Source: Coleofasciculus sp. B1-GNL1-01
Lineage (GTDB): Bacteria; Cyanobacteriota; Cyanobacteriia; Cyanobacteriales; Coleofasciculaceae
Length of the DNA stretch: 58,053 nucleotides
Direction: 5' to 3' (one strand)
NCBI GenBank assembly: GCA_040220235.1
Contig: JAVJTO010000151.1
This document shows, one piece after another, positions 1 to 58,053 of this stretch (the first letter of the stretch is position 1; each line of letters begins with the position of its first letter). The translations under genes were made by a program, and so were the position numbers. The notes under the pieces are model-generated. The model saw only the letters and a list, made by a program, of their open reading frames with translations, made no database searches and was not told the origin of the DNA.

Positions 1-1
1 A

Positions 2-133
2 TCTTTAGATAAAGAGTATATTCAAGTTTCTTCTTTTATTGGACGTGAACGCGCCAATCAGTTCAAGGAGTTTATTCAATCAGAATTTGTCAATGTAGAA
101 ATCGGTGAAGCAAGTATTATTGAGGCTCCATAA
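2..133 (+). CDS. 3' end of a CDS truncated by the window edge (hypothetical)
   Basis: Open frame from base 2 to TAA at 131-133: SLDKEYIQVSSFIGRERANQFKEFIQSEFVNVEIGEASIIEAP*. Confidence 0.5.
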   Translation, partial: SLDKEYIQVSSFIGRERANQFKEFIQSEFVNVEIGEASIIEAP

Positions 134-276
134 AGTGAATGGAAATCGCTGTACTCAACATCAAACTACAGGCTTTAAATTATGGCATGTCAAATAGTCC
201 TTGACTGATCATGTTGATGTAAAATTTTATTGAGAGACACAATACACGATTAATATATTGTAGTATCAGTTATGAA

Positions 277-930
277 TTAAGGACTTAAATAGTGTAAACT
301 TTCGACAATATTTATAAATTCACGTCGGTTTATTAAATTGCATTTTGTGTACTCATTTGCACTAGAAGAATTTACACTATAGACATATTTGCTATCAATA
401 ACTCCATGCCACATTTCGACTGTCATGTATGACGTTTCACTTTCTGTACTAAACTCTGTAATTTCAGCAACTACATTTCCTAAAGCTGGTGAAAAAACGT
501 CAATGTTCTCAAGAGCCATTGGTGAACCACCAGCTCCCTCAAGTTGCATAAAAATATCGAAACAAACTTGACTAGGATTAGAGTAAGTAATTACTACATC
601 GTATGCAACAGTATAACGATCATGCTTCCAATCTCGAATTGCAAAATCAGTAACTTCAAACCCACTAGGAACATAAGTCGGCAAAATTGCTTTAAATTTA
701 CCACGATGACTATCTTCTGATTGTAGACGTAGTAAATCTCTTATTTGAGAATCATTTAACCCTGAAAGTTCAGCAATCTCTTGGGTCGAGTAAACCTGCT
801 TATAAGATAGATTATCCTCAGAAAATTCTGGCGTTTTTCTATAATTTAAAACACCCTCAATTAGGTTACATCCTGACAAAAGCCAAACTAGATTCAGTTG
901 AAAAAGTAAGGCAAAAATCTTGACCTTCAT
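277..930 (-). CDS. Hypothetical lipoprotein
   Basis: 217 aa ORF; hydrophobic signal peptide ending in lipobox LLSG-C; starts 68 bp downstream of the caspase-STAND gene on the same strand. Confidence 0.75.
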   Translation of the reverse strand: MKVKIFALLFQLNLVWLLSGCNLIEGVLNYRKTPEFSEDNLSYKQVYSTQEIAELSGLNDSQIRDLLRLQSEDSHRGKFKAILPTYVPSGFEVTDFAIRDWKHDRYTVAYDVVITYSNPSQVCFDIFMQLEGAGGSPMALENIDVFSPALGNVVAEITEFSTESETSYMTVEMWHGVIDSKYVYSVNSSSANEYTKCNLINRREFINIVESLHYLSP

Positions 931-998
931 AATTCAGTAACCTTTTGAAATTGAAAATTTGATATGTTCTGCCTTTGCTTTCCCCGAAAAAACTCAAA

Positions 999-3900
999 TC
1001 ACTGCTGACAAAAATTCTTCAAAGCCAAAGTTTCAGAAGCCACAGCGAGATACCCTTCCAACCAGTCACACCCTACCACCAACAACTCATCCAAATTTAA
1101 GATTTTCCATAACCGCAAACTCCCCATATCTCCTCCCGCTAAAATAAATTGCCCATCAGCACTAAACGTCAGACCCCAAACAGCCCCTTGGTCATTGGTA
1201 AACTCAGCCACTTGTCGCCCCTGCAAATCCCACAATCGCACCGTGCCATCCATCCCTCCCGTAGCAACGTACAACCCATCGGGACGAAAACCCACTGCAT
1301 TAATCCCACTCTGATAGCTAAAAAACTCCAGTTGCTGCCGTCCTGACCTATCCCATACCCGCACCATACTATTGTTATCTGCCGTCACCAACTGACTACC
1401 ATCGGGACTAAAACTAATACTGCGGATTTGTCCCTCATGACCCTGCCATTCCTTCTGCAACTGACCGGATAGATTCCATAGCTTAATTGTTCCATCCCAG
1501 TCCGTACTCGCAATCCGTCGTCCATCAGGACTAAACGCCACCTTACCCACAACCGCTTCATGTCCCTCTAGAGTTACCAACAATTCACCAGAAACTGTCC
1601 AGAGTCGCGCTGTTTTGTCGGCTCCTGAAGTCACAATATATTGACCATCGGGACTAAACTCCACACTGTTCACCCAAGATTGATGACCTGTCAACTGTCC
1701 CAAGGAAGTGCCAGAACGATCCCATAGTCGTACCGTGTTTTCAAATCCCGCTGTGGCAATGATATTCGCATTGGGACTATGACTGATACTCCAGATTGCA
1801 CCGCGAGAATTAGCAGTCCATTGAGCCAATTCTTCTCCGGATAAACTCCAAACGCGGACAATTCCTTCATCCCCAGCACCAATTACTTCCTGTCCATCAG
1901 GACTAAAACTGACTGTATTAACATCTTCTTGATGACCCGGAAACTGTAAAGTTGCTGCTGTTGACAGATCCCAGAGTCTAGAACTGCCATCTCGTCCCGC
2001 ACTCATGAGATAGCGACCATCAGGGCTAAAATTAGCTCGCCAGACCGTCCCTCGATGACCTTGTAACCGGGCAATTTCTCGACCGGAACGTTCCCATAGT
2101 CGAACAGTTCCATCATCTCCTGCGGTTGCCAACTGCTCTCCATCGGGACTAAAATTCACCGCAATCACCCACCCTTGATGTCCCTCAATTTGCTGCACTT
2201 CTTCACCGGATAAAGTCCAGAGACGAACTGCTTCGTCGTCTCCTGTGGTTGCTAACTCCTGACCATCGGGGCTAAAACTAACATTAAAAACCCGTTGTGG
2301 ATGAGCTTGAAACTGGACAATTTCTTGACCGGAAGTTTCCCATAAGCGAACCTTACCATCTTTTCCAGCAGTTGCTAAGGTCTGACCATCAGGACTAAAA
2401 GTAATTTGGTTCACGCCACCAGGATGTTCAAATTCTGCCTTTTTCTCTCCCGACTGATTCCACAAAACCACGACACCATAATCATCTCCAGAGGCAAAAG
2501 TCTCTCCATCAGGACTAAACGCCACGGTATTAACAACAGTTTGATGTTCCATCTGCATCAGTTGTTGACCGGAACTCTCCCAGAGGCGAACGGTTTCATC
2601 TCCCCCAGCACTGACGATTCGCTGGCTATTGGGGCTAAAACTGATGTCATTGATTCCACCTAGCACCCCCTGTTTATGTCCCCGGAGTTCAACGGCTTCT
2701 GTGGTTCCTGATAGTCCCCAAATTCTAATCACTCCATCTCGTCCGGCTGTAGCAACGGCTTGTCCATCAGGACTAAAGGTGGCGGCTTTCACTTCATCTC
2801 CCCCACGATCAAAGCGGTTGCGCTCATAAATCGTATCGAGAATTTTCTGCAATGCTAAGATCGGACTGGCGGCTGGATAATCTTGGGGAGGACGACCATT
2901 TTTAACCAGTTCTTGCAATCGTTGACCGCTTTGCATGGCGGAAAGGAGTGCTTCTAATTCTCCCGATCGCAATTGTCGCAAGGCACTCACCCCCGCTTGT
3001 TCTAGCTTAGTTCCTTCTTCCGCTTCCCGTTGCTGATAACGAGCGATCGTGGCAGTTCCTAAAAATGCAACAGTTAAAATTAAACTCCCCCCCAAAAAGA
3101 TTGAACCAATTTTAATCCTGCGTTTGGCTTTCTGGTTTGCAGATTCAAGAATTAGTTTTTCTTTCTGAGCCGTTTCTTTTTCCTGAATTTCTCTTTCTAA
3201 AGTAAGTTGAGCTTGCATTTCCTCCAACCTAGCCTGAGTCTCAGCCTCCTGGCTCAATTGAATTAGCTCCACAGCAATTGGAGAAAGCTCTGCCGGATTC
3301 TCCTTCCAAAAATCTTGGGCAACAGCTAAACGACTCCCCGCTAATAAATCACCGCGTTGCCGAGATTTTCCACCCTCAAACCATTCCCTAACTTGAAGCT
3401 CAATTTGTCGCTTCCGACGCAGCATCTCTCGATTTTCTTCCAGCCAGTTTTTGAGTTGTGGCCAGTGACGAATTAAGGACTCATGTGCAACATCAATAAC
3501 GGTTAGAGCGTTATGATCTGCTTGACCTCTAGCCTGTAATTCATCAGTAACTACTAAGCGAACCCTCACTAATTTTTGCAGAATATTATCAATAGTTTTT
3601 TCACTATACTCTGTAGTAACTAACTCAGTTTTGAGTACACGGCGGCGAGTGTCTTCTGTCCCCTCTCCTAACTGAGTTAGCTCCAAGAAAATTCGCTTGG
3701 CAATTTTCTGTTCTGTTTCCGACAAAGATTCAAAAAATAAATTAGCTTGCTTTTGTAATGCTCCTTTAACCCCTCCTAAGCGGTTATATTCAGCTAAGGT
3801 TAATCGAGTCACCGTTTTTTGATACCAAAGCTCTGTCAAAGTATATTGCAAAAGTGGCAAGCTACCCGGAGAACCTTGAACATCGTCAACCATTTGCTCA

Positions 3901-5375
3901 ACTAATCCTCTTTCTACCTCTAATCCAACTTTTTGTGCTGGCTTTATAATAGATTCTTCTAACTCATAAGCTGTTAAAGTAGGAACTAAATACTGATTTT
4001 GGTTAATGTATTCAGTCAAGCCAAAATATTCATTCTCCGCGCATTTTCCTAAAAAATCTGCTCTCATTACTAAAATCAGACAAAGTTTACCTTCGGCTGC
4101 TTCTAAAGCCCCTAATAGGCATTCAAAAAACCGCTGCCTTTCTGAATCATCCGGGCAGAGAGTAAAAATTTCTTCAAATTGGTCAATCACCAAAACTACG
4201 CGAGGAGCTTGAGTGGCTTCAACTAATCGCTTTAATCCTTCTTTTCCGGCTAAAATCAACTCTTCAGCCTTTTTTAGCTGACTGGCTCTTTCAATAGGGG
4301 ATAAATTGATTTCCGCATCAACAAAGACTTTAGCTAATTTTTGCAGTGGGGTTTTATCTTGTTCTCCAGGAGTAAATGGAGGATAAATTTTCCACAAATC
4401 ACTTCCTGATGAGTTTTGTCCCAGTTTTAGCTTATACAGTAGTCCAGCTCTAACTAAAGAAGACTTCCCACATCCCGATGGTCCCAAAACCGCCAAAAAA
4501 TTGCTATTTTTAACTTTCTCAATTAATTCATCTATTCTCTCTGTGCGTCCATAAAAATACTCAGCGTCCTCGTCGTTAAAATCAAAATACCTCAGACCCC
4601 TATAAGGACAAATGCCTTCTCGAATTGGACTGACTTGTTCGATATTGCGAGTAGTGAGAATAATGGGATCACCTGAATTGCTATGAATCGGTGCTTGGGG
4701 AATCCCTCTCACCTTTTCCTTAATAAAATCAACTAAGGTATGATTGGTAATTACACCTTCAGTATTCTCCCTAGGCTCAAGTCCTTCTAACAAAAATTGA
4801 GTCAATACTCCATGCTTTCCACCCAAAGACTCATAAGCCAATTCAAAAGGACGACAGGCAGCAATAAAACATCTATCTCTTCCCTGTCCTAAGTTTCCCG
4901 GATCTGCCTCGTCAAAATTATGTAATTCCCCACTGTGACAGCAATCTAACCAAATAATTTGCTGTTTAACCAAACTTTTTTGGAGTAATCGCCTTAACCA
5001 TTGCAGGGAGACTCCCCAGATTTCTTCTTCCGGATTGCAGTCGCTAGTGGCAAGGAAACCTTCTGTTATGCCCCCACGAACTTTGCGTAAGCCATGACCA
5101 GCAAAAAATAACAGTGCCGTTTCTGGCACTTGAGCATCATCCCCATCAGGATTAAAGAGCGTCGCGATCGCCTCTTCGACTTGCTTACAGCGGACTTCTG
5201 CCCCTTTATGCACCCGCAATCGACCTTCCCGGTTAACTTCGGGCAATCGTCGCACCCGGAAACCTCCATGTTGTTCCAGAAGTTGGGCGATCGCCTCCGC
5301 ATCCTGAGCCGGTTTGGATAAGTTAGGCAGTTCTGGGTAGCTATTAATCCCTATGACCAGGGCATCACGAGTCAT
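999..5375 (-). CDS. Caspase (peptidase C14) + STAND (nSTAND1-like) NTPase + TM helix + WD40 repeat protein
   Basis: ALVIGINSY start; catalytic dyad FAGHG and LDCCHSG; CPYRGL; Walker A GPSGCGKSS; Walker B LVIDQFEE; DVAHESLIRHWPQL; one TM segment; about 14 GH..WD / FSPDG repeats. Confidence 0.93.
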   Translation of the reverse strand: MTRDALVIGINSYPELPNLSKPAQDAEAIAQLLEQHGGFRVRRLPEVNREGRLRVHKGAEVRCKQVEEAIATLFNPDGDDAQVPETALLFFAGHGLRKVRGGITEGFLATSDCNPEEEIWGVSLQWLRRLLQKSLVKQQIIWLDCCHSGELHNFDEADPGNLGQGRDRCFIAACRPFELAYESLGGKHGVLTQFLLEGLEPRENTEGVITNHTLVDFIKEKVRGIPQAPIHSNSGDPIILTTRNIEQVSPIREGICPYRGLRYFDFNDEDAEYFYGRTERIDELIEKVKNSNFLAVLGPSGCGKSSLVRAGLLYKLKLGQNSSGSDLWKIYPPFTPGEQDKTPLQKLAKVFVDAEINLSPIERASQLKKAEELILAGKEGLKRLVEATQAPRVVLVIDQFEEIFTLCPDDSERQRFFECLLGALEAAEGKLCLILVMRADFLGKCAENEYFGLTEYINQNQYLVPTLTAYELEESIIKPAQKVGLEVERGLVEQMVDDVQGSPGSLPLLQYTLTELWYQKTVTRLTLAEYNRLGGVKGALQKQANLFFESLSETEQKIAKRIFLELTQLGEGTEDTRRRVLKTELVTTEYSEKTIDNILQKLVRVRLVVTDELQARGQADHNALTVIDVAHESLIRHWPQLKNWLEENREMLRRKRQIELQVREWFEGGKSRQRGDLLAGSRLAVAQDFWKENPAELSPIAVELIQLSQEAETQARLEEMQAQLTLEREIQEKETAQKEKLILESANQKAKRRIKIGSIFLGGSLILTVAFLGTATIARYQQREAEEGTKLEQAGVSALRQLRSGELEALLSAMQSGQRLQELVKNGRPPQDYPAASPILALQKILDTIYERNRFDRGGDEVKAATFSPDGQAVATAGRDGVIRIWGLSGTTEAVELRGHKQGVLGGINDISFSPNSQRIVSAGGDETVRLWESSGQQLMQMEHQTVVNTVAFSPDGETFASGDDYGVVVLWNQSGEKKAEFEHPGGVNQITFSPDGQTLATAGKDGKVRLWETSGQEIVQFQAHPQRVFNVSFSPDGQELATTGDDEAVRLWTLSGEEVQQIEGHQGWVIAVNFSPDGEQLATAGDDGTVRLWERSGREIARLQGHRGTVWRANFSPDGRYLMSAGRDGSSRLWDLSTAATLQFPGHQEDVNTVSFSPDGQEVIGAGDEGIVRVWSLSGEELAQWTANSRGAIWSISHSPNANIIATAGFENTVRLWDRSGTSLGQLTGHQSWVNSVEFSPDGQYIVTSGADKTARLWTVSGELLVTLEGHEAVVGKVAFSPDGRRIASTDWDGTIKLWNLSGQLQKEWQGHEGQIRSISFSPDGSQLVTADNNSMVRVWDRSGRQQLEFFSYQSGINAVGFRPDGLYVATGGMDGTVRLWDLQGRQVAEFTNDQGAVWGLTFSADGQFILAGGDMGSLRLWKILNLDELLVVGCDWLEGYLAVASETLALKNFCQQ

Positions 5376-5520
5376 GGACTGACCTACATCTTTAACGGAG
5401 TAATTTTACGGTAACATAGTTCTAATAGCCTAGCTGTTTTGGACTCTAAATCTAAAATTTATCTATCTAAAACTGCACGACAATGACTCCCCCGACCCCC
5501 TTTCTCTCAGCTTAGGATTT

Positions 5521-5982
5521 ATGGCTACCACCGTTAATCAATCGTTACTGGCGATTCTCGTGGCTCTTGAAAATTCAGATCAGTGTCTAACTGAGGAGCA
5601 ACAGCAAGCCTTGCATCAAATGGGTCAACGGTTAGGAACCAAACCCCAAAAGTGGTCATCTCACCTTGAAAAGCTCTTGACAGTCTTTCCTGAAGAGTCA
5701 GATTTTCTGAAGTCTTATCATCAAGCCTCTCAAGCTTTAGGGCAGTTGTCGTCGGAAGAGATCCCTAATATTTTACCCGATGAACAAGAGGTTAAGCAAA
5801 TTTTTCCTGATGCACCAGTTGTGAAGCGAGCCTACTTTGAGGGTAAAGCGGATCAGAGCAGTCAAGAAATCTGTAACTTTGTCAGTAGCGTTGTCAAAAG
5901 TCCCAACCCAGCCGAAACCAGTCAAAAATTAAGTCTGGCTCTGCGTCTGGCGGAATATCTAAAATCTCTCGGTCGCTCATGA
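5521..5982 (+). CDS. Small helical hypothetical protein (possible CATASP-like partner)
   Basis: 153 aa ORF divergent from the caspase gene; ATGA overlap with the next gene. Confidence 0.7.
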   Translation: MATTVNQSLLAILVALENSDQCLTEEQQQALHQMGQRLGTKPQKWSSHLEKLLTVFPEESDFLKSYHQASQALGQLSSEEIPNILPDEQEVKQIFPDAPVVKRAYFEGKADQSSQEICNFVSSVVKSPNPAETSQKLSLALRLAEYLKSLGRS

Positions 5983-7520
5983 GTCAACTCATCTATCCTA
6001 ATCTCTTTTGTTTTGTTTATGATATCAAAGAAGGATTAGGGTTTAACAATGAAGAGTTAAGGGATGCCCAAGCAAACTTTGCTCGCCGTCTTCCCCATCT
6101 CTCTTATGTTTTTAAAAATGATCACAGCTTTGAAACGGAGTATCATGAACTTTTACCGACAAAAATTGACAAGTTCACAGACCACGAAGATGGCTATACA
6201 GGATATTACTACCCTGTCCGTTTAAATGACACCTATGGACTCTTAGTTGCCTGTTCTCCTCCTGAAAATTATCACATCTATTCTGCTAATCAAGTCATTG
6301 CTAATCTCAAAAAAAAAATTGATGACAAGCTGGCGGATCAGCCGGGGACGTTAGGAACTACTTGGTTAATCTTAGCTCATCTCCCTGAAAACTATCATAA
6401 AGATCGGTCTAAAGTTGCTCAGGACTGCTATCAAGCCTTAATGGAAAATTCCGACCCTCAGACCCCCGCTGATTGGGAAACTGACTTAGTAGGTCAAGGA
6501 AAATTTTTAGGGGGGACTCTTTTTGAATTATCCCAATATTACATCCGTCCAAACTTGAAATATAGAAGTCATAGGAAAGGCTCTAATTTTTCAAATTATA
6601 ATTCGACTTATTTGGCTGAACTACAGGTATCTAATCATGTTTTGATTGAGTTATGTCCGAATCATTCAGCCGCTAAGATAGCCTCTCGCTTCAATTTTGA
6701 TTGGATAAGATTATTTTGTTATCGACATAAAATTTTGTTTGCTTATACTCAGAGTCGCTTTATTAAACAGGACTTGAAAGAGGGTTATAGAACTATTAAA
6801 GAGTTTATGAGATTGTTTCAAAAAGAGCGCCAGAGCAACCCGAGTCTTAGACAATTAAAAAATCAATTATTACAAGCACAATATAGTTTATATCACTATT
6901 CTATTGACTTAAATCAATTGGCTGATCAGATTCGGACAATGGAAGTTAACTTATTAAATTATGAGAGACGAGTTAAGGTTATTCAGGAGAAAGCCAGGAA
7001 AGAAACCCAGGAAAAAGCTATCTCAGATTATGATTACTTAACTTTATGGGGATGGAATTTAAGGTCTTTAGATTGGCAGTCACTTCCTAACTCAATTCTT
7101 GACTTTTTATCTCCTCATGATTTTACTTTTTTGGATAAGTTTAGGCAAGATTTTAGTAACAAATATATGTTACAAGTAGAAAAAGACTATGAGGGATTAA
7201 GTCCTGGCTTGATTCTATTGGAGGAATTAATTAATTCGATTTATGGAATCACAAATTTGGATCAGGCACAGCGCGATCGCACGTTCCAAAATACTGTCGC
7301 AATTGTCGGCGTAGGGCTAGCCGCAGGTTCTATGGTTGTGTCTCTGAATAAATTAGGCGAGGGAAAAAATGATCCAGTTCGGTCTGTCCTCACCCATTCC
7401 CTAAAAATCCAACCACCCTGGTTAGAACCAGCTATTCCTTTAGTATACAGCCTCAGTACCGCTATTTTAGCCGCCCTACTCACTTGGTTGGTGATTCGGT
7501 TAAAAGAGCGATCGCGCTAA
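5979..7520 (+). CDS. Hypothetical membrane protein with coiled coil and two C-terminal TM helices (CATRA/CorA-like architecture)
   Basis: 513 aa; globular N-terminus, long helical coiled-coil region, then hydrophobic segments TVAIVGVGLAAGSMVV and IPLVYSLSTAILAALLTWLVI. Confidence 0.7.
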   Translation: MSQLIYPNLFCFVYDIKEGLGFNNEELRDAQANFARRLPHLSYVFKNDHSFETEYHELLPTKIDKFTDHEDGYTGYYYPVRLNDTYGLLVACSPPENYHIYSANQVIANLKKKIDDKLADQPGTLGTTWLILAHLPENYHKDRSKVAQDCYQALMENSDPQTPADWETDLVGQGKFLGGTLFELSQYYIRPNLKYRSHRKGSNFSNYNSTYLAELQVSNHVLIELCPNHSAAKIASRFNFDWIRLFCYRHKILFAYTQSRFIKQDLKEGYRTIKEFMRLFQKERQSNPSLRQLKNQLLQAQYSLYHYSIDLNQLADQIRTMEVNLLNYERRVKVIQEKARKETQEKAISDYDYLTLWGWNLRSLDWQSLPNSILDFLSPHDFTFLDKFRQDFSNKYMLQVEKDYEGLSPGLILLEELINSIYGITNLDQAQRDRTFQNTVAIVGVGLAAGSMVVSLNKLGEGKNDPVRSVLTHSLKIQPPWLEPAIPLVYSLSTAILAALLTWLVIRLKERSR

Positions 7521-7591
7521 AGCTGATGTACTCCAATCCTTTTACCCATAGCAACTTACCACTGGACTTTAGACTAAATTTTTGTCAGGAA

Positions 7592-8524
7592 CTAGGTTAA
7601 CTTCTGTTGATTAATCCAATCGCCGACAACCGAGACAAAAGCAGCCGTTGACTCATAAGGTAAAACATTTCTACCCGCAATTGTATACCCCTGACCTTGG
7701 GGAAAATGCTTGACATAGTAATCTAATCGTTGTTCGGGTGTTTCCGTTTTCCCCTCGCGACTAATACTGCTAGCTTGTTCTCCGAAAACCACTAACGTCG
7801 GTTGTTGAATGGAAGCAATAACCTGTTGATAGTCTTGTCGCCAGAACCCAGATAGGAACGAAAAAACAGCATGGCGACTAGCGGTATCAGTAGCACCTTT
7901 TCTGAGACTATCTAACCATTGCTCATCAATATCGTCTGGTTCAGCAAATAACTGCTTCGAGGAAAACGAACGTAAAAATTGACGGCGACGGGCGTAGCGA
8001 TAGAATAGACGACCAAACGGCGAATCAAATAGATTCCAGGCAAATTTATGCTTCAAAGCAGATGTTTCCTGGGTCATTACAGCCCAAGACGGTGGACCCG
8101 ATAATACCAATCCTTTCAGATGATTAGATGTATCTGGCAACTGGACGAGAGAAAGGGCTACGGGTAATTCTGCACCTTGCACCACCACAATAGCGGGTTT
8201 TTTGACAATAGTCTGTAAAAAATAATTTAACTGCTGCGCCCAATCCGTAGGATGATAAGCAACATGGGGCATATCACTGTCACCACATCCGAGTAAGTCA
8301 GGATTATAGATGGGTTGAGAATATCCCGCTTGATACCACTGTTGGCAAAAACGATACCAAAACCAACGGGATAATCCGACGCCAATCGGATGCAGTAACA
8401 CCAATGGTGTATCGCTAGCCTGATTCGGCTGATAATAGTCGTAAGCACAACGATAATTACGCCAACTGTAAAACTCAGTTGTTGCTGACGGGATGGGGAA
8501 GTTGGAAGTAATCGTCATAAACAC
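7592..8524 (-). CDS. Alpha/beta fold hydrolase-like protein
   Basis: PLVLLHPIGVG, PDLLGCGDSD and PTLVVFG motifs; nucleophile elbow is atypical (VVQGA). Confidence 0.85.
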   Translation of the reverse strand: MFMTITSNFPIPSATTEFYSWRNYRCAYDYYQPNQASDTPLVLLHPIGVGLSRWFWYRFCQQWYQAGYSQPIYNPDLLGCGDSDMPHVAYHPTDWAQQLNYFLQTIVKKPAIVVVQGAELPVALSLVQLPDTSNHLKGLVLSGPPSWAVMTQETSALKHKFAWNLFDSPFGRLFYRYARRRQFLRSFSSKQLFAEPDDIDEQWLDSLRKGATDTASRHAVFSFLSGFWRQDYQQVIASIQQPTLVVFGEQASSISREGKTETPEQRLDYYVKHFPQGQGYTIAGRNVLPYESTAAFVSVVGDWINQQKLT

Positions 8525-8549
8525 TCAACAGTCAAAAGCAATAAATTCT

Positions 8550-8612
8550 GTAGGGGCGGGTTTAGCCACTAAAAGGACTTGTCATCAATAAATGAACAAC
8601 AAAACCCGCCCT
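8550..8612 (+). repeat. GTAG-family REP doublet (GTAGGGGCGGGTTT...AAAACCCGCCCT), 63 bp
   Basis: Inverted arms around a spacer; sister copies at 12399, 14420 and 31439; extra arm at about 8636. Confidence 0.8.
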
Positions 8613-8700
8613 AACTTATTGATAACATATCAACAAAACCCGCCCTGATTCAATTGTCGGGGTGTGACACAGTTCGTAGTAAGGGCTTTAGCCTTTGATT

Positions 8701-8722
8701 GGGTTGAGCGAAGTCGAAACCC
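8701..8722 (+). repeat. Small dispersed repeat with GAGCGAAGTCGA core in a short stem (SDR5-like)
   Basis: gggtt-gagcgaagtcga-aaccc; related cores at 43957-43978 and 50520-50571. Confidence 0.6.
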
Positions 8723-8773
8723 AACCTACAACCTCTACTATTAAGGACAAATGACATAAGACGAATGACTCAA

Positions 8774-9436
8774 TCAGAGACGATACTGCCGAATCTTTTG
8801 TTGATTCGTTTCACCAGTCTGTACCCAAAGACTAATCGGAACGGCATTTCCCCAAGCATCAACTTTAACTTCCATAACAATAGGCGGAATTTGTTGGGTT
8901 TGTTCAGGATTGGCAAGTCTTGCTGCCCGCAGATCATCATTAATCTGATTCCGTTCTGCTTCAGGCATAGTATAATTTTCGAGTCCATACTCAATTAATC
9001 CCCGTTGTGCAATTCCTCTCAAAACAACCTGATTGTTGTTGAGATTGGTAGGATGTTTGAGACTAAGAGAAATAGGTTCCCACGGTTGTGGTAGTCCAGG
9101 CAACCTGAGTGAAATCGGTTCTGCTAAAATTACATAAAACTGAGTTCCTGGCTTGATAAACATTACGGTGTTGTCATCACTTTGTTGTTTAGGTAAATTG
9201 TTCCAACCTGGTAAACCACGCAATTGCTCTTGACTAGAAATGTCATATCTCATAGTCTGAGAGTAGCCTCGCAATAGATTGTAGGGTTCTAAGGGGGCTG
9301 TTTGCAAAATGATAATTTTACCTGTGATATGAGTGTAAATCGCTTGGGCAGGAACTGACAAAATTAACACAGTCTGGAATAATAGAGTCAAACCAAATCG
9401 TCGGAAAGGAATAGAAGGGGTCGTGTTATTTGTCAT
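8774..9436 (-). CDS. GDYXXLXY-domain membrane-anchored protein
   Basis: N-terminal TM; LQTAPLEPYNLLRGYSQTMRYDIS motif; YGLENY. Confidence 0.85.
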   Translation of the reverse strand: MTNNTTPSIPFRRFGLTLLFQTVLILSVPAQAIYTHITGKIIILQTAPLEPYNLLRGYSQTMRYDISSQEQLRGLPGWNNLPKQQSDDNTVMFIKPGTQFYVILAEPISLRLPGLPQPWEPISLSLKHPTNLNNNQVVLRGIAQRGLIEYGLENYTMPEAERNQINDDLRAARLANPEQTQQIPPIVMEVKVDAWGNAVPISLWVQTGETNQQKIRQYRL

Positions 9437-9831
9437 TTGAAATAATCATTTACTACACTGTGTTAGAAAGTCTGTACAAATATTTTAATACGGTTCTGAG
9501 ATTACTCGCTTTTATTGTACTACAAAAAACTACTTCAACTTGAAGTGCGGAATGTGAGTATTGTTCGCTATGGCTCTGATGATGTACTTAACCCTGCACC
9601 AGAAGAGTCTAAGGTATTCAAAATCGTTGATGAAGCGGATATAGGATAAGAGTAGCTCAATCATGCTTGACAAAAGGAAGTGAGACCAGTAATCATAAAA
9701 TTAAAAAATTTGTGGTTTTTGGTGCTTACTGTGCGAAATTGTAGTTGAAGACATAATTGTCTTCCTGTCAACACTCAAGTTATGTAAATAATTTAAAAAT
9801 CAAAACTAAAAACAATTGATTTATTAAAAAA

Positions 9832-10821
9832 ATGAGGAAATTAAGTCAAATATTTTTCGGAAAAACAGGTAGAAAAAACAACGAATTGATGCCAACTTCA
9901 ATTAATGATCCGGATTGGCAGAAACGGAATTGGTTTCGTCTTGCTTTAAGCGTAAAAGGGTCAGTCATTATAGCTATTTTACCTCGCGTTATCTTATGCA
10001 GTATTTTTGGTTTGGTTATTTCACTCTTTTATGAGCTTGGATTTTCCGTATCTTTGCCCGTTTTGAGTGGACTGGTTCCCAGTATTGTCTTAGGTTTACT
10101 CTTAGTTTTCCGAACCAATACGGCTTACGAACATTTTTGGGAAGGTCGTAAAATTTGGGGAATGTTAGTTAATACAGTTCGTAACTTGGCTCGCCAGATT
10201 TGGACTGCTATCGCCGAAAATAACTCAGAAGATAAACAGGCTAAAGAAGAAACCTTGCGCTTATTAGTAGCGTTTGCTGTAGCGACTAAGCAACATCTCC
10301 GAGGAGAGCGATCGCACCGTGAGTTAGAACCGTTGATGTCAGCAGAACGGTATCAAATTCTCCAATCCATGAATCACCCACCCCTGGAAATTGCTTTTTG
10401 GATTGGAGATTATCTGCAAAAGCAGCACGAACGGGATTACCTCAACACCTATCAACTCACTGCCATGTTGAAATTACTCGATATAATGGTTGACCTTTTA
10501 GGGATGTGTGAACGGATTCTCAAGACTCCTATCCCTTTAGGTTATTCGATTCATTTGAAGCAATTGTTATTAATTTATTGCCTATCACTGCCATTTCCGA
10601 TGGTTAGCGAACTGAATTGGCTAACTGGGATAGTTGTGGGAGTGATTAGTTTTGCTGTGTTTGGGGTTGAGGAAATTGGCATTGAAATCGAAAATCCCTT
10701 TGGTTATGATACCAATGACTTACCCTTAGATACAATTTGCACGACAATGCAACACAATATTGAAGATTTAATCACGTTAGAGCCTTTTGTCAGGCATTGG
10801 AAAATGACCAATAACCAATAA
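9832..10821 (+). CDS. Bestrophin-family (UPF0187) ion channel
   Basis: LGLLLVFRTNTAY..FWEGRKIWG, CERILKTPIP and EIENPFGYDTNDLPLD motifs. Confidence 0.92.
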   Translation: MRKLSQIFFGKTGRKNNELMPTSINDPDWQKRNWFRLALSVKGSVIIAILPRVILCSIFGLVISLFYELGFSVSLPVLSGLVPSIVLGLLLVFRTNTAYEHFWEGRKIWGMLVNTVRNLARQIWTAIAENNSEDKQAKEETLRLLVAFAVATKQHLRGERSHRELEPLMSAERYQILQSMNHPPLEIAFWIGDYLQKQHERDYLNTYQLTAMLKLLDIMVDLLGMCERILKTPIPLGYSIHLKQLLLIYCLSLPFPMVSELNWLTGIVVGVISFAVFGVEEIGIEIENPFGYDTNDLPLDTICTTMQHNIEDLITLEPFVRHWKMTNNQ

Positions 10822-10916
10822 AAAATGATAACTTACTTGCCATGCTAAACGGTTATCGAATTATTGATGCAGACGCCCTAACACCTATCCCCACCACAAC
10901 ACTTATTCAGCAGCCC

Positions 10917-12278
10917 CTATTTAGAGTGTTGAGTACGAATATAGTATTCAAAACTTACCCCAGCCACCATAATACCGCAACCGCACAGTAAAAAAACTAG
11001 GGATTTGAACAGTAAATCGGTATTGTACTCAACCATCCGACTTAAGACTTGCAACGTTAACAGCACCAACCCTCCCCAGAAAAAACGTCGTTGGGCTTGG
11101 GTGATTCCTTTACGGATTATACCGATCGCTAAAACGAGTAACATTAAATTGAACGTTAATACTGCCGCGATATCTAAAGAACCCGTCCTGAGATGCCAAT
11201 AGGGAATGACGGCGCTAATCACAATCATGAAAGCCACAAAGCTAGTTGTTCGGTTGAACTGACGCCAACGATGCAGCCATTCCCAAATTGTTATGCTGAC
11301 GAAGATAAACAGATTGACCAAAATATACCACGGTACATGAAAGGCGTTATTGGCAGATGGCATAAAGGAAACATTCCACATCCAGTAGAACGATAAGAGG
11401 AAAAATAAAAGACTGAGGAAAATAATGGCAAGTGTGCGGGCTGTCGTCTCAAAGGACTTAGCATGAGGAAGATACCGTCTCCAGAATCTATCCCTGTACC
11501 CCCATAATAAGGCTGGCGGAAGGGCGCAAGCGATCGCGCTAACCCAGGCGGGGGCGATTAAAATGTTGAGGCGTACTAAGTTCACCTCCAATGAATAAAT
11601 CACCGCGATCGCACCGAGGCGAAATATCCACCGAGAACCACACCAGTAGGCTAAGGGAATAAACATCACACCCGCGAGTACGGGCATAAATCGTACCATC
11701 AGCCGCAGCCAACCTATCTCTCCAATCGCCAAAAATTCGGGTTGTCCTTGTCCCTGAATATATCCAATTCCGATCAAAAGGGCAGAAAGTATGCCTAACC
11801 CAGTTAGCCGCAAGCTATACGCCATCCCCAAGACACCAACTCCCCAAAGCAGCAGCAATTGGTAAGCGGGTCTATTTTGCTGAAAGAGTTGGGATATCAG
11901 CGCCATATTTACCCCCAATATCAGCGCCCCTAGCATCAGCAATATTTGTCCTAAACGGCGTTGTCCTCCTTTAGGACGTTGCCACAAAACAAAGCCTGCT
12001 GTATTGAATCCAATAAACAGCAGCAGGAGTAACGCTACTTTCAACTCTCGCGACCAAACTTGCCAGTTGGCGGCGAAAAACGCGATCGCGCCTACGCCTA
12101 AAAGGATACTGCCGATCAGCAGCAGAATCGAGACAAATTGGTTACGGGAAGCCGTTTCGAGTTCCCCAAATTGATAGCGTTGGGCAAGTTGTTCATAGAC
12201 AGAGGGATCAATTAACCCCTCACTTTGCCATTGCTGTGCTTCTTGACGCAACTGACGACGAAACTTCTGGGAAGGCAT
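10917..12278 (-). CDS. DUF2157 multi-pass membrane protein
   Basis: QWQSEGLID, FFAANWQ, MALISQLFQ; many TM helices. Confidence 0.85.
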   Translation of the reverse strand: MPSQKFRRQLRQEAQQWQSEGLIDPSVYEQLAQRYQFGELETASRNQFVSILLLIGSILLGVGAIAFFAANWQVWSRELKVALLLLLFIGFNTAGFVLWQRPKGGQRRLGQILLMLGALILGVNMALISQLFQQNRPAYQLLLLWGVGVLGMAYSLRLTGLGILSALLIGIGYIQGQGQPEFLAIGEIGWLRLMVRFMPVLAGVMFIPLAYWCGSRWIFRLGAIAVIYSLEVNLVRLNILIAPAWVSAIACALPPALLWGYRDRFWRRYLPHAKSFETTARTLAIIFLSLLFFLLSFYWMWNVSFMPSANNAFHVPWYILVNLFIFVSITIWEWLHRWRQFNRTTSFVAFMIVISAVIPYWHLRTGSLDIAAVLTFNLMLLVLAIGIIRKGITQAQRRFFWGGLVLLTLQVLSRMVEYNTDLLFKSLVFLLCGCGIMVAGVSFEYYIRTQHSK

Positions 12279-12398
12279 ATTAGCATTTTAGTCCGGTTCT
12301 ACCTCTTAAAATGTTGTAACATTTTGAACATTCGAGTCGTTTGGGTAGAGCGTAAGCGTTATCCAATAAGCTAATCCGCCTCTATCAATTCTAGGGAA

Positions 12399-12461
12399 AG
12401 GGCGGGTTTTGTACTCCAGTCATGGGCAATTATCAATGTTAATCCCTAAACCCGCCCCTAC
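12399..12461 (-). repeat. GTAG-family REP doublet, 63 bp
   Basis: agggcgggtttt...aaacccgcccctac; spacer related to the copy at 14420. Confidence 0.8.
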
Positions 12462-12530
12462 AAATACTATCTAAATCTAGGCGAAATAAAAATTGAAATG
12501 CAATTGTTATTATGACCCATTAATTATTAT

Positions 12531-13652
12531 TTATGACTTTTCCAAATAAAGTTTTCGGGCATTGTCACAGAGAATCGCATAAGCAACTGATTCAGCTTCC
12601 TTTGCTGTCAAATCACCATCCTGAATCGCCCCATCTAACACCTGACTTAACACCTCTCGCCCCCATTTTGCGCCCAAATAATACAATTCTGGAATATTGT
12701 GAGCGTCGGAGGAATACATCAGTTTACTGGTTGGCGTCAGTTCTAACAGTTGCTGAACCGTTCGACGCATTCCAGCATGACTCAAAAACGGAACGGCTAA
12801 TCCAAAATCTAGATAGACTTGCGGATAAACAGATGCTAAATATCCAGCTTCCTGACTATAGGGATAAGCCGCGTGTAGTAGGACAATGGGGACGTTTTCA
12901 AAACGTTTATCTTCAAGGAGCGATCGCAGATACAAAGGATTGCTAAAGCGCAGATCCAAATCCGGGTCACCAAACCCTGTATGAAATTGTATCGGTAACT
13001 GATATTTGCCAGCAATTTCTAGAGCTTGGGTGATTACAAAATCAATAAATGGCTTGTCTGATAGGCGTAAGGATTGACTTGATGTTGGCTTGATTTCATC
13101 AAATCGTTGTTTAGCAAACTCCTTGGGTGTCCATTGAATATCTAAACCTGTTCGGTAGGCAGCCACACTTTTAAATCCCACAATTTCAGCCGATGGTGGA
13201 TCAAGCTGACTGCGGAACTGTTCCAAAAATATCTTAAAATTGTCTGACTCTATAATCAGCTTTTCTGCTAGATATTCCAATCGTAGAATCCGCTGCACAG
13301 GAACAAATTTCTGATGCCATTCCAGTGGCAGAATATCACCGGGCAAAAAGCCATCATCGAGAAATATTGCCTCAAGGTTAGAGGCATGAAAACATTTCTG
13401 CGTGAGTTTTTCTAACCCCAGTTGCCTGCGATGTTCAAGAATTACAGCTTCTGTTGGCTCACAATCCAAAAGTTGAGCAATATCCCGTAAACTACGACGG
13501 TAGAACAGGCTATAACGGGCATGATGATTAACAATATCAGGGTGATACCCTTCTGTAAAAGCCGCCGTATAAGGATAACGCTTTGTGGCGGAGGGGTTCA
13601 GTAGGTTGTGAGCATGTTGATCGATCGCGGCAATATCCCAGAGGTCGAGCAT
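12531..13652 (-). CDS. Amidohydrolase_2 family protein (FluG/NodGS N-terminal-like)
   Basis: IDQHAHN, FKSVAAYRTGL, PIQFHTGFGD, VLLHAAYPY and MYSSDAH metal-binding motifs. Confidence 0.88.
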   Translation of the reverse strand: MLDLWDIAAIDQHAHNLLNPSATKRYPYTAAFTEGYHPDIVNHHARYSLFYRRSLRDIAQLLDCEPTEAVILEHRRQLGLEKLTQKCFHASNLEAIFLDDGFLPGDILPLEWHQKFVPVQRILRLEYLAEKLIIESDNFKIFLEQFRSQLDPPSAEIVGFKSVAAYRTGLDIQWTPKEFAKQRFDEIKPTSSQSLRLSDKPFIDFVITQALEIAGKYQLPIQFHTGFGDPDLDLRFSNPLYLRSLLEDKRFENVPIVLLHAAYPYSQEAGYLASVYPQVYLDFGLAVPFLSHAGMRRTVQQLLELTPTSKLMYSSDAHNIPELYYLGAKWGREVLSQVLDGAIQDGDLTAKEAESVAYAILCDNARKLYLEKS

Positions 13653-13754
13653 TATTTGGGGTTGATGTTTAATTTTTCGTGATCTATTGTGAATTAATTT
13701 AGTGTAGTGTCTGATAATTTTACCAGCATTTACCCTAAATAAGTCCGACTACTT

Positions 13755-13831
13755 AGTAGTGAGCAAGATGCTCACACTACGACAAGGATTTCACCATTAT
13801 TGACATTAAGCTTTAAATGTGGAACAGCTTA
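13755..13831 (-). mobile_element. Partial MITE-like element, homologous to 36118-36245
   Basis: agtagtgagcaagatgctcacactac...aaggattt...attattgacattaag...cagctt is the reverse complement of most of the 36118 element; it abuts a GTCCGACTACTTA end of the 34229-type MITE family. Confidence 0.65.
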
Positions 13832-13924
13832 GCTTGACAGAGTACCACAATTGTGAGTTCTGACATTTGCTCGAAAGGCAAGCAAAGACGATAATAAAAC
13901 TCGATATTCTTTATTTCGTACACA

Positions 13925-14404
13925 ATGAAAACCTATTACCGTGACTTTTTAATTCGTGACTGGGAACCGCGCGATCGCGTCAACGCCGCCGAGGTGATTG
14001 GTTCAGTCTTGTCAGAATATGGTTTAACCTGGGAACCTAGGGGAGCTGATCGCGATGTGGTTGACGTCGAAACCTTCTATCAAACGGTTGGAGGAGAGTT
14101 TTGGGTAATCGAATACCAAGGTAAAGTTGTGGGAACCTCGGCGTATTATCCAGTCGAACGCGGCAAAAACGCTGTAGAAATCCGTAAAATGTACCTGCTT
14201 CCAGAGTTTAGAGGACAAGGACTCGGTAAATTTTTGTTGCAACAGCTTGAGGAAACAATTGCCAACCGGGGTTTCCAAGAAATTTGGATTGAAACCGCTA
14301 GCGCCCTCAAAGAAGCCATCCAGCTTTATGAAAATAGCGGCTATCAGCCAACCACAGGGGTAGAGACAAAGCGGTGCGATCGCGTTTATGTTAAACAACT
14401 ATAG
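13925..14404 (+). CDS. GNAT family N-acetyltransferase
   Basis: EIRKMYLLPEFRGQGLGK acetyl-CoA motif; AIQLYENSGY. Confidence 0.92.
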   Translation: MKTYYRDFLIRDWEPRDRVNAAEVIGSVLSEYGLTWEPRGADRDVVDVETFYQTVGGEFWVIEYQGKVVGTSAYYPVERGKNAVEIRKMYLLPEFRGQGLGKFLLQQLEETIANRGFQEIWIETASALKEAIQLYENSGYQPTTGVETKRCDRVYVKQL

Positions 14405-14419
14405 TATAGTTTTGAGTGT

Positions 14420-14482
14420 GTAGGGGCAGGTTTAGGGACTAACTTTTATAATTGACCCTAACTGGATTACAAAACCCGCCCT
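14420..14482 (+). repeat. GTAG-family REP doublet, 63 bp
   Basis: gtaggggcaggttt...aaaacccgccct between convergent genes. Confidence 0.8.
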
Positions 14483-14534
14483 GACTGAATTTTGCATTAA
14501 CCCTCTCATCTCCTAGACGTGCCATGGCACGTCT

Positions 14535-15989
14535 CTACAACTCCTGCTTCCCAACCAGCCAATAGCTGATCATTTTCCCTTTTCCCTTAACCGTAATCGT
14601 ACCTCGTTCTTCAAATACATACTGATCCTGCAAACGCTCTTTCGTCGCCGCCGTGACTTGAATTTTTCCCGGAAGTCCAGATGATTCCATGCGAGACGCC
14701 ACATTAACTGCATCTCCCCAAAGATCATAACTGAACTTTTTGATCCCAATTACACCAGCCACTACCAAACCCGTATTAATGCCAATGCGAATTTGAAAAG
14801 GTTCCCCTTGTGGTGTTTTAAACTGTTGAATGGCTTGTTGCATATCCAACGCCATGTTCGCAATGGCTTCAGCATGGTGATCATTCGCGATCGGTAAACC
14901 TGCCACCGCCATATAAGCATCGCCAATCGTTTTGATTTTCTCAATGCTATGTTTTTCGGCTAATTTATCAAAACTAGAGAAAATATTATTTAATAAATTA
15001 AGCAGTTCTAAGGGAGACATTTGAGCCGCAAGGTGCGTAAAGCCGACAATATCAGCAAATAAGATAGTCGCTTCTGTAAATTGTTGGGCTAAACTTCCCT
15101 CAAACTGTTTTAATTGGTCAACAATTGGCTTGGGTAAAATGTTGAGCAATAACCGTTCTGACTTTTCTTGTTCTAAACGCAGGGCTTGTTCGGCTTTGAT
15201 GCGATCGGTAATATCGGATTGGATGCCGACAAAATGAGTTAGGTTATTATGGTCATCATAAATGGGGGAAATTGTCAACTCATTCCAGAATGGTGTTCCA
15301 TCTTTCCGATAATTGAGTAAGGTAACGGTGCAATTTTCTCCAGCTTTAATCGCCGCACGGAGTTGATCAACTGCCAACTGACTGGTATCTTTTCCTTGCA
15401 AGAAACGACAATTATAACCTAGGACTTCAGCGTCAGAGTAACCTGTTATTTCCTCAAAGGCAGGATTAACATAGATAAGCGGCATATCTGGTAAACGCGC
15501 ATCAGCAATGACAATGCCGACACTACTCGCCGCGATCGCTTGATCCCGTAGCTTAACGGTTTCCTGGACTCTTTTGCGATATGCCTGACTACCTCGCCAA
15601 TTGCTTTCGGTGACATCATGGGCAATACCATGGCTTACACTATTTTGATAGGCTCCCAAACGCCAAAACAGCCAACGATAGCTTCCGTCTCGACAACGAA
15701 AGCGATTTTTAAGGCAGATTGGGGTTTTATTATCCTGGAGAGTGTGACATTGATTCTCCATATCAAAGGTGAATGCCACATCATCAGGATGAACAAACTC
15801 TAACCAAGGGCGCGATCGCAGTTCATCTAACGTCCAGCCTAGAGTCTTTTCCCAAACTGAGTTGAGTTCCCTAAAATACCCGTTACTGTCACGGATACAC
15901 AACAAATCAGCAGAAAGATCGAAAAAGGCTTGGAGAGATGCTTCCCCATGGAATAGGTTTGGCTCATTCTCCTCACAAGAAGGATTCAT
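14535..15989 (-). CDS. PAS-LOV-class III adenylate cyclase (mPAC-type blue-light-activated adenylate cyclase)
   Basis: N-terminal PAS (WLEFVHPDD); LOV with photoactive Cys GYNCRFLQG and NYRKDGTPFWN; cyclase ILFADIVGFT, KIKTIGDAYM, YDLWGDAVNVASRMES with ATP-type K/D residues. Confidence 0.93.
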   Translation of the reverse strand: MNPSCEENEPNLFHGEASLQAFFDLSADLLCIRDSNGYFRELNSVWEKTLGWTLDELRSRPWLEFVHPDDVAFTFDMENQCHTLQDNKTPICLKNRFRCRDGSYRWLFWRLGAYQNSVSHGIAHDVTESNWRGSQAYRKRVQETVKLRDQAIAASSVGIVIADARLPDMPLIYVNPAFEEITGYSDAEVLGYNCRFLQGKDTSQLAVDQLRAAIKAGENCTVTLLNYRKDGTPFWNELTISPIYDDHNNLTHFVGIQSDITDRIKAEQALRLEQEKSERLLLNILPKPIVDQLKQFEGSLAQQFTEATILFADIVGFTHLAAQMSPLELLNLLNNIFSSFDKLAEKHSIEKIKTIGDAYMAVAGLPIANDHHAEAIANMALDMQQAIQQFKTPQGEPFQIRIGINTGLVVAGVIGIKKFSYDLWGDAVNVASRMESSGLPGKIQVTAATKERLQDQYVFEERGTITVKGKGKMISYWLVGKQEL

Positions 15990-16176
15990 TGGACATGTTC
16001 CAGGGAAGATTTACGGTCGGTTTTTGCACCCTCTATCAAAATTTTTTATGCAATTTCAATTATTACATTGACTTCATAAAGTGTAGAATCATATTATAGA
16101 TAGCGCTTTTTCAACATTTTTGCGAAAAAGACGCTAGATATAGTGGGTTTTTGACGTTTAGCGTTTAGATTTTTAA

Positions 16177-16914
16177 TTAACGACTCAATGCATCTAAAAA
16201 GCTCTGTAGCGTAGAGAGAAACCCTGGTTTTTTTGCAGCAGGTGTATCTTCTGAGTCACCGCTACCCGTTACTTTAGCAATAATCAATTCTAAGGCATCT
16301 CCTACAGGTTTTTGCGGTTCTTCAGCAATAAGCTGATAGGCATTTTCCTTTTCCAGCCAGATTTGCCATAGTCCCGGATAAACCCGAAGTAGAGCCGCCC
16401 CATCCAGAGGTTGGACGTAGTAACAAGAGGTGATGGTACTGAGAAACCGTTCACGGAGTTGACGGGCGGCATAGCCAATACCCACCACTTTCAGATCTTC
16501 AAGCTGAGGCGTGAGTAAGACACAGGGGCGATCGCCTGCCAAATTGCAGAGTTTTTCCACTTGACTCACTTCCACCGCCGAAGGGGACACAATCAAAAAT
16601 GCCTCATCCTCTGGTTGAATCCTACTTTCGACAGGGGAGCGACTTGTACCAATGTCTGTTACTTTAAACGGCGTTTCTCCCCAGTCTCGACGGGCAAGTG
16701 CCGCCGCCCCAGCATCAGGGAAGAGAACCTTTAGCCCCGAACCATACTGTTCAAAGATCGGGGTAAATTGCCATGCAATGGATTGGGCTTGCAGAGCAAT
16801 CTCTGGAAACACTAACTCGACTTGCAGGCGAGTGTATCCATCATTGAGGGCAGCTTGTGTCGCTTCGCGAGCTTGAGCGATCGCTTCGTCTAACGTTTGA
16901 GGAAGTTCAGCCAT
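16177..16914 (-). CDS. DUF1995 family protein
   Basis: ALNDGYTRLQVELVFPE and FPDAGAAALARRDW are typical of cyanobacterial/plastid DUF1995. Confidence 0.85.
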   Translation of the reverse strand: MAELPQTLDEAIAQAREATQAALNDGYTRLQVELVFPEIALQAQSIAWQFTPIFEQYGSGLKVLFPDAGAAALARRDWGETPFKVTDIGTSRSPVESRIQPEDEAFLIVSPSAVEVSQVEKLCNLAGDRPCVLLTPQLEDLKVVGIGYAARQLRERFLSTITSCYYVQPLDGAALLRVYPGLWQIWLEKENAYQLIAEEPQKPVGDALELIIAKVTGSGDSEDTPAAKKPGFLSTLQSFLDALSR

Positions 16915-17044
16915 CGGTCATTTGTCCTTAGTCCTTTGTCCTTTATCCTTGATTGTTTGTTCGTCGTGTCCTTTCGATTGTAACGAACTATGAATCACAA
17001 ATGGGAACAGGGAGTCGTTTTGAGTGTTGAAAAAGGCATCAAAA

Positions 17045-17079
17045 GACGGTAGGGGTTTAGTTACCAAATCCCTACCGTC
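17045..17079. terminator. GTAG-type hairpin / probable terminator downstream of the glycosyltransferase
   Basis: gacggtagggg...tccctaccgtc inverted repeat. Confidence 0.5.
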
Positions 17080-17130
17080 TGAAACGCCTAGCTGCAAGAA
17101 TCAGAATACAACAGGTCAGCGCTGGGTAGT

Positions 17131-18399
17131 TCACGCGCTGGCTTGTTCCAACACCTGGGAGGAATTTCGGACTAACTGGAGATAAAGATCACTAAGTTGA
17201 TGCGCTACACCATCCCAGCTAAACTTTTCTTCCACTCGCAGTCTTGCCCTTTGACCCAATTGATTGCGCCAATCAGGGTGTGACAAAATCCGATCTATGG
17301 CTTCAGCAAACGCCACCTCATCTTTAGGCGGTGCCAGTAATCCGGTTTCTTCGGGTACGACAGTAAATTGCAAACCACCGACATCACTGGCAATAACTGG
17401 CGTACTACAGGCCATGGCTTCAATTGCCACCAGACCAAAGGGTTCATAGTGACTGGGAACCACACAGACATCAGCCGCCGTATAGTAAACCGATAGAAGT
17501 TCATCGCTAATGCGTCCGGTAAATGTGGTAATATCCCTCATCCCCAATTCATCCACGATCGCCTCAATCCGTTCTCGCTCAATCCCATCACTATGACCCG
17601 GACGAGATCCCCCACCAATAATCAGTTTCACTTGGGGATCATGGCGTATCTGAGAGCAACCCACAGCGCGAACTAGCGTTTCTATGCCTTTACGCGGATC
17701 AAAGCGTCCCACATAAAAGATGATTTTGTCATCAGGATTCCATCCTAATTCAAGTCTTGCTTGAGGACGGTCAATCGCGCCAAAGCGTTCAATGTCTGTG
17801 CCACAGGGAATGATCTGAATATGACCCTTACTCGAAACCAGCGATCGTATATGGTCTCTTTCTTGGGGAGACGTAGCCACCGTGCGATCGGCTGTCTCTA
17901 ACACCGCTTTTTCCACCTCCAAGCGAGTACCCGCAATCATGGGGATCGCTTCAACTGACTGGTATTTCACCGCACCGAGAGAATGGTAAGTATGAACTTG
18001 GGGAATCGATTGCCGCTTTTTCCACTGCATCCCTACCCAAGCGGAAATCCAATAGTTGGTATGCACTAGGGAATACCGAACACCTTCCCACTCCTGAAAC
18101 CGCAGCAGATTATCTAAGAACTCCCCGGTATAGCCAAAGATCTTATCCCGTGGCACAAATGCCTCTGGACCGGCTTTCAAACGAATAGTCCGACAACGGG
18201 GACTATGTTCTACAATTGTCGGATCATCAGCATTGGCTTTTCGGGTAAACATATCTACATGCCATCCCAGATGGGCAAGGGCTTCACCCAGATGGCGCAC
18301 GTAAACATTCTGTCCACCCGCTTCTTCCTTACCAATTTCCACAGCGGGATCGCCATGAACTGAGATGAGAGCAATATGCTGTCTATGTTTACTGTTCAT
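17131..18399 (-). CDS. GT4 glycosyltransferase, minimal sucrose-phosphate synthase type (Anabaena SpsA/SpsB-like)
   Basis: IALISVHGDP..IGKEEAGGQNVYV, HTNYWIS, HTYHSLG, GRFDPRKG and EPFGLVAIEAMAC motifs. Confidence 0.85.
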   Translation of the reverse strand: MNSKHRQHIALISVHGDPAVEIGKEEAGGQNVYVRHLGEALAHLGWHVDMFTRKANADDPTIVEHSPRCRTIRLKAGPEAFVPRDKIFGYTGEFLDNLLRFQEWEGVRYSLVHTNYWISAWVGMQWKKRQSIPQVHTYHSLGAVKYQSVEAIPMIAGTRLEVEKAVLETADRTVATSPQERDHIRSLVSSKGHIQIIPCGTDIERFGAIDRPQARLELGWNPDDKIIFYVGRFDPRKGIETLVRAVGCSQIRHDPQVKLIIGGGSRPGHSDGIERERIEAIVDELGMRDITTFTGRISDELLSVYYTAADVCVVPSHYEPFGLVAIEAMACSTPVIASDVGGLQFTVVPEETGLLAPPKDEVAFAEAIDRILSHPDWRNQLGQRARLRVEEKFSWDGVAHQLSDLYLQLVRNSSQVLEQASA

Positions 18400-18425
18400 A
18401 AGTTGGTCTAATCCTCGATTTCAAC

Positions 18426-18558
18426 AAGGGTTAAGCTGAAGTAAGCGTTTGATACTTGTGCGGTTTTTCCCTCCGTTCAGGTTTTGGGTTGAGAAAACCT
18501 TAAACGCTGAGGGCTTTATCCGCATCAGACTACAGGATGGTAAATGCGATGAACCCTT
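18426..18558 (-). promoter_or_regulatory. Candidate structured 5' leader RNA of the SPS-type gene
   Basis: Nested complementary segments AAGGGTT/AACCCTT, TGCGG/CCGCA, CCCTC/GAGGG and CGTTCAGGTTTT/AAAACCTTAAACG, ending 27 nt before the ATG. Confidence 0.45.
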
Positions 18559-18971
18559 AATTTGCGATAAACAAAGGGTGAACTAACTATATCAGTGGGA
18601 ATATTTGTACCACGTTTCCCTCCCTTGTACTTTTCAAGAGAAATAATTAAGTAACTGAAACGACCTAGGTTCAGGCTGGTAATTCCCAACTATAGAGCTT
18701 GAGAAAGGATTTCCGCTTTCAGAACATGGACGGCTTCACCAGACTACACCAAATTTCATAGCAAACCTCATCATTGTTGTATACAGCTTAAAGGGTGCAG
18801 ACGTAGCAATAGATGATCAAAAGAGCTGAGTTGTACTCATTTGAAGAGAGTATAGCTTTTAGAATTAAAAGTTGCAATATGTAACAAAATATTTAGTTAT
18901 ATGAAGATATCACCACAGGCAGTCCGCAGTTGCTGCCAATAGGGAACAGGGAACAGTAAAGAATATCCTAG

Positions 18972-19067
18972 TACCCAGTTGCGTTCAAAGATAGCAGATA
19001 GAGTAGATGGGGTGAGGGGGTGAGGGGGAGCAAAAGAAAGTTCTACATTAGACTGCAACTTGGTATA
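18972..19067. mobile_element. MITE-like element
   Basis: Imperfect terminal inverted repeats tacccagttgcgttc / gactgcaacttggta; G-rich repeated interior. Confidence 0.55.
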
Positions 19068-19197
19068 ACCTGTCTTGGTAGCTACTATATGTACTCGTAT
19101 TTAACCGCACGCAACTTGATCGGGTGAGGAATTTGCATCCAGTCACCACTAGACAAAAAAGGATTATAATCTGCTATGATAGTTCAGACACCACCTT

Positions 19198-19286
19198 GGA
19201 GAGGTGGCTGAGTGGTCGAAAGCGGCAGATTGCTAATCTGTTGAAGTGTTTAGGCGCTTCCGAGGGTTCGAATCCCTCCCTCTCCG
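19198..19286 (+). tRNA. tRNA-Ser(GCT)
   Basis: GGAGAGG acceptor stem pairs with CCTCTCC-G; anticodon arm GCAGA-TT-GCT-AA-TCTGT; long variable arm; GGTTCGAATCC T-loop. Confidence 0.97.
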
Positions 19287-19418
19287 TTTTATTAACTCCT
19301 CAAGTTGAACTAAGCTATTGGTTCAGCGTTTGCCGTAGCCAGAAATCAGTCATCCTGATATGACAGTGGCTGGGATACCAGCGAACATGACAAAGGACAA
19401 AGGACAAATGACGAATGA

Positions 19419-20870
19419 CTAAAGCAAAGCTTTGAGTAATGCCTGAAGCTTGAGTTGAATTTCTGCCAGTTCTTTGTCGGGGTCAGAACCAGCCACAATT
19501 CCCGCCCCGGCGTAGAGTCTAGCGCGGTAGGTGTTGTCATGATTTAGAGAAGACGGGTTGCTGTCGATTAAAGCTGAACGAATACCAACAATAAATTCGC
19601 AATTGCCTTGATAGTCAATCCAACCTAACGGCGCGGCATAGAGGGAACGGTCAAAGGTTTCGTAGCGGCGGATTTGTGCTTGAGCAATCTGGGTAGGAAC
19701 ACCAGCTACAGCAGGGGTAGGATGAAGCTGGGCAACAATGTCTAGGGGGTGGACATTGGTAAACAGTTGTGCTTGAATCGGTGTCCACAGATGCTGGATA
19801 TTAGAGAGTTTCAGCAGTTGAGGCGCAGGTAAGCATTGGGGGATGAGTCCCAACTCAGATAAGCGTCGAGTGATAAAATCAAGTACAAATTGGTGTTCGC
19901 GCTGCTCTTTTTCCGAACCAAGCAAGCGATCGCCAAACTCAGCATCTTCACTGGCAGTTTTTCCACGCGGCGCTGATCCAGCTAAGGCATCCGTTACCAC
20001 GAGATGGTCACGAATACTAATTAACCGTTCAGGACTCGCACCGAGAAAGTTCTGTCCTTTACCATTGCTGGCACAAAAAATATAGCAATCCGGATGGCGT
20101 TGGCGCAGATTCTCCAGGGAGTGGATGACGTTAAAGGGCTGGGGCGAAAAAATATCAACGGCATTAGCCAGAACAATCTTACTAAATTCATTGGCATGGA
20201 TCAAGTTTAATGCAGCGACAACCGCTGACTTAAACGCTTCCGTATTAATGGATTTGGGCTGGATCAATGGAGAAGAATTAATCCGGGTCAGCGAACTGGG
20301 TTTAGGGTCGGAAAAGTTAAGTTCAGCAATTTGATTATAGAGTTGTTGTAAGAGTCGTTTAATATTGACGTGAGGATCAACTTGAACATTCGCCACTAAT
20401 GTACCGCTATTCCCCCGAAACGCCACTTGCCAACGGGGAAGAAAAATCGTAGCGGCTCGAAACGGGTAATTTGGATTTAAAGCAAAAAATGTAAAAAAGC
20501 AAAAAAAGTGCGGTCCGGCAAAAGAAATAGTTTTATTTCGTTCGCTCCAAATCCAAGTGTCTTTTAGATAATTCTGGATAACGGTCTTAGCGTGTTGAAA
20601 TCGATTAATTCCTTCTAGTTCAGCATAGATCGTGGCATCAATAGCCAGAATCGCTTCATTGTCCTTTCTTTTTTCTAAGTAAAACTGGAATTGTGGAGTT
20701 TCACCCAAAATTTGCAGTACCGCTAGTGGATCAACCCGGGGAATTGGCACAGAAATACTGGCAATTTGAGTACAGCCTTTCTCAAGAGATGCCTGCTGAC
20801 AAGCGACAAGGAACTGGTATAGCTCCTTGTGGTCTGGCAAGCGATCAGTATGAGATGATAAATACGCCAT
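19419..20870 (-). CDS. menF: Isochorismate synthase (start uncertain; open frame extends to 20987)
   Basis: KIVLA, FLGASPERL, ALAGSAPRG, KEQREH, LHPTPAVAG and LYAGAGIVAGSDP motifs; near menA. Confidence 0.92.
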   Translation of the reverse strand: MAYLSSHTDRLPDHKELYQFLVACQQASLEKGCTQIASISVPIPRVDPLAVLQILGETPQFQFYLEKRKDNEAILAIDATIYAELEGINRFQHAKTVIQNYLKDTWIWSERNKTISFAGPHFFCFFTFFALNPNYPFRAATIFLPRWQVAFRGNSGTLVANVQVDPHVNIKRLLQQLYNQIAELNFSDPKPSSLTRINSSPLIQPKSINTEAFKSAVVAALNLIHANEFSKIVLANAVDIFSPQPFNVIHSLENLRQRHPDCYIFCASNGKGQNFLGASPERLISIRDHLVVTDALAGSAPRGKTASEDAEFGDRLLGSEKEQREHQFVLDFITRRLSELGLIPQCLPAPQLLKLSNIQHLWTPIQAQLFTNVHPLDIVAQLHPTPAVAGVPTQIAQAQIRRYETFDRSLYAAPLGWIDYQGNCEFIVGIRSALIDSNPSSLNHDNTYRARLYAGAGIVAGSDPDKELAEIQLKLQALLKALL

Positions 20871-21066
20871 GTACAAGAGGATTGCAGATTTTGGGTGATC
20901 CAGGCAAGACAGTTGCCCCAGATGTCGGCTACACGACTCAACGTCTGCCTTTCTATCTACCATTGCATATTTTGCACAGTCAGCCATACGGGAGTTAATC
21001 CAGTTGACTGAATCCCCCGCCTTATGGGTAAAGTGTTACCTGTTGCCTAAGCCCGGAAAAAGTGGA

Positions 21067-22446
21067 ATGAAATTGCCTGATGGTCCAACGTTGCCGTTTT
21101 TTGTGCAAACGCTGCAACTCATCGCTGATCCGCTTAAATTTCTCGATACCTGTACGCAGCGTTACGGCGATGCCTTTACCCTCCGCTTACTGGGTCGGAA
21201 CTCCCCACCTGTGGTCTTTTTCAGCCACCCCCAGGCAATTCAATCCATATTTACCACGTCCTCTGATAAATTTGAGTTGGGTAAAGTCACCGATGTCTTC
21301 CGCCCTCTGACGGGTTCTACCTCGCTGATTATGTTAGATGGACAGCAACACCAGGTCATGCGGGGGTTGTTGATGCCGCCTCTGCATGGGAAACGGTTGC
21401 CCACCTACAGTCGGCTTATACGTGATATTGCAACCGACGCGATCGCGGATTGGCAGCCCGGATCATCCCTTCGCATTCGGGACTACATGTCAGAAATTTC
21501 CCTCCAGGTGATCTTACGGGTGGTGTTTGGTCTTAATGTAGGCGATCGCTATGACAGACTTAAACAACTCATTGAACCATTCTTGAACGATATCACCTCC
21601 CCCCTGAACTCAATCCATTTTTTCTGGACACCATTGCAGCAAGATTGGGGTGGGTGGAGTCCCTGGGGCAAGTTTGTCAGGCAACGGCAGCAAATTGATG
21701 ATTTAATTTATGAACAGATTGCCCACCGTCGCACTCAACCGGAGGGAGACGATATCCTCTCTCTACTCATGTCTGCCCATGATCAAACGGGTCAATCGCT
21801 GACTGATGTCCAGTTACGGGATCAGTTAATCACCTTGTTACTGCTGGGTCATGAAACCACGGCGTCTGCTTTGGCGTGGGCGTTTTACTGGCTGCATCGT
21901 CAGCCGTTATGCTTAGAGAAAGTAACACAAGAGTTAGACAGCTTGGGTGAGAATCCAGACCCTGACGCGATCGCACAACTCCCCTATCTTACGGCTGTCT
22001 GTAAAGAAGCGCTACGAGTGTACCCGATTGCTTTAATTGCTCAACCGCGTCAGGTGAAAGCATCCGTGCAGATCCAAGGGTATGAATTGGAGCCAGGAGC
22101 GATCGCAGTACCCTGTATTTATTTAACCCACCGTCGCCAGGATGTCTATCCTGAACCTGACCAGTTTAAACCTGAACGCTTTCTGCATCAGCAGTTTTCC
22201 TCCTATGAGTATTTCCCCTTCGGCGGCGGTAGTCGTAGCTGTATCGGCATGGCTTTGTCCCTATTTGAAATGAAGCTGGTTCTGGCAACGGTTCTATCCC
22301 GCTATCAGTTGGCGATTGCCCCCAACACGTCTGTACAACCGTGGCGACGAGGGATTACCATCGTTCCTTCTCAGGCTTGTCCCATGGTGGTGAAAACCCA
22401 GCGTCACGTTCACTCATCTAGAGAAAAAGTCATAAGTTATCAGTAA
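21067..22446 (+). CDS. Cytochrome P450 (CYP110-like)
   Basis: MKLPDGP start; I-helix LGHETTA; EALR (ExxR); FKPERF; heme motif FGGGSRSCIG. Confidence 0.93.
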   Translation: MKLPDGPTLPFFVQTLQLIADPLKFLDTCTQRYGDAFTLRLLGRNSPPVVFFSHPQAIQSIFTTSSDKFELGKVTDVFRPLTGSTSLIMLDGQQHQVMRGLLMPPLHGKRLPTYSRLIRDIATDAIADWQPGSSLRIRDYMSEISLQVILRVVFGLNVGDRYDRLKQLIEPFLNDITSPLNSIHFFWTPLQQDWGGWSPWGKFVRQRQQIDDLIYEQIAHRRTQPEGDDILSLLMSAHDQTGQSLTDVQLRDQLITLLLLGHETTASALAWAFYWLHRQPLCLEKVTQELDSLGENPDPDAIAQLPYLTAVCKEALRVYPIALIAQPRQVKASVQIQGYELEPGAIAVPCIYLTHRRQDVYPEPDQFKPERFLHQQFSSYEYFPFGGGSRSCIGMALSLFEMKLVLATVLSRYQLAIAPNTSVQPWRRGITIVPSQACPMVVKTQRHVHSSREKVISYQ

Positions 22447-22546
22447 TCCGTTGTAAAATAGAGTACCTTTTTGATCTGATTGCTCGACCCAAAACGGGAA
22501 ACAAGAATGGATCAGCGCTAGTCTACTGGATGTCTCACTTGCTCTC

Positions 22547-23458
22547 ATGACCACAAAGTTCATTGCTCAGTCCCCAAATAAATTATGGTTAGCGGCGCTT
22601 AAACCACCGATGTATAGCGTGGCTATCATTCCCATTTGGATTGGTACGGCTGTAGCCTACGGGGAAACGCTAAATATGCATTGGGGAATTTTTAGCACAT
22701 TTTTACTGTCCGCTATTTTAATTATTGCTTGGCTGAACCTTAGTAATGATGTCTTTGATTCAGAAACAGGAATTGATCACAACAAACATCATTCATTAGT
22801 AAATTTAACCGGAAACAAATCTCTAATTTTTTGGTTGAGTAATCTATTTTTAGCCGCAGGTATCCTAGGAATCATCGCGATCGCGTGGTGGCAATGGGAT
22901 TGGACGGTGATTGGCATTGTCTTACTGTGCTGCGCTTTGGGATATAGTTACCAAGGTCCTCCCTTTCGCCTGGGTTATCAAGGGTTAGGCGAGGTTATTT
23001 GCTTTTTTACGTTCGGTCCAATGGCAGTAGCGGCGGCTTACTACTCCCAAGCCCAATCCTTCTCGTCAATGGGGTTAGCGGCTTCAATCATTATTGGGAT
23101 TAGTACCTCGATTATTTTATTTTGCTCCCATTTCCACCAAGTCGAAGATGATATAGCCGCCGGAAAGCGATCGCCGATTGTGCGCTTGGGAACTCAAAGT
23201 GGTGCTAAACTACTCTATTGGTTGAGTGGCAGCCTTTTTGCCCTGACGGGTTTGTTGATCGTATTGGGGATGTTTCCGGTTTGGACAGGATTAATTGTTC
23301 TGAGTTTACCCTTTGCCCTTGAGTTAGTGCAGCATGTTGGCTGCTATCATGATCAACCGACGAAAGTCAGTAATTGTAAATTTATCGCCGTTAAGCTGCA
23401 TTTTTGGAGTGGATTATTCTTGGGGTTGGGCTTTGTTGTCCCCAATCTTTGGTATTGA
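22547..23458 (+). CDS. menA: 1,4-dihydroxy-2-naphthoate phytyltransferase
   Basis: LWLAALKPPMYSVA, NLSNDVFDSETGID and HFHQVEDDIAAGKRSPIVRLG; UbiA-family TM pattern. Confidence 0.95.
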   Translation: MTTKFIAQSPNKLWLAALKPPMYSVAIIPIWIGTAVAYGETLNMHWGIFSTFLLSAILIIAWLNLSNDVFDSETGIDHNKHHSLVNLTGNKSLIFWLSNLFLAAGILGIIAIAWWQWDWTVIGIVLLCCALGYSYQGPPFRLGYQGLGEVICFFTFGPMAVAAAYYSQAQSFSSMGLAASIIIGISTSIILFCSHFHQVEDDIAAGKRSPIVRLGTQSGAKLLYWLSGSLFALTGLLIVLGMFPVWTGLIVLSLPFALELVQHVGCYHDQPTKVSNCKFIAVKLHFWSGLFLGLGFVVPNLWY

Positions 23459-23547
23459 TCTGTTTCTCAATGATCCACTCGGATCGGACAGGAGTACCTT
23501 AAAATAAGGTATAAAAAATTAAATCCAACTATTTAAAGGTTTGGCTC

Positions 23548-23578
23548 AATCTCCAGCGTTGAAGCTAGGAGATTTTTT
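23548..23578 (+). terminator. Putative intrinsic terminator after menA
   Basis: aatctccagc...gctaggagatt stem followed by T run. Confidence 0.5.
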
Positions 23579-23971
23579 GTTTACATTTATTTACAAAATT
23601 GCCGAGATTAATTTCCATCTCCTGAACGATATGGGGGTGAGTCAGTGTTAATCCCTTGGAGAGAGGTAAGTCTAAGAGCCAGAAGTCTACAATTTAGTTA
23701 GTCGTCCATGATTCACTCACCTGAGTAGGCTGAAGCGCTCTAAGCTGAGTGAAGTTCATGCACCAGTATTAGGGTTGGTTAATACTCAGGAAAGAATCTC
23801 GCATAGATGCTGACTGTGAGTGTAAGATTGGCAGGCGGCTGAGGTTCATCCCCTTTAATAGAATCCCAACCTAAATAAAAAGAAGGACAACTATTGAGGT
23901 TGAAGTCAATGAGTTTCAGCCAATTTAATTCGTCCTTTTTTCTAACCTCATCATCAACAAAGGATTCAATT

Positions 23972-25777
23972 ATGCAACTTATGGACATGTCAAAACCCCA
24001 CAAAAGTACCTCAACAAACAGAGAAGCTTGGTGGCAAACTCCTGTACTTAATCGTCGGGCATGGACGTGGGAAGATGCGCGTAATGTGAAACACCAAGGC
24101 GAATGGTGGCAGAATGCAGTTATTTATCAGATTTCCCCGCAGAGTTTTAAAGACAGTGACGGCAATGGTGTCGGTGACTTGAATGGGATTATTGAACAAC
24201 TTGATTACATTGCCTCTTTAGGTGTCGATGCCATCTGGCTGTGTCCGATTTATGAATCCCCGATGGAGGATTTTGGCTATGACATCACCGATATGCGGGA
24301 TATCGACCCAATTTTTGGCTCTCTAGAAGATTTTAAACGATTGCTGGCAGTGTCTCACTCCATGGGATTGAAAGTGCTGTTGGATCAAGTTTGGAGTCAT
24401 ACCTCTGATAAGCATCCCTGGTTTCTCGAAAGTCGGCAAAATAAAAATAATCCTAAGGCAGACTGGTATATTTGGGCAGACCCCAAACCTGATGGTTCAC
24501 CCCCCAACAACTGGCTATCCGCATTTATGGGTCACAGTGCTTGGCAATGGGGACCCGAACGTAAACAATTTTATCTGTATAATTTTTTAGAAAGCCAACC
24601 TGACCTGAACTGGCACAATCCAGATGTGGTTAACGCCATTTTGGAACGGGCAAAATTCTGGTTGGATTTAGGAATTGATGGTTTCCGCGTCGATGCGCCT
24701 AACTTTTTCATGCACGACGCCCAATTGCGAGATAACCCCGTTCGCCCAGAAGATGCTTCTTTACCGGATGGTGTCGCTGCTGATAATCCTGTGGTTCGGC
24801 AATTGTTTAAGTACAACTTCTGCCGTCGAGAAACCTTAGACGCCATCAAACCTATCCGTGATCTAATGGATCAGTATCCGGGTACGGTTGCCTTAGGCGA
24901 AGTAACCTTCTGTGAAGATTCGATTGCCCTTGCCAGTGAGTTTGTAGAAGGTGATGAGCGGTTACACATGGCATATCATAGTGGGCTTCTCGTCGATGAA
25001 CCCATCAGCGCCAGACTCATGCGCCAGATGATGGAAAAAGTGTTAAGTCACTTTACCCAAGGTGGTGATTGTTGGATTGTCGGTAATCATGACTATGGTC
25101 GCCTGCGATCGCGCTGGACAGGAAAGGATGCTCAGGGAAATCCTTATCCGGAAGAATTTTATCATCTAATCGCCGCACTACTCCTCTCTTTACCGGGTGC
25201 AATCTGTCTCTACCAGGGAGATGAACTGGGGTTAACTGAGGCAAGAATCCCGGAAGATATTCCGGTGGACGATATTAAAGATCCCTTTGGTCAAGCCCTT
25301 TATCCAGCGATTAAAGGACGAGACGGTTCCCGCACGCCAATGCCTTGGCAAGCGGATGCCCCCCACGCCGGATTTACCACAGCGGAAAAACCGTGGCTAC
25401 CTGTTCCCGATGGTCATTATCAACGGGCGGTAAATCTGCAAAATAGAGATCCGAATTCACTCCTAAATACCTGGCGTCGTTTACTTCACTGGCGCAAAAA
25501 ACAACCGGCATTAGAAGCAGGTAATTTGCAAATTCTGGATACGGAGGAACCGATTTTTGCCTTTATCCGGGACTATGCAGAACAGCGAATCCTGTGTGTT
25601 TTCAATTTGAGTAACGAATCTGCCCGCTATGACTTGTCGGCATATCCAGGGTGTGCAGAAACCGAAGGATTAGGCTTTATCACCCATCGCCAAGGTGATA
25701 CGCTCGAAATTCCCGGCTATAGTGTCTTCTTTTGTAATATGCCCCCAACCTGTGATTATCAACTGAAGTCGAATTAA
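23972..25777 (+). CDS. GH13 alpha-glucosidase / oligo-1,6-glucosidase
   Basis: WWQNAVIYQI, DFGYDITD, QPDLNW, DGFRVDA (nucleophile), GNHD, YQGDELG and RDGSRTPMPW motifs. Confidence 0.92.
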   Translation: MQLMDMSKPHKSTSTNREAWWQTPVLNRRAWTWEDARNVKHQGEWWQNAVIYQISPQSFKDSDGNGVGDLNGIIEQLDYIASLGVDAIWLCPIYESPMEDFGYDITDMRDIDPIFGSLEDFKRLLAVSHSMGLKVLLDQVWSHTSDKHPWFLESRQNKNNPKADWYIWADPKPDGSPPNNWLSAFMGHSAWQWGPERKQFYLYNFLESQPDLNWHNPDVVNAILERAKFWLDLGIDGFRVDAPNFFMHDAQLRDNPVRPEDASLPDGVAADNPVVRQLFKYNFCRRETLDAIKPIRDLMDQYPGTVALGEVTFCEDSIALASEFVEGDERLHMAYHSGLLVDEPISARLMRQMMEKVLSHFTQGGDCWIVGNHDYGRLRSRWTGKDAQGNPYPEEFYHLIAALLLSLPGAICLYQGDELGLTEARIPEDIPVDDIKDPFGQALYPAIKGRDGSRTPMPWQADAPHAGFTTAEKPWLPVPDGHYQRAVNLQNRDPNSLLNTWRRLLHWRKKQPALEAGNLQILDTEEPIFAFIRDYAEQRILCVFNLSNESARYDLSAYPGCAETEGLGFITHRQGDTLEIPGYSVFFCNMPPTCDYQLKSN

Positions 25778-25804
25778 GCGTAGCGTGTATAGACGCGCCA
25801 ACCT

Positions 25805-25832
25805 GTAGAGACGTTGCATGCAACGTCTCTAC
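25805..25832. repeat. GTAG-type palindromic REP between convergent genes
   Basis: Perfect palindrome gtagagacgttgcatgcaacgtctctac; related copy near 14514-14538. Confidence 0.8.
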
Positions 25833-25836
25833 AAGG

Positions 25837-26955
25837 TTATGCCAACCCTTCCACAACCGGATGGAAGTAAAATGCCAACCCCAACACCAAATAAGCCGCA
25901 ATTAGCAAAATTCCTTCCAACCAGTTCGACTTTCCATCCGAACTAATGGAATTAGCGATTAACACCGCTACCGCTACCGCCACCAGTTCAAAGGGGTTAA
26001 AATCCAAATCCATCGGCTGACCCAAAAACCAACCCGCAATCACCAAGACAGGGGCGACAAATAGGGCAATTTGCAAACTTGATCCCACCGCCACCGACAC
26101 CGACAAATCCATCTTATTTTTCATCGCCACTGTCACCGCCGTGGCATGTTCGGCGGCATTGCCAATAATGGGCAATAGAATCACGCCTGTAAACAGGGCA
26201 GTTAATCCTAACTGGGACGTCGCTTCCTCCAACGTCCCCACCAACAGTTCCGACTCTAACGCTACTAGCAGGGTGACTCCGAGTAACACCCCAATCCACA
26301 AGCCTAAATTCACCTTATGTTCTGGTTCCTCCGTGGGGGAAGAAGTACCATCCCCCTCTTGGGATTCAACCTCCACCATGCCCACATCCAACAAATAGCT
26401 GTGGGTTTTCATCGAAAATAATAAGGTGAGAGCATAAACCACAATCAATACCCCCGCCACAGCAACCGATAATCCTTGTAACGTTGCTTCATCAATTTCA
26501 GGCGTTGTAGCATCCATCGCCGTTGGTAGCAGCATGGCAATGACAGCTAAATTCATCGAAGACGCATTCACCCGCGCCACAATCGGTTGAAAGTCCTGTT
26601 CCTTGTAGCGTAATCCCCCCAAAAGCATAGATAAGCCCATCACCAGCAGCAAGTTGCCAATAATTGATCCCGTAATTGTGGCTTTAACCACATTGACTAA
26701 GCCAGCATTGAGGGCAATCAGAGCAATAATCAGTTCTGTCGCATTACCAAACGTGGCATTCAGCAACCCACCAAAGGTAGGTCCTGCTACAACCGCAATT
26801 TCTTCCGTCGCGGTTCCCATCCACGCCGCTAGGGGAACGATCGCCAAACAGGAGGTAATAAATACTATAGCGGCTCCCCATTCCAGAAAATGCGCGGCGA
26901 TGGAAATGGGGACAAAAAGTAACAACAGTGACAGAATCGTGTTTTTGTTCAGCAT
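25837..26955 (-). CDS. cax: Ca2+/H+ antiporter (CAX/ChaA family)
   Basis: Alpha-repeats GLLNATFGNATE and GNAAEH; GSSLQIALF; SNWLEG. Confidence 0.93.
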   Translation of the reverse strand: MLNKNTILSLLLLFVPISIAAHFLEWGAAIVFITSCLAIVPLAAWMGTATEEIAVVAGPTFGGLLNATFGNATELIIALIALNAGLVNVVKATITGSIIGNLLLVMGLSMLLGGLRYKEQDFQPIVARVNASSMNLAVIAMLLPTAMDATTPEIDEATLQGLSVAVAGVLIVVYALTLLFSMKTHSYLLDVGMVEVESQEGDGTSSPTEEPEHKVNLGLWIGVLLGVTLLVALESELLVGTLEEATSQLGLTALFTGVILLPIIGNAAEHATAVTVAMKNKMDLSVSVAVGSSLQIALFVAPVLVIAGWFLGQPMDLDFNPFELVAVAVAVLIANSISSDGKSNWLEGILLIAAYLVLGLAFYFHPVVEGLA

Positions 26956-27001
26956 CTAAAAATAAGCAAATAGGCACAGATTAAAGTTAACGGTAAGGAT
27001 T

Positions 27002-27036
27002 GTCATTTGTCATTGGTCATTGGTCATTGGTCATTT
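27002..27036. repeat. STRR heptamer array (GTCATTG/GTCATTT)n
   Basis: About 5 tandem heptamers. Confidence 0.85.
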
Positions 27037-27418
27037 GCTCCCCTGGACATGGAGACTTCCTGCACCCCTACCCCCTACACATCCCCAGCCAGATGTGCAA
27101 TAATCGATAAAACTTGTTATGGTGCGGTTAAGTTCTGTGAACTTATCGAAACGTTTATGAAGTTTCATCGATTGTAAGTAAATATTGCGGTTGAATAAAG
27201 GACGAAAGGAACAGATTGTTACAAGTTCATCCCAAAATGCAAGTTTAGTAACTTGTGCGAGTGATTTTTTATAGACGGGGCTGGCGTTCCCTACTTAAAT
27301 GGCTAGCTTTCAACCCAAAATTCGTTTAGTAATCTCTCAACTAATCCCTACTCTCAGCGAAAATTAGTAGAGTAAGGGCATCGGTCTGACTCGTTTTCTG
27401 TGGAATTTGGTGATCTAA

Positions 27419-30097
27419 ATGACTTCTGCTGCTGAACTTTCAGCTTCACAAGCTGCGGCAATCAATCCCATCGCTACCTTATCAGAGGAGGCTGGGCTAG
27501 AACATGATCCCCTGCAGACAGCCAGGGGCGTCTACGTAACTGTTCACGGGCATTTTTATCAACCCCCTCGTGAAAATCCCTATCTGGATACCATTGAACG
27601 TCAGCCCTCAGCTGCACCGTTTCACAACTGGAATGAGCGGATTCATCACGAATGCTATCGCCCCAATGCCTTTGCCCGGGTGTTAAATGGTTACGGCGAA
27701 GTGGTGGGGATCGTTAATACCTTTGAATATCTCAGCTTTAATATTGGTCCGACGCTGATGTCGTGGTTGGAACGCTACGACATGGAAGTGTACGAGCGGA
27801 TAATAGAAGCGGATCGCAAGAGTTGTCAACGGCTCAACGGTCACGGTAATGCGATCGCCCAAGTCTATAACCATATCATTCTTCCCCTCGCCAATGAACG
27901 GGATAAATACACCCAAATCCGTTGGGGAATGGAAGATTTCCGCTCTCGCTTTGGTCGTGATCCCGAAGGGATGTGGCTGGCGGAAACGGCGGTAGATTAC
28001 CCCACCCTGGAAGCGTTAGTGGCAGAAGGGATTAAGTTTATTATTCTTGCTCCCTCCCAAGCTGAACGCTGTCGGGTTTTGCCAACCGAAGACAATCCTG
28101 ATCCTAAATGGCATGAAGTGGGTGGGGGTCAGATTGATCCCAGCCGCCCTTACCGTTGTTTCTTGGAAAGTGGTGAATTTATCGACATCTTTTTCTACGA
28201 CGGTCCCATCTCACGGGATATGGGGTTTAGCGATGTTCTCAGTAGTTCCGAACATTTTGCGGGTCGTCTGGGAATCGCAATTCATGGGGATCACCGTCCC
28301 TCTCAGATTATTAGTGTGGCAACCGATGGGGAAACCTTCGGACATCACAAACGCCACACGGAAATGTGTATCGCCCATGCTTTTACCCAAGTCTTTCCCC
28401 GCCGTAACTGGACGGTAACCAATTTTGCTCATTATCTCAGTATCAGTCCGCCGACGTGGGAAGTGATTCTCAAACCCGTAACCGCTTGGAGTTGTTCCCA
28501 CGGTGTCAACCGTTGGCAAGATGACTGCGGCTGTGGTGGCGGCGGGGGTTGGCATCAGAAATGGCGGCGTCCCCTGCGAGAAAGTTTAAACTGGCTGCGG
28601 GATCAGTTGATTCCGGTGTATGACGAGAGGGGGCGTCAGTTTTTCCGTGATCCTTGGGCGGCGCGGGATGAGTATATCCAAGTGCTGCGCGATCGCGCCG
28701 CGTCTCGGAACGAGAATCGCTCGGCGGAAAATGTGAAGCAATTTCTGAACCGTCACAGCGTTGCGCCTCTCTCTCCCACCGACCAAATCGATGCCCTGCG
28801 GCTGTTGGAAATGCAACGCCACGCCATGCTCATGTATACCAGTTGCGGCTGGTTCTTTGAGGAACTATCTCGTCCAGAAGGGGTACAGATTTTGCGCTAT
28901 GCAGCACGGGCGTTGGAGTTAGCGGGGGAGGTGGCAGGTATCCAGCTTGAGCTAGGGTTCTTGGAACGCCTACTTGTAGCACCCAGTAATGTAGACTCCT
29001 TTAAAACCGGGGATGTGGTCTATCGGCAACTGGTTGTGTCGTCGCAAATTACCTTTCAACAAGTTGCTGCCCATTACGCGATTAGTTCCTTATTTACCAA
29101 CTATTCCCAACAAGAACGCCTCTACTGCTACGAAGCCCACCAGCTTGACTATCAACTCCAACGCATGGGTTCACTGACGTTGGCAGTGGGTCAATTGCGA
29201 CTGGTGTCGGAGATTACCTGGGAAAATATGGAATTGGTCTTTGCCGTTCTCCATATCGGGGGCTGGGACTTCCACTGCTGTATTCAACCCTTTACCGGAC
29301 GTCGGGCATATACCCAGTTGAGGGATAAGATTTTTGATGCCCTCAAGCAAGCCAGTGCTGCCCATACGATTCTGGCAATGAATCAGATGTTTGGTGAGCA
29401 GTCGTTCAGTTTACAGAATCTGTTTGCTGAGGAACGACAACGGATTATGCAGCTAATTAGTCAGGAAACTCTGACCCGATTAGATCAGCTGTATAACCAG
29501 ATGTACCGGGATAATTACGGCGTGTTGATGGCATTCCATCGGGATGAATTGCCCGTACCCAAGGAATTGCAAGTGGCAGCAGAAATTGCGTTATCCAACC
29601 GTTGTCTGATTGCGATTAAAGCCCTAGACATGGAGGTGAGTGATCCCCAAGCTATCAACGCTCAGATAGCTGAACTGGAAGCGATCGCCACCGAAGCGGG
29701 ACATCTACGCTGTCACCTGAATATCCCAGAAGCCAAGCCAACTCTAGAAACCTTAATTTGGCGATCGCTGTGGCAACTGTTGCATGAGGGTGATCCCGAT
29801 ACCCTCGGCGATGATATCCGCCAGATTGATCGGTTGATTGAGATTGGCAATCGGTTAAGCCTTGGTTTAGCGTTAGACCGTTGTCAGGAACTCTATTTCA
29901 ACTGTTTACACACCTCAATCGTGCCGCAGTGTGAACTGGCAATTCAAGCCCAACGCCTGAGTGACCAAAAGAATGGACATGATCAGGCGCAGCTTACGGC
30001 GGCAAATCCTTGGACAATTATCCGACTACGCCAGTTGCTTCAGCTTGGTCAACTTCTGTCTGTGGAAGTGAGTCCTTGGTTGAGTCAGTTGATGTAG
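27419..30097 (+). CDS. GH57 family glycoside hydrolase with DUF3536
   Basis: VHGHFYQPPRENP, PEGMWLAETAVD, ATDGETFGHH, AWSCSHGV and MYTSCGWFF motifs. Confidence 0.92.
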   Translation: MTSAAELSASQAAAINPIATLSEEAGLEHDPLQTARGVYVTVHGHFYQPPRENPYLDTIERQPSAAPFHNWNERIHHECYRPNAFARVLNGYGEVVGIVNTFEYLSFNIGPTLMSWLERYDMEVYERIIEADRKSCQRLNGHGNAIAQVYNHIILPLANERDKYTQIRWGMEDFRSRFGRDPEGMWLAETAVDYPTLEALVAEGIKFIILAPSQAERCRVLPTEDNPDPKWHEVGGGQIDPSRPYRCFLESGEFIDIFFYDGPISRDMGFSDVLSSSEHFAGRLGIAIHGDHRPSQIISVATDGETFGHHKRHTEMCIAHAFTQVFPRRNWTVTNFAHYLSISPPTWEVILKPVTAWSCSHGVNRWQDDCGCGGGGGWHQKWRRPLRESLNWLRDQLIPVYDERGRQFFRDPWAARDEYIQVLRDRAASRNENRSAENVKQFLNRHSVAPLSPTDQIDALRLLEMQRHAMLMYTSCGWFFEELSRPEGVQILRYAARALELAGEVAGIQLELGFLERLLVAPSNVDSFKTGDVVYRQLVVSSQITFQQVAAHYAISSLFTNYSQQERLYCYEAHQLDYQLQRMGSLTLAVGQLRLVSEITWENMELVFAVLHIGGWDFHCCIQPFTGRRAYTQLRDKIFDALKQASAAHTILAMNQMFGEQSFSLQNLFAEERQRIMQLISQETLTRLDQLYNQMYRDNYGVLMAFHRDELPVPKELQVAAEIALSNRCLIAIKALDMEVSDPQAINAQIAELEAIATEAGHLRCHLNIPEAKPTLETLIWRSLWQLLHEGDPDTLGDDIRQIDRLIEIGNRLSLGLALDRCQELYFNCLHTSIVPQCELAIQAQRLSDQKNGHDQAQLTAANPWTIIRLRQLLQLGQLLSVEVSPWLSQLM

Positions 30098-30100
30098 ATA

Positions 30101-30393
30101 GTAGGGGCTTGGCAACCCATCCGTGTTTAAGCTGTGTCTGTATACTCGTCTAATCCTTTCCCCCTCATCCCCTAACCCCTTCTCCCACAAAGGGGAGAAG
30201 GGGAACCGGACTCTCTTGCACCCCTCTGCCGTGCAAAAAAAGCGAAGCATCCTCTGTCATCCCCGTGCAAAAAAAGTGAAACATCCTCTGTCCTCCCCCC
30301 TCTTGTAGGGGGGAACGAGGGGGGTTGGGAGAGGGGCTGGGGCAGAGGGGTCTAGCTTAAGTTGACACCAATGCTTGGTTACCAAGCCCCTAC
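30101..30393. mobile_element. Nested composite repeat: GTAG REP split by a MITE-like element with internal hairpins
   Basis: Outer gtaggggcttggcaacc / ggttaccaagcccctac; inner end agcttaagttgacacca; ccccttctccc..ggggagaagggg hairpin; duplicated ccgtgcaaaaaaag.gaa.catcctctgtc. Confidence 0.65.
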
Positions 30394-30415
30394 AGCGAAT
30401 CTCCATTAGTCTCCA

Positions 30416-30994
30416 TTAGGGTAATAGAACCCCGTTAAGCCCGTGAATCATACCGTTAGAGGCAGGAATATCTGCCATCACGACGGGTATACCATTCACC
30501 GAAACTTCGCTAGCATCGCTAACTCGTATGGTTACAGGTTTACCGGCTAGAGTGGTTAACCGCAAGGTGGAGCCAGGAGTTAAGCCAAAGGTGTTAATGT
30601 TACCGGGGACAACGTGATAGGTAAGGATTTCAGTTAATCGCGATCGGTTTTGGGGTTGAAGTAACGTTGCTACAGTTCCCTCGGGTAAAGTATCAAAGGC
30701 TTCATCAGTGGGGGCAAAAATAGTAATGGGTCTCCTCCCCGCCAGTGCTGAAGTGAGTCCGGCGGTTTTAATTGCAGCCGTGAGGGTAGAGAAAGCGTCG
30801 CTGGCGGTTTCGAGTTCATCGGCTATATTGCTCACACCCTGTTGAGCAATCAGATGGAGTCCAGGTTCTGCCTTTAATAGACGAGGAGAGTCGGTGACGC
30901 TGTTGGCGGGTAATGCGATCGCGGTACCGAGACTGGCTAGACCTAAACAGGCGGTTAGTTTCCTCAATGTGGAAGTAAAAGAGCGGGCTGGCAT
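30416..30994 (-). CDS. Fasciclin (FAS1) domain protein, secreted
   Basis: Signal peptide; TIFAPTDEAF, ILTYHVVPG and DIPASNGMIH motifs. Confidence 0.93.
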   Translation of the reverse strand: MPARSFTSTLRKLTACLGLASLGTAIALPANSVTDSPRLLKAEPGLHLIAQQGVSNIADELETASDAFSTLTAAIKTAGLTSALAGRRPITIFAPTDEAFDTLPEGTVATLLQPQNRSRLTEILTYHVVPGNINTFGLTPGSTLRLTTLAGKPVTIRVSDASEVSVNGIPVVMADIPASNGMIHGLNGVLLP

Positions 30995-31313
30995 GAATTT
31001 TTCTCCTTGGAGCAGGTATATATAACGATTTGTATACTACTTTAGTCTGGATTCCGACCCTATGCTTCTTTCTCAGGTACAGTGTTACGTCTGTTTTGAT
31101 TCAGTAGGGGTTTGGATTATGGCGCGATCAGCTCACTAATGAGTCAATTTAGACCGCAGCGCCAAGTTCGGGTTAAGCGGCGATCGCCGTTGGAATGAAT
31201 GATGACTGAAGCAACGCGCCTGACTCAAAACGCTGAAGTTACAAGAAACTACATCAAGCATCTGTTAGAGCAGTTACAGCAGATTTCAGGTTGATGAGGT
31301 ACAGCCTTAAGCA

Positions 31314-31346
31314 AGATCCCCGACTTCTTGGAGAAGTCGGGGATCT
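31314..31346. repeat. Palindromic repeat AGATCCCCGACTTCT..AGAAGTCGGGGATCT
   Basis: Perfect 15 bp inverted arms. Confidence 0.75.
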
Positions 31347-31438
31347 GTCTGGGTTTAGTACCGAGGGAAATATTGTTAACACAAAACTATAGGGTAATGA
31401 TAATAAATAAGATTATCAGACTCTTCAGGAAGTCAATT

Positions 31439-31503
31439 GTAGGGGCGGGTTTAGACGCTTAATTTTGGTATATACCGATAACTTCAAAGGCAAAACCCGC
31501 CCT
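31439..31503 (+). repeat. GTAG-family REP doublet, 65 bp
   Basis: gtaggggcgggttt...aaaacccgccct. Confidence 0.8.
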
Positions 31504-31734
31504 TCCTCGTGGTCAACCGAGGCAATAGCATATAACTATTTGAACCACGAGGCAGGAGAAAGAATAATTGCTCCTTTAGGATGAACTGTGATAGTATCCG
31601 AATGCTGGTTTAACCAATTATAGAAAATATTCGCTAGTGTTGATTGTTCATTTATTTTATGAGCATTCATTGCTAAGCCTTTCGTCAGGTGTAGTCTCGC
31701 CCTGCGACCATCAAAGTTAACCCATACACAGACA

Positions 31735-32226
31735 TTAAGAACAACCGAGAGAATCACTGGTGGCTACACCTGTTTTAGAATTAATCCCTGACGCCTGCTG
31801 ACATAAATGTTTCAGTTGTGCGCCGTCCAACAGAGCATCAGTGAAGTCAGCCCCCGTAATTAATGTATTATCAAACACTGAACCCAGTAAAAGGGTTTCG
31901 ACTAAAATCACATCACTTAAATCTGCTCCCGTCAAATCTGCCTGATCTAACATGCCATAGCTTAAATCCGCACCATGCAAATTGGCATGAGTCATCACCG
32001 AACCACTAAAAATAGCCCCTCGTAAGTCAGCATAGGCAAAATTACTTAACTGTAAATTGGCATTGGCAAATTCAGCCGTCTGTAAATTTTGACCGGAGAA
32101 GTCTTTGCCTGTGAGTTGGGCGTGACTGTAGGATAAGGGAGGCGGATAGTCAGCCGCTTGAGCAGATAGAGGATGAATGACTAGAGCGATCGCGACTAGG
32201 AATGCTATCAGTTGCCGAAGAATCAT
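31735..32226 (-). CDS. Pentapeptide repeat protein (lumenal type)
   Basis: Likely start MILRQLIA with signal peptide; A(D/N)LxX repeats; C-terminal LC..ASGIN..TGVAT..SLGC. Confidence 0.9.
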   Translation of the reverse strand: MILRQLIAFLVAIALVIHPLSAQAADYPPPLSYSHAQLTGKDFSGQNLQTAEFANANLQLSNFAYADLRGAIFSGSVMTHANLHGADLSYGMLDQADLTGADLSDVILVETLLLGSVFDNTLITGADFTDALLDGAQLKHLCQQASGINSKTGVATSDSLGCS

Positions 32227-32334
32227 CTCAAATTGCCTGATTGACCTTAATGCTTGTCCCCTATTAAATCTGATTGGTGTTAAGTCGGTCAAATTCAGGA
32301 AGCGGAGGTAGCAGACGTGCAAGACTTATGGATT

Positions 32335-32450
32335 GGACTGACACAGCTAAAATTGCGGAATAGACTTTACCATTGAATCGGGCGCAAAGCTTTGCGCCCC
32401 TACAGTTTCTGGGCGTCAGCTTAATCTATCAAATAAGGTGTGCCACGCCA
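32335..32450 (+). mobile_element. MITE-like dispersed element with internal GTAG REP hairpin
   Basis: Alignable over about 115 bp with the reverse complement of 39987-40101 (ggactga.acagctaaaat...gcgcccctacagttt...aggtgtgcca.gcca). Confidence 0.75.
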
Positions 32451-32462
32451 GTAGGTTAACGT

Positions 32463-32541
32463 AGAAGACCTAGGTAGATCAGCGCAGAATACCTAGATAG
32501 ATTAGCGCAGAAGACTTAGGTCGGTTAGCACACAAGATCCT
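32463..32541. repeat. 23 bp tandem repeat, 3 full copies plus a partial
   Basis: agaagacctaggtagatcagcgc / agaatacctagatagattagcgc / agaagacttaggtcggttagcac. Confidence 0.8.
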
Positions 32542-32766
32542 CACCCTACTCCACCCCTAAGGGAGATGTGCATCCAAGGATACCAAACAGTCTTTCACGT
32601 TAAGAGAGGAAAATAATCTCTCATTTATTTAAGTAATGTAAATAGCACATAAACCTTCTTTCTTAGGGTAGATAAGCTTCAAGAGGTTTCTTGATAATCT
32701 AAGAACTGTGCCGATTAAAATACGATTAATTAATCATCAAATTATTAAACCAAGGAGGACATTACT

Positions 32767-33021
32767 ATGGGAATTTTAGCCTGGATTATTTTAGGAATTC
32801 TCGCTGGCGCGATCGCGAAGGCGATTTATCCAGGTCACCAAAGCGGTGGCATCCTCGCTACCATGGCACTGGGAATCATTGGTGCTTTAGTTGGAGGCTG
32901 GATTGGTAACTTACTCTTTGGAGTCGGTTTTACAGGCTTTACTTGGTGGGGTTTACTGGTGGCAATTGTGGGCGCGATGGTCGTCTTGTTCATCTACGGT
33001 CTGGTTACGAAAAACGCATAA
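32767..33021 (+). CDS. GlsB/YeaQ/YmgE (transglycosylase-associated) stress membrane protein
   Basis: MGILAWIILGILAGAIAKAIYPG..LGIIGALVGG; strong AGGAGG RBS. Confidence 0.93.
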   Translation: MGILAWIILGILAGAIAKAIYPGHQSGGILATMALGIIGALVGGWIGNLLFGVGFTGFTWWGLLVAIVGAMVVLFIYGLVTKNA

Positions 33022-33043
33022 TAATCCCTTGATTGGATAAGCT

Positions 33044-33072
33044 AATCCCTCGTTTAAAAGTCGGGGGATTTT
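33044..33072 (+). terminator. Putative intrinsic terminator
   Basis: aatccctcg...cgggggatt stem with short T tail. Confidence 0.45.
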
Positions 33073-33189
33073 ACCTTGTTTGTCCGAGTCTTTTGCCAAA
33101 GAAAGATTTTGTTCGCTTCCAAAAGCCGCTTGCGTGTTTACATCTTCTGTCGGTATAGTTGCTGACATAAGACCAATCACCAATGACCA

Positions 33190-33951
33190 ATGACCAAACT
33201 TCGAGCATTAATCTTTGACGTTGATGGGACATTAGCCAATACAGAACAAGACGGACACCGCGTCGCCTTTAACCACGCCTTTGCCGAAGCTGGATTCGAT
33301 TGGGATTGGTCTGTTTCCCTCTATGGTGAACTATTAGCAGTTGCTGGTGGGAAAGAACGTATCCGCTATTATTTGAAGCAATACCGCTCTGATTTCCAAC
33401 CTTCGGCTAATTTCGACGAGTTCATTGCCAATCTGCATCGGGCGAAAACTCACCATTATCAGCAACTTATCGCCACGGGTTCTATCCCCCTACGTCCGGG
33501 TGTGCAACGATTGATTAAAGCGGCGCGATCGCAAGGAATACGGTTAGCGATCGCCACCACTACCGCCCCTACTAATGTAACTGCCCTTTTGCAGCATACC
33601 CTAGGGGATGAGAGTCCGGCGTGGTTTGACCTGATTGCGGCGGGTGATATCGTTCCCGCCAAAAAACCCGCCCCCGATATTTACAACTATGTACTGCGGC
33701 AAATGGATTTGCCACCCCACGATTGTTTGGCGATCGAAGATTCTGATCAGGGTTTAATTGCAGCGACGCAAGCAGGTATCACCACCCTAATTACAGTCAA
33801 CAATTATACAAAAGACCAAGAGTTTACCCAAGCGGTACTCGTGTTAAATCATCTCGGAGAACCGAATCAACCCTTTACCGTTCTCGCCGGAGATGCTGGA
33901 GATAACCAATATGTTGATATAGAACTCCTGAATCATCTCCATCACCGTTAG
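33190..33951 (+). CDS. cbbY: HAD-IA hydrolase, CbbY type
   Basis: LIFDVDGTLANTEQDGHRVAFN, GGKERI, KKPAPDIY and AIEDS motifs. Confidence 0.88.
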   Translation: MTKLRALIFDVDGTLANTEQDGHRVAFNHAFAEAGFDWDWSVSLYGELLAVAGGKERIRYYLKQYRSDFQPSANFDEFIANLHRAKTHHYQQLIATGSIPLRPGVQRLIKAARSQGIRLAIATTTAPTNVTALLQHTLGDESPAWFDLIAAGDIVPAKKPAPDIYNYVLRQMDLPPHDCLAIEDSDQGLIAATQAGITTLITVNNYTKDQEFTQAVLVLNHLGEPNQPFTVLAGDAGDNQYVDIELLNHLHHR

Positions 33952-34228
33952 GATGTTTGCAGTCACCACAGTTAACGGTGCGGTGAAAAGACTACAGTTA
34001 ATAGGGGGTAAGACGCCACATTCCCTATTCCCCAATCGCCAATCACCTAACTTTACAAATCTGAGTTCAAAATTCTATTATTATAGCAATAATATCTCAG
34101 CCATGATATCATGTTCCTCTAGACAGTGATTCTTGACTTTTACCGTGCCACCTTAGTATTTACCTTGGAGCCATCTGCCTTCGGTAGTATCAAGTAGTAT
34201 CAACGTGTAAGTATTCAACCGAACCTGA

Positions 34229-34442
34229 TAAGTAGTCGGACAAAAGAAAACAGCACGTCCACTAAGTTTTGTCAACAAGCCTCAAACCCTTACAAATGAC
34301 GTAGCTTGCTTCTCAAGGAAGCGAGTATGACAAATGACGAATGACAAATGACGAATGACAAATGACAAATGACAAATGACGTAGCTTGCTTCTCAAGGGA
34401 GCGAGTTCTTCACCGTTCACGTTAATTATGTCCACCTAGTTA
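34229..34442. mobile_element. MITE (TIR TAAGTAGTCGGACA / TGTCCACCTAGTTA) carrying a TGACAAA STRR array and two SDR-like inserts
   Basis: TA-bounded TIRs; homologous to 43880-44028 and 46907-47033. Confidence 0.75.
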
Positions 34443-34477
34443 ATGACCGGCTTGTCCCGGAGTGATGGGGTAGCATT

Positions 34478-35209
34478 ATGACCTATAGCCTTAGAATTAC
34501 CGATATTCCTGCTAGCGAACGTCCACGCGAACGATTAATGGCGATCGGTGCCAAAAACTTGGCGACAGCGGAACTAATTGCCATTTTACTTGCCACAGGT
34601 CAGGGGAAAGGTAAACTTTCAGCAGTCGGTTTGGGACAATATATTTTGCAGCAATTGAGTCAAGATGAACGCGATCCCATGGCGGTATTGCGAGATATCT
34701 CACCCCAAGAGTTGATGCGTATTCATGGCGTTGGACCCGCCAAAGCCGCCACGATGCTAGCCGCCATTGAACTGGGGAAACGCGCCTTTCAGTCTCGCCC
34801 TACAGAAGGTACTATAATTGATAGTCCCATGGCGGCGGCGGCGGCTTTCAGTCATGAGTTAATGTGGCAAACTCAGGAACGTTTTGCTGTGTTGCTGTTG
34901 GATGTGAAAAATCACTTATTGGGGATTAAACTCATCTCCGTTGGTACAGCAACACAGACATTAGCATGTCCTCGCGAGATTTTACAAGCTGTTTTGCGCC
35001 ATGGGGCGACGCGGTTTATTGTGGGGCATAGTCATCCAACGGGTAGTGTTGAACCTTCTGAGGATGACATTGATTTGACCACACGGCTTTTGCAGGGGGC
35101 ACTGCTAATCGAAACACCTTTAGTGGATCACCTGATTTTGGGAAATGGCAATCACCGGAGTCTACATCACACGACTTCATTGTGGAAGGAATATCCCCAA
35201 GATATTTAA
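34478..35209 (+). CDS. radC: RadC / JAB-domain protein
   Basis: ERPRERL, Hh[19 protein letters not shown] motif HSHPTG..PSEDD and LVDHLILG. Confidence 0.94.
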
Positions 35210-35258
35210 TGGTGTGAGTTGTAGTTTCAGGCGGCGCTATGTTAATTTAATGGGTTAG

Positions 35259-35330
<72 letters not shown>

Positions 35331-35733
35331 TTTAAGTTTTATGACAATACCTAATCATTGCGCTTTCAGCGATCGCTGATTTTCCTCTACAAAAATCAAT
35401 AGAGTTTTGTTTAGTTTTCACTCTCAGAATGCCCACCCTATCAGAAACTGGTATTCCGTCAAAAGAGGATAAATCCTTAATTAACTGATTAAAGCACAGC
35501 CCAAATAAAGTGACTATTTACGCATTGTTTAAACGCGGGCAATGCAAGCATTTTAAAGCTTAATTTTCAGGAAGCGACACTCGATTTAGAGCATCCTGGA
35601 ACATAAATTAGTAACGCTTTGTCAGAGGATGTAGTTACGGAAAAATCATGTGATGCCCAAGGTCAATGCGTTTGTTAACTAGCAAACGATTCTGATACTT
35701 TCATTGAATTGATCCTCTCAAACCTGGTGAATT

Positions 35734-36117
35734 ATGACTCCCCCTTCAATTGTGAAAAAGTTTTTCTTGACCCCGGTTATGATTTTGGGTTCTACCTTCT
35801 TCATTTTAACTTCTCCCCTTCTATTTGTGGGATCTTCGCCGATACAAATTTCCTCGGAAAATGAACCGATATTTTCCGGTAAAGTTAAAGATATAGCCGC
35901 TCCTTACCTGGGTTTGGCAACCTTGCTCAGTTTAGGAGCCTCTGTGGGATATGTTGCGGTTAGGGGTTGGCGACAGTCGGCTCATCAGGCGGCGATAACT
36001 GCACAGCAGATGTCTGTTTTAGAGCAAGAACTCCAGGCGAAAGAAACAGAGTTAGTGGAGTTGAAGGCTTCACAACTCCAGTTAATGGCGGAAGGACTCG
36101 ATGGATTCTTGGAATAA
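35734..36117 (+). CDS. Hypothetical membrane protein with C-terminal coiled coil
   Basis: 127 aa; two hydrophobic segments followed by heptad-rich tail. Confidence 0.7.
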   Translation: MTPPSIVKKFFLTPVMILGSTFFILTSPLLFVGSSPIQISSENEPIFSGKVKDIAAPYLGLATLLSLGASVGYVAVRGWRQSAHQAAITAQQMSVLEQELQAKETELVELKASQLQLMAEGLDGFLE

Positions 36118-36245
36118 AAGCATCGTTCATTTAAGGCTCTTAATGTCAATAATGACGAAATCCTTGTAGTGCGTTTAGCGAAGCCATGCCGCAGGCTTTG
36201 CATCTTGCTCGCTACTAATATCCAATTTAAATACATGACAGCTTG
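36118..36245. mobile_element. MITE-like element interrupted by a small dispersed repeat
   Basis: Degenerate TIR aagc...catttaa / ttaaat...cagctt; homologous to 13755-13831 but with an extra tttagcgaagccatgccgcaggcttt insert inside the central hairpin. Confidence 0.65.
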
Positions 36246-36320
36246 TTAGACTAAGCGAAACTCCCCCTTTTTAGATCCTCCTGCTCTTCCTATCTACTAC
36301 GGAAAGAGCGCGACTCGGTA

Positions 36321-36467
36321 TTACTTGTCTCCCTTGTCCTCCCTATTAAACAGGGAGTAGAATGTCCCCACAACCACGACGAGGGCGAGAAGTGGGACAT
36401 ATTCTGGAAATGTGAGAAAGATTACAATGATTTCCAGGATGATTTTCATGGCTTCTACGTTTTGCAT
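36321..36467 (-). CDS. Small hydrophobic peptide (42-48 aa) divergent from the HTH-iSTAND gene
   Basis: MQNVEAMKIILEIIVIFLTFPEYVPLLALVVVVGTFYSLFNREDKGDK; ATG at 36467 or 36449. Confidence 0.45.
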   Translation of the reverse strand: MQNVEAMKIILEIIVIFLTFPEYVPLLALVVVVGTFYSLFNREDKGDK

Positions 36468-36485
36468 GAGTGGTTTTCTGGTGGG

Positions 36486-36559
36486 TTCGACATTTTCATC
36501 AAACTCGGCGACTGTCGGAATCAGTGTCGTTCCGACAAAAGTCCGACAAAAAATCGACA
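36486..36559. promoter_or_regulatory. Phased (T/A)(C/T)CGACA repeat array, putative operator
   Basis: Direct copies at 36531, 36542 and 36553 (11 bp period); inverted copies at 36513 and 36525; another at 36486. Confidence 0.55.
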
Positions 36560-36588
36560 TGAGGAAAGCTACGGGTCAAATATGAGCG

Positions 36589-37683
36589 ATGTCGGTTAGA
36601 GTGGCTCCACAGTACATCCGGGAGGTTAAGCAAGCTTATAAACGTCGCTGTCACACTCAGCAACGTTTGGCTGAGGAGTTGGGGATGAACCGAGACACGA
36701 TTAGTAAATTTGTCAATGGCAAGTTCATCAGTTACTCCTACTTCGAGGAAATTTGCCAAAAATTAGGGCTAAATCTGGAAAAAATCGCTGATTTTGAGAT
36801 TGAGGAGAATGAACCGTCAGACTCGTCTGAGCGACTTTCTTCCCTAGAAGAACGGTTGCTGGGGTATGGGGGACTTTCTGATCTTCAATCCCCGTCTAAT
36901 CCGGTAGAACCGCCACCTCAGCACAGGTTTCCGGTTCTGTTTGATCGCATTCTTGAGATTGACTTTAAGGAACAGTCTCAGCGATTTAAACAGGTGATTG
37001 AACTTCAGCGCACCGCAGGCTTTCTGGTTCATGGTGAGCCTTGCTATGGACAGCAATTTTTGCTGAATCGACTGTTGCGGTTGATCCCAGGGCGGCAGAA
37101 TCAATCTCCGATTAAAATTGATGTCAGCTCTAGTGGTGTGGGTAAGAGTATCCCAAACTTGTGGCGAGAACTTACTGCTTGTCTCCAATTAGCCAGAGAA
37201 GCGACACCTACGGAGATTATGGATCGAGTTTGCGATCGCTGGCAAACTCAGGATGTTATTTTTGTCTTCTATACGGTGGATTATATGCCGCCAGGTATGC
37301 TTTCTGAATGGCTACAGGAGTTCTGGGAACCGTTGGTGACAAGAGCCAAGAAAAGTTTACCCCAGGGCGATAAGCATTTGTTGATGTTTCTGGTGGATAA
37401 TTGTGGCAGTGTTGGTCAATCGTCGAATGTTAGGTTAGCTGAGAACTTTGAGCAACCGGAATATCCCTTTCGCTTACCACCAGCGAGTCTATTTCCACGA
37501 GAAGCCCTGGATGAGTGGATAGACAATCTGAGTATGTCGAGCCAACTTCAAATACCGACTGGATTGACTGCCAAAGTTTTGTTAGAACGTTCTAATAACG
37601 GTGTTCCTCACTATGTTTATGAAGAAATATGTAGGCATTGTGGGCTTAGTTGGGAAGGAGTATTGGCAAAATGGTTAATTTAA
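36589..37683 (+). CDS. XRE-like HTH + inactive STAND (iSTAND) protein of a MoxR-vWA ternary conflict system
   Basis: N-terminal TQQRLAEELGMNRDTISKFVNG..FEEICQKLGL; IDFKEQ; degenerate Walker A FLVHGEPCYGQQFLLNRL; EFWEPL; upstream of MoxR and vWA genes. Confidence 0.8.
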   Translation: MSVRVAPQYIREVKQAYKRRCHTQQRLAEELGMNRDTISKFVNGKFISYSYFEEICQKLGLNLEKIADFEIEENEPSDSSERLSSLEERLLGYGGLSDLQSPSNPVEPPPQHRFPVLFDRILEIDFKEQSQRFKQVIELQRTAGFLVHGEPCYGQQFLLNRLLRLIPGRQNQSPIKIDVSSSGVGKSIPNLWRELTACLQLAREATPTEIMDRVCDRWQTQDVIFVFYTVDYMPPGMLSEWLQEFWEPLVTRAKKSLPQGDKHLLMFLVDNCGSVGQSSNVRLAENFEQPEYPFRLPPASLFPREALDEWIDNLSMSSQLQIPTGLTAKVLLERSNNGVPHYVYEEICRHCGLSWEGVLAKWLI

Positions 37684-38579
37684 GCCACCCACTTGCGGCG
37701 AAAGGTAAGCCCTATTACACAGGTAAGCCCATCTCTGAGGAAGCCTGGAAAAAAACAGGAATAGCCCCTTATTTGCCCTCGCCAGAACTGGTTAATGCGG
37801 TGAATTTAGCGATATTTATAGAAAAACGTCCGTTGTTGTTGAAAGGGGAACCGGGATGCGGTAAGACACGATTAGCGGAGGCGGTGGCTTATGAATTAGG
37901 CTTACCTTATGAGCCGTGGTATGTTAAGTCAACCAGTCGGGCGCAAGATGGACTTTACACCTACGATGCGGTGCGTCGTCTACACGATGCTCAACTGGTG
38001 CGGATGGGTGAAAAAAGCCAGTCTCAGGTGGAGAATTTAGAGCATTATATCAAAATGGGGGCATTAGGACGGGCGTTTCAAAGTCATCAGCGCACCGTGG
38101 TGCTAATTGATGAAATTGATAAGGCGGATATCGATTTCCCTAACGATTTGTTGCGGGAACTTGACGAGCAGACGTTTGTTATTGAGGAAACGGGGGAGAA
38201 GGTTAAGGCAGTTTATCCGCCGATTGTGTTTATTACCAGCAATGATGAAAAAGATTTACCGGATGCTTTTTTGCGTCGTTGTCTGTTTCATTATATTGAG
38301 TTTCCGGGGTCAAACCAGTTAGTTGAGATTATTAACGCTCATTTTCCGGCATTGACGCCAGCGTTAGTTGAGGCGGCGGTAGAGCGATTTGCTGAATTGC
38401 GAGAGAAGATGGTGAAGGGGAAGTCGGGGAAAAAGGTGAGTACAAGTGAGTTATTGGATTGGGTGGCGGTGTTGCAGCAGTTTCCCCAGGATGAGGTGTT
38501 AAAGCAGCTTGAGGGAGATTTGCTGTTTCCTGAGGTGTTGTTGAAGAAGTGGGAGGATCATTTGCGGTATTTGAAGTAA
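37671..38579 (+). CDS. MoxR-family AAA+ ATPase
   Basis: RPLLLKGEPGCGKT, YDAVRRLHDAQ, VLIDEIDKADIDFPNDLL, ITSNDEKDLPDAFLRRC and STSELLDW motifs. Confidence 0.94.
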   Translation: MVNLSHPLAAKGKPYYTGKPISEEAWKKTGIAPYLPSPELVNAVNLAIFIEKRPLLLKGEPGCGKTRLAEAVAYELGLPYEPWYVKSTSRAQDGLYTYDAVRRLHDAQLVRMGEKSQSQVENLEHYIKMGALGRAFQSHQRTVVLIDEIDKADIDFPNDLLRELDEQTFVIEETGEKVKAVYPPIVFITSNDEKDLPDAFLRRCLFHYIEFPGSNQLVEIINAHFPALTPALVEAAVERFAELREKMVKGKSGKKVSTSELLDWVAVLQQFPQDEVLKQLEGDLLFPEVLLKKWEDHLRYLK

Positions 38580-38616
38580 TATAAAATTTAATAAATAGAG
38601 AGCCGGGAAATAGAGA

Positions 38617-38667
38617 GCCGGGAAATCAATTTCCGGAACCCAAAGCTAAAACCCGTTTTAACGGGTT
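38617..38667 (-). repeat. Double-hairpin REP-like element, copy A
   Basis: gccgggaaatcaatttccgg-aacccaaagcta-aaacccgttttaacgggtt; 15 bp tandem duplication at 38593/38608. Confidence 0.85.
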
Positions 38668-38750
38668 AGTTATAGAGGAAATCTATAAAAAGTAGAGTAA
38701 ATTGAATATACAATAATGGATTTAATTTATGTTTAATTTAAATTGGCGTT

Positions 38751-39839
38751 ATGAATTATGACGAACTGCCATTGATAGACATTTTTAACAGCCTGCGCCA
38801 GCGCCATGGTTTACCGTTGGGGGTAGATGAGTATTTGGTGGTGGTGCGATCGCTCCAGGCTGGTTTGGGTGTGGGGAGTCGGCTGGAGTTGGAACAGTTG
38901 TGCTGTCTGGTGTGGGCGACATCTGAGGCGGAATGTCAACTGATTCGACGGCTGTTTGAGCAGATGTGGGCGCGTTTGCAAACCAATTCACGGGAAGAGA
39001 GCGATCGCGCATCCCAGGCTTCTGTCTCTCCATCCCCACCCTCTCAACTCGATCAGCCAAATCAGGAGTTAGAGGAATCTCCCCGTAAAACCCTAGACAT
39101 GGATGAACCGGTGCAGGTGGTTCAGGCGGTGCGTCGCTATAAACCGGATAAAGAATTCAAACGCCCCCGCTATATGTTGCTAACTGAATATTTCCCCGTT
39201 ACCAAGCGACAAATGAAGCAAAGCTGGCGTTATTTGCGTCGCCCGATACGGGAAGGAATACCCGTAGAATTGGATATTAAAGCGACAGTGGAAACGATGG
39301 GGCGTCAAGGGATTTTACTGACACCCGTGTTAATTCCGCGTCGGATTAATCGCACAGATTTGGTGTTAATGATTGATCAGGAAGGTTCAATGGTGCCGTT
39401 TCATCGGCTGTCGCGACAGTTAGTTGAAACAGCCCAACGAGGGGGGCGGTTGCGACAAACTCGTGTATTTTATTTTCATGATTATGTTGATGAGTATTTA
39501 TATCCTCATCCCGCCTTGGTGAATGCTCAATTAATGGATGAGGTATTAACAGAAGTGGGGGAACGGGCAGTAGTCTTGATTATCAGCGATGCGGGTGCAG
39601 CACGAGGAAATTTTGATGCTGAACGGGTGAAGCAGACTCAAAACTGGATGGAACGGTTAAAGCAGTCGGTGCGTTATACAGCTTGGTTAAACCCGATGCC
39701 AAATGAGAGTTGGTTATATACAACGGCGGCAGAAATTGCCCATTTTGTGCCAATGTTTGAAATGAGTCGTCAGGGGATGAATGCGGCGATTAGCGTATTG
39801 CGCGGGCGATCCGGGGTTGGGGAGAAAATGTATAGATGA
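38751..39839 (+). CDS. vWA-domain (CoxE-like) protein of the MoxR system
   Basis: ELDIKATV, MIDAS-like LMIDQEGSMVPF, YFHD, ISDAGAARG and AWLNPMP motifs. Confidence 0.9.
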   Translation: MNYDELPLIDIFNSLRQRHGLPLGVDEYLVVVRSLQAGLGVGSRLELEQLCCLVWATSEAECQLIRRLFEQMWARLQTNSREESDRASQASVSPSPPSQLDQPNQELEESPRKTLDMDEPVQVVQAVRRYKPDKEFKRPRYMLLTEYFPVTKRQMKQSWRYLRRPIREGIPVELDIKATVETMGRQGILLTPVLIPRRINRTDLVLMIDQEGSMVPFHRLSRQLVETAQRGGRLRQTRVFYFHDYVDEYLYPHPALVNAQLMDEVLTEVGERAVVLIISDAGAARGNFDAERVKQTQNWMERLKQSVRYTAWLNPMPNESWLYTTAAEIAHFVPMFEMSRQGMNAAISVLRGRSGVGEKMYR

Positions 39840-39904
39840 TGGGTAAATCAAGCCGGAAAATAAATTTTGGGAACCTCAAATTCAAATCTGCTAAACCTAA
39901 ATCA

Positions 39905-39956
39905 AGCCGAGAAATAAATTTCCGGAACCTAAAGCTGAAACCCGTTAAAACGGGTT
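39905..39956 (-). repeat. Double-hairpin REP-like element, copy B (partial duplicate at 39844-39880)
   Basis: agccgagaaataaatttccggaacctaaagctgaaacccgttaaaacgggtt; taaatcaagccg repeated with a 54 bp period. Confidence 0.85.
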
Positions 39957-39986
39957 GAATTATTAGGATGCATGTCAACTTTATAA

Positions 39987-40101
39987 TGGCATGGCACACC
40001 TAACTTGAGGGATTAGAATTACGTCCGAAAACTGTAGGGGCGCACTGACGTGCGCCCAAAAAACCATCAAATCTATTCCACCATTTTAGCTGTATCAGTC
40101 C
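39987..40101 (-). mobile_element. MITE-like element, second copy of the 32335 family
   Basis: Reverse complement aligns with 32335-32450; central gtaggggcgcac..gtgcgccc hairpin. Confidence 0.75.
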
Positions 40102-40227
40102 GCCATCGTGAGGAGAGCGAAGCGTAACGCACTATTACTCAAGGTATCATGCTTATTAAAGCTAACTTATACTATTAGTCAGTATTGCGTCTGTCTCAAT
40201 TCCCAATCCCAATCCCCAATCAAAATC

Positions 40228-41645
40228 ATGGCAACAACGAACCAAGAACGAGAAAAGCGAATCGCTGTTGAGCGGATTGTTGGATTTGCCAAACAATTTG
40301 GGGAAGCCCATCTAAATCTAGCTTGTCACGCCGCATTTCCTCTAGTTCTCACCCCTGACTTACTCTACCAAATTTGGGCAACCTTCATCCCGGAAACACC
40401 TTGGGCGGCGGTAGCGCGGGTGCTGCTGTCGCGTTTATGTCGGCAGGTTGGCTATGAGATGTATGAGATGGATATTCCGGTTCGCAATCTGTTACTCAGA
40501 GAATTGAAAGAACAGTTTGGGCAGCAAAGATTGGAGGAATTGGGTGCATTTTTGATTGATTATGTAGCGCAGCAGCTTACTGAATATGATCCGGCTACGC
40601 AAGATTTACGAGAGGCGCAGGAATGGACGGCGTTGGCGTATACGCAACCTGCTGAAGCAGGGCGAAAATTGGCAGAGGTTCTCAGTGAAACTGTGAAAGG
40701 AGAGAACATAGATAAGCTGAAGGAATTGTCTGCGCGGTGGTTGAGTTGACTCGCATTGGTCGTCAGGCAAATGAACAGCAATGGTATAAGGGAATTGCTT
40801 ACCGTTTAATCAGTGAATTACGACTTGCGTCTCGGTTCAATTGGCGACAGTGGTGGGCTGAGCATGAATCTTTATCGCCTGTACAACGCTTAGGTAAGTT
40901 TATTGAGGAAGTCTTGTTAGCTATTATTCCTCAACCCATTGTTATTTTTATCGATGAAATTGATTGTCTACTGAGCTTAAGTTTTCCGACTGATGATCTT
41001 TTTGCCCTAATCTGCCACTGCTATAACAGACGTGACCAGAATCCAGAGTACAAGCGTTTGACGTTTGCGCTGTTGGGTGTAGCCACGCCCTCTGATTTGA
41101 TTCAAGATAAGACAAAAACACCTTTTAATATTGGTCAAGCGATTGAATTACGTGGTTTTAGCCTAGACGAAGCGATGGCGTTAACACGGGGATTAGAAGG
41201 TAAAGTAGAAAAGCCTCGATCTGTCCTCAGAGAAATTCTGAAATGGACAAACGGTCACCCTTTTTTGACTCAAAAGCTTTGTCGGATTACCCAAATGATT
41301 ATCTATACTATTCCTGCTGGTAGTGAAGCACAGAACATCAAAAACTTAGTCAGGTCGCAAATCATTGAAAATTGGGAAGAAAACGATCATCCTGAACATC
41401 TGAGAACCATTCGCGATCGCATAGTCAAAAGTAATAAGATTGGTGCAGAATCATTACTTCGCTATTATCAGCAAATTTTACGAATAGGAGAAATATTAGC
41501 TGATGATAGTCCTGAGCAAAAAGAATTATGCTTATCAGGTTTAGTGGTTAAGCGCAATGGTAAGTTAACGGTCTAAAATTTAATTTATAAATCTATATTT
41601 AATAAGGATTGGGTCAAAGATGAGTTAGCCAAAATTTCTAGGTAA
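40228..41645 (+). pseudogene. Disrupted effector gene: conserved N-terminal domain fused to an AAA_35-like STAND domain (frameshift/deletion plus nonsense codon)
   Basis: ORF1 40228-40749 (LACHAAFPLVLTPDLLYQIW..YEMDIPVRNLLL). A second frame begins abruptly at AEGIVCAVVELTRIG with Walker B IFIDEID and WTNGHPFLTQKLC but no Walker A. TAA at 41574 is followed in frame by NLIYKSIFNKDWVKDELAKISR*. Confidence 0.8.
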
Positions 41646-41744
41646 AAACTGAAATCAGTATTCCCGATATCTTGCCTAATGGTCATCAAATTAATGGGGT
41701 GTATAAAACACGCGATCGCACCCTCCATAATCATTCTCTCTACC

Positions 41745-41915
41745 AACCCGTTTTAACGGGTTTCAGCTTTGAGCCGGAAATTTATTTCCAGGCTAAATCT
41801 TGTGGCGAGAAAGACCAACTTGTTGTAATGGCTTTCGCCTCTGGCTAAATCTTATGGCGAGAACGACCAACCCGTTTTAACGTTTGCCTTAGCTTTGAGG
41901 AAACGTATTTCCAGG
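41745..41915 (+). repeat. Double-hairpin REP-like elements, copies C (41745-41794) and D (degenerate, 41869-41915)
   Basis: aacccgttttaacgggtttcagctttgagccggaaatttatttccaggct; 29 bp duplication at 41791/41843. Confidence 0.85.
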
Positions 41916-41924
41916 AGTAATCAC

Positions 41925-42344
41925 TCACTTATTCACCTCAAAATCCCGTTCCAACGCGGGAATTGCCGTGCCATTTAAATGGTGCGTCTTCTGGTTTAGC
42001 ACATAAGCCTTCGCCTCTTCCAACTGTTTACCTCCCAAAGTAAACACCCCATATCCGTGCTGCCAACTAAACGCCAAAGAAGAAGCCGATGGCTGATGAT
42101 TCAAATGATACGCACTACTCCCTTTAATTGTCTTGACAAAATCGGCAACGGATAACTTTGGAGGAATTGAAACCACTAGATGAATATGATCCGCCATACC
42201 GCCAATCCCATGGAGAATACAACCAATCCCATCAGCCTTGCCAATAATATAACGGTATAATTCAGATTCTCGCTCTGGAGTAATCAGAGGTTGACGGGAT
42301 TCTGTTGCCCAAATGATATGGTAGTAGGTGCGCCATAAGGACAT
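41925..42344 (-). CDS. Stand-alone HUH (Y1) transposase, IS200/IS605 TnpA-like, probably REP-associated (RAYT-like)
   Basis: YYHIIWAT, HUH motif DHIHLVV, KTIKGSSA, WQHGYGVF and catalytic YVLNQKTHH; no tnpB; flanked by multiple palindromic repeats. Confidence 0.9.
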   Translation of the reverse strand: MSLWRTYYHIIWATESRQPLITPERESELYRYIIGKADGIGCILHGIGGMADHIHLVVSIPPKLSVADFVKTIKGSSAYHLNHQPSASSLAFSWQHGYGVFTLGGKQLEEAKAYVLNQKTHHLNGTAIPALERDFEVNK

Positions 42345-42357
42345 TATTTTTACAGAA

Positions 42358-42450
42358 GTGAGCTAGGAAATAGGTGAGCTAGGAGGTGAGCTAGGAGGTG
42401 AGCTAGGAAATAAATTTCCAGCTCAAAGCTTAAACCCGTTAAAACGGGTT
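42358..42450 (-). repeat. Double-hairpin REP-like element, copy E (42401-42450), with 4x GTGAGCTAGGA
   Basis: agctaggaaataaatttccagctcaaagcttaaacccgttaaaacgggtt; tandem units at 42358, 42374, 42386 and 42398. Confidence 0.85.
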
Positions 42451-42564
42451 CAAAGATTTACCAGAGCCGATAAACGTGTGATTATTATGAATAGTGTTGT
42501 GCCTAATCGAGATTATACCTTATTTCTCTGTGGGCTAAGATCTCAGAGCGATCGCGTCAGCACC

Positions 42565-42805
42565 AAACCGGGAACCTGTCAGTGAGTAAGGCTTTCAACC
42601 CGTTTTAACGGGTTTCAGCTTTTAGCCGGAACTTTAGTTCCAGGCTTAAATCAACGCCACTCACTACTTACTTAAATGGCTCAAAACCGGGAACCTCTCA
42701 GTGAATAAGGCTTCCAACCCGTTTTAACGGGTTTTAGCTTTTAGCCGGAACTTGAGTTCCAGGCTTAAACTGACTGACGCCACTCACCACTTAATTAGCT
42801 CAAAA
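42565..42805 (-). repeat. Two ~119 bp tRNA-linked tandem units, each holding a double-hairpin REP (copies F 42597-42646, G 42716-42765)
   Basis: aaaccgggaacct.tcagtga.taaggctt.caacccgttttaacgggttt.agcttttagccggaactt.agttccaggcttaaa...acgccactcac occurs twice, directly abutting the tRNA-Pro 3' end. Confidence 0.88.
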
Positions 42806-42879
42806 TCGGGATGACAGGATTTGAACCTGCGACCCCCTCGTCCCGAACGAGGTGCGCTACCAAGCTGCGCTACATCCCG
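42806..42879 (-). tRNA. tRNA-Pro(CGG)
   Basis: Reverse complement CGGGATGTAGCGCAGCTTGGTAGCGCACCTCGTTCGGGACGAGGGGGTCGCAGGTTCAAATCCTGTCATCCCGA. Confidence 0.97.
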
Positions 42880-42950
42880 TAATATCTCATCCATCCTACC
42901 ACAGACTTGCTAGGATTAACACTGGTACTTTCGTGGGAGCATGTTCAGGA

Positions 42951-43829
42951 GTGGTCGTTAAACCTGAATGGTTAAGAGTCAAAGCACCGCAATGGCAGCG
43001 TGTGGGCAACGTTAAGGATATCTTACGGGATTTGGCACTGAATACCGTTTGTGAGGAAGCCTCTTGTCCCAATATCGGTGAGTGCTTCAATGCTGGCACT
43101 GCTACCTTTTTAATTATGGGACCTGCCTGTACCCGTGCCTGTCCCTACTGCGATATTGATTTCGAGAAGAAACCCAAACCCCTTGATCCTACAGAACCTA
43201 CCCGATTGGCGGAAGCGGTAGGGCGACTGAAACTTCAGCATGTGGTAATTACTTCGGTGAATCGGGATGATTTACCTGATGGGGGTGCTTCTCAGTTTGT
43301 CCATTGCATTGAAGCGATTCGCGCTATCTCGCCTCAAACCACCATCGAGGTATTAATTCCAGATTTGTGTGGCAATTGGGATGCCCTAGAAACCATTCTC
43401 CAAGCTAAACCCGAAGTCCTCAACCATAATACCGAAACCGTCCCCCGACTCTATAGACGAGTACGTCCTCAAGGAGATTATCCGCGATCGCTTGAACTTC
43501 TTCAACGCACTCATGAACTCGCCCCCTGGATTTACACCAAATCTGGCATCATGGTGGGATTAGGCGAAACTGACGCCGAAGTGCGCCAAGTTATGCAAGA
43601 TATGCGAGCCGTCAATTGTGATATTCTCACCATTGGGCAATATCTTCAACCTACTCAAAAGCACTTAGGTGTGACTGACTTTATCACCCCAGAACAGTTT
43701 GATATGTGGCGAGAGTTTGGCGAATCTATCGGCTTTCTACAAGTTGTCTCCTCTCCCCTCACCCGCAGTTCCTATCATGCTGGAGAAGTGAGATCATTAA
43801 TGAAGCGTTATCCCCGACAAGCGGTGTAG
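42951..43829 (+). CDS. lipA: Lipoyl synthase (likely GTG start at 42951)
   Basis: [28 protein letters not shown] radical-SAM motif and RSSYHA. Confidence 0.96.
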
Positions 43830-43879
43830 GGTGTGGGGTGTGGGGTGTAGGGAACAATTAAACCCATCTCGCGGCTCAA

Positions 43880-44028
43880 TAAGTAGTCGGACAAAAGAAA
43901 ATGGTACTGTATTAAGTTTTACAAATCGCCCTCAAACCCTTACTGTTCCCTGTGACACACCGAGCGCAGCCGAGGTGTTCCCTGTTCCCTGATCTCAACC
44001 GTTAAGTTTAATTGTGTCCACCTACTTA
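43880..44028. mobile_element. MITE (34229 family) carrying TGTTCCC STRR units and an SDR5-like insert
   Basis: taagtagtcggacaaaagaaaa ... tgtccacctactta. Confidence 0.78.
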
Positions 44029-44111
44029 GTGATTAAGAACTTGGACGCCAGAAAATGCATTTCTTCCAGCCTAAAGTTCAAGTAAGCTTTAGCTGACTCG
44101 GTAAATCTTTG

Positions 44112-44179
44112 AACCCGTTTTAACGGGTTTTAGCTTTTAGCCCGAACTTTAGTTCAGGGCTGACTTTAGTTCAGGGCTG
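44112..44179 (+). repeat. Double-hairpin REP-like element, copy H, with 17 bp duplication overlapping the DUF3593 stop codon
   Basis: aacccgttttaacgggttttagcttttagcccgaactttagttcagggctg-actttagttcagggctg. Confidence 0.85.
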
Positions 44180-44470
44180 ACTGGAGCGTGACTTTTGAAT
44201 AATCGCTTGGCGAAAACCTAAAACGACCAAAATATTAGATAGGGTGAGAAAAAACTCAGCACTCCCATGCAACCAATCAACATTGGCTAATTGTTCCCCA
44301 AACGCAACCTTGGCATAAATTCCCGCCGGAATCGTAACGCCAACAAACACCAATAGCGCATAAAATCCAATAAGTGCTAACCGTGGAGTTTGTCCAGAAC
44401 GAGTGATAAACCACAAAAAACCCAAGTAAGGGAATAAGGAAACCGCAAATAAAGTATCTTTAGAAATCAT
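44171..44470 (-). CDS. DUF3593 family membrane protein
   Basis: LFAVSLFPYLGFL, LLVFVGVTIPAGI and LANVDWLHGSAEFFLTLSN; follows DUF2499 gene. Confidence 0.88.
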   Translation of the reverse strand: MISKDTLFAVSLFPYLGFLWFITRSGQTPRLALIGFYALLVFVGVTIPAGIYAKVAFGEQLANVDWLHGSAEFFLTLSNILVVLGFRQAIIQKSRSSQP

Positions 44471-44590
44471 CACATTACATTCACAGAACATAGGGGCGCA
44501 TAGACGTGCGCCCTTATTAGTTTGTCACCGAATCGGATTGATTTTGCAAAAAATAAAGTCATCTATCGTATCACTAAACGGGTAGTTTAG

Positions 44591-44944
44591 CTAAACAGCA
44601 TCAACAGGCGTCTTAGATTTTTCCGATTCGCTGCTATCACTCTGATCAGCTTTTCGCGAACAGCGCCAAATCCACCAAGCGGCGGTACAAAGGGTAACAT
44701 TTCCTAATACCGTCATCGAGGCTTGCAGGGTAACTAACCAATCCAACGATTCAGGATTGTCAAAAAAGTGCCAGGTACAAGCACACATCGCACCGACTAA
44801 GGCAGGAAACATGGCACAAGATAATGCCCACCAGTAACGATTGCCTGTAATGTCACCATAACTCCAGATTAACCAGATAGCGGCAATCCATTCGATAACG
44901 CTAGAGACGTGAATGATCCATGTTGGAACTGAAAGGGCATGCAT
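44591..44944 (-). CDS. DUF2499 / Ycf49-like membrane protein
   Basis: MHALSVPTWIIHVSSVIEW, AMCACTWHFFDN and WLVTLQA motifs. Confidence 0.9.
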   Translation of the reverse strand: MHALSVPTWIIHVSSVIEWIAAIWLIWSYGDITGNRYWWALSCAMFPALVGAMCACTWHFFDNPESLDWLVTLQASMTVLGNVTLCTAAWWIWRCSRKADQSDSSESEKSKTPVDAV

Positions 44945-45100
44945 AGAAACAGTTTACTTGACGCGATCGCACAACCTCAATCATTCTAACCCCCACTGTC
45001 GCTCTTTTGCCTTAGGTCTAAAACAGTATGTAAATAGCTGATCGCGCCCTCGACTCTGGCACAATACAATAACGGAGGGGACTTAATACAGAACAAACGA

Positions 45101-46618
45101 ATGGCGCGTACCCCAAAATTAACTTTTGACCGGGGAACTCTACTCCTTCATCCACCCCCACGGGGTAAGGCGTGGGTGGATTATGCGACGTGGGATGATC
45201 GGGTGGAAAAGTTTCGGATTCCAGGGATGCACTATCGTCCCCTGGTGGAAGTGCTGCAAGCCTCTGAGGTTGATTTTATTGATGATGCGAAGGAATTTAT
45301 TCCTTTGGAGTTGGTTTGCAGCTTTGAGATGGAACCCTATCCCCATCAACAAGAAGCCTTATTAGCCTGGAAATTAGCAGGGCGTCGCGGGGTGGTGGTA
45401 TTACCTACCGCCGCCGGAAAAACCTATCTGGCTCAACTGGCGATGCAATCGACGCCTCGCAGTACGTTAATTGTTGTACCCACCTTGGATTTAATGCATC
45501 AATGGTACGCCCAGCTAGAAGCTGCGTTTCCGGATGTGGAGGTAGGATTACTCGGCGGAGGTTCGCGCGATCGCACGCCAATCCTAATTGCCACCTATGA
45601 TAGCGCCACAATTCACGCCGAATCCCTGGGAAATCAATACGGATTGTTAATATTTGACGAATGTCACCACCTACCCACCGACTTTTATCGGGCAATTGCT
45701 GAATACGCGATCGCACCTTACCGACTCGGACTTACCGCTACCCCGGAGCGTACTGATGGGCGTCATAATGACTTAGATGGATTAATCGGTCAACAGGTCT
45801 ATCGCAAAAGCCCAGATGACTTGGCTGGGTTAGCCTTGGCGGAACATAAGGTGGTGCAGATTAAAGTAAAACTATCACACCAAGAGCGCGATCGCTACGA
45901 TGCTTGTCTGAAACTGCGGAATAATTTTTTAAGAGAGTCAAATATTTACCTCGGTAGTATTAACGGATGGCAACGGTTTGTGCAAGCTAGTGCGGGTTCT
46001 CAACAAGGGCGTCGCGCTATGTTAGCGCATCGGGAATCTAAGGAAATTGCTTTAGGAACGGAAGGGAAATTACGAGTATTAGCCGATTTAGTCGCGAAAC
46101 ATTATCCGGAACGGATCTTGGTCTTCACGAATGATAATGCCACAGTTTATCGGATTTCCCAAGAATTTCTGATTCCTGCGATTACTCACCACACTCCCGT
46201 CAAAGAACGTCACGAGATTCTCCAACGATTTCGCGAGGGAGACTATAAAATCTTAGTCGCCTCCCATGTTTTAAATGAAGGCGTTGATGTTCCTGATGCA
46301 CGAGTGGCGATTATTTTATCGGGAACAGGTTCAGAACGGGAATATGTGCAGCGATTAGGGCGAGTGTTACGCAAGGGAACGGATCAGAATAAGTTGGCGA
46401 TATTGTATGAAGTTGTTGCAGAAAATACCAGTGAAGAGGGAACATCGCAACGGCGACGCGGTTCCAGTGGAAAAGGCAAAGCTAAACCCAAACCTAAACC
46501 CAAGGAAGTGGAAAAGCCGAAGCATCGACAGTTGGAAATCTTACCTTCTCAACCTTACGAAGTGAAACCTTCTAAGTCCCCGAAAGCTGCCGAGTCTCCG
46601 GGTAAGTATGACGTATGA
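45101..46618 (+). CDS. SF2 DEAD/DEAH (XPB/Rad25-like) helicase
   Basis: LPTAAGKT, FDECHHL, LGLTATPER, LNEGVDVP and QRLGRVLR motifs. Confidence 0.92.
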   Translation: MARTPKLTFDRGTLLLHPPPRGKAWVDYATWDDRVEKFRIPGMHYRPLVEVLQASEVDFIDDAKEFIPLELVCSFEMEPYPHQQEALLAWKLAGRRGVVVLPTAAGKTYLAQLAMQSTPRSTLIVVPTLDLMHQWYAQLEAAFPDVEVGLLGGGSRDRTPILIATYDSATIHAESLGNQYGLLIFDECHHLPTDFYRAIAEYAIAPYRLGLTATPERTDGRHNDLDGLIGQQVYRKSPDDLAGLALAEHKVVQIKVKLSHQERDRYDACLKLRNNFLRESNIYLGSINGWQRFVQASAGSQQGRRAMLAHRESKEIALGTEGKLRVLADLVAKHYPERILVFTNDNATVYRISQEFLIPAITHHTPVKERHEILQRFREGDYKILVASHVLNEGVDVPDARVAIILSGTGSEREYVQRLGRVLRKGTDQNKLAILYEVVAENTSEEGTSQRRRGSSGKGKAKPKPKPKEVEKPKHRQLEILPSQPYEVKPSKSPKAAESPGKYDV

Positions 46619-46666
46619 TAGAGGTTGGTAGTTGCGCTTGAGCGCTAAAAATATTCCCATCGCTAC

Positions 46667-47033
46667 TATAAGTGCCATTCAGATTAAGTCCGTTTTTAAC
46701 GCAGAGGGACGCAGAGGTTAGCGCAGAGGTTCGCAGAGGAAGTTTGAGTAAAAAATTTAACATTTTATAGGATTTGAGAAACAACTGGAAACGATATATA
46801 GCAGTCGCCAAGGCGATTAGGACACAGCAAAATGCTGAAACCTTGACCAGTCAATCTTTTCCCTTCTGCCTTCTGCCCTCTGCCCTCTGCCCTCTGCCTT
46901 TTGCGATAAGTACCTGGACATAAATTCTGTCCGCTGTACTAAGAAACGTTAAGAAGCTTCAAACTCTTACTGTTGCCTGTTGCCTGTTGCCTAATCTCAA
47001 CCGTTAACTTTAATGAAATGTCCTATTTCTTTA
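46667..47033. mobile_element. Stack of three abutting MITE-like elements (about 46667-46800, 46797-46908, 46907-47033)
   Basis: TA-rich shared junctions; internal arrays CGCAGAGG x4, TCTGCCC/TCTGCCT x5 and TGTTGCC x3; third element belongs to the 34229 family. Confidence 0.65.
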
Positions 47034-47043
47034 ACTATGAGTA

Positions 47044-48366
47044 ATGATTGTGTTTATTAAACTTTTGATCAAACTCGTCAAACTGGCTTTGGCTATCAGT
47101 TTAGTGTTTCCGGCAGTTTATTTTAGAACGCCATGGTTGGCAAGTTTAAGAGGTGAGGCATTTGGTTTGGTCTTTATCCTTAGTTTAGGATTAATTGTTT
47201 CGGAAATTGCAGGCTGGGCGAGAAATTCAAGCAAAAGACAAGTTATTCTCAGCGTTTTGATTTTAGCGATCGCGTCATTCAGTTTTTCTTTGGCGGTGAC
47301 GACAGAAGTTAAGTTCCAGTTGACTAAACAAGCGATTCTCAATCGAGAAGCCAGCCAACTGGAAACTCTGGGTCAGCATTTTATCGTGGGTTATCGCAAT
47401 CTTGAGGAGGTGAAAATTCTGGTTGAAAAAGGCGCGATCGCGGGTGTCTTTATCACTAGACGAAATATTCAGAATAAAACCCCAGACGAAATCCAGCAAG
47501 AAATCCAATCGTTACAAGCCATTCGCGCCAATCAGGGGTTATCGCCATTGTGGATCGCCACGGATCAAGAAGGTGGTATTGTCTCGCGATTATCTCCACC
47601 TTTAACTAAATTACCTCCCTTATCATCAATTATTGAAAAAGATATCGATAGTGCCAAAGAAGACGTTATCCGCTATGCTAGTATTCAGGGCAAAGAATTG
47701 TCGGAAATTGGTATTAATTTAAACTTTGCCCCAGTCGTGGATTTAAATTATGGGGTTATCAGTTCTGAAGATAAGTATTCTAAAATTTATCTGAGAGCCA
47801 TATCTGCCGATAAAGATATTGTGGCTAAGGTGGCATTATGGTATTGCCAAACCTTAGCTGACTATGGCGTAACCTGTACCATTAAACATTTCCCTGGATT
47901 GGGACGAGTGGATACGGATACCCATCTTGAGGATGCTCAATTGAAAACGTCGGTAGCGGAATTAACCCAAGCAGACTGGATGCCATTTCGGGAAGTTATG
48001 AGCAAAACAAACGCCTTTACGATGTTGGGACACGCTCAATTAATTGCCGTTGATCCTGACCATCCTGTATCGTTTTCTCAACAAGTTGTTACAGACATTA
48101 TTCGAGACAAATGGCAGCATAATGGCATTCTGATTACAGATGATTTTAGTATGCATGCGGTTTATAGCAGTCAAGATGGGTTGGAGGCGGCTACGGTAAA
48201 AGCCATCAACGCTGGAGTTGATTTAATCTTGATGGCTTACGACACCGATTTGTATTACAACGCGATGAATGCTTTGCTTCAGGCCGAATCAGCTAATCGT
48301 TTAGATATTACCGTTCTGAAAAGAAGTAATACAAGACTCAAGCAAGCTATCAGGAAAATATTATGA
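47044..48366 (+). CDS. GH3 beta-N-acetylhexosaminidase-like protein with N-terminal TM helices
   Basis: IATDQEGG, NFAPVVDL, KHFPGLG..DTH, ITDD and AGVDLIL motifs. Confidence 0.9.
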   Translation: MIVFIKLLIKLVKLALAISLVFPAVYFRTPWLASLRGEAFGLVFILSLGLIVSEIAGWARNSSKRQVILSVLILAIASFSFSLAVTTEVKFQLTKQAILNREASQLETLGQHFIVGYRNLEEVKILVEKGAIAGVFITRRNIQNKTPDEIQQEIQSLQAIRANQGLSPLWIATDQEGGIVSRLSPPLTKLPPLSSIIEKDIDSAKEDVIRYASIQGKELSEIGINLNFAPVVDLNYGVISSEDKYSKIYLRAISADKDIVAKVALWYCQTLADYGVTCTIKHFPGLGRVDTDTHLEDAQLKTSVAELTQADWMPFREVMSKTNAFTMLGHAQLIAVDPDHPVSFSQQVVTDIIRDKWQHNGILITDDFSMHAVYSSQDGLEAATVKAINAGVDLILMAYDTDLYYNAMNALLQAESANRLDITVLKRSNTRLKQAIRKIL

Positions 48367-48817
48367 ATTATGAAGAAATAAGGAACGGTGAGGCGTGAAT
48401 TAATAAGAAATGGCAACATTGGCAACATGTCCTGATCGCATAAAATTATTTATGTATTGAGAAACATATCAAACGCATCCTTCAGTTGACCCTCAGCGAC
48501 CACAAGAACATCAGTTCTGCAAAGGCGCTGAGGTTTTTTACATGCATTTAAAATAGTGGAATCGGTTGTAGGTTGGGTTGACGCCAGAAAATAAACACCT
48601 GAAAGACACTTGTAGAGGTGATCCGCATACATCAATTAACAGCTATCGCCCACTCAATTTGATCGGGTGTCCTCTGCTGAAACCGTTGAGTTAGTAGAAC
48701 AAATAGGGTAACTGGTACGTCCATGACATGGAGGAATACGTTAGTGAAAAATACTCATGATTCGTCAAACTGAATAAGTTGTGTTAAATTTACGTGTTTA
48801 AGCAAGAAAAAACGGCA

Positions 48818-50284
48818 ATGAGTAATCCCGCTCCATCAGATTCTCCAGTTCCACCAAAACCAGCCCAACCTGAAAAACTTAATCTTTCCACGAAAATGGC
48901 TTACGGGGCGGGTGATATGGGGGCGGGGATTACGGCTACCCTATTAGCCTTCTCCTTACTGATTTTCCTGACCAATGTAGCTGGATTAAGTCCAGGGTTA
49001 GCCAGTACGGTGCTGTTAATCGGCAAAATCTGGGACGCGATTAATGATCCCATTGTCGGACTATTAAGCGATCGCACTCGGTTCCGTTGGGGACGACGCC
49101 ATACCTGGATGATCCTATCAGGTATTCCCTTTGGTGTGTTCTTTTTCCTGCAATGGGTTGTACCCCCTATCAATCAGTTGGCGCTGTTTTGGTATTACGT
49201 GATTGTCAGTATTTTATTCAACATGGCGTTTACAGGTGTCAATTTGCCCTATACCGCATTGACGCCAGAACTGACTCAAGATTACAACGAACGTACCAGC
49301 TTGAATAGTTTTCGCTTTGCCTTCTCCATTGGTGGGAGTATTCTCTCCTTAGCCTTGGGTCAATTTATCTTTGAAGCTATTCCCAATGATCAAACACAAT
49401 ATCTAGTATTAGGACTCATCTGTACACTTCTGTCTGTTTTACCCACCTATTGGTGCGTGTGGGGAACCACAGATCCAACGGCGGCGGGGGAACGGCGATC
49501 GCAGCAAACGGTGGAGGAGAGTAATGAAACGGAAATCCCTTTTTTAGAACAGCTAAAAATTGCCTTTAGCAATCGTCCTTTTCTGTATGTCATCGGGATT
49601 TATCTGTTTTCTTGGTTAGCCTTTCAGTTAACAGCGGCGATTATTCCCTATTATTTGGTTAACTGGATGGGTCAAGAGTCCTATTTTACCGCCGCGTTAG
49701 TGGTTCAATGTGTAGCCTTAGTGATGCTTTTTGTCTGGAACTGGGTGAGTCAGCGCGTCGGTAAACGGGCAGTTTATTTTATGGGAATGAGTGCCTGGAT
49801 TGTCGCCCAAGGCGGATTATTTTTTTTACCACGGGATCAGGTTGGTTTAATGTATCTCCTCTTTGTCATGGCAGGGTTTGGCATTGCCATTGCCTATCTC
49901 ATCCCTTGGTCAATGTTACCCGATGTGATTGAATTAGATGAACTAAATACGGGTCAACGGCGCGAGGGAATATTCTATTCGTTTATGGTACTCCTGCAAA
50001 AAATGGGATTAGCGTTGGGGTTGTTTCTCGTGGGACAAGCGCTAGATTTTGCGGGGTTTTTGAGTAGTGAACCGGGTCAACCGATACCAGAACAACCTGC
50101 TTCGGCGTTGCTAGCGATTCGGTTAGTGGTTGGTCCATTGCCTACCGTTTTCTTACTTTGTGGATTAATTTTGGCATATTTCTATCCCATCACTCGCGAA
50201 GTTCATGCAGAAATTCTGTTACAGCTTCAGGAACGCAAGTCGGGTACTGATACTTCTGCTGACGAAGGTTTGGAACTGGAGTGA
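48818..50284 (+). CDS. GPH/MFS_2 (MelB-like) sugar:cation symporter
   Basis: KMAYGAGD, WDAINDPIVG..SDRT..WGRR, PYTALTPELT, DVIELDELNTGQRREG and YPITRE motifs. Confidence 0.92.
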   Translation: MSNPAPSDSPVPPKPAQPEKLNLSTKMAYGAGDMGAGITATLLAFSLLIFLTNVAGLSPGLASTVLLIGKIWDAINDPIVGLLSDRTRFRWGRRHTWMILSGIPFGVFFFLQWVVPPINQLALFWYYVIVSILFNMAFTGVNLPYTALTPELTQDYNERTSLNSFRFAFSIGGSILSLALGQFIFEAIPNDQTQYLVLGLICTLLSVLPTYWCVWGTTDPTAAGERRSQQTVEESNETEIPFLEQLKIAFSNRPFLYVIGIYLFSWLAFQLTAAIIPYYLVNWMGQESYFTAALVVQCVALVMLFVWNWVSQRVGKRAVYFMGMSAWIVAQGGLFFLPRDQVGLMYLLFVMAGFGIAIAYLIPWSMLPDVIELDELNTGQRREGIFYSFMVLLQKMGLALGLFLVGQALDFAGFLSSEPGQPIPEQPASALLAIRLVVGPLPTVFLLCGLILAYFYPITREVHAEILLQLQERKSGTDTSADEGLELE

Positions 50285-50429
50285 CGCTGTGACTCATAAA
50301 AATTGGCAACTCTGTAAGAATTAGAGCCGTTTAAACCCGGTATAGCAATGATGTCACAGTTTGCTGATGTTCCGTAAATATACTCAAGCAACTGTTCACA
50401 TTGAGCAGTTTGCTCTAGGAACAAGCTGA

Positions 50430-50671
50430 TACAAATGCCTCAATCCAAGAGCGGAAACTTTTCCGAACGCCTCCGTTTGGAGTACGCCGCCATTTAGGTG
50501 GGGGAGAGCCTGTGGACTGGTTGACCCTTCGACTTCGCTCAGGGTCAACACCGAGCGACGTCGAGGTGTTGAGTGCCGTCACTGTCAGGATGAAGCAGGA
50601 AGTAAAGCAAGTAAGCGGCACAGTTGTCCACTTGTGGGTAGCTTTGAGTCCGTTTTATGTAACTGTAACGG
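50430..50671 (+). mobile_element. Remnant of a tnpB 3' end / right end (IS607-like), interrupted by an SDR5-like double hairpin
   Basis: GCCTGTGGACTGG..[insert 50524-50571]..AGTGCCGTCACTGTCAGGATGAAGCAGGAAG reads ACGL..SAVTVRMKQE, resembling cyanobacterial TnpB C-termini; upstream aatgcctcaatc (NASI). Confidence 0.55.
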
Positions 50672-50851
50672 TTCTCCATCTTTGGATTCAAGAGAAATCT
50701 ACATTGGGAGGTATAGGCAATTTGTCAAATAATTGTTACAGTTTTTAATATAGCTTGGGAACGGTTGACCCGTTCGCAGAACATAGCCCTTGCCAAATGC
50801 AGGCTTGTGTCATCTGAACGTCCATTTTTTCTAGCATTCAAGGAGATAACC

Positions 50852-51037
50852 ATGTCCCAACCCATGCAACTTTCCCTAGAACAACAATTTAATATCCGCT
50901 CGTTTGAAACCCAGGTGCAGAAAATGAGCCGTGAGCAAGCTCAAGACTTTCTGGTTAAGCTTTACGAGCAAATGATCATGCGTGAAAATATGTACAAGGA
51001 GTTTCTCAAACATGAATGGGGTCTAGAACCCAGTTAA
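50852..51037 (+). CDS. nblA: Phycobilisome degradation protein NblA
   Basis: MSQPMQLSLEQQFNIRSFETQVQKMSREQAQDFLVKLYEQMIMRENMYKEFLKHEWG; AGGAG RBS. Confidence 0.96.
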   Translation: MSQPMQLSLEQQFNIRSFETQVQKMSREQAQDFLVKLYEQMIMRENMYKEFLKHEWGLEPS

Positions 51038-51371
51038 AAGTACGAGCAGTGGTCCCTGTGTAGTGGGCGACCTCCGTCTCTTGCTCGGTTCCTACGGTGG
51101 AAAGGGGCTGGGGATGCTGGGGCGTCAACTCTAGTAAGGCTTTGGTCGGAATGGAATAAGTTATAAGTAATGCGTCATCAAGCGTTGGATTGATTGGCTC
51201 AAAGGCTTCATTCTCTAAAACACACAACGCCACATCAGTGAAAAGAGAGTGTAGCGAACTGGCTGAAATGATTAGCTCAACAATGATTTAGTACAATTAA
51301 GCAAGAATATTCTATTCGGTTAGAACTCTAACCACAAAACGCGAAAACCAAGCGCACTAACAAAATATACT

Positions 51372-51573
51372 GCCTGTGGAAGACGGGCGGCTGCCTGTTG
51401 ACGCCCTTGTAAGACCATCACCGGATTCAGTTCCGGACTTTCTCACTTGCTGAAAGTACCCAACGTGGCATCGGCGGATGAAACGGGAAATCCCGAAGAC
51501 GAATAAAACCGTCCTTGATTTTTGCTAAGGTTGGGAAGCCCCAACTTCAGCGGATCTTGTTGGGGTACTTCAC
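51372..51573 (+). mobile_element. Remnant of a tnpB 3' end / omegaRNA-like right end (IS605/IS1341-like)
   Basis: GCCTGTGGA..GTAAGACC..GATGAAACGGGAA..GAAGCCCCAACTTCAG..GTTGGGGTACTTCAC terminal hairpin; no intact tnpB ORF. Confidence 0.55.
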
Positions 51574-51675
51574 TCATAGACATCCCCTAAGCGGTAAGCT
51601 TGAATCCGTAAGCAGCCCAACGCCAAACCTGCTTTGACGCTGGGATCTGTGATAAAACAAACATTTTCCTATCTT

Positions 51676-52554
51676 ATGTTTCAGCGTTGCTTAATTTGCA
51701 CCGATTTTGCCGATGGTTTGTATCGGTTGGTTGAGTTTGTACCCAGTTTAGCGGCTAATGGTATCCAAAGGATTATCTTTCTTCATAGCGTACCGTTGTG
51801 GGAGGAAGGGGAAATTCCCCGGATAGATGAGGAAGGAATTACCCGCGCTCGCGATCGCCTGCAAGCTGGATTGACAACTATACCAGAGGGTGTAGAGGTT
51901 CACATCGAAGTTGTCTCAGGGCGTCCTTTGGATAATATACCCAAAGTTGCCAAACGTTACGAAGCCGATGTGATTCTGACGGGGATGGAAAGCCGCAATT
52001 TTTTACAAGAAAAGCTGTTTGGTAGCACTACAGCCGGATTAGCGAGGAACTATACCACTCCTTTGCTGATCCTGCGTCCCCAACTGGTTTCGACTTATAC
52101 CTGTGAAGAACTCGAGCTGCGCTGTCAACATTTATTCCGTTATTTTCTGATTCCTTATAACGGCGGTAAAGCGTCGGAGTATCTGTTGCAAAAGGTGAAA
52201 GCTTATGCTCAAAAGCGCCCGGATCACTCACTCTCTGAGTGCTTGTTAATGTGGGTGATTGAAGAAGTGGGGCGTAAACCTGTTTCCAAGGAACAACAAG
52301 TCCAAGTCGCACAAGAAAAGCTGAAGCAGATTAAAGCGGACTTAGAAGCGCTGGGTTTGCAAGTTAAGACCGAAGTCCGAGTTGGTAATCCTTATCGGGA
52401 AGTTTTAGATGCGGCGACAGTGTTTGACATCAGCGCGATCGCGGTTTCCTCTGAAACAATCGGCAGTATTATTGAATTGCCTATCCGTAGCTTTGCTGGG
52501 GAATTAATGCGGCGTAGTTGGCATCCCGTTCTCTTCTTTCCACCACCGAGTTAA
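51676..52554 (+). CDS. Universal stress protein (tandem Usp domains)
   Basis: MFQRCLICTDF, ADVILTG..LFGSTT..PLLILRP; second domain EVRVGNP..PVLFFP. Confidence 0.9.
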   Translation: MFQRCLICTDFADGLYRLVEFVPSLAANGIQRIIFLHSVPLWEEGEIPRIDEEGITRARDRLQAGLTTIPEGVEVHIEVVSGRPLDNIPKVAKRYEADVILTGMESRNFLQEKLFGSTTAGLARNYTTPLLILRPQLVSTYTCEELELRCQHLFRYFLIPYNGGKASEYLLQKVKAYAQKRPDHSLSECLLMWVIEEVGRKPVSKEQQVQVAQEKLKQIKADLEALGLQVKTEVRVGNPYREVLDAATVFDISAIAVSSETIGSIIELPIRSFAGELMRRSWHPVLFFPPPS

Positions 52555-52577
52555 ATTGGTTGATCAGGGAACTTCTG

Positions 52578-53549
52578 CTATACTAGCTTGGCGAAGCCCT
52601 GCCGTAGCTGTTGCGTTCGCTGCCTGAGTTCAGCAATCAACTCCTCTTCTCCCAAGACAACACCACCTCTGGTAATTTGTTGCTTCGCTTGAAGTTTGTG
52701 CGCCAGTTGATGGCAGAGCTGACATTTGCCTAAAATACCCATAATTGATGGGGAAAATTTCGCAAAAACGAATTCATCTTCTGAAGTAAATCCCTTTTTG
52801 TCAATTCGCTGCGATAAGTCTTCGTGAGGGTTTGAATGAGGTTTGAGCTTGTTGATAAATTGGGCAACAGCAACAACCTCTTTTTGGCGATTCAACAGGG
52901 GCCACGCCAGGATGGTATAAGTGCGGTACCCTGTTTTTTGATCCGTTTTCTTCGCTTGTTCTGAACGGGGGTCGTCGTAGACATCAAAGGGAATATTGAT
53001 CATGTTGGACGAGCGGGCAGCTAAACCAACAATTCCCTTATTCATGGGGATATCAATGATTAAGGAACCCCCTTTGCCATCCTCAGCGATTAAAGAACCA
53101 ACTTCCTTCTTGTGCTGATCGATTAAAAAGATACTGGCGCGATCGGCACTCAGCAAGTCTCCTGCTTTACGAGTGATACGACCTAACATTTCACAAAGAG
53201 TGCGTACCAAATCCTGTAACGCTTTATCGACCGTGTCTTTTTCGACGGAAAAATAAGAGCTAATTTGATTCTCACCCGAATTGAAGGCTACAGAAGATAC
53301 AGAGGTGAGCGATGATTCTTGTCCCTCCAAGCCAGCCACTTCTCGCCAATCCAGTCCTAATAGCTGACAAATTTGCAGAAAATTTAGCCGATTAACGGGT
53401 TGACCTTTGAGAAAAAGATTATTAATTACAATAGGCAGCGAACGACCTAGCTGTTCAGCTAGCTCTTGCTCTTGTCCGTTACTCTTATATCTCCAAGCTT
53501 GTTCGACAGCTTGGATATATTTAGGGTGCACACTCAATGTTTTTGACAT
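52578..53549 (-). CDS. XRE-like HTH + GAF domain protein (start 53549 or 53579)
   Basis: N-terminal QELAEQLG..FLKGQPVNRLNFLQICQLLGLDWREVA; GAF with ADRASIFLID, DVYDDPRS, DQKTGYRT and NK...FTSEDE. Confidence 0.85.
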   Translation of the reverse strand: MSKTLSVHPKYIQAVEQAWRYKSNGQEQELAEQLGRSLPIVINNLFLKGQPVNRLNFLQICQLLGLDWREVAGLEGQESSLTSVSSVAFNSGENQISSYFSVEKDTVDKALQDLVRTLCEMLGRITRKAGDLLSADRASIFLIDQHKKEVGSLIAEDGKGGSLIIDIPMNKGIVGLAARSSNMINIPFDVYDDPRSEQAKKTDQKTGYRTYTILAWPLLNRQKEVVAVAQFINKLKPHSNPHEDLSQRIDKKGFTSEDEFVFAKFSPSIMGILGKCQLCHQLAHKLQAKQQITRGGVVLGEEELIAELRQRTQQLRQGFAKLV

Positions 53550-53653
53550 ATAGGAGCAGCGGAAATCTAACGTAATCATACAATAGCTTTTCCGGAACTA
53601 GCATCAGCCAATTGGCTGAAGATGATTACGTTATTTGTCTTAGATTGAGGATC

Positions 53654-53795
53654 GGGGAACGGGGAACAGGGAACAGGGAACAGGGAACAGTGAACAGTGA
53701 ACAGGTAAGGTAGAACTTTGGGTCAACTTCCCCATCTCCCTCATCTCCCCCAGCTCCCCCGGCTCCTGATAACTGATAACTGATAACTGATAACT
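53654..53795. repeat. Mixed STRR arrays (AGGGAAC)n, (CCCCATCT/CCCCAGCT)n and (TGATAAC)n
   Basis: Tandem heptamer and short repeats visible between the GAF gene and mrdA. Confidence 0.85.
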
Positions 53796-53825
53796 CCCCC
53801 ATCTCCCCGACACCCAACACCCGAC

Positions 53826-55616
53826 CTACTTTTCCTTCTCCTCCGGGGACTTGGCATCAAAGTAAGCTTCCAACACCTGCTTAACCATCGGTGCAGCTAC
53901 AGAACCGCCACCACCACCGGAATGTTCAGCAAAAGCGACCACGACAATCTCGGGTTTATCGAATGGCGCAAAGGCACCAAACCAAGCGTGAGGCTTTCCA
54001 GGTGGCGCTTCGGCTGTACCACTCTTTCCAGCTATCGGCGGTAGATGAGGCACATTTAACACTTGTCCCGTACCACCAGCAACCACAGCTCGTAATCCCT
54101 TACGTAGTGTCTCTATCGTTGAAGGCTTCATTTCCATTGACACCCGCCAATTGCTTAACGCCTCATTGTCCTTACGTAAATGCGGTTTAACTCGATAGCC
54201 ACCATTCGCCGGAACCGCAAACATGACTGCCACTTGCAGGGGTGTCGCTTGCGTAAATCCCTGACCAATAGACATATTCACGGTATCCCCAACTGTCCAT
54301 TCCCAGTTGAAGCGCTCCCGCTTCCAGGTATCATCGGCAATCAAACCCGCCGCTTCTTCAGACAACTCAATTCCCGTGGGTTGACCAAATCCATAGTTCC
54401 TTGCCCATTTAATCAGAGTTGGTCCACCTACCCCTTTGCCAATTTGACCATGAAACGTATTACTACTCCACGCCATAGCTTGCTGGTATCCCAACGGACC
54501 AAAACCGGCACGGTTCCATTCGCCAAAGGCTGTACCCCCAACATTCAAGGCGGCAAAGGTGGGTAAAACGGTACCTGGTCCAAATTTCCCCGACTCCATA
54601 CCCGCTGTTTGGGTCACCACCTTAAACGTACTCGCCGGGGGAAATCCGCGCATCGCCCGATTGACAAATGGATTGCCTTTCCCTTGCAATTGCTTCCACA
54701 TATCTGGAGTAATCCGGCTGGAGAAAATATTGGGATCGAATGTAGGGCGGCTAACCATCGCTAACACTGCCCCATTTCTGGGATCAAGGGCGACAATCGC
54801 ACCCTTTTGATTGCCCAATGCGGCTTCGGCTGCCTTCTGGGTCTTTAAATCAAGGGTAATTTGCAGGTCTTTACCTGATTTTGCCTCTTTCTCACCCAGA
54901 ATACTCAGAACTCGACCTGCACCATCAACTTCAACTTGTTGACCCCCCCATTCTCCCCGCAGGGTTGGTTCAAAGGCTTCTTCAACTCCCATCTTTCCCG
55001 CTACATCGCCCATGCGATACCCGTCGTCGAGACGTTGTGCGAGTTCTCGATCATTCAGTTCCCCGGTATATCCCAAAACGTGAGCAGCTAAATCCCCATT
55101 GGGATAATCCCTAACGGCTTCGATATCCACCTCGATGCCGTCCAGTTGATGGCTATACTCCTGTAAAGCGGTGATTTGGGCAGGTGAAAGCCCCCGTTCA
55201 ATTCGGATCAGCGAGGGTGAATCAAAGCCAGCCCGTTCGACTCGTTTTTGAATCTCATCTTCGGGAATAGTTAACAGTTGGGACAAACGTTGGCGCGTTT
55301 GGGGCCATTCGGTTTTTTTCAGTGCCACGGGCCATAAGAACACTGAATGAGACAAGCGAGAGCTGGCAAGCACTTTGCCCTTACGGTCGAAAATATTGCC
55401 CCGCACTGGTTGCTTCGGTATCAGCCGAATCCGGTTATTTTCAGCCAGTTGTCGGTTACGTTCTCCTTGAACCAACTGTAAGTACGCCAGACGAGAACCC
55501 ATTGCCCCGACTAGGAACAAACTGACAATCAGCATGACAATGACCGATTGGTAATTGCGTCCAACGGTACGGGGTGTCGTTTGGCGACCTCCGGAATAGG
55601 GCTGAATCACGGTCAT
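53826..55616 (-). CDS. mrdA: Penicillin-binding protein 2
   Basis: N-terminal TM; RGNIFDRKG; STFK (SxxK), SSN and KSGTAE motifs; HAWF. Confidence 0.95.
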   Translation of the reverse strand: MTVIQPYSGGRQTTPRTVGRNYQSVIVMLIVSLFLVGAMGSRLAYLQLVQGERNRQLAENNRIRLIPKQPVRGNIFDRKGKVLASSRLSHSVFLWPVALKKTEWPQTRQRLSQLLTIPEDEIQKRVERAGFDSPSLIRIERGLSPAQITALQEYSHQLDGIEVDIEAVRDYPNGDLAAHVLGYTGELNDRELAQRLDDGYRMGDVAGKMGVEEAFEPTLRGEWGGQQVEVDGAGRVLSILGEKEAKSGKDLQITLDLKTQKAAEAALGNQKGAIVALDPRNGAVLAMVSRPTFDPNIFSSRITPDMWKQLQGKGNPFVNRAMRGFPPASTFKVVTQTAGMESGKFGPGTVLPTFAALNVGGTAFGEWNRAGFGPLGYQQAMAWSSNTFHGQIGKGVGGPTLIKWARNYGFGQPTGIELSEEAAGLIADDTWKRERFNWEWTVGDTVNMSIGQGFTQATPLQVAVMFAVPANGGYRVKPHLRKDNEALSNWRVSMEMKPSTIETLRKGLRAVVAGGTGQVLNVPHLPPIAGKSGTAEAPPGKPHAWFGAFAPFDKPEIVVVAFAEHSGGGGGSVAAPMVKQVLEAYFDAKSPEEKEK

Positions 55617-56095
55617 AGTAAACGGCTTCTCAACTCTCTTTAGTAGTTTGTACTCAGTCTAGCTAGTGTTGATTGTGACGCTTTTTTCACAGAAGTGGCT
55701 TATCTGTGCCAAACTAGGTCGTTAACCCAGTCGCATCAAGGTGAAATAATAGCGCATCCTTTCCTCAAATGCATTCGCTGTAGATGTTCCTGACCGAAAA
55801 AAGGCAGAGGACAGAGGGTAAATAGCCTCAAGGAAAAAGTCCCCAAGAGATAAAGGGGGTAACAAAAGCGGATTTGGTATTATCCTGATGCTGAAGACAA
55901 TCTTCTGGTTCCAGAGCTAAAAGGCTACGTCTGGGAGCGGTGAAATTTTTAGCGGGTCAATTCTTTGAAGCCACCCCGCCAGGTTAGTAGACAGATAAAA
56001 TAGACCCAAGTATAAAAAAAAGGATTAACGAATTCACATTGGATCGGGTTTCATTGGTTAAATCAGGGCGACTTTGCGCTAGTGAATGAATTATT

Positions 56096-57229
56096 ATGTT
56101 TCAACCTTCCGTTAAAGACCAACGCGCTCCGGATACTACGGCTGAGCTTGATGTTGAACTCCGCAAGGTTTTCAAGGTTTTCAATGGCGAGACAGCGGTT
56201 CGGGGAATTGACTTGAAGATCCGACGGGGAGAATTTTTTAGTATTCTCGGTCCCTCAGGTTGCGGTAAAACGACTACCCTGCGCTTAGTGGCAGGATTTG
56301 AGTCTCCGTCTGCAGGTGAGGTTTTGATTCAAGGGCAACCCATGAATCACATACCTCCTCACCGCCGACCTGTCAATACAGTATTTCAAAGTTACGCTCT
56401 ATTCAATCACCTGACGGTTGCAGAAAATGTCGCCTTCGGGTTGCGACTGAAAAAGCTCAAGGGAACAGACATTGAGGAGCGAGTCAAACAAGCCCTCAAA
56501 CAGGTGCAAATGGAAACTTATAGCAATCGATTTCCGGCTCAACTGTCTGGCGGACAACAACAACGGGTAGCATTAGCACGAGCCTTGGTGAATCGTCCTA
56601 CTGTTCTATTGTTGGATGAACCCTTGGGAGCTTTAGATTTTAAGCTTCGCAAAGAAATGCAGGTGGAACTATCCAACTTGCATCAGGAGTTGGGGTTAAC
56701 GTTTATTATGGTGACCCATGACCAAGAAGAAGCCTTGAGCCTATCTGATCGGATTGCCGTGATGGAGGCGGGAAAAATTGAACAAGTGGGCAACCCCACT
56801 GAAATCTACGAACGTCCCCGTACCCCCTTTGTGGCTGATTTTATCGGTGATACGAATCTGTTTAAGGGTCGCCTGCACGCTGCCGATGCCTCTACGCTAC
56901 AGATTATCACGCCCAGTGGTTTAGAGATAGTTGTGCAATCCCCTGACGCCAAAGAATGGATGAGTAACTCTAAGGAAATGGTGGTTAGCGTGCGTCCGGA
57001 GAAAATTCGCTTGAGTCTTTCACCACCCAACTCAACCGTGAATTGCTTTGAAGGTCGTCTCAAACATGTTATGTATCTGGGAACTCACGTTCACTTGGTC
57101 GTGGAACTCCTAACCGGCGATCGCCTGACGGTTATGCTGCCGAATAATGCTATGAACAAGCTACCCGAACCCCATACCTCAGTGTACGCCCGTTGGGCAA
57201 CGACCGATTGTATCGCGTTAGAGGAGTAA
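56096..57229 (+). CDS. potA: Spermidine/putrescine ABC transporter ATP-binding protein
   Basis: GPSGCGKTT, VNTVFQSYALF, LSGGQQQRVALARAL and VTHDQEEAL; C-terminal TOBE domain. Confidence 0.9.
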   Translation: MFQPSVKDQRAPDTTAELDVELRKVFKVFNGETAVRGIDLKIRRGEFFSILGPSGCGKTTTLRLVAGFESPSAGEVLIQGQPMNHIPPHRRPVNTVFQSYALFNHLTVAENVAFGLRLKKLKGTDIEERVKQALKQVQMETYSNRFPAQLSGGQQQRVALARALVNRPTVLLLDEPLGALDFKLRKEMQVELSNLHQELGLTFIMVTHDQEEALSLSDRIAVMEAGKIEQVGNPTEIYERPRTPFVADFIGDTNLFKGRLHAADASTLQIITPSGLEIVVQSPDAKEWMSNSKEMVVSVRPEKIRLSLSPPNSTVNCFEGRLKHVMYLGTHVHLVVELLTGDRLTVMLPNNAMNKLPEPHTSVYARWATTDCIALEE

Positions 57230-57234
57230 TTACT

Positions 57235-57642
57235 ATGGCATCATCAGGAGTCAGGTTGTTTTTAGCCGAATTGGAGTCGCACTGTAACTCGAGTGCGATC
57301 GCGACGTTCCTTAATAGTGATGGAGAGTCATTTGCCATTGACCTTAATCGTCAGGGACATAAGGTAACCTATGGAACGAATTTGGATATCAAGGAATTCT
57401 TTGTCGCCAAACTTTTGGGGGGGTGTCAACCTCATGGTTCGTTGATCCTGCGTTCGTTTACGCCGGATATTGACGAATTTACCCAGTTACCCATCAAAGA
57501 ATTACGGGGCTATGTTCTGCAAGGGACAGGGAATGATCTCGAATTTGAGAAACTTCCCCCCAAGGTGATGTTTGCCTGTCACAACACCGATGCTGAAACT
57601 GGGGAACCTTTGCCCCTAGAACAATCTGTCCGCTATTGCTAA
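57235..57642 (+). CDS. Hypothetical protein
   Basis: 135 aa from ATG 57235 with GAGGAG RBS, 5 bp after the potA stop. Confidence 0.75.
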   Translation: MASSGVRLFLAELESHCNSSAIATFLNSDGESFAIDLNRQGHKVTYGTNLDIKEFFVAKLLGGCQPHGSLILRSFTPDIDEFTQLPIKELRGYVLQGTGNDLEFEKLPPKVMFACHNTDAETGEPLPLEQSVRYC

Positions 57643-57671
57643 AGTTGTTGTTCGTCCTTTGTCATTCGTCC

Positions 57672-57699
57672 TACTCGCTTTCATCGAGAAGCAAGCTAC
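57672..57699 (-). repeat. SDR-like element GTAGCTTGCTTCTC...AGCGAGTA inside an STRR tract
   Basis: tactcgctttcatcgagaagcaagctac; sister copies at 34301 and 34381. Confidence 0.7.
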
Positions 57700-57821
57700 G
57701 TCATTTGTCCTTTGTCCTTCATCAGGGAACAGGGAATAGGAAATTCTAGAACGCTCATTGTTATTTACCCTGGGTTAGTTGACCAATAACCGTTAATCAT
57801 TGATTGTTAGTAAGGTCAAAG

Positions 57822-58053
57822 CAATGACCAATGACCAATGACCAATGACCAATGACCAATGACCAATGACCAATGACCAATGACCAATGACCAATGACCA
57901 ATGACCAATGACCAATAACCAATGACCAATGACCAATGACCAATGACCAATGACCAATGACCAATGACCAATGACCAATGACCAATGACCAATGACCAAT
58001 GACCAATGACCAATGACCAATGACCAATGACCAATGACCAATGACCAATGACC
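57822..58053. repeat. Long STRR array (CAATGAC)n, about 33 copies, running off the window end
   Basis: Near-perfect heptamer tandem with one CAATAAC variant near 57913. Confidence 0.97.

Follow-up and report, generated by a model that had tools for sequence, protein, structure and literature searches.

A two-hairpin repeat family with one-sided duplications associated with a single-copy HUH nuclease gene in Coleofasciculus and related Cyanobacteria

The stretch of DNA analysed here, 58,053 nucleotides of contig JAVJTO010000151.1 of Coleofasciculus sp. B1-GNL1-01 (hereafter the window), carries a Y1/HUH nuclease gene at 41925..42344 on the minus strand, surrounded by double-hairpin elements, of which seven are intact and one is decayed. 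A tRNA-Pro(CGG) gene (42806..42879, minus strand) serves as a context marker for synteny. The nuclease open reading frame, of 139 amino acids, is intact and matches PF01797, and no tnpB was found near it, as the initial annotation of this DNA had reported. The element is about 50 nt long and made up of hairpin 1 (7 bp, TTNA loop), a linker of about 10 nt ending in TNAG, and hairpin 2 (9 bp, TTNA loop). Eight copies had been annotated, all at correct coordinates. Seven of them fold as two hairpins (z scores from -2.4 to -6.3), but the copy at 41869 is decayed and does not fold in this way (z -1.75), and an inverted partner at 44081-44098 had been missed. The repeats had also been described as lacking the canonical foot. 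The foot is indeed not literally GTAG (no GT[AG]G), but it exists, as the TNAG preceding hairpin 2. Its T, A, and G are invariant, with AG found in 28/28 aligned elements, and a GTAG/ATAG foot is seen in clade B only.

Upstream of the gene, an element at 42401..42450 (minus strand; also found in genomes G003 and G005) has its hairpin 2 facing the gene. It continues into tandem units of 12-16 bp that repeat its hairpin-2 3' end and flank (42358..42408, minus strand), the last one lying 14 bp before the start codon and their number varying between strains. Downstream of the gene, an element in inverted orientation relative to the upstream one (41745..41794, plus strand) leads into a decayed tandem array (41791..41915, plus strand) composed of a spacer, a heavily decayed copy, a second spacer, and the decayed copy at 41869; according to strain comparison, this array has two units in G003 and more in G004 and G005. 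Two intact elements, 42597 and 42716, form a 119-bp whole-element tandem (42565..42797, plus strand), at a site where G003 has at least five units of 171 bp. Further away, element 39905-39956 has beside it a tandem copy, with a period of 54, that is decayed and has undergone partial deletion (39844..39956, minus strand; single in G003). In element 38617-38667, the hairpin-2 end is duplicated over 15 bp (38593..38667, minus strand), a duplication that G007 also has and that is missing in G002, G003, and G005. Both 38617 and 39905 carry a GGTTCC variant at the hairpin-2 foot. On the other side, the element at 44112..44179 (plus strand) has a 17-bp duplication that leads from the loop of hairpin 2 out into flanking DNA, with microhomology ACT, and this duplication was not seen at that site in five relatives. 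The missed partner, of the AGTAAG sister type (44050..44098, minus strand, hairpin 1 at 44081-44098), forms a REPIN-like doublet with 44112.

The six local duplications that had been listed all exist, but they fall into two kinds of three each. Those of the first kind are short and reach from hairpin 2 into flanking DNA (15 bp at 38593, the 12-16 bp units at 42358-42408, and 17 bp at 44146). Those of the second kind, as strain comparison shows, are tandems of a whole element plus spacer, intact for the 119-bp unit (42565/42684) and decayed at 39844/39898 and 41791/41843.

No further copy lies in the window, as had been noted, though the genome (G000) holds 84 intergenic copies of the gene's repeat type, all located outside open reading frames of at least 120 aa, with a genome-wide density peak at the gene, as the initial annotation had expected. 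In a reversed-genome control, hairpin-1 matches numbered 49 vs. 222 in the real genome, counted over all ten patterns and before the linker filter. An upstream inverted partner is present for 25 of the 84 copies. A match at 25981 was dismissed since it sits in unrelated sequence. SDR elements with units of 21-27 nt were reportedly described by Elhai and colleagues in 2008.

The repeats are not confined to this genome. A search of 61 related cyanobacterial genomes recovered them in 52; the nine genomes with no repeat match also have no nuclease gene, and each of the 22 genomes with a close homolog has at least 19 matches. Among the 39 genomes with no close homolog, 19 still carry at least 19 elements, and AACCCG copies occur without the gene type in G002 (69) and G006 (66). 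Syntenic comparison showed 54 of 63 sites to be shared, the other nine being truncations or messy, and no clean empty site or insertion junction was found among 100 sites fetched, 37 of which had no syntenic pair. Most repeat sites are old and common to strains. The repeat class proposed initially is tied to the gene, but it is a genome-wide and order-wide family rather than a local one.

The link with the gene is apparent across genomes. A covariance model of the element (R1) has matches at 27/29 close-homolog loci, including 11/13 that were outside model building, and at 0/52 distant or clade-B loci. Of 97 full-length R1 matches, 82 are no more than 500 bp from the gene, a zone that makes up 27.6 of 111.8 kb. 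Moreover, the repeat subtype tracks the protein clade, with AACCCGTT-type repeats flanking seven rows of one 8-row clade and 0/22 of the remaining clade rows. The stems covary: 12/16 pairs are changed on both sides (covariation of 0.55 vs. 0.21 in shuffled and at most 0.10 in slid alignments, with one mis-set pair, 38-55, contributing one cell), and a second analysis agrees. Because the elements of alignment A2 were chosen for being double hairpins, the percentage of paired positions is inflated there and only covariation was taken from it.

The protein has a Y1 fold, for which dimer formation is the rule, with the HUH motif and the catalytic tyrosine. It displays the motifs of TnpAY1 subclass 1.2, namely DHIH, WQ (W94 Q95), and Y114-x3-Q-x2-HH. 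In the motif YVLNQKTHH, Y114 and H121 are invariant and Q118 and H122 nearly so in 18 aligned sequences. That the protein is not a RAYT, as first proposed, holds: the RAYT model NF047646 is failed (22.8 bits vs. a cut-off of 80) and the Y---NP motif is absent. The gene is single copy in G000, with one paralog at 36%, and dN/dS values of 0.05-0.23 (7 pairs) indicate purifying selection. In our tree, the protein groups with Bacteroidota and clade-B relatives, the placement of the long IS200 rows being unsure. As the IS200 and RAYT rows of G000 are on long branches and the IS200 rows are split over more than one clade, this tree neither dates nor roots domestication. Two DNA and two RNA runs yield contigs that cover the gene, a coverage that is no measure of expression, and a promoter scan stayed at chance level. 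Overall, these data support a non-RAYT, single-copy HUH gene under purifying selection and linked to its own repeat class. To this extent the initial reading is supported; the protein type had already been described.

Short duplications affect 5/7 copies near the gene vs. 12/81 distant ones (p=0.003), the near-gene set being the source of the duplication hypothesis. When whole-element tandems are included, 19/81 distant copies are duplicated. Duplication at every site, as initially claimed, is therefore a feature of the copies beside the gene and not of distant ones. Controls were random positions (28/1500) and the opposite element ends. The expected polarity is observed, with duplications at the hairpin-2 3' end in 15/86 cases, none at the hairpin-2 5' end, and two artefacts at hairpin 1. 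A flank-swap control (51/611; 16/199) was rejected as invalid because flanks carry duplicated copies from the same family. Sister-type elements are duplicated in 8/73 cases in gene-bearing genomes vs. 0/76 in gene-less ones (3/5 vs. 0/11 genomes; six of the eight events come from one genome, and the elements are top-scoring matches, not random ones); in G000, which does not have their gene, 2/115 are duplicated. Of 32 distinct events, a few of them related, 15 have an upstream junction that fits C|T, where a uniform null predicts 5.0; the other 17 do not fit. By subtype, the fit is 10/19 vs. 3.6 and 5/13 vs. 1.4, although one subtype has its C|T at the loop edge and the other at the foot. The pattern fits strand-specific nicking with the TNAG foot as guide, and the one-sided duplications probably mark where the enzyme cuts, its role as their cause being inferred from these footprints.

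Duplication is not peculiar to this family. GTAGGGGCGCA REPs, an unrelated canonical GTAG family in the same genome, are one-sided too (21/199 vs. 0). The initial annotation had counted equal duplication at other repeats as evidence against its reading; since distant copies are duplicated no more frequently than GTAGGGGCGCA REPs (12/81 vs. 21/199, p=0.31), this weighs against it in part. Three other REP families are duplicated at 1% or less. In a rather unlikely account, the partnership is real and the duplications are enzyme-free: a polymerase would slip at the folded hairpin, re-anneal by microhomology, and copy the loop-to-flank segment twice. CTT is present both at the hairpin-2 loop edge and in the GGGCTT foot, the commonest event, found at several sites, consists of a single 13-bp unit and shows CT(T) microhomology, and a bulge together with this microhomology occurs in the AACCCG subtype and not in sister subtypes. 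Moreover, the GTAGGGGCGCA REPs duplicate loop-to-flank without C|T (junctions fit in 2/24 cases, both long-overlap artefacts) and flank none of the six RAYT loci in G000. Slippage does not account, however, for the absence of duplications at the perfect hairpin 1 and on the hairpin-2 5' side, for sister elements duplicating in gene-bearing but not gene-less genomes, for breakpoints that follow the C|T position (C12, C61, sister foot), or for the low rates of the three other REP families.

It is improbable that the gene belongs to a slow but ordinary IS200-like element, the flanking double hairpins being its ends and the scattered copies non-autonomous end relics (PATE/MITE-like). The protein does pass the NCBIfam IS200/IS605 model (89.9 bits vs. 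a cut-off of 55), its fold is closest to the TnpA of IS608/ISDra2, nearer than to TnpAREP, and the gene is patchy in the genus, with neighbourhoods that differ between lineages. These neighbourhoods are nevertheless kept within lineages. Protein matches number 0-3 per genome in the 61 genomes searched, near-identical multiple copies occur in none of them, and where two or three matches exist their identities to the query diverge widely. Nor are there two fixed ends: the number of elements per locus ranges from 1 to 7 and, where the gene is flanked on both sides (15 loci), the two closest elements are inverted in 10 cases and on the same strand in 5. Finally, 83 loci contained no match to two TnpB-like ORFs. 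That the repeats serve the host as RNA elements (terminators or stabilisers), the gene being nearby by chance, is highly improbable and largely refuted: their intergenic location and three terminator-like hairpin-1 copies would suit such a role, but their orientation shows no bias with respect to genes (17 same-strand, 29 opposite, 20 convergent, 15 divergent), an Rfam search gave no family above threshold except tRNA, and they cluster tightly at homologous genes across phyla and co-sort with protein clade.

The association, the stem covariation, the co-sorting of subtype and clade, and the one-sided duplications are best accommodated by a REPtron-like partnership built on an IS200-side enzyme, in which TNAG-guided nicks at C|T leave duplications as by-products; we consider this reading likely, with some reserve. 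A resident single-copy subclass 1.2 TnpA would be partnered with a single-stranded element of about 50 nt. The enzyme would bind the folded top strand while it is single-stranded, the AG of the TNAG foot would act as guide, and the strand would be nicked at a C|T within or close to hairpin 2. Where rejoining or repair takes place between two of these sites, the product may be a loop-to-flank duplication, a whole-element tandem, or, rarely, a new copy elsewhere. Under this partnership, the duplications would mark cut sites, and the repeats would persist as orphans after gene loss. More tentatively, REP-type domestication might have occurred a second time in the Y1 family, on its IS200 side, giving subclass 1.2, with the cyanobacterial enzyme recognising a two-hairpin substrate (possibly one hairpin per dimer subunit), cutting C|T via an internal TNAG guide, and acting as a local strand-specific duplicator that is strongest near its own gene. 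If so, the 12-bp units in the gene's own leader would be self-inflicted variable-number changes that may tune expression, and one-sided duplications could serve more generally to locate HUH cut sites within genomes.

These results address the origin and spread of REP-type repeats and the role of their single-copy nucleases. For an uncharacterised Y1 subclass, they provide a defined substrate, TNAG as the predicted guide, C|T near hairpin 2 as the predicted cut, and a footprint left in vivo, and the proposal is therefore testable by one oligonucleotide assay. Among the closest known systems is TnpAY1 subclass 1.2, defined by the motifs DH[IV]H, WQ, and Y---Q--HH (Table 1 of Quentin, Siguier, Chandler, and Fichant, 2018; PMC6006769). 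The present protein resembles it in its motifs, short length, low copy number, divergent paralog, and cyanobacterial host, the subclass being described from Cyanobacteria and Bacteroidetes. In contrast with the subclass as published, which is listed without REPs or terminal structures (PMC6006769), the gene studied here has associated repeats, which sets it apart from the description and not from the protein class. It also resembles “IS200 Group 3,” a RAYT-like group of IS200 genes that lack duplicates and are flanked by abundant 16-mers (Bertels, Gallie, and Rainey, 2017; PMC5581495), a likeness by description and not by member sequences, the repeats of that group not being described in the sections of that paper used here.

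Judging from excerpts of the literature on REPtron and RAYT-REPIN-BIME systems (PMC3479197, PMC8266576, PMC3116915, PMC3733652), the locus shares with them a single-copy HUH gene surrounded by intergenic repeats of its own, which form inverted doublets and, together with their flanks, tandem arrays and also occur as orphans, and an AG foot with C|T junctions; TnpAREP is described in such excerpts as cleaving C|T by means of the AG of GTAG (PMC3479197, PMC8266576). Unlike RAYT systems, the protein is devoid of Y---NP, the unit is built of two TTNA-loop hairpins, and the TNAG foot lies inside the element. With the TnpA proteins of IS200/IS605 (IS608, ISDra2) it shares the fold, the catalytic layout, and a hairpin with a 5' guide tetranucleotide, but not a multi-copy transposon, a tnpB gene, or fixed left and right ends. 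The protein type is thus already known, as subclass 1.2, the published view of this subclass as repeat-free is corrected, and the cyanobacterial repeat family and its C|T footprint are new.

The open reading frame at 41925-42344 (-) encodes a 139-aa Y1/HUH protein, recognised in profile searches by PF01797 and by the NCBIfam IS200/IS605 model; its nearest named homolog, 96% identical, is from Coleofasciculus sp. The window corresponds to contig C151 in a HIP1-rich assembly of 8.66 Mb (G000), which has a single copy of the gene (next match, 36% identity); the gene's dN/dS against seven homologs is 0.05-0.23. Two ORFs of G000, which we take to be TnpB-like from their position, matched nothing in the window or in 83 homolog loci when used as queries. 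The gene is intact and has no tnpB nearby, as the initial annotation had it, and its non-RAYT assignment also stands: the protein scores 22.8 bits on the RAYT model against a cut-off of 80 and, in the predicted structure (pLDDT 89.7), IS608 and ISDra2 TnpA are closest, with TnpAREP at rank 30 only. Its motifs DHIH, WQ and YVLNQKTHH are of the type defining TnpAY1 subclass 1.2, for which the accessible part of the source lists no REP (Quentin et al., 2018, PMC6006769). By these motifs the protein fits subclass 1.2; the system as a whole is distinct both from RAYTs and from an ordinary IS200. Its group may be the same as "IS200 Group 3", described, in the portion available, as RAYT-like, without duplicates and with abundant flanking 16-mers (Bertels et al., 2017, PMC5581495). 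G000 also carries six RAYT genes above the NF047646 cut-off (C7, C24, C71, C116, C147, C149), each flanked by a different repeat family, three IS200/IS605 tnpA genes and, in all, two subclass 1.2-type genes.

The repeat is a ~50-nt element made of two hairpins, with a linker ending in a TNAG foot. Described at first as local, it is genome-wide in G000, with 84 copies of the AACCCG type (the one seen in the window) and 107 copies of nine sister types that differ in hairpin-1 stem and share linker and geometry. Copy density does peak at the gene, with seven AACCCG-type copies in 5.6 kb; the next densest stretch has four, in tandem arrays. In G000, none of the 84 copies lies within an ORF of at least 120 aa and they show no orientation preference; 25 have an inverted partner immediately upstream and 14 belong to whole-element tandems. 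In an alignment of 28 elements, taken from the window and from 16 homolog loci, 12 of 16 base pairs changed on both sides, giving a covariation of 0.55 (shuffles, 0.21; slid alignments, at most 0.10); the loops of both hairpins are mostly TTNA and the AG preceding hairpin 2 is invariant. No Rfam family matched the element, none of six hairpin-1 18-mers was found in the literature texts searched, and a keyword search returned no description, though supplementary files could still bear on novelty; the literature covered includes Delihas (2011, PMC3184786) and Di Nocera (2013, PMC3733652). Six copies (C6, C16, C47, C55, C158, C170) carry a ~26-nt hairpin-like insert, which always interrupts the 5' arm of hairpin 2 at the same point; this insert is doubly nested in C97, polymorphic between strains (C18, C63) and related to one within the clade-B repeats described below. 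In this it is presumably like the small, nested SDR elements known from cyanobacteria.

In the window, the eight copies and six duplications first reported are confirmed in position. Seven copies form two DNA hairpins each (folding z -2.4 to -6.3) and that at 41869 is decayed. The duplications are real, and strain comparison shows that they are of two kinds: the 54-bp and 29-bp ones are decayed tandems of whole element plus spacer, akin to the intact whole-element tandem of 119 bp, while those of 15, 12 and 17 bp start within hairpin 2 and extend into the flank. The copy at 44112 has a sister-type partner, inverted, directly upstream. A separate inverted-repeat element of ~150 bp, with many copies across the genus, occupies 43881-44028, and a copy of it adjoins the 38650-site element in the related genomes G002, G003 and G005. 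HTH-iSTAND, MoxR-like AAA, vWA and short AAA_35 genes follow one another at 36589-41576, with elements between them; we take this row, missing in G001, to resemble a MoxR-vWA conflict system. The AAA_35 frame meets a stop at 41574, a position at which public-run contigs carry other letters.

The proposed tie between the HUH gene and its own repeat class is upheld. A covariance model of the element matches 27 of 29 loci of homologs with at least 50% identity, among them 11 of the 13 outside training, and none of 52 more distant ones (these counts exclude the locus in the window itself and a duplicate row). Of 97 full-length matches, 82 are no more than 500 bp from the gene. The homolog set includes Chloroflexota and Desulfobacterota records. 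Two intact close homologs (loci L059, L065) have no element in the flanking 1.5 kb on either side. Among the matches listed for 61 genomes, which include kin and hence are not independent, all 22 genomes that carry a close homolog reach 19 or more, with up to 92 matches counted per genome; in the other 39 the median is 15, nine have none and 19 also reach 19 or more. In the 51-protein phylogeny, repeat and protein clade co-sort: seven of the eight rows of one clade are flanked by AACCCGTT-type repeats, as against 0 of the 22 remaining rows in the wider clade. This co-sorting concerns one clade and therefore counts as one event. A second subclass 1.2-type branch of cyanobacterial paralogs (clade B, 34-40% identical; C84:79563-79943 in G000 and loci L076-L083) has its own double hairpin with a linker ending in GTAG/ATAG, a pattern with 69 matches in G000.

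In G003 and G005 the gene stands where it does here; G004 has the downstream array but no gene, and G001 lacks the entire block from a radC-like gene to tRNA-Pro, with a fused repeat remnant left (in G002, G006 and G007, contigs break at the site). Gene neighbourhoods are constant within lineages and different between them. Of 100 element sites surveyed, a subset of those identified in four relatives, 63 have a syntenic pair in G000; 54 of these are occupied, the other nine show no clean insertion junction, and the 44112 doublet is missing at that site in five relatives. Hence, element copies move rarely. Duplications, by contrast, vary from strain to strain where the site is shared (C18, C61, C81, C108, C168), and the leader repeats of the gene differ in length among contigs from public runs.

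Duplication at every site, as initially claimed, holds near the gene for 5/7 AACCCG-type copies and fails elsewhere (12/81; p=0.003, post hoc); sister types in G000 give 2/115, and random positions 28/1500 with a stricter detector. Duplications are polarised as expected: hairpin 2 has 15/86 at its 3' end and 0 at the 5' end, and the two cases at hairpin 1 are artefacts. Sister types are duplicated in 8/73 cases in five gene-bearing genomes vs. 0/76 in eleven gene-less ones (p=0.003), six of the eight events being from G024 and the elements being best-scoring matches (80 regions). For 15 of 32 distinct events, some of them related, a C|T placement of the upstream junction is possible (5.0 expected), and the other 17 do not fit; only C|T, of nine dinucleotides, is in excess in both subtypes. 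The subtypes differ in where C|T lies, and breakpoints track it, gathering at the loop edge in AACCCG-type elements and at the foot in those of sister types. Beside homologous genes in other genera, long runs of hairpin-2-end duplications occur at L002:1-150 (at least eight 18-bp units), L007:5480-5700 (three 69-bp units), L063 and L066.

TnpAREP cleaves single-stranded DNA at C|T by means of the AG of the 5' foot and joins the 3'-OH to a 5' phosphotyrosine, according to the accessible text of PMC3479197 and PMC8266576; tandem REPIN clusters with flanks are likewise known from the part available of PMC3116915. The enzyme studied here probably acts in a similar way, cutting the top strand at C|T with TNAG as guide, and joining or repair between two cut sites would then yield both loop-to-flank and whole-element tandems. 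Slippage free of any enzyme is a less favored, rather unlikely source of the duplications. One-sided duplication is not unique to this element in G000: the unrelated GTAGGGGCGCA REPs are duplicated in 21/199 cases on the 3' side and in none on the 5' side, with no C|T fit at their junctions and no RAYT locus of G000 flanked by them. The GCGAGC family is duplicated at ~10% at both ends, and three other REP families at 1% or less. One of the 199 GTAGGGGCGCA copies lies at 40035-40065, and the 21 loop-to-flank tandems carry little microhomology. An ordinary slow IS is improbable, the nearest element pairs around the gene being inverted at 10 of 15 loci and element numbers being variable.

For these same two reasons, the arrangement is REPtron-like and not IS-like. 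New in this analysis are the double-hairpin family of cyanobacteria, the way it co-sorts with enzyme clades and a testable C|T footprint of the predicted cut. The gene and its repeat work like a REPtron; the protein, however, differs from RAYTs, whose model it fails, and its predicted fold is closest to the IS200/IS605 TnpA proteins of IS608 and ISDra2.
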